Shown: piece by piece, positions 1-27,470 of the stretch | Numbering within the stretch: position 1 is the first letter of the stretch | Layout of the letters: every line of letters starts with the position of its first letter | Origin: Promethearchaeota archaeon | Lineage (GTDB): Archaea; Asgardarchaeota; Lokiarchaeia; Sigyniarchaeales; SOKP01 | Reading direction: 5' to 3' | NCBI GenBank assembly: GCA_019058295.1 | Contig: JAHPZI010000002.1 | Location: 156,176 to 183,645 of the forward strand | Length of the DNA: 27,470 nucleotides | The notes under the pieces: model-generated | Databases searched by the model: none | What the model saw: only the letters and a program-made list of their open reading frames with translations | What the model was told of the DNA's origin: nothing | Translations under genes and position numbers: made by a program

Positions 1-3000
1 ATTCGAGATAAGAATGGAAATCCAATTTATGGTATAGGAATGGTTGAAGATATTAATGAGCGCAAGAAGGCTGAAGAAAAATTAAAAGAATCCGAAAAAA
101 AATATCGAAATATTATTGAAAACACTACAGAGGGTTATTTTGAAGTTGATTTAAAGGGAAATTTCACTTTTTTCAACGATGCATTATGCGAAATGTCGGG
201 ATATACTCGAGAAGAATCACTAGGAACGAGTTTCAGTAAATATATGACTGAGGAGAATAGTAAAAGGACGTTTAAAATGTTTAACAAAGTGTTTAATACT
301 GGAATCCCGCAAAAAAACTTTCAATACGAATTTTTTAGAACAAACGGAAAAATAATGTATGGAGAATCTTCAATCTATTTAAAATACGATTCTGAGGGAA
401 ATAAAATCGGTTTCAGCGGATTTCTGAGAGATGTAACAGAGAAAAGAGAAGCAGCGCAGAAATTAAAGGAGTCCGAAGAAAAGTTTAGAACTATTACTGA
501 ACAATCTCTAATGGGCATTATGATTTTGCAAGATGATGTAGTTAAATATGTAAATAAAGAATTTGCTGATCTATTGGAATATGAAGTTGATGAAATTAAG
601 AGCTGGCAGCCAGGTGAATATCTTAAAACAGTTTATCCCGAGGATAAAGATATGATCAGACATTATGCTGAATTGAGACAAAAAGGAATAGAAGACGATA
701 TAAATCATTATATTCATCGAACCGTTAAAAAAACAGGAGAAATTATTTGGTTTGAAGTATTTGCTAAAACTATTACTTATAGAGGAAGACCAGCAGATTT
801 GATTACAATTATAGATATAACAGATGTAAAAGAAGCAGAAGAGAAATTAAAAGAATCTGAAAAGAAATTTAGGTCTATTTTTAAAGCGCTACCTGACCTT
901 TTTTTCTTATTATCTGCTGACAGCACCATATTAGAATATCGTGGCAAAATAGATGATTTATACATTTCTCCAGAGAAATTCATAGGGAAAAAAGCAATAG
1001 ATGTATTACCTACTGAAGTTGGTAAAGCAGGTCAAGAATCTATTAAAAAAACAATTGAAACAAAAGAACAACAGATAATTGAATATGAATTACTAATGAA
1101 AGATGGGATACATTACTATGAGGGTCGCTTTCTCTATTTTTCTGAGAATAGGGTTGTCATGTTTATAAGGGATATTTCCGATCGCAAAAAAGCAGAAGAA
1201 AATTTAAAAGAATCCGAAGAAAAATTTAGAACTATTACCGAGCAATCTCTTATGGGAGTAGTGATTATGCAAGATAATAAAGTTAAATATATAAATCAAC
1301 AATTTGCTGATCTATCTGGATATACTATTGATGAAGCATTGAGCTTACAACTACAAGATATTTCTGATCTTATCCATCCGGAAGATAGAAAAATGGTAAT
1401 GGAACAAATGATGAAAAAGCAAAAGGGGTCTCAAGATGTTACCAATCATTATCAGTATCGGATGATTAATAAGAGGGGAAAGATCCTATGGTTAGATAAT
1501 TTTTCTAAAACAATTAATTATATGGGAAGACCAGCGGATTTAGCAACAGTAATAGACATCACCGAGCGGAAATTAGCGGAGGAACGATTAAAAGAATCTG
1601 AAGAAAAATTTAGAACTATTACCGAACAATCTCTTATGGGAGTAACTATTGTGCAAGATAATAAGGTTAAATATATAAATCAACAAATTGCTGATCTATC
1701 TGGCTATAGTATTGATGAAGCAAAGAGTTTCCAACTAAAAGATATTACTGAGGCTATCCATCCAGAAGATAAAAAAATAGTCATGGAACAAATGATAAAA
1801 AAGCAAGAGGGTTCTCAAGATGTCATTAATCATTATCAGTATCGGGTTTTTAAAAAGACGGGAGAACTCATATGGTTAGATAATTTTTCTACAACAATTA
1901 ATTATATGGGAAGACCAGCGGATTTAATAACACAAATAGACATTACAGATCGTAAAATAGCAGAGGAAAAATTAAAAGAATCTGAAGAAAAATACAAAAA
2001 TATGATTAATGACTTAGATCTAGGATTTTTTCAAGCAACATGGGATGGAACAATAATGAATGTTAATCCTGCGTTTCGCATGATTATGGGGTATAGTCAA
2101 TCTGAAGGCTTAATTGGTAAAAAGATTTCGTTTTTTTTTAAAAATCCAGAAGAACAGAAAAGATATTCTGAAGATTTATTGAAAAATAATATTGTTGATA
2201 ATTATATTATCCATGGGCAAAATGTATATGGAGAAGAACTAATTTTACAAACAGATTCCCATTTAAAAAGAGATGAGGAAGGGAATCCAATAGAAATAGA
2301 AGGTACCATTGCAAACATTACTGAAAAATTCAAGTTAGAGCAAAAATTAAAACTTTCGGAAGAAAGATATCGCTTCCTATTTGAACACTCACTTTTGGCT
2401 ATAATTCTCTCAGATTTGAATGGGGTAATTAGAGAAATTAATCCTGCCACAGAAAAATTAATAGGATACTTAAAAAAAGAAGTTATCGGAAGATCGTACG
2501 AAAACCTTTCAATTGTCCATCCGGATCATTTACCAATAATACAACAACGCTTTAAGCAGCTTGTAAAAGGAGAGTCGGTTCCTCCTATGGATGTAAAATT
2601 TTACAGAAAAGATGGAAGTCTCTTATGGGCAAGTATTGATTCTAACCTTATAAAAATAGGTGATGAAATATTTTTACATGTTATGTGTCGAGAAATCACA
2701 GAAAGGAAAAAAGCTGAGCTTCTTGTTAAGGAGGAAATAGAAAAACTAAAAGAATTGGATCAAATTAGAAAAGATCTTATCTCGAGAGTATCACACGAGT
2801 TAAAAACGCCTTTAATTCCTGTGTTAGGTGGTGTCGAATATCTTCTTTACTCATATAGCGATAAATTTGAAAAGGAACAAATAGAGTTATTAGAGATGAT
2901 CCAGAAAGGAGGTAAACGCTTAGGTAAGTTAGTTGAAAGGTTATTGGATATAACTCGAATAGAATACGATAAATTAATACTAAACAGACAATTAACCAAT

Positions 3001-3456
3001 TTGAGTGAAATTATTAAAGAAACCGCTAATGATATGAAATATTTAATCAAGGAACGAAAAATTAATCTAAATTTAGTAGTACCAGAGGATTTATTTTTAG
3101 AAATTGATGGAATGAGAATAGAACAAGTAATTACTAATTTGTTATCGAATGCCCTTAAGAATACACCTCCAAATGGTAGAGTAAGTATAGGTTTAGAAAA
3201 GTATGGCAATTGGGCGATAATTTCTGTAAGTGATACAGGAGTAGGATTTACTGAGGATGAAATGAAAAAAATATTTACAAAATTCGGCAAAATTGAAAGA
3301 CATGGGGAGGGACTTGAATATATTAATATGGAAGGGTCTGGTCTTGGATTATTCATCACTAAACAGATTGTGGATCTGCATGATGGAAAAATTTGGGTGG
3401 AATCTACTGGCCGTAATCGAGGTTGTATCTTTAAAGTTCGATTGCCAATTATTTAA
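1..3456 (+). CDS. Multi-PAS sensor histidine kinase (5'-partial; frame is open from position 1)
   Basis: Seven complete PAS/PAC units joined by 'DITERKxAEEKLKESEEK(F/Y)R' linkers, HisKA H-box SHELKTPL, HATPase N-box NLLSNALK, G1 DTGVG and G2 GSGLGL. No stop codon between 1 and the ATG at 40, so the gene starts upstream of the window. Confidence 0.95.
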   Translation: MRDKNGNPIYGIGMVEDINERKKAEEKLKESEKKYRNIIENTTEGYFEVDLKGNFTFFNDALCEMSGYTREESLGTSFSKYMTEENSKRTFKMFNKVFNTGIPQKNFQYEFFRTNGKIMYGESSIYLKYDSEGNKIGFSGFLRDVTEKREAAQKLKESEEKFRTITEQSLMGIMILQDDVVKYVNKEFADLLEYEVDEIKSWQPGEYLKTVYPEDKDMIRHYAELRQKGIEDDINHYIHRTVKKTGEIIWFEVFAKTITYRGRPADLITIIDITDVKEAEEKLKESEKKFRSIFKALPDLFFLLSADSTILEYRGKIDDLYISPEKFIGKKAIDVLPTEVGKAGQESIKKTIETKEQQIIEYELLMKDGIHYYEGRFLYFSENRVVMFIRDISDRKKAEENLKESEEKFRTITEQSLMGVVIMQDNKVKYINQQFADLSGYTIDEALSLQLQDISDLIHPEDRKMVMEQMMKKQKGSQDVTNHYQYRMINKRGKILWLDNFSKTINYMGRPADLATVIDITERKLAEERLKESEEKFRTITEQSLMGVTIVQDNKVKYINQQIADLSGYSIDEAKSFQLKDITEAIHPEDKKIVMEQMIKKQEGSQDVINHYQYRVFKKTGELIWLDNFSTTINYMGRPADLITQIDITDRKIAEEKLKESEEKYKNMINDLDLGFFQATWDGTIMNVNPAFRMIMGYSQSEGLIGKKISFFFKNPEEQKRYSEDLLKNNIVDNYIIHGQNVYGEELILQTDSHLKRDEEGNPIEIEGTIANITEKFKLEQKLKLSEERYRFLFEHSLLAIILSDLNGVIREINPATEKLIGYLKKEVIGRSYENLSIVHPDHLPIIQQRFKQLVKGESVPPMDVKFYRKDGSLLWASIDSNLIKIGDEIFLHVMCREITERKKAELLVKEEIEKLKELDQIRKDLISRVSHELKTPLIPVLGGVEYLLYSYSDKFEKEQIELLEMIQKGGKRLGKLVERLLDITRIEYDKLILNRQLTNLSEIIKETANDMKYLIKERKINLNLVVPEDLFLEIDGMRIEQVITNLLSNALKNTPPNGRVSIGLEKYGNWAIISVSDTGVGFTEDEMKKIFTKFGKIERHGEGLEYINMEGSGLGLFITKQIVDLHDGKIWVESTGRNRGCIFKVRLPII
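1204..1971 (+). repeat. Tandem duplication of a 384-bp (128-codon) PAS module inside the kinase; a more diverged copy lies at 463-846
   Basis: Units begin TTAAAAGAATC(C/T)GAAGAAAAATTTAGAACTATTACCGA(G/A)CAATCTCTTATGGGAGTA at 1204 and 1588 and share long identical DNA stretches, e.g. ACAATTAATTATATGGGAAGACCAGCGGATTTA. Confidence 0.9.
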
Positions 3457-3467
3457 GAGAGTGAAAT

Positions 3468-4061
3468 CTATAAAATTTTTGCTAATTTATATCCTTCTTC
3501 AATCAATTCAATATTAAGTTTACCCAGTTCTTTGCTCATTCTTTTTTGAACAATTTTATTTAAATTATCTAAACTTAAGTCAGTTAAAGATTTAGATAAT
3601 AATCCTAAAATTGGAGTATTAATGATTGGAGCTCCATCAATCGTCAAGCCTTTTTCTAAAGCTAATTTATTTAAATCAGCAACGATAATCTTAATATTAG
3701 AAAGATTAAATTTATCCGCAAAATACTTCGGTTCTTTTTCAGAATTTATAATAAAGATCCCATTATCTTTTAGGGAAGAGGCAATATTTTGATTAAATAC
3801 TGTTTCGTCTAGAATTATTAAAATATTCGGATTTTCGATTTGAGTTCTGTCCCAAATTTTTTCTTTTCTTGAAAGTTTTGCATAAGCTTGAACTGGTGCC
3901 CCTCTCCTTTCTGCCCCAAAAGAAGGATATGCGTGAACATCTACAAAATTACCACTTAAAAATGCTGCTTCTGCGATAATCTCTGCGCACGTTACTACGC
4001 CCATACCTCCTCTACCATGAATTGCAATAGCATAATTCTTTATCTTATCATTTTCCGCCAT
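3468..4061 (-). CDS. 2-oxoacid:ferredoxin oxidoreductase gamma subunit (PorC/PorG family), stand-alone
   Basis: Motifs HGRGGMGVVT, PSFGAERRGAPV and INTPILG are typical of POR gamma subunits. Confidence 0.9.
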   Translation of the reverse strand: MAENDKIKNYAIAIHGRGGMGVVTCAEIIAEAAFLSGNFVDVHAYPSFGAERRGAPVQAYAKLSRKEKIWDRTQIENPNILIILDETVFNQNIASSLKDNGIFIINSEKEPKYFADKFNLSNIKIIVADLNKLALEKGLTIDGAPIINTPILGLLSKSLTDLSLDNLNKIVQKRMSKELGKLNIELIEEGYKLAKIL

Positions 4062-4290
4062 TGAAACAACCTTATAGATTACAGTATAATACTCTGAAAT
4101 AATACTTTTTAATATGAAATATATCTAAAAATTAAAAATTTTTCTCTATTTCAGATAATATTTTGGATTTTACATAAAAGAACTTGGCTTTTTTTTATTA
4201 AAAACAATAATGATAATAAAGCTAACGTTATTATATATAGAATATAATAATATCATTTTGCTCTAATATAAAATTCCATATGAGAAAAGT

Positions 4291-5142
4291 ATGAAAAATC
4301 ATAGTGGATATTTTGAAGGACGTGAACGCCGAAAATTATTTTATCAGTATTGGATACCCGATTCTGGGGAAAATAAAGCATTTATAGTAGGGATCCATGG
4401 ATGGGGGACACATTCTGACGGATTTAAGGTCCCTGCGGAATATTTAACAGAAAAAGGTTATGCATTATATTCCTTTGATTTAAGAGGACATTGGAGAAAT
4501 GCAGGCAATACACCCGGACATATTGACAGTATGGATCATATTCAAAAAGATATTGTTCTCTTTATGGACATTGTCAGGAAAGACTCGAAAGATAAAAAAA
4601 TATTTCTAATGGGATACTCCTTTGGAGGATTAATTAGTTTAATCTATGCTATAAATCGTCCTGATTTACCTGGAGTGATTGTTGCTTCACCTATGTTAGG
4701 GCTCTCAATTGGAAAGAAATTGGCCAAAGCACTGGCAAAACCTATTTCAAAAATCACACCAACTAAAATTATGGACTACGAGATTGATCAAACACTATTA
4801 ACTAGCGATTTAAAGATTCTAAGAAGTTATTTAGCTGATGATAACAAATTGAACATTATTTCGGTTAAAAGTGCCGCAGAAAGACAGAAATCAATGATAT
4901 GGGCCATGGATAACGCTAGAAACCTTTCATGTCCAGCATTAATTATGCAGGCAGGAAAAGATAAAGTAATTGATAAAGAAAAAACTAAGGAATTCTTTGA
5001 AAAAGTAAAATCTAAAGATAAAACCTATAAAGAATATGATGGATTTTTACACGATATACTTCACGAAAAGAAAAGAGCTCAAGTATACCGCGACATTGAT
5101 ATATTCATTTCAAAGATTTTAGGAATCAAAATTAAGAACTAA
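4291..5142 (+). CDS. Alpha/beta hydrolase, monoacylglycerol lipase/lysophospholipase family
   Basis: HGWGTHS oxyanion region, DLRGH, nucleophile elbow GYSFGG, acid residue in GKDKVID and His in GFLHDILHE. Confidence 0.9.
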   Translation: MKNHSGYFEGRERRKLFYQYWIPDSGENKAFIVGIHGWGTHSDGFKVPAEYLTEKGYALYSFDLRGHWRNAGNTPGHIDSMDHIQKDIVLFMDIVRKDSKDKKIFLMGYSFGGLISLIYAINRPDLPGVIVASPMLGLSIGKKLAKALAKPISKITPTKIMDYEIDQTLLTSDLKILRSYLADDNKLNIISVKSAAERQKSMIWAMDNARNLSCPALIMQAGKDKVIDKEKTKEFFEKVKSKDKTYKEYDGFLHDILHEKKRAQVYRDIDIFISKILGIKIKN

Positions 5143-5206
5143 TTTTAAAATAGTAACTGAGTAAAAATAACAAGAATAATAATAAATAAATGGTAAGAAA
5201 GAGATA

Positions 5207-5788
5207 ATGCTAACTTTTCAAGACCTATTTTATTATTTTGACCTATTAATCGGATTCACAGCTCCTATTATAGTCTATATTTTATATCGAACTGATAAAA
5301 TAGACAGAATATCTTGGTGCGTTTTTTGGTTAGGAGCAGCAGTAGGTCTTACATGGGAAATCCCCATGTTTATAGGGAGCTATGAAACTACTTTTTTTAT
5401 AACATTAGAAACCATACGTCCATACCCTTATCATTATTTAGTTTTCATGATATGCCATACTTTATGGGATGGAATGCTATTTCTGATAGGATATAGGTTA
5501 GTCTTACTCCTCTCCAAATCACCTCGTTTTGATAAATTTAACATTAAAGAACTATTGATTCTCATTATATACGGTCAGATTCAAGAATTTATTGTCGAGA
5601 TAGGAGCGGTTTCAAATTCAGCTTGGACTTTTTTTGTATATTGGTGGAATCCTGCTTTATTTTATGTTAATGAATATCCGATAACTCTATATCCACAATT
5701 ATCATGGCTCTTTGGAACCATTTTATTCTATTATTTACTTTTAAAATTGAAATCGAAAATTAAGGATAGTTCTAAAGATATCTATTAA
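5207..5788 (+). CDS. Multi-pass membrane protein of unknown function
   Basis: 193 aa with about 5 hydrophobic segments carrying intramembrane polar residues (TWEIP, CHTLWDG, QEFIVE). Confidence 0.75.
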   Translation: MLTFQDLFYYFDLLIGFTAPIIVYILYRTDKIDRISWCVFWLGAAVGLTWEIPMFIGSYETTFFITLETIRPYPYHYLVFMICHTLWDGMLFLIGYRLVLLLSKSPRFDKFNIKELLILIIYGQIQEFIVEIGAVSNSAWTFFVYWWNPALFYVNEYPITLYPQLSWLFGTILFYYLLLKLKSKIKDSSKDIY

Positions 5789-6354
5789 ATCTTTTTGAGT
5801 ATAGAAGGATTTACAGCGTTATTTCTAGCTTGTAATAGATTTTTTTGTAGACCTTTTATTATATTCATTTTTCCCATATCTGAGAGCCCATAAGTATATA
5901 TTTTATTAGTATTTTGCCTTATTATAGCTTCTTTTTTAGGTAAAGATTGATTAAATAAATAGAAAAGATTGGCAACTTCATAAAACTTCTCCTTAGCTCC
6001 TAGTATCTTGTTTGATTCACAATGAAAAGCTTTATAAACATCGGGAATATTCTGAAGTTCATTAACAAAAAATTCCATAACTTCTCCAAATGTGCTTAAA
6101 TTATATTGCCTATCAAAACAAATAAGACTTAAAAGGAGAATTTCCGCTTTTCCTCTTGCCATAGGGCTTGGCATTTCAAAAATTAGATTGATTGATCTTA
6201 TCGTACCATACTCATGAATAAAAAAGCCCTCTCTATAGAGATCCATAAGGAGAGGAATGTGATCTAAAATAGCAGAAGTTCTGAGTTCAGGAGCTTTTAA
6301 CAAAATCCTAGGACCTGATCGATTGTTAAAATAACTTAGAAGAGGATAAATCAT
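5785..6354 (-). CDS. Hypothetical protein; longin/DENN-like N-terminal domain followed by a degenerate P-loop-like segment
   Basis: N-terminal 'LSYFNNRSGPRIL' resembles the FxxxxGP opening of longin-like domains, and C-terminal 'KIYTYGLSDMGKMNII' resembles a small-GTPase G1 box. Both assignments are by eye only. Confidence 0.5.
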   Translation of the reverse strand: MIYPLLSYFNNRSGPRILLKAPELRTSAILDHIPLLMDLYREGFFIHEYGTIRSINLIFEMPSPMARGKAEILLLSLICFDRQYNLSTFGEVMEFFVNELQNIPDVYKAFHCESNKILGAKEKFYEVANLFYLFNQSLPKKEAIIRQNTNKIYTYGLSDMGKMNIIKGLQKNLLQARNNAVNPSILKKI

Positions 6355-6459
6355 TTATTGCATCAACTCTAGATTTGTTTATAGCAATAAAAATAAATAA
6401 TCTAATATCATTTGGATATTATCAAACAATGCGAATATAATTATTTAAATAGCCATTGC

Positions 6460-7512
6460 TTAATTTCCAAAATCTATACTATAGGCACATTTCTCACACA
6501 GTTTAAGTTTCTTGTGCCTAATTAGTTTTTCCCGATAATATCGATACTTTTTGGAATTCCAAATATCCAAGAAATGCTGTTCATTCAGGTTACCAAATGT
6601 ATAAATACCATCATAGTCATAACAACATGCTCCAACTCTGCCATCCCATAAGATGACACACTTATGTTCCCAACTACAAAATATTGTAGGATTTATTAAC
6701 TCGAGTTTTCCATTCACATAATTATATCTCTTCGTCCCATTTTTTGGAAGATATTTTTCTACTAAATCTGAAACGGAATGATCATTGCGAAAACCTTGTG
6801 AGTGCAGAGGAAAGCAAATAGCTTTAAACCACACACCATCAACACCAATTTTATTCATTAACCAGTCATATATAGTCTGAAGCTGGTTCTCATTCTCTCG
6901 GCTAACGATAACCTCTGCCATAATCAGTGGAAAAGTCTTCTTCTGTTCCTTTTTCGCTTCACAAAGTTTTTTTACATGTTCTATTGTATTTTTGAAGTTA
7001 GCACCTGCTCTAAATTGCTCGAAAATAGTTGGATTTGCACTGTCTATACTGACAATAAGAAGATTTAATTGAGAATCCAAGATTTCCCAAATTTTTTGCT
7101 TATTAATTAAGGTGCTGTTTGTATCCACCACTGTAAAGATGTTATATTCAGCAGCATCCCTCACCATTTTGAAGAGTTTTGGATTAAGAAATGGCTCTCC
7201 AGCGAAGTTAAAATTGAAGACTATCGCAAACTTATGTACATCATCAAGAAGTTTTTGGTATGTTTTGTAATTCATCATACCTTGCTTTCTTGTCATGTAT
7301 TTGTGAGGCGTTGTACATAATGGGCATTTCAAGTTACAACCACAAATTGGCTCGATCATTATTGAGAGGGGAGTTTTAGCAACCTTGTAAGATATATATC
7401 TTCGTAATAAGCTGCCGCTTATCGAAGGATTGAAAAAAATATTATTTTTAATATAATATTTGATTATTGGGGCAATCCATTTTCGAAATATGGCCACGTA
7501 TTTTTCAGACAT
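6460..7512 (-). CDS. Radical SAM protein with C-terminal SPASM/twitch domain
   Basis: CxxxCxxC motif (CNLKCPLC), GEPFL, and the C-terminal C..WDGRVGACCYD..FGNL..IWNS..CEKC SPASM pattern. Confidence 0.92.
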   Translation of the reverse strand: MSEKYVAIFRKWIAPIIKYYIKNNIFFNPSISGSLLRRYISYKVAKTPLSIMIEPICGCNLKCPLCTTPHKYMTRKQGMMNYKTYQKLLDDVHKFAIVFNFNFAGEPFLNPKLFKMVRDAAEYNIFTVVDTNSTLINKQKIWEILDSQLNLLIVSIDSANPTIFEQFRAGANFKNTIEHVKKLCEAKKEQKKTFPLIMAEVIVSRENENQLQTIYDWLMNKIGVDGVWFKAICFPLHSQGFRNDHSVSDLVEKYLPKNGTKRYNYVNGKLELINPTIFCSWEHKCVILWDGRVGACCYDYDGIYTFGNLNEQHFLDIWNSKKYRYYREKLIRHKKLKLCEKCAYSIDFGN

Positions 7513-7786
7513 TATTACTTGGACTTTTAAAATTTAATTATTATATTCGTAATTTTAAAATTTTGGATAATTTTTAAAAAAACTTTTACAACCTCGTAAT
7601 ATTATTAATAAATTCTTATTTTTATTGAACTTTTTCAGACTCTTAACAATAATATAATAAATTATCTTCTCATTTATCATACTTATTAAAAAAGTAATAA
7701 ATAGAATTAATTTTAATAGTGAATTATTTATAAAATTAGATTAAGAAGTACTTAAAATCATAGAAAAACAATTTTATCAATATAAT

Positions 7787-10666
7787 ATGTCTCTAAAAGA
7801 AATTAATGAGCGTTCTTTAACACCCATGATGAAACATTGGTACGCTGTTAAAAAGAAATATCCCGAACATTTATGTGCTTACCGAATGGGTGATTTTTAC
7901 GAGTTTTTTTATGATGATGCCGAACGTGTCTCTAATTTACTGGGGATAACATTAACAAAAAGGAAGATAGGGAATGATTCATATCCATTAGCTGGCATAC
8001 CGCATCATGCCGGGAATTATTTGAACAATTTAGTGAATATGGGACAAACTATTGTTTTAGTTGAACAATTAGAGGATCCGGCAACAGTTAAAGGAAGAAT
8101 TGTTAAGCGCGGTGTAGTTCGAATACTTTCTCCAGGCACAATTACAGAATCAGGTATGTTAAAATCTGATGAGAATAATTATATTGCGTCTATGGTAAAA
8201 GAAAAAAAAGGATATGGTGTTTCATTAGCAGATATTTCCACTGGTGAATTTTTAGCTACTGAGTTTTCGATAAAAGAGAAGGATCCAGAAGAAAAATTAC
8301 TTAGCTTGTTTTCTCAATACGATCCTGTAGAAATAATTATCCCTGCGGAGCTTAAGAGAGATGAAAGGCTTTTTATATTTTTAACGGACCTAACAGAAGC
8401 AATTATAAAAGCCTATGATGATTATGTTTTTAATTATGAAGAATCCTATTCCTTAATTAAACGTCATTTTAACATCTCAAATTTAGAGGGTTTTGGTTTA
8501 GAAGGGGCTGAAATAGCAATTCAGGCTGCTGGAGGGCTTTTAGCTTTTTTGAAAGAAACCCAGAGAGATGTAATTCCAAATATATTTAAAATAAATTTAA
8601 TCCAAGAAAAAAATGCTCTCCATTTAGATTATGTAACCCAGAGAAATTTAGAATTAACAACATCTTTATGGGAAAGAGGAAAAGATACGACGTTATATTC
8701 TGTTTTTAACCACGCTCATACGCCTATGGGCGCTCGATTGCTAAAAAAATTCATCCTTCAACCTCTTAAGGATATTGAAGAAATTAATCAACGTCTAAAT
8801 ATAGTTCAAAAGTTTAAAGATGATATTTTTTTAAGATCTGATTTAAGAGAAAACTTAAAAACTATTGGAGATCTCGAAAGATACATAAATCGAGTAAGTT
8901 ATAAAACGAGAACAAATGCTCGCGATTTATTAAATATAAAAAACTCTTTAGAAATTATCCCAAAAATTAAAATATTATTAGAAGAGGCGAAAATTCCAGA
9001 GATAACAAGATTTCTTGATAAAATCAACAATTTTAATGAAATTAAAAGTTTAATAGAAGTATCAATTAAAGAAGACGCCCCTACAACAGTTAAGGAAGGA
9101 GGTTTAATCAAGGATGGTTTCAATGATAATGTTGATGAGTTAAGAGATATCCTAAATAATGGAAAAAAATACGTTCTGCAATACGAGGACGAGCAGAAAA
9201 AGCGATGGAATTTGACCACAGGATTGAAAGTTAGGCATAACAATATTCTTGGGTATTATATCGAAATAACTTTCAATACGCTAAAATCTATTTCAAAAAT
9301 ACCTGATGAATATGTGGAGAGATCGACTCTTAAAAATGCAAAGAGATATACCACTGAAAAATTGAAAGAATTAGAAGAGAAAATTGTTGCCGCCGAAGAA
9401 CAAATAAATGATTTAGAGTATGAAATTTTTAGCACAATTCGAGATAAAGTTACAAAAGAAACCGAAAAGATCTTAGGAACCGCAAGGACTATTGCCAATA
9501 TTGATGTGTTGGCATGTTTTGCCGAGATTGCTGAAAAATATAATTATTGTCGTCCTATAATCACTAACGATGAAAAAATTATAATTAAAGAGGGAAGACA
9601 TCCTGTAGTTGAGCAGATTAACATTATTGAACAATTTATCCCTAATGACTGCTATATGGACCCAGAGAACGAGCAATTATTAATTATAACTGGCCCAAAT
9701 ATGGCTGGCAAAAGTACTTATCTTCGACAAGTAGCTCTAATATGTTTAGTTGCCCAAATGGGTTGTTTTGTTCCCGCTAAATCAGCCACTATTGGGATAA
9801 TAGATCAAATATTCACAAGAATCGGTGCCTCAGATGATTTAGCAAGAAAATTAAGTACATTTATGATAGAAATGACAGAAACAGCAAAAATTCTAAATTA
9901 TGCTACGGAAAAAAGTCTTATAATAATTGACGAACTTGGGAGAGGTACTAGTACAAGCGATGGTCAGAGTATTGCCATGGCAACGCTTGAAAAGTTGCAC
10001 GATTTAAAAGCCAAAACTCTTTTCAGTACGCATTATCATCAATTAACCGAAATCAATTTACCACGCGTGAAAAACTATCATCTTGATATTATTGAAAACG
10101 ATGACGGATCCATTAATTTTGTTAGAAAATTGAGTTCAGGCAGTACCGATAAATCTTATGGTATTCATGTTGCCAAACTTGCCGGTATCCCCGATGATGT
10201 TGTTATAAGAGCATTTGAAATATTAGAACAAATTGAAGAAAAAGATCCATTTAAAGCTACGGTTAAAGAAAATGGAAACGATAATTCTTCCACTAAATAC
10301 TACGATAAATTAATACAAGAGAAAAAAGGCTTTTTGGATAAATTGAACTCTGAATTGAAACATAAAAAGCAAGAATTATATGATTATGAAGATGAGTTGA
10401 GCAAAAAAGAAAAAGTATTGAAAGAAAAAAATCTTGAAATTAAGAACGTTAATACTATAGTTCACTCAAAAAAAAAAAAAAGTCCGAAAGAGAAAAAATA
10501 TATACAAACCAGTTTCTTTAAACCTATTGTTAAGAAAGAAAAAATAGTTGATGAAAAAGTTAAAGCTTTAATTGATTTAATAAAAGAAATGGATATAAAT
10601 TCAATTACACCTGTTGATGCTATGAAAAAGCTGATTGAACTTAAAGAAAAATTGAAGGAACAGTAA
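7787..10666 (+). CDS. mutS: DNA mismatch repair protein MutS (MutS1 type)
   Basis: TPMM, mismatch-binding GDFYE(F)F motif, Walker A TGPNMAGKST, Walker B IIDELGRGTS, STHYHQL and SYGIHVAKLAG helix-turn-helix. Confidence 0.97.
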   Translation: MSLKEINERSLTPMMKHWYAVKKKYPEHLCAYRMGDFYEFFYDDAERVSNLLGITLTKRKIGNDSYPLAGIPHHAGNYLNNLVNMGQTIVLVEQLEDPATVKGRIVKRGVVRILSPGTITESGMLKSDENNYIASMVKEKKGYGVSLADISTGEFLATEFSIKEKDPEEKLLSLFSQYDPVEIIIPAELKRDERLFIFLTDLTEAIIKAYDDYVFNYEESYSLIKRHFNISNLEGFGLEGAEIAIQAAGGLLAFLKETQRDVIPNIFKINLIQEKNALHLDYVTQRNLELTTSLWERGKDTTLYSVFNHAHTPMGARLLKKFILQPLKDIEEINQRLNIVQKFKDDIFLRSDLRENLKTIGDLERYINRVSYKTRTNARDLLNIKNSLEIIPKIKILLEEAKIPEITRFLDKINNFNEIKSLIEVSIKEDAPTTVKEGGLIKDGFNDNVDELRDILNNGKKYVLQYEDEQKKRWNLTTGLKVRHNNILGYYIEITFNTLKSISKIPDEYVERSTLKNAKRYTTEKLKELEEKIVAAEEQINDLEYEIFSTIRDKVTKETEKILGTARTIANIDVLACFAEIAEKYNYCRPIITNDEKIIIKEGRHPVVEQINIIEQFIPNDCYMDPENEQLLIITGPNMAGKSTYLRQVALICLVAQMGCFVPAKSATIGIIDQIFTRIGASDDLARKLSTFMIEMTETAKILNYATEKSLIIIDELGRGTSTSDGQSIAMATLEKLHDLKAKTLFSTHYHQLTEINLPRVKNYHLDIIENDDGSINFVRKLSSGSTDKSYGIHVAKLAGIPDDVVIRAFEILEQIEEKDPFKATVKENGNDNSSTKYYDKLIQEKKGFLDKLNSELKHKKQELYDYEDELSKKEKVLKEKNLEIKNVNTIVHSKKKKSPKEKKYIQTSFFKPIVKKEKIVDEKVKALIDLIKEMDINSITPVDAMKKLIELKEKLKEQ

Positions 10667-10678
10667 TTACAAATAATC

Positions 10679-19702: not shown

Positions 19703-20563
19703 ATGGAAGAGTTAAAATCAAAAGTAAGAAAGAAAGGACTCGAGTTAGGGATGGATTTAGTTGGTTTTACTGATCTATCTCGTCTTATTAATGCTCCAAA
19801 ACGATTTCACGCGACGGACTATTTACCAACAGCAAAATCAGTTATCGTTGTGGGTTGTCACTTTCCCGAAGGAAGCGTGGAAAACTGGGTAAAATCGCCT
19901 TCTTCATACCAGTATTATGGATATGCTCTAATAAATAAAGAATTAGGACGTGCTTGCTTGCATATTTCTAAATTGGTAGAAAAAGAGGGATATAGATGTT
20001 TTCCGATAGTTCCAACAGGACACTCAAAAGATTGGGATCATAAAAAGCAATTAGGAGAATTTTCCCATAGACATGCTGCTGTTGCCGCAGGTTTAGGTGA
20101 ATTTGGGTACAATAGACTTGTTATTACACCTCAATTTGGCAATCGGATACGATTTTGTTCTATAATTACCGACGCACCCTTTGAACCCGATCCTATGTAT
20201 GATGGACCTGCATTATGCGACCGATGTAAAAAATGTATACAAGCATGCCCTGGAGATTGTCTTGATGAGAGTAAGCTTTTAGAATGTCAAATCGGTGAAA
20301 AAAAGTATGAATATACCACTCTTTATCATTTTAAATGTTTTTACCACCTCCTGGGATTAGGACCGAAAACTGGAGCTGGTATTGATATCAAGGGACCTAA
20401 GAAAAAAGGAGAACTTTCACAACTTGGATTTTTAAAACGCTATATAAAAGCTTTTATTCTTCGATTTCAAAAATATCAGTATATTTCCCGTCAACAAAAC
20501 GCCGTGGATTGGTTTGAATTCTGTGGACGTTGCTTACATGTATGCAATCGACCATTAAAATAG
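19703..20563 (+). CDS. QueG/reductive dehalogenase-like cobalamin- and Fe-S-binding protein
   Basis: SHRHAAVAAGLGEFG, TPQFGNRIRF..IITD, CDRCKKCIQACP and C-terminal CGRCLHVC. Confidence 0.85.
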   Translation: MEELKSKVRKKGLELGMDLVGFTDLSRLINAPKRFHATDYLPTAKSVIVVGCHFPEGSVENWVKSPSSYQYYGYALINKELGRACLHISKLVEKEGYRCFPIVPTGHSKDWDHKKQLGEFSHRHAAVAAGLGEFGYNRLVITPQFGNRIRFCSIITDAPFEPDPMYDGPALCDRCKKCIQACPGDCLDESKLLECQIGEKKYEYTTLYHFKCFYHLLGLGPKTGAGIDIKGPKKKGELSQLGFLKRYIKAFILRFQKYQYISRQQNAVDWFEFCGRCLHVCNRPLK

Positions 20564-20709
20564 CTCAATTTAATAATTAAAGAAAAATAAAAATGAAGGT
20601 GCCCAAAAAAGGCCAGTTTAAATTAATAATTGAAATTTATTATCTAAATTGAATTAGACATAATTATCCTTTGAAAAATAAATCTAAGATTGATTTATTT
20701 CTAAATCAT

Positions 20710-20756
20710 AAAAAAAAAGAAAATTTAAAAAAAAATTTTATAAAAAAAATAAAAAA
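20710..20756 (-). terminator. Oligo-T tracts downstream of actin (archaeal-type terminator candidate)
   Basis: Several T5-T9 runs on the minus strand beginning about 40 nt after the restored actin stop (TAG 20800-20798). Confidence 0.45.
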
Positions 20757-20797
20757 TTATATATATTAAGGCATTTATCTCGGTTCTAAAAGCATCC

Positions 20798-22004
20798 CTA
20801 GAAGCAACGATGTATAACTTGAGGCCCCATCTCTTTGTATTCGTGAAGTTGGTAAAATCTTCCAACTTTTTCGCGACGAGTCACCCACATTTTTCACGAT
20901 TCAAGCGTTCTCGCTTGAAACTCTATGAAATGTTTTGAGTGACGAGAGAATTGAGCCGCCTATCCATACGGAATACATACGTTCTGGTGGTGCAATAATC
21001 TTTACATCAACAGACTCAGGGATTTGTTCTTTTATTTCCTTGGTCAATCTTTCTTTAATGCCTGGGAACATAGTAGAACCTCCAGAGAGCACTATATTGC
21101 TGTAGAGATCTCTTCTTAGGTCGACATCACACTCGGAAATAGCGCCTACGATAACATCATCTAAAGGCTCTAATTCTTTCCCGATTACTGATGGATTAAA
21201 TAAGCATTCAGGGCCTAGAAATCTTTCTACACCTACGTTAATTGTTTCACCATCAGGAAGCATGTAGCTCTTTTCCATTCCAGCTACTTTCTTGCTAAGC
21301 ATCATCTCCTTTTCAGGATCAATCGCTACATAACAAAGCTTCTCTTTGATGTCTCTAACTATTTCTTTCTCTGCCGAAGTAGTAAATGAATATCCTTTTT
21401 GTCTGAGTAATCTTTGTAAATATGTCGTTATATCTCTACCTGCTAGGTCTATTCTTTGGATGGCGTGACTTAAGGCGAAACCCTCGAAGATTGGTACAAC
21501 GTGGGAAACACCATCACCAATATCAATAACGCATCCAGTAGTACGACCAGAAGCATATAAAGACAATACCGCTTGCATAGCAACGTATAATGCTGGAGTG
21601 TTAAACGTCTCAAACATTATTTCAGCCATTTTTTCTCTGTTTGGCCTTGGATTTAATGGAGCTTCGGTTAAAAGTACTGGATGTTCACTAGGATCAATGC
21701 GCAAATCGGTGTAAAATGTGTAATGCCAGATCTTTTCCATTGCTGTCCAATCTTCAATGATACCATGCTCTACAGGGAACATTAGTTTTAAAACACCTTT
21801 GAGTTGCATTGCTTCTTCTCCAATGTAATACTCACGGGTATAATGTTCGACATCAGTCATTATGCTTTCATACTTAGGATAACCAATTAACGTTGGAAAT
21901 ACGGATCGAGGTTGATCCTCACCGGCAAATCCATTTTTAGAAATACCTGTACCATTGTCAACCACTAAGGCCTTAGCATTTAAAAAGCTTTCATCTTCTG
22001 CCAT
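20798..22004 (-). CDS. Asgard actin (Lokiactin), three exons: join(22004..20923,20891..20870,20839..20798) gives 381 aa
   Basis: Actin motifs [60 protein letters not shown] and [13 protein letters not shown]. The ORF track ends aberrantly in VSSENA*. The missing actin C-terminus [20 protein letters not shown] lies just downstream in another frame, interrupted by two hairpin inserts. Confidence 0.95.
20840..20869 (-). other. Putative BHB-type mRNA intron 2 in actin (30 nt, in-frame)
   Basis: Minus strand: GT CGCG AA^A AAGTTGG AAGATTTTA CCAACTT CACG AA^T AC. It has a 7-bp inner stem, a 4-bp helix CGCG/CACG (one C.A mismatch), two 3-nt bulges and outer pairs GU/AC. Excision gives CGC GAA TAC (R-E-Y). 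Confidence 0.75.
20892..20922 (-). other. Putative BHB-type mRNA intron 1 in actin (31 nt, frameshifting, contains in-frame TGA)
   Basis: Minus strand: ACATT TCAT AG^A GTTTCAAGCG AGAA CGCTTGAATC GTGA AA^A ATGT. It has a perfect 8-bp inner stem, a 4-bp helix UCAU/GUGA and bulges AGA and AAA. Excision gives CAT AGA ATG TGG (H-R-M-W). Confidence 0.85.
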
Positions 22005-22076
22005 TTTTCAATTTCAACTCATATTTTATTAATATTTTTTAATTTCGGTTAATATCGTGGAATCTAAGATCCCTTG

Positions 22077-22092
22077 GTCAATTTAAATTGAC
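22077..22092. promoter_or_regulatory. Perfect 16-bp palindrome upstream of actin
   Basis: GTCAATTTAAATTGAC, about 70 bp upstream of the actin ATG in the divergent intergenic region. Confidence 0.4.
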
Positions 22093-22359
22093 AATTTTTC
22101 AATCCATAAATTCTTTTTGAATTGACATTTATTTTTTTTATTATTATCCATATATTTGTTTTTTAATTAAAAAACCAATAATTATCGATAATTTGTTCTA
22201 AATAAAAAATTAAATAATTAATAAAACTAAATCTTTATAAATTTTTTTTAAACCATAATGTAAAGATTGAGATTTTTATAAATTCATTAAAAAAAAAGAA
22301 TTTTTATTTATAGATTTGGTATGATAGTAGCCTAATGACGTATAATTTCATTAGTCTTT

Positions 22360-22378
22360 TTGATCAAATTTTGATCAA
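22360..22378. promoter_or_regulatory. Tandem TTGATCAA palindromes, candidate operator upstream of the wHTH gene
   Basis: TTGATCAA-ATT-TTGATCAA with 11-bp spacing (one helical turn), about 90 bp before the ATG at 22471. Confidence 0.4.
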
Positions 22379-22470
22379 TTCACTATTCTCTGAATTGTGA
22401 AATTGCAAAATATTTAATATGATAACATTCCTTATTACCAATAGATTTTAATTGATAATACTATGAAGAT

Positions 22471-23010
22471 ATGAAGTTTGATAATTTTTTTCAAGCCGCT
22501 CGTATATTGAAATACATATTAATCAACCCTAATTGCACCATCCCTGAGATCAGAGACTATTTTAATGTGAAACGCTCTAATCCACCAAGCACCGAAGAAA
22601 AGAATATTTATAAACTAATCTCATATCTTGATAATTCTGGTTTTATAGTTAAGAAAAATAGTGCTGAAATTTTACCCAGAGGTGCACATTATTCTCTTCA
22701 AGGTACTCAAAAGGGATCAGACACTATTAAAAAATGTACAAAATGCTTCTCTGATATTCCACTTAATTTTGCTTTTGAAAACTTTGATTTAAGTGAAAAA
22801 GATAAGACTAAAATTGAAGAGTTATCGACAGATTTTTCGAGATTTTCTTACGAGATTCTTAATAGTTTAATGCAAGGATTGCTTGATGAATTACCTTTAG
22901 ATACGAGACGGTTCCTCCGCTCAAAACGACCAAGAATAAATAAAATCATCGAAAAATACCATCAACGCATTCAAGATAAGATTTCAAATATCATTGATTC
23001 TTTAACTTAA
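22471..23010 (+). CDS. Winged helix-turn-helix protein, putative transcriptional regulator
   Basis: 'ILKYILINPNCTIPEIRDYF...IYKLISYLDNSGFIVK...YSLQGTQKG' follows a wHTH pattern; helical C-terminus. Confidence 0.65.
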   Translation: MKFDNFFQAARILKYILINPNCTIPEIRDYFNVKRSNPPSTEEKNIYKLISYLDNSGFIVKKNSAEILPRGAHYSLQGTQKGSDTIKKCTKCFSDIPLNFAFENFDLSEKDKTKIEELSTDFSRFSYEILNSLMQGLLDELPLDTRRFLRSKRPRINKIIEKYHQRIQDKISNIIDSLT

Positions 23011-23011
23011 A

Positions 23012-24457
23012 ATGAATTTAACTCCGAATTATATTCGAAATAATTTACATAAATTAGGGATAAAGGAGGCATTCTCCCTCTTAAAAGAGCTAATTTCTAA
23101 TTCAAACGATTTAAATTTAAGATTAGAAGCGTTAGAGTTTTTTGGAACAATCGAAGATGGCAAACATTTCAAATTTTTTGAACAACTTTTTCTTTCTGAC
23201 GAAAATATTGAAATTAGGATTAGATGTGGTAAAATTTTAAAGGATAAATACTTAAAACATAAGGGAATTGTTCCGCTTTTAGAATTCACTCTTTTTAATG
23301 TGAATAATTTTGAACAAAAATTTCTTGCTGTAGAGATATTAAACATTATAAATACTACACAAACAAGAAAGATTATTAAAAATTTTATAAAGACACATAT
23401 TAAAGTAAAATTTAGGGACAAAAAAGAAGAATTTCCAAAAGAAATCTTCATTCACGATTACGATATTCCTATCTCTCAGACAATATTAGAAATTTGCTTT
23501 AATTTAATTCTTTATGAATATTTTATAAATGAATTTGGATATAATGTTACTTTGCGGAATGGCCTTATTATTTTATTAAATTGTGAAGGTTCCAATTTAA
23601 AAAGTATTAAAAATATAGACGCTATAAGTAAACTTACGCATTTAGAACACTTACTTGTTCAACGGAATAAGATTATAAAAATAGAAGGTCTTGAAAGTCT
23701 AAAAAACTTAAAAACCTTAGATTTATCTAAGAATAATATAAAAAACATTGAAAATCTGCAGAAATTAAATAATTTGGAAGAATTAGATTTATCTTACAAT
23801 CAGATAAAAAATATAGAAAATTTTGATTCTCTAGTAAATTTGAGTAGATTAAATTTAGAATTTAATTCAATAACAGCTATTAATGGATTAAGGAAATTAA
23901 ATAATCTGGAAGAATTAAACTTAGGTCATAATAGAATTTTAGAAATTAAAAATTTAGAATTCTTAGGAAAATTAAAAAAATTAAATCTCTCATATAACCA
24001 AATTGAAAGGATAACAGGATTAGAAAAATTGGAAAATATAAAATTTCTCTATCTCAATTATAATAAAATTTCTAGGATTGAAGGTTTAGAGGCTTTGAAT
24101 AATATTAAAGGACTTTATCTTTCAAATAACATAATAACTCGAATTGAAAATTTAGATAATTTAATCAATTTAACACAATTGGTGTTATCTTATAATAAAA
24201 TTAAAAAAATTGAAGGATTGGGTAATCTCTTAAAACTTAACACTTTATATCTTGATAATAACAGTATAAAAAAATTGGAAGGTATTAATAATTTAAAAAA
24301 TTTAAATCAACTTTATCTTGTGAACAATCAAATCTCTGTATATAATAATAGAAGTATCGAGAAATTAGAAAAATTATACTATATATTCTTAAATGGCAAT
24401 CCTCTAACTCCTGAAAGTTGGCTTCGTTATAAAAAAAAAATGACTAAATATCCATAA
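23012..24457 (+). CDS. HEAT-like repeat plus leucine-rich repeat protein (SDS22-like 22-aa LRRs)
   Basis: About 12 LxxLxLxxNxIxxIEGL repeats ending in the LNGNPL cap; N-terminal HEAT-like helices (LRLEALEFFG, IRIRCGKIL). Confidence 0.9.
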   Translation: MNLTPNYIRNNLHKLGIKEAFSLLKELISNSNDLNLRLEALEFFGTIEDGKHFKFFEQLFLSDENIEIRIRCGKILKDKYLKHKGIVPLLEFTLFNVNNFEQKFLAVEILNIINTTQTRKIIKNFIKTHIKVKFRDKKEEFPKEIFIHDYDIPISQTILEICFNLILYEYFINEFGYNVTLRNGLIILLNCEGSNLKSIKNIDAISKLTHLEHLLVQRNKIIKIEGLESLKNLKTLDLSKNNIKNIENLQKLNNLEELDLSYNQIKNIENFDSLVNLSRLNLEFNSITAINGLRKLNNLEELNLGHNRILEIKNLEFLGKLKKLNLSYNQIERITGLEKLENIKFLYLNYNKISRIEGLEALNNIKGLYLSNNIITRIENLDNLINLTQLVLSYNKIKKIEGLGNLLKLNTLYLDNNSIKKLEGINNLKNLNQLYLVNNQISVYNNRSIEKLEKLYYIFLNGNPLTPESWLRYKKKMTKYP

Positions 24458-24525
24458 AGGAATAAATTAAAATTTTGAATTTATTTTAATTTAATATAGT
24501 CAATAAATCTTCAAATTTAGTAATA

Positions 24526-25356
24526 ATGACTCAAGATAATGAAATGACATCCTTCAAACCTCGATTAATTAAAGAAGACGATTTATATGGTAAGGAAGGT
24601 TATACATTAAACCTTATAAAACCTAATATTTATCAATTTGAGTCTCGTGGTCCAGGATCTCATGTCTATCTTATAATTGGAGATTCTTTAAATGTATTAA
24701 TTGATACGGGTATTATCACGAAATTTAATAGTTTTAATTACTTACTTACGAATCAAATTGGGTTAAGTGTTGAAGACATCAATTTAGTTATCAATACACA
24801 TGAACATTTTGACCACATTAGTTCAAATGCGTATTTTCATTGTACTATTGCAGCTCATAGATGGGCGGCTACGAAAATCGAACACACAGATGAATTAATA
24901 ACTAAAGGAAGAAAATGGGGTGTAGATCTCAGCGATCTTCGCATTAATATTTGGCTCGAAGATAGAAATATAATAGATTTAGGAAATATTTTTTTAAAAG
25001 TAGTAGAAACACCAGGACATACTTCGGGTTGTATTTGTCTTTATGAGCCTTTTAAACATTATATCTTTACTGGAGATACTTTATTTAAAGGTGCAATAAC
25101 AAATATTTATGAATCCGGTTCTATTTCTGAGTACATTAATTCATTGCAAATTTTAAATACATTGAAAATTAAAGAATTTTATCCGTCTCATGGAAAATAT
25201 ATTATAGGCGAGAACAATGTAAAAAATGAAATCGCATCATCAATTGATAACGCTAAAATGGAATTAAATAATTTCGTTAATAAAATAAAAAGTAGACCTA
25301 TTGAAGGTTTAAGGCCTCCACCATCTCTATATGACAGAGAGGAAGAGGATTTATAA
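24526..25356 (+). CDS. MBL-fold metallo-hydrolase
   Basis: LIDTG, THEHFDH (HxHxDH), TPGHT, FTGDTLF and YPSHG motifs. Confidence 0.92.
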   Translation: MTQDNEMTSFKPRLIKEDDLYGKEGYTLNLIKPNIYQFESRGPGSHVYLIIGDSLNVLIDTGIITKFNSFNYLLTNQIGLSVEDINLVINTHEHFDHISSNAYFHCTIAAHRWAATKIEHTDELITKGRKWGVDLSDLRINIWLEDRNIIDLGNIFLKVVETPGHTSGCICLYEPFKHYIFTGDTLFKGAITNIYESGSISEYINSLQILNTLKIKEFYPSHGKYIIGENNVKNEIASSIDNAKMELNNFVNKIKSRPIEGLRPPPSLYDREEEDL

Positions 25357-25428
25357 ATTCTATGGAACAATAGCTTTAATCTCAACTGGTTCTCTGCATT
25401 TATTATTTATGCTATTATTTGATAATTT

Positions 25429-26025
25429 TTATGATACAGATTGACCACAATAATTACAAATTTTTAATTTTATAGAAAAGTAATCCCCGCAACCAGTACA
25501 TTTCTGAAGCTTTCTTTTAACAATTTCATTTGCCACGTTCAGAAACGCATCTTCAACATTTTCTCCTGTTTTTGCCGACGTCTCAATTATTTCAGCACAC
25601 CAATTTTGCTTTGCACAATATTTTTCTGCTTCCATCTTAGTAATTTCTCGTTTATCCTTTAAATCTATTTTTGTGCCAATTAAAACTTTAATAATATCCT
25701 CACTAGCATATTCATTAACAATCTCAACCCAGCTATTAACGTCATCTATAGTCTCTTTATTTGTGGTATCATATAATATTAAAGCTGCGATCGCACCTTT
25801 TATATACTGAGGCAAAAGAGACTTATATTTGTCCTCTCCTCCCATATCCCATATGGCTAAATCCAACTTGACCGATTCATTTCTTAATTCGATTCGTTTC
25901 CTTTTAAAGGCAACTCCAATAGTTTCCATCGTCCTTTCGTGAAAAACATCATCACAGAAACGTGCTATCAAGGAGCTTTTTCCTACATCCTTGGCGCCCG
26001 CAAGTACTATTTTATACTTTAACAT
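25429..26025 (-). CDS. Rab-like small GTPase with C-terminal zinc ribbon
   Basis: G1 GAKDVGKS, G2 TIGVAF, G3 WDMGG, G4 TKID, G5 ETSAK; C-terminal CTGC...CNYC. Confidence 0.92.
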   Translation of the reverse strand: MLKYKIVLAGAKDVGKSSLIARFCDDVFHERTMETIGVAFKRKRIELRNESVKLDLAIWDMGGEDKYKSLLPQYIKGAIAALILYDTTNKETIDDVNSWVEIVNEYASEDIIKVLIGTKIDLKDKREITKMEAEKYCAKQNWCAEIIETSAKTGENVEDAFLNVANEIVKRKLQKCTGCGDYFSIKLKICNYCGQSVS

Positions 26026-26190
26026 AACTCTATTAATTTTTTAGAAGTTCTACTTTAAGATAATAAATTCAGCTCTTAGAATTCCTAATTTATTTCTTAT
26101 AACTAAAATATTAATATGTTTTATGAAATAAAAATTTAAAAAGTTATGTGTAAAAATTATGATTTTTTTGTTTGGTTTTCTAAAAAAAAA

Positions 26191-26769
26191 TTAATTATGG
26201 ACATTTTTATGTTTTTTTAAGTAATCGTCAATCCATAGTTCCATGATTACCTCGTCGTAGTAAATCGAGTTCATATAAAATTGTTTTTTTTTTAGTCCGA
26301 CTACTTGAAAACCTATTTTTTTATAAAGATGTAAGGCACTTTTGTTAGTTGAGAAACAACTTAATACTATTTTTTCTTTATTATTTAAAATTTTAGATTC
26401 ACGAATCGCCGAATCTATAAGGGTGAAACCTATTCCCATGTTGCGATATTTTTGACTAACAATAATTCCAAGGTTTCCAACATGAGTGGCTGCTTCCCAT
26501 TCTAGATTTGATATTTCACATTGTCCAATAATGTTAAAAGGGGATTTCAGGGTTGGAATTTCAGCTAAGATGCAAATTTCTCTCTCCCTTCTGATATTCT
26601 CGTACCAAGAGTCTTTTTCTACATCTAATATGACTGGTGTAAAAACTGGCAGATATATTCCTTCTTCTAATACATCGTTAAAGTTTTTCCAAACACCATC
26701 TTTATCGGACTCCTTTAAATGTCTAATGATAACTTTTTCGCCGTTTTTAAGCTTAATTGTTTTTTTCAT
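26191..26769 (-). CDS. GNAT family N-acetyltransferase
   Basis: Acetyl-CoA motif A 'VSQKYRNMGIG' and 'NKSALHLYKKIGF'. Confidence 0.9.
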   Translation of the reverse strand: MKKTIKLKNGEKVIIRHLKESDKDGVWKNFNDVLEEGIYLPVFTPVILDVEKDSWYENIRREREICILAEIPTLKSPFNIIGQCEISNLEWEAATHVGNLGIIVSQKYRNMGIGFTLIDSAIRESKILNNKEKIVLSCFSTNKSALHLYKKIGFQVVGLKKKQFYMNSIYYDEVIMELWIDDYLKKHKNVHN

Positions 26770-26840
26770 TATAGATATTCTATTATTTTTAATATTTGGA
26801 TGGCAATGTTTGGATAATAATATAATATTTTTATAATTAC

Positions 26841-27305
26841 ATGATTTATTTTAATATTATGGATATTGAAAAAGATGAAGATGAAGAAAAAGAAGATATC
26901 ACAAATTTATCACAGCAAAAACCTACTCAAGATAAAAAGAAGATTGTTGCAAAAGATTTAGTTGAATTAAAGCATGTTGAAGTTAAAAAACAGGAGATGA
27001 GTAAAGAAACAAAGAATTTAGCAGATACTTTGAAAAAAGTTGGACAAATGGAAGGTGTATCTGAAGAACTTACTAATGATGAGATAACTATACTTGAATC
27101 TTTCGTAGGAAAAAGATTATTCCTAAGGCGAATAGCAATTGTTGTTAATCAGAGTAGAATACCATTAGGAATTGAACCATTTAAGAAAGAAGAGTTAGAA
27201 TTATTACTCGATCGGTTGATTCATAAGGATTATATAAATTTTGAGATTGTCAACCAGGAAAGAGTTTACTTTCTTACAGATAAAGGAAAAGAATTCCTTC
27301 AATAA
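26841..27305 (+). CDS. Hypothetical protein with acidic N-terminus and C-terminal winged helix (start possibly the ATG at 26859)
   Basis: 'LELLLDRLIHKDYI....VYFLTDKGKEFL' is a typical wHTH wing/end motif. Confidence 0.65.
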   Translation: MIYFNIMDIEKDEDEEKEDITNLSQQKPTQDKKKIVAKDLVELKHVEVKKQEMSKETKNLADTLKKVGQMEGVSEELTNDEITILESFVGKRLFLRRIAIVVNQSRIPLGIEPFKKEELELLLDRLIHKDYINFEIVNQERVYFLTDKGKEFLQ

Positions 27306-27470
27306 GATTGAAAAGATCTTCTTTCGACAACTTATTTTTCTTAATTTCGAGATTTTTAAAAAAGTCTTAAATGATTTCAAAAGAAACATAAATTTATATT
27401 ATTTTATTATTAACTTAAAATCGAGTAAAAAAATATTTTAATTCTGTGATATATATTGGAAGCTTTAATT

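What the first reader, a model, noticed from the sequence alone, without database searches (positions are those of the whole stretch)
20892..20922. Actin intron 1: a 31-nt BHB insert that must be removed to make full-length Lokiactin
Unspliced, the ORF ends ...[11 protein letters not shown] because of a TGA inside the hairpin TTCAAGCG-AGAA-CGCTTGAA. It then lacks the 20-aa actin C-terminus, which corresponds to eukaryotic [21 protein letters not shown]. That terminus is intact downstream in another frame with its own TAG, and the rest of the gene shows no decay, which argues against a pseudogene. The helix UCAU/GUGA with bulges AGA and AAA predicts AG^A...AA^A, giving CAT AGA ATG TGG. Caveat: the exon-side helix pairs best with a 2-nt bulge (ACAUU/AAUGU), so the motif is a relaxed BHB, and the junction can slide by 1 nt without changing the product.
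Basis: partly seen in the sequence, partly recalled or inferred. Interest (0 to 1): 0.93.

Follow-up and report, generated by a model that had tools for sequence, protein, structure and literature searches.

The report
tRNA-type mini-intron in Asgard actin
The only actin gene found in this Asgard (Promethearchaeota/Loki-type) genome is broken near its end by a 31-base hairpin insert shaped like the introns archaea cut out of tRNAs. Its messenger RNA almost certainly has to be cut and re-joined to make full-length actin, something published for only one other archaeal protein gene (cbf5).

Summary
The actin ORF (22004..20901, minus strand) stops at a TGA inside a hairpin, and the last 20 actin residues lie downstream in another frame.

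About 130 related genomes carry ...KTFHR|[20 protein letters not shown] without interruption. That defines an exact 31-nt insert (20922..20892) and a second 30-nt insert (20869..20840) only 22 nt further on.

- **Fit to a tRNA-type intron:** Of the two junction registers the alignment allows, one is the best bulge-helix-bulge (BHB) register out of 31 tried: UCAU AG^A ... GUGA AA^A. The exon-side helix is out of register, so the motif is relaxed (HBh' type).
- **Same class elsewhere:** Inserts of 29-33 nt with the same geometry sit at three other actin positions in four other genera. Four more G000 genes carry them (iorB, a GH57 enzyme, a ferredoxin-type protein, a thiolase-like protein). Each has intron-less alleles in close relatives, and some are conserved across species.
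- **Machinery:** The genome encodes two EndA paralogs. RtcB was found in five relatives but not in this 79%-complete genome.
- **Rivals excluded or weakened:** Simple frameshifting is excluded, and translational bypass does not fit.
- **DNA and RNA:** An independent assembly of the DNA reads contains the insert. One metatranscriptome contig with this strain's flanks lacks both inserts. That is suggestive, not proof.

This scan has already noted such introns in other Asgard genomes. I found no paper describing them.

The parts
20923..22004 (-). Actin exon 1 (1082 nt; codons 1-360 plus CATAG)
   Evidence: ORF. Pfam Actin E 1.8e-122. 100% amino-acid identity to G007 actin residues 1-362.
20892..20922 (-). 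Intron 1, 31 nt (the finding). The register can slide by 1 nt without changing the product.
   Evidence: Absent from about 130 orthologues. Present in an independent assembly of the DNA reads. Best BHB register equals a junction-consistent register.
20925..20928 (-). Central BHB helix, exon strand UCAU; it pairs with GUGA (20897-20894)
   Evidence: 4 of 4 pairs, one of them U-G.
20922..20924 (-). 5' bulge AGA; predicted cut between 20923 and 20922
   Evidence: All 11 inserts of the class have the 5' bulge A-N-^A.
20898..20921 (-). Inner helix h' with loop: G-C, a U.U mismatch, then 8 bp UUCAAGCG/CGCUUGAA, loop AGAA. It contains the TGA (20903-20901) that closes the unspliced frame.
20894..20897 (-). 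Central BHB helix, intron strand GUGA
20891..20893 (-). 3' bulge AAA; predicted cut between 20892 and 20891. It is closed by only 1 bp in the strict register, so the motif is relaxed.
20936..20943 (-). Distal exon-exon clamp GUCACUCA, pairing with UGGGUGAC (20887-20880)
   Evidence: Present in both the minimum-free-energy fold and the BHB-constrained fold.
20870..20891 (-). 22-nt micro-exon (A ATG TGG GTG ACT CGT CGC GAA = (R)MWVTRRE)
20840..20869 (-). Intron 2, 30 nt, in frame and without a stop: CGCG AA^A AAGUUGG..CCAACUU CACG AA^U
   Evidence: Absent from orthologues. Homologous inserts at the same site in G015 (31 nt, frame-shifting) and G017 (33 nt).
20798..20839 (-). Exon 3 ([13 protein letters not shown] plus TAG)
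17374..17404 (-). 31-nt insert of the same class in iorB, between ...FGSE and MHGLAQREG (register ambiguous by up to 3 nt)
   Evidence: The Pfam POR profile starts at position 29 of 173 at residue 2 of the downstream ORF. The insert is identical in G007 and absent in G001, G002, G003 and G006.

Best explanation
Window 20922..20892 is a 31-nt archaeal (tRNA-type, endonuclease-spliced) mini-intron in the pre-mRNA of the genome's Lokiactin-type actin.

Proposed mechanism:
1. In the transcript, the last six exon-1 nucleotides (UCAU+AG), the intron hairpin and the intron's 3' end (GUGA+AA) form a relaxed bulge-helix-bulge (HBh'-type) motif. A distal 8-bp exon-exon helix holds it together.
2. The two-subunit splicing endonuclease EndA cuts at AG^A and AA^A.
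3. An RtcB-type ligase joins the exons to give ...CAT AGA ATG TGG...
4. The neighbouring 30-nt intron 2 is removed in the same way, and the mRNA then encodes a 381-aa actin identical to that of the sister species.

Shown here: the insert is real DNA, its boundaries are exact, the geometry fits, a whole class of such inserts exists, and EndA is present.

Inferred: that cleavage and ligation actually occur at these sites, and that EndA and RtcB are the enzymes.
For: 1. **Exact insertion.** Nearly all of 134 genomes of the order with an actin match, and the 80 best loci from genome contigs, have the uninterrupted ...[25 protein letters not shown]000 matches only residues 1-362.

2. **Geometry.** Central helix UCAU/GUGA pairs 4 of 4, the 5' bulge is AGA, and the inner helix has 9 of 10 pairs. 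The structurally best register of 31 is one of the two registers allowed by the alignment. The BHB-constrained fold is 2.9 kcal/mol above the minimum free energy.

3. **A class of such inserts.** Eleven inserts of 29-33 nt were analysed. In 10 of them the best BHB register is junction-consistent (nominal combined p about 1e-10; several are homologous, so this overstates). All have the 5' bulge A-N-^A.
   - Actin, other genomes: G015 and G017 at the intron-2 site, with different helix sequences; G017 and G021 before IHRCF; G153 at codon 89/90, with two in-frame stops.
   - Other G000 genes: a GH57 enzyme, a ferredoxin-type protein (a canonical hBHBh' that is also the minimum-free-energy fold), iorB, and a thiolase-like gene. 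All have intron-less alleles in the same genus. The iorB insert is shared with G007, and the thiolase-like insert with G007 and G002.

4. **Purifying selection.** There are 92 synonymous and 0 non-synonymous codon differences from G007, including 15 versus 0 after intron 1.

5. **Enzymes.** Two EndA paralogs of 201 aa are present. By my reading of the sequences, one keeps the catalytic His and the other lacks it. Asgard EndA is reported as the (alpha-beta)2 type with the L1 loop, which confers broad specificity for relaxed BHB motifs (PMC5829648). RtcB is present in 5 of 5 relatives searched, including the intron-bearing G015 and G017.

6. **DNA.** An independent Logan contig of the source run holds the insert at depth about 18 and shows no joined form.

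7. **RNA.** A 234-nt metatranscriptome contig (run X3, depth 12.7) is identical to the window over 183 nt upstream of intron 1 and 33 nt of exon 3. Both flanks include the strain-specific tract that no reference shares. It reads ...CATAGA-ATGTGGGTGACCCGTCGT-GAATAC..., so it lacks both inserts.
Against: - No RNA from the same sample was laid. The X3 contig differs at 2 of 18 micro-exon bases, so it could be the transcript of an intron-less conspecific allele rather than spliced RNA.
- The 3' bulge is not closed by a canonical outer helix. The minimum-free-energy fold pairs part of both splice sites.
- Intron 1 was found in no other genome, metagenome contig or protein record, so this intron has no covariation or conservation evidence of its own.
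- RtcB was not found in G000, which is 79% complete.
- A motif-plus-ORF scan of the whole genome gave no more candidates than frame-shifted controls. The additional examples came from manual curation.
Confidence: 0.8

Rival explanations
1. The insert is a recent disabling insertion. The gene is a fresh pseudogene, or it makes a C-terminally truncated actin ending VSSENA, and nothing removes the 31 nt.
For: Intron 1 is unique to this genome. Its BHB is relaxed. The genome is only 79% complete, so a second intact actin could be unassembled; some relatives do carry a second copy at 82-85% identity. Synonymous-only divergence cannot date the insertion.
Against: - Two separate inserts in one gene both have splice-competent geometry whose register reproduces the orthologous junction exactly.
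- Inserts of the same class persist across species and genera in conserved genes although they shift frame or carry stops.
- The sister G007 (99% complete) has a single Lokiactin-type copy.
- The actin sits at the syntenic locus.
- An RNA contig with this allele's flanks lacks both inserts.
Confidence: 0.08
2. The insert stays in the mRNA and the ribosome recodes around it, either by programmed frameshifting or by translational bypass (hopping), as in T4 gene 60 or the byp elements of Magnusiomyces mitochondria.
For: A stable hairpin sits at the site and the gap length (31 nt) is in the range of known bypass elements (my own knowledge). Intron 2 has identical GAA codons at both ends.
Against: - The actin frame stops at TGA 20903-20901, before the target frame opens; the last stop in the target frame is TGA 20896-20894. 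No single frameshift can therefore link them.
- For a hop, the take-off codon AGA (20924-20922) and the landing codon AAA (20893-20891) do not match, and no stop follows the take-off codon.
- G015 and G017 at position 2 have no boundary repeat at all, and intron 1 has only 1 nt, yet all share the BHB geometry.
Confidence: 0.04
3. Assembly or population artefact: the contig is chimeric, or the insert is present in only part of the population or is removed at the DNA level.
For: The last 85 nt of the coding sequence and about 205 nt of 3' flank are far more diverged from the sister species than the rest (31-33% against 6.9%). A chimeric join could look like that.
Against: An independent assembler (Logan) gives the identical sequence over 20600-21522, spanning both tract boundaries, with no joined form in that DNA run. 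Similarity to G007 resumes on both sides of the tract, so a chimera would need two joins. The X3 RNA contig shares the same upstream boundary.
Confidence: 0.03

Closest known systems
BHB intron in the cbf5 pre-mRNA of Crenarchaeota (Watanabe 2002; Yoshinari 2006; Yokobori 2009, PMC2738675)
   Same: A short intron inside a protein-coding gene, bounded by a bulge-helix-bulge motif and linked to a hetero-oligomeric splicing endonuclease. It is patchily distributed among related species (gain and loss), and gene callers mis-annotate the gene as truncated or frameshifted.
   Different: The host gene (actin) and lineage (Promethearchaeota, Asgard) are different. Here two introns lie 22 nt apart and define a micro-exon. 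The motif is relaxed on the 3' side. At least four further genes of the same genome carry such inserts. Splicing is not shown experimentally here.
Non-canonical tRNA introns of Asgard and TACK archaea with relaxed BHB motifs (HBh', hBH), cut by (alpha-beta)2 EndA with the L1 loop (PMC5829648; bioRxiv 10.64898/2026.10.13.758758)
   Same: The geometry and the size range match: ARAGORN calls tRNA introns of 13-54 nt in this genome, plus one outlier. The presumed enzymes are the same. Gains look repeated and lineage-specific.
   Different: The substrate is an mRNA. No tRNA body helps recognition, and the exon half of the motif has to be built from codons.
Unconventional cytoplasmic splicing of HAC1/XBP1 mRNA by IRE1 plus a tRNA ligase (RtcB in animals); from my own knowledge
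   Same: It works alike: an endonuclease and a tRNA ligase remove a tiny intron (26 nt in XBP1) near the 3' end, which shifts the frame and swaps the C-terminus of the protein.
   Different: The endonuclease and the recognition motif differ (twin stem-loops, not BHB). That system is a regulated stress switch, and no regulation is shown here. This is not a membership claim.
Translational bypass elements (T4 gene 60; byps of Magnusiomyces mitochondria); from my own knowledge
   Same: Short hairpin-containing inserts in coding sequence that must be skipped to make the protein.
   Different: They need matching take-off and landing codons and stay in the mRNA. Those features are absent here.

Membership tests
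Archaeal BHB (EndA-spliced) intron in a pre-mRNA | Extra sequence relative to orthologues, with exact boundaries whose removal restores the orthologous protein | tested here: met
   A 31-nt insert sits between CATAGA and ATGTGG. The spliced product is identical to the 381-aa actin of G007.
Archaeal BHB (EndA-spliced) intron in a pre-mRNA | A 4-bp central helix with a 3-nt bulge on its 3' side on each strand, and cuts after bulge nucleotide 2 | tested here: met
   UCAU/GUGA pairs 4 of 4, with bulges AGA and AAA. This register is the best of 31 and is one of the 2 that fit the junction.
Archaeal BHB (EndA-spliced) intron in a pre-mRNA | Both flanking helices present (canonical hBHBh') | tested here: not met
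   The inner helix h' is present (G-C, U.U, 8 bp). The outer helix h closes the 3' bulge with only 1 bp in register. A 5-bp alternative needs a 2-nt bulge, and an 8-bp clamp lies further out. The motif therefore fits the relaxed HBh' type, not the canonical one.
Archaeal BHB (EndA-spliced) intron in a pre-mRNA | The host encodes a splicing endonuclease able to cut relaxed motifs | tested here: met
   Two PF01974 paralogs of 201 aa. One has the HSPF His and the other lacks it; the alpha/beta assignment is my inference. The (alpha-beta)2 type with L1 loop is reported for Asgard in PMC5829648.
Archaeal BHB (EndA-spliced) intron in a pre-mRNA | An RNA ligase (RtcB) is available to join the exons | tested here: inconclusive
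   Not found in G000, which is 79% complete. Found in 5 of 5 relatives.
Archaeal BHB (EndA-spliced) intron in a pre-mRNA | Spliced RNA that lacks exactly the intron | tested here: inconclusive
   The X3 RNA contig has identical flanks (183 and 33 nt) and lacks both inserts. It has 2 synonymous differences in the micro-exon and comes from another study, and the DNA state of that strain is unknown.
Archaeal BHB (EndA-spliced) intron in a pre-mRNA | Helices maintained by compensatory change among homologous introns | not testable with these tools
   No second copy of intron 1 was found. At the intron-2 site the inner helices differ while the geometry is kept: GUUGG/CCAAC, GAGG/CCUC, and CCGA..GAGAU/AUCUC..UCGG.
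Programmed ribosomal frameshift site | The zero frame and the target frame are both open over a shared stretch | tested here: not met
   The zero frame stops at 20903-20901. The target frame still has a stop at 20896-20894.
Translational bypass element | Matching take-off and landing codons | tested here: not met
   AGA against AAA for intron 1. Two inserts of the class have no boundary repeat at all.
Actin (Lokiactin-type, PF00022) | Full-length match to the family, including the C-terminal MW...HRCF segment | tested here: met
   Pfam Actin E 1.8e-122 over residues 10-362. The C-terminus is recovered only after removal of both inserts.

The most novel reading that the evidence does not exclude
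The two actin introns arrived together, as part of a cassette of about 355 bp (window about 20592-20946) acquired by recombination from a different Promethearchaeota lineage. On this reading, tRNA-type mini-introns spread between Asgard lineages by homing-like co-conversion of flanking exon sequence without any intron-encoded endonuclease. Their position in the last 60 nt of the gene would make production of full-length actin depend on EndA/RtcB activity, an XBP1/HAC1-like gate on the cytoskeleton of a eukaryote relative.
Probability: 0.15. Interest if true: 0.92.

Novelty: new member of a known kind. Interest (0 to 1): 0.8.

Why it matters
Published work confirms endonuclease-type mRNA splicing in archaea for one gene only (cbf5, in Crenarchaeota). 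Here it would be needed for actin, a signature eukaryote-like protein, in the archaeal group closest to eukaryotes. The gene carries two introns and a 22-nt micro-exon, and at least four other genes of the same genome are split in the same way.

- **Annotation:** gene callers truncate or split these genes, which distorts protein sets and possibly completeness estimates.
- **Biology:** mRNA splicing has to compete with coupled translation.
- **Intron evolution:** relatives of eukaryotes already tolerate interrupted protein genes through a protein-only splicing pathway.

The predictions are easy to test by RT-PCR, by circular-RNA sequencing, and by in vitro cleavage with recombinant EndA.

Tried and rejected
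- **Metagenome scans:** a degenerate pattern for any 29-37-nt insert at the HR|MW site and the exact core of intron 1 both gave 0 hits.
- **Protein search on the C-terminal region:** none of the best 120 proteins carries the VSSENA tail, and all have intact C-termini.
- **Exact look-up of the truncated 367-aa ORF:** only the window's own contig holds it.
- **blastn-short of the three window inserts against the whole genome:** only self hits, so they are not copies of a repeated mobile element.
- **Genome-wide BHB-plus-ORF scan:** 6614 candidates against 6607-6832 in frame-shifted controls, and 49 against 53-57 after length and bulge filters. There is no statistical enrichment, because boundaries between neighbouring genes swamp the signal. 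The true cases were picked by eye and then checked. One candidate (uvrC, C13) was rejected because its downstream frame simply continues upstream.
- **Rfam on 20700-21050:** nothing meaningful.
- **ARAGORN on the window:** no tRNA genes.
- **RtcB in G000:** not found.
- **RNA runs X6 and X7:** they yielded only contigs of related strains, whose loose ends read intron-less sequence with other synonymous sites. They say nothing about G000.
- **Unspliced form in X3:** no RNA contig of the unspliced form was seen, but absence of cover is not evidence.
- **Spliceosomal or self-splicing introns:** not pursued, because 31 nt is far too small for group I or II introns and the insert does not end in AG.

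Full report
**What is in the sequence**

On the minus strand, an ORF of 367 codons (22004..20901) matches Pfam Actin at E 1.8e-122 over residues 10-362. It ends ...[13 protein letters not shown]. The TGA (20903-20901) lies in the 3' arm of a perfect 8-bp hairpin, UUCAAGCG-AGAA-CGCUUGAA. A 30-codon frame follows (20890..20798) and reads [30 protein letters not shown]. The 76-nt stretch around the insert folds at -26 kcal/mol, against -15.3 +/- 2.9 for shuffles (z -3.7).

**The insert is defined exactly by relatives**

The genome (G000: 3.2 Mb, 30 contigs, 79% complete) has one Lokiactin-type gene and one 38%-identical paralogue. Record titles of the closest loci name Promethearchaeota (Loki-type Asgard) MAGs.

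Forty relatives all match residues 1-362 and then diverge from the window. Read in DNA, nearly all continue ...TTYCAYMGN ATG TGG GTN ACN MGN MGN GAR TAY AAR GAR ATG GGN CCN CAR GTN ATH CAY MGN TGY TTY stop. With the intron-less 381-aa actin of G007 as query, 134 of 154 genomes of the order have a match. Almost all matches cover residues 1-381, as do the best 80 loci from 185,579 species genomes.

The window therefore carries two extra pieces:
- 31 nt between CATAGA and ATGTGG (20922..20892, the finding);
- 30 nt between CGCGAA and TACAAA (20869..20840).

They are separated by a 22-nt micro-exon. Removing both in silico gives a 381-aa protein identical to that of G007.

**The insert is real DNA**

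A contig made by a different assembler (Logan) from the probable source run covers 20600-21522 with no difference, at depth about 18. No joined form appears in that DNA run.

**Geometry**

I used the geometry of archaeal pre-tRNA. The central 4-bp helix lies 5' of each 3-nt bulge, and each cut falls after the second bulge nucleotide. Intron 1 then reads:

caaaacauu UCAU AG^A [G UUUCAAGCG AGAA CGCUUGAAU C] GUGA AA^A augugggu

- The central helix pairs 4 of 4.
- The inner helix has 9 of 10 pairs.
- The outer helix gives only 1 bp in register. A 5-bp alternative (ACAUU/AAUGU) needs a 2-nt bulge. An 8-bp exon-exon clamp, GUCACUCA/UGGGUGAC, lies further out.

This is a relaxed HBh'-type motif, not a canonical hBHBh'. 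The BHB-constrained fold costs 2.9 kcal/mol over the minimum free energy.

The alignment to intron-less genes allows only 2 of the 31 registers tried, and the structurally best register is one of those two.

**It belongs to a class**

| Insert | Where | Length | Feature |
|---|---|---|---|
| Actin, intron-2 site | G015 | 31 nt | frame-shifting; inner helix GAGG/CCUC |
| Actin, intron-2 site | G017 | 33 nt | central helix CGCG/CGCG, perfect |
| Actin, before IHRCF | G017, G021 | 31 nt each | third actin position |
| Actin, codon 89/90 | G153 | 30 nt | two in-frame stops; perfect central helix and 9-bp inner helix |
| GH57 glucan-branching-type enzyme | G000 C1:112064-112035 | 30 nt | absent in G007, G002, G006, G003 |
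| Ferredoxin-type protein | G000 C17:37757-37729 | 29 nt | splits CVVACA from EGAL; canonical hBHBh' that is also the minimum-free-energy fold; absent in G007, G006, G001 |
| iorB | window 17404-17374 | 31 nt | identical in G007; absent in four other species of the genus |
| Thiolase/HMG-CoA-synthase-like gene | G000 C7:54449-54478 | 30 nt | shared with G007 and, with 2 changes, G002; absent in G003 and G001 |

Over all 11 inserts, the best BHB register is junction-consistent in 10. The nominal combined p is about 1e-10. Several inserts are homologous, so this figure overstates the evidence. Every 5' bulge reads A-N-^A.

Inserts that shift the frame or carry stops, yet persist across species in proteins that are 90-100% conserved, must be removed before or during decoding.

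**Which removal mechanism**

- *Frameshifting:* a single ribosomal frameshift is impossible for intron 1. The actin frame closes at 20903-20901, before the target frame opens; its last stop is at 20896-20894.
- *Translational bypass:* it needs matching take-off and landing codons. Here they are AGA and AAA. Two inserts of the class have no boundary repeat at all.
- *Repeated element:* the inserts have no other copies in the genome and match no Rfam family.
- *Endonuclease splicing:* the genome encodes two 201-aa EndA paralogs. One has the catalytic His context and one lacks it. By my inference this is the alpha/beta pair that PMC5829648 reports for Asgard archaea, together with the L1 loop that confers activity on relaxed motifs. 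RtcB was not found in this incomplete genome but is present in all five relatives searched. ARAGORN tRNA genes and reports an intron in 10 of them (one is an implausible 2,114-nt call), most of 13-54 nt, so the machinery is in routine use.

**RNA evidence**

Four runs were laid. In metatranscriptome X3, from a different study, a 234-nt contig of depth 12.7 matches the window exactly from 21104 to 20922. It then reads ATGTGGGTGACCCGTCGT and continues exactly from 20842 for 33 nt. Both inserts are therefore absent.

No reference genome is closer than 95.6% over the upstream part, and none contains this micro-exon variant. Both flanks include the strain-specific tract described below. The contig thus comes from the G000 lineage.

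It differs from the window at two synonymous micro-exon positions (ACT>ACC, CGC>CGT). The second change would turn the C.A mismatch in the central helix of intron 2 into a U-A pair. The contig is either spliced mRNA of a sister strain or the transcript of an intron-less allele. I count it as suggestive only.

**Selection and an unexplained mosaic**

Against G007, the spliced coding sequence has 92 synonymous and 0 non-synonymous codon differences, and 15 versus 0 after intron 1.

Divergence from the sister species is 6.9% over coding positions 1-1058 but 31-33% over the last 85 nt (Fisher p about 9e-10). That last part is closest to genus g8 (G016: 12%, against 20% over the rest of the gene). 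Similarity to G007 resumes at window 20591.

About 355 bp, containing both introns, thus looks like a replaced cassette. Whether intron gain and the recombination tract are causally linked is open.

**Comparison with what is known**

The closest documented case is the cbf5 pre-mRNA intron of Crenarchaeota (PMC2738675). That paper states that no other archaeal pre-mRNA splicing had been confirmed.

Seven full-text searches found no paper on BHB introns in Asgard protein genes, and none that combines Lokiactin with intron. A 2026 preprint documents heavily interrupted Asgard tRNA genes only.

Notes of this scan report the same kind of mini-intron in protein genes of many other Asgard genomes. 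Within the scan this is a repeated observation, here in a new and conspicuous host gene.

**Verdict**

- The best explanation is a relaxed-BHB mini-intron removed by EndA and a ligase (confidence 0.8).
- It is a new member of a known kind.
- Experimental proof of splicing is still missing.

Noticed in passing
window 20840-20869 (-): A second, 30-nt in-frame insert (intron 2) lies 22 nt after intron 1. If retained it would add [10 protein letters not shown] to the actin C-terminus. Homologous inserts at the same site in G015 (31 nt, frame-shifting) and G017 (33 nt) show that removal is the norm.
   Followed up: yes
window 17374-17404 (-): iorB is split between ...FGSE and MHGLAQREG by a 31-nt insert with an in-frame TAA and BHB geometry. 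The insert is identical in G007 and absent in four other species of the genus.
   Followed up: yes
window about 20592-20946: Mosaic tract. The last 85 nt of the actin coding sequence, both introns and about 205 nt of 3' flank are 31-33% diverged from the sister species, against 6.9% for the rest of the gene, and are closest to another genus (G016). This looks like a cassette replaced by recombination.
   Followed up: partly
G000 C1:112035-112064 (-), C17:37729-37757 (-), C7:54449-54478 (+) (loci L039, L038, L040): Three more 29-30-nt BHB-type inserts in protein genes of the same genome: a GH57 enzyme, a ferredoxin-type protein (canonical hBHBh') and a thiolase/HMG-CoA-synthase-like gene. Each has intron-less alleles in the same genus. 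The third is shared with G007 and G002.
   Followed up: yes
L134:79-107 (G006 C13, about 33458-33486): In the same-genus genome G006, the RNA ligase gene rtcB is itself split between GGVGY and DINCG by a 29-nt canonical BHB insert (UUGG AU^A CAUAAAAG..CUUUUAUG CCAA AA^A). The ligase presumably needed for this splicing would then depend on it.
   Followed up: partly
L032 (G153 C140), actin codon 89/90: A 30-nt insert with two in-frame stops (IQILA*RI*A), a perfect central helix GGCU/AGCU and a 9-bp inner helix. It is an actin intron far from the 3' end.
   Followed up: yes
L004 (G005 C96), actin codon 70: An in-frame TGA replaces the conserved Gly70 codon (GGT) in an otherwise 100%-identical actin. 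It may be a sequencing error or a real nonsense change.
   Followed up: no
Pairing between them would compete with both BHB motifs.
   Followed up: no

Follow-up and report, generated by a model that had tools for sequence, protein, structure and literature searches.

The window, by which we mean the whole analyzed stretch of 27,470 nucleotides, carries on its minus strand an actin gene (Lokiactin) that begins with an ATG at 22004 and matches the Pfam Actin family at E=1.8e-122. It is the sole eukaryote-like actin found in this Asgard archaeon's assembly, where no second close orthologue was found and the only other match is 38% identical. The gene is solitary, set between very A+T-rich spacers of ~470 nt upstream (next ORF at 22471) and ~235 nt downstream (regions 22005-22300 and 20560-20797). 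Its open reading frame of 367 amino acids is ended by a TGA at 20903-20901, and this truncated form is the one taken by gene callers. Past the end of this frame a second frame carries on and then reaches a stop. Since the two frames share no overlap between the TGA at 20903-20901 and a TGA at 20896-20894, no simple frameshift can join them. Excision of two segments, 20922-20892 (31 nt) and 20869-20840 (30 nt), yields a 381-aa protein identical to that of an uninterrupted same-genus orthologue, with which the product of the first exon shares 100% amino-acid identity over residues 1-362. The 146-nt region holding the inserts has a folding z of -3.9, a value equaled by none of 200 shuffles. With the two segments read as introns, the gene is divided as follows.

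20923..22004, minus strand: Lokiactin exon 1, from the ATG to ...CAUAG; residues 1-360 plus bases 1 and 2 of the Arg361 codon
20892..20922, minus strand: putative intron 1, 31 nt; frame-shifting, contains the TGA that ends the 367-aa ORF
Helix UCAU 20928-20925 / GUGA 20897-20894, bulges AGA 20924-20922 and AAA 20893-20891, minus strand: predicted bulge-helix-bulge (BHB) motif of intron 1; inner helix of 10 pairs, one of them U.U
20870..20891, minus strand: micro-exon, 22 nt; last base of Arg361 and MWVTRRE
20840..20869, minus strand: putative intron 2, 30 nt; in frame and stop-free, 9-nt loop
Helix CGCG 20875-20872 (exon) / CACG 20845-20842 (intron), bulges AAA 20871-20869 and AAU 20841-20839, minus strand: predicted BHB motif of intron 2
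AAGUUGG 20868-20862 / CCAACUU 20852-20846, minus strand: inner helix of intron 2, 7 bp
20798..20839, minus strand: exon 3, 13 residues and TAG
20798..20946, minus strand: 3' segment of apparently separate history; 32.9% divergence from the same-genus orthologue versus 6.7% upstream

A protein alignment leaves each junction with 1 to 6 equivalent placements; the ambiguity is 1 nt at intron 1 and up to 4 nt at intron 2, where there is a CGAA repeat. The junctions were therefore read together with a BHB rule, in which the 4 exon bases before bulge 1 pair with the 4 intron bases before bulge 2, both bulges are 3 nt long, and the cut falls after bulge base 2. For intron 2 only the placement listed above obeys this rule. 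In all 7 of the actin inserts first compared, the rule-obeying placement is the one with 3 to 4 helix pairs, against an average of 1.6 in controls with the junction slid along the sequence, where 4 pairs occurred in 1 of 112 cases. Cuts made by the rule remove 31 and 30 nt from the gene and restore the exact protein sequence of the orthologue. The central helix has 4 of 4 pairs in intron 1 and 3 of 4 in intron 2, where the mismatch is C20873.A20844, C20873 being the third (wobble) base of a CGC codon for Arg. The 3' bases of the micro-exon provide the exon strand of the intron 2 central helix, and in the minimum-energy fold the micro-exon stretch UGGGUGAC pairs with GUCACUCA of exon 1, forming a distant 8-bp exon-exon helix at intron 1. 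At site 2, the position of intron 2, the outer exon-exon helix is absent or ~2 bp long in unconstrained folds, which corresponds to the relaxed HBh' form of the motif. Such relaxed HBh' motifs are cut only by broad-specificity endonucleases (PMC5829648).

An earlier, sequence-only reading had described a 30-nt insert with an AAGTTGG/CCAACTT stem 22 nt after the first one, the intervening micro-exon MWVTRRE, and a CGCG/CACG helix with a C.A mismatch at the wobble position of Arg CGC, and all of these are present in the sequence. Its lengths for three possible products (367, 391, and 381 aa) are right as well, as is its observation that intron 2 is in frame and free of stops. The proposal that this insert is a BHB-type intron defining a 22-nt micro-exon is upheld by the rule-obeying placement, by covariation, and by the exact orthologue protein obtained on its removal. 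The further suggestion that a synonymous CGT would perfect the helix is borne out by the relatives that carry CACG in the intron (L034 and L036), both of which have CGT, and by an RNA-derived contig (X1, below) that has CGT too.

The distribution of such inserts was examined in 41 related genomes and then in 161 genomes of the class, the actin gene being found in 142. Among these 142 genomes the gene is nearly always uninterrupted; at least 24 of 30 orthologues retrieved lack inserts, and intron 1 was found only in the genome studied here. Site 2 is occupied elsewhere. One genome (G015) has a 31-nt insert at exactly this site, and another (G017; L018) has a 33-nt insert there together with a 31-nt insert between the QV and IH residues of the protein. 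QV/IH is thus a third Lokiactin intron site, with 31-nt inserts in two genera (G017 and G021); its central helix is AAGU/GCUU in G017, with 4 pairs, and AGGU/GCUG in G021 (L006), with 3 pairs and an irregular inner hairpin. A fourth site lies between DWTA and MEKIW in G160 (minus strand; L031, G160:C140:4826-6389), where a 30-nt insert contains TAG and TGA in frame and forms a perfect BHB (helix GGCU/AGCU, bulges AUA/AUG, 9-bp inner stem) lying between two direct copies of GCTAT. When metagenome contigs were scanned with a degenerate pattern, four further distinct site-2 inserts came to light in five contigs, with lengths of 31, 31, 31, and 32 nt. Lokiactin therefore has at least 4 intron sites, and site 2 is filled in seven independent sequences (this one and six other lineages). 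All 11 actin inserts at the four sites have 3 to 4 central pairs at the register given by the rule; their bulges have A as the first base, and the inner hairpin directly adjoins bulge 1. A blastn-short search with the introns against the genome found no extra copies, so they do not belong to a high-copy repeat family.

The seven site-2 sequences, three of them from genomes and four from metagenome contigs, were compared over the 4 central-helix pairs and the first 4 inner-helix pairs. Helix cells are paired in 92.9% of cases. Shuffles give 73%, none of 500 reaching the observed value, and sliding the partner strand lowers the figure to 29-50%. Five of the 8 pairs have changed on both sides, and in the inner helix all 4 aligned pairs covary. 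The wobble base of the Arg codon and its partner in the intron form U-A (three times), C-G, and G.U combinations, and are mismatched in two genomes (C.A here and U.U in G015). The coding sequence on the far side of the inserts is constrained in its own right. Among the last 21 codons, past the first break, 9-14 differ between this gene and its nine compared relatives, all of them synonymously (0 non-synonymous), and the whole gene shows 91 synonymous and 0 non-synonymous differences from G007, the nearest sampled relative. The lack of non-synonymous differences downstream means that the translated frame is the one requiring removal of intron 1, and the codon differences indicate that this downstream frame is under purifying selection.

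Transcript evidence comes from four public runs that were compared with the gene, three of them RNA (X1, X2, and X3) and one probably DNA (X4). A contig of 234 nt from metatranscriptome X1, with a depth of 12.7, agrees with exon 1 without a mismatch as far as 20922 (183 of 183 bases) and then continues into the micro-exon and exon 3. It lacks both inserts, exactly at the predicted junctions. Within the micro-exon the contig has two synonymous differences from the window (ACT to ACC and CGC to CGT), and it must therefore come from a close strain, possibly one without introns in its DNA. A spliced transcript is nevertheless the likelier origin than an intron-less allele, because the unusual 3' sequence of the window is also present in the contig; this evidence is suggestive. 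The other three runs (X4, X2, and X3) gave no contig over 20794-20934 at 95% likeness, and no contig of any run spans the introns themselves. The exon 1/micro-exon junction that an intron-less DNA allele would have was looked for in JGI metagenome contigs by exact matching, and 0 matches came back, a weak negative. Eight public contigs encode the exact 381-aa protein, all of them G007-like (95-100% identical to G007 and 90-93% to this gene). Over the last 63 nt these same contigs are merely 70-76% identical to the gene, and none is an intron-less twin of this allele. Among the contigs of the public collection, none encodes exactly the truncated product of 367 aa.

The 3' end of the gene appears to have a history different from that of the rest. 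Relative to G007 the gene is 6.7% divergent up to 20946 (71/1058) and 32.9% divergent beyond it (28/85), this being the best breakpoint (Fisher p = 2e-11). It is also at this coordinate that a contig from RNA run X2, belonging to a G007-like strain, stops following the window. The jump in divergence, combined with this departure, suggests that the last 85 coding bases and both introns were imported together by recombination. The donor seems to have been another, unsampled lineage; the best match to the 3' segment is 88% identical (L022, from G016). Carriers of a site-2 intron are scattered across a tree of actin DNA with poor support (34-80%), a tree that cannot decide whether the site-2 intron arose once, long ago, and was then lost many times or whether it spread laterally.

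The genome contains components of a machinery that could remove such introns. Two EndA paralogues (PF01974) of ~200 aa each are present, in the regions of G000 C1:121142 and C26:58847. For one of them the best match is to the chain-B EndA subunits of PDB entries 3p1z, 3ajv, and 2zyz, which we take to be the catalytic subunits of crenarchaeal heterotetramers, and the other is divergent. The presence of two paralogues agrees with the assignment of Asgard EndA to the broad-specificity (alpha-beta)2 type (PMC5829648). A search for RtcB in this assembly, which is 79% complete and consists of 30 contigs, found none; of 8 same-genus genomes 7 have it, among them all 5 that are at least 90% complete. 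In two same-genus genomes the RtcB gene itself contains a 29-nt canonical BHB insert (L062, G002:C3:15900-16110; L063, G006:C13:33370-33580), with helix UUGG/CCAA, bulges AUA/AAA, and a 9-bp inner stem, and its excision restores ...PGGVGYDINCGCR. RtcB, the ligase required for such splicing, would itself require splicing in those two genomes.

Other genes of the genome are interrupted in a comparable manner. ARAGORN identified introns in 10 of 44 tRNA genes, several of them 28-31 nt long. The argG gene has an in-frame TGA inside its Pfam match, within a 30-nt strict BHB insert whose excision restores SGGLDTS, and the gene for uL11 has an in-frame TAA and a 30-nt strict BHB insert (G000:C30:126695-126724) whose excision restores GPVVGPTG. 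In the gene for uS11 there is again an in-frame TAA and a 30-nt insert (G000:C1:158861-158890), where the best BHB would remove 31 nt and the protein needs removal of 30. This discrepancy in register means either that the cut rule is looser than assumed or that the motif is a different one. The uS11 and uL11 inserts are alike in sequence, both following AAAGUAA.UCA..UCGAAU..CUU.GU..AA. Within the window, a POR-gamma/iorB-like gene (ORF 17375-16857, minus strand) has an insert at ~17445-17400 that splits an N-terminal part (VKFNETD...AGIKRAFGSEI, then a stop) from the ORF beginning MHGLAQREG... As read, this insert is 28 nt long, with helix AAAU/AUUU and bulges AUA/AAU, and its excision gives ...GSEILHGLAQREG. 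It is a candidate for a third mRNA intron at most 3.6 kb from those of actin. The inserts in argG, uL11, uS11, and iorB imply that tRNA-type introns in mRNAs are a genome-wide feature. A genome-wide census based on the BHB motif and ORF rescue was uninformative, with 28 cases at the true register versus 30-44 in frame-shifted controls; its filters missed actin intron 1, and no intron number for the genome is drawn from it.

From these observations we consider it very probable that intron 2 is an archaeal BHB intron in the Lokiactin pre-mRNA, that intron 1 is another such intron 22 nt upstream, and that their splicing is constitutive and obligatory, giving the 381-aa actin. Locally, each intron would form a 4-bp exon/intron helix with 3-nt bulges on both strands, together with an inner hairpin. 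The tRNA-splicing endonuclease, probably an alpha-beta heterotetramer of the two EndA paralogues, would then cut after bulge base 2, and the exons would be joined by an RtcB-type ligase. The 22-nt micro-exon is perhaps held in place meanwhile by its 8-bp pairing with exon 1. Coincidence is the most likely reason why intron 2, in this genome, keeps the frame and contains no stop. Several points count against splicing as the explanation: the weak or absent outer helix, the C.A mismatch, the absence of RtcB from the 79% complete assembly, and the origin of the X1 contig from a different strain.

The in-frame, stop-free nature of intron 2 had earlier led to the idea of alternative actin isoforms, in which a poorly spliced intron 2 would be retained under regulation to give a Lokiactin of 391 aa whose C-terminal helix carries 10 additional residues, an addition that would tune the binding of profilin or gelsolin. 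If true, this would be a lineage-specific isoform produced by tRNA-type splicing in an archaeon, with a 10-residue insertion by the profilin-binding face in a fraction of transcripts. The central helix is indeed weakened in this genome, solely by a change at the exon wobble position (CGU to CGC), and the 33-nt site-2 insert of G017 is likewise in frame and stop-free. Retention is nonetheless improbable. The site-2 inserts are 30, 31, 33, 31, 31, 31, and 32 nt long, so that 5 of 7 would shift the frame, and the peptides encoded by the two in-frame ones are unrelated (the 10 residues of this genome versus TERDQRISRRE in G017). At 30.7% G+C the chance that an insert is in frame and stop-free is ~0.14, or ~1 in 7 (~44% of 10-codon stretches are stop-free, and a third of lengths keep the frame), and at such a rate no selection for a retained form is visible. 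The insertion point presumably corresponds to E361/Y362 of eukaryotic actin, inside a C-terminal helix, which also counts against retention, as does the lack of the intron in the sole RNA contig across the region. The conditions under which the earlier reading would have given up the intron did not arise: no relative has the 10-aa insertion as protein without a hairpin, and one RNA contig does skip 20869-20840. Movement of BHB introns between Lokiactin alleles within a recombining 3' cassette, with a breakpoint near 20946, is more likely than a retained isoform.

Inserts could also be absent from the protein if they stayed in the mRNA and ribosomes hopped over the hairpins, as in the programmed translational bypassing of phage T4 gene 60. 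Short hairpin inserts within an essential-looking ORF would suit this process, and in this genome GAA occurs both before intron 2 and at its end. These would-be take-off and landing codons vary among relatives, however, being GAA/GAU in G015 and L037 and GAG/GAA in L034, and intron 1 lacks a matching pair altogether (AGA versus AAA). Conservation and covariation are seen instead in the helix and bulge geometry of the BHB, and an RNA-derived contig lacks the inserts, which makes bypassing very unlikely. We give equally little credence to a broken or altered gene, whether a pseudogene with two hairpin insertions or a genuine protein with a 10-aa insertion after some other correction of the frame. 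The annotated ORF does stop at 367 aa, a product that no public contig encodes exactly. Against such a gene stand the 0 non-synonymous versus 9-14 synonymous codon differences past the break, the lack of another close orthologue in the assembly beyond the 38% match, the non-overlapping frames that a simple frameshift cannot join, and the similar interruption of the essential genes uL11, uS11, and argG. Least probable of all, with hardly any chance of being correct, is an assembly or sequencing artefact in which the inserts are absent from the organism's DNA. This is a metagenome assembly of 30 contigs and 79% completeness, and no run's contig covers the introns. Yet related inserts occur at site 2 in two other genomes and as four distinct sequences from five independent metagenome contigs, other genomes hold inserts at two further sites, and a structured insert obeying the BHB rule is unlike the product of misassembly.

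No paper treating lokiactin together with an intron was found in the literature searched, and a search for BHB motifs or the endonuclease in Asgard mRNA returned solely studies of tRNA introns (PMC11291895; bioRxiv 10.64898/2026.10.13.758758), papers on cbf5 (PMC2738675), and endonuclease structures. In this literature an archaeal protein-gene BHB intron is documented for crenarchaeal cbf5 alone. The cbf5 pre-mRNA intron of Crenarchaeota (Aeropyrum, Sulfolobales, and Desulfurococcales; Watanabe 2002; Yoshinari 2006; Yokobori 2009, PMC2738675) is likewise a short intron in coding sequence with a BHB fold, depends on a hetero-oligomeric endonuclease, and has a patchy distribution shaped by gain and loss. 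The introns described here differ in belonging to another phylum (Asgard, Lokiarchaeia-like) and to another gene, one for a eukaryotic signature protein, and their splicing is a prediction. There are also two introns in one mRNA, separated by a 22-nt micro-exon, four sites across lineages, and many other interrupted genes in the same genome.

The motif, the cut rule, and the size range are shared with archaeal tRNA introns, including the multi-intron and non-canonical-position ones of Thermoproteales and Asgard (Marck and Grosjean 2003; PMC11291895; bioRxiv 10.64898/2026.10.13.758758), as is the relaxed HBh' form tolerated by the (alpha-beta)2 EndA (PMC5829648). Here, in contrast, the host is an mRNA, which lacks a tRNA body that could keep the exon pieces together. 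The reading frame also puts a constraint on the exon side of the motif, and it is for this reason that the codon wobble base covaries with the intron. Splicing of HAC1/XBP1 by IRE1 and a tRNA ligase (RtcB in animals) resembles the present case in the tiny intron with stem-loops (26 nt in XBP1), the non-spliceosomal endonuclease, and the rejoining by a tRNA ligase. Removal of that intron alters the C-terminal frame, making it the known precedent for the idea of a regulated isoform. The endonuclease and the motif are different ones, however, and HAC1/XBP1 splicing is stress-regulated, whereas here there is no sign of regulation, and in most lineages keeping the intron would do harm. The bypassed segments of phage T4 gene 60 and the byp elements of Magnusiomyces mitochondria are also short hairpin inserts (27-55 nt) in ORFs that are missing from the protein. 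They need matching take-off and landing codons and remain in the mRNA, whereas in Lokiactin these codons are unconserved and the BHB geometry is conserved.

If this interpretation is correct, the mRNA for the actin of this archaeon appears to require two splicing events by the tRNA-splicing machinery. Gene callers truncate genes of this kind, as they do here at 367 aa, and systematic errors can therefore be expected in Asgard proteomes and in inventories of protein presence and absence. The locus offers a compact system for asking how exon pieces of 22 nt stay together without a tRNA body or a spliceosome, how coding constraint co-evolves with an intron when a wobble base faces an intron base, and how introns spread, since the same site is occupied in several genera and the 3' cassette is apparently recombinant. 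Although these introns are not spliceosomal, they bear on the question of which interrupted genes the archaeal ancestor of eukaryotes had.
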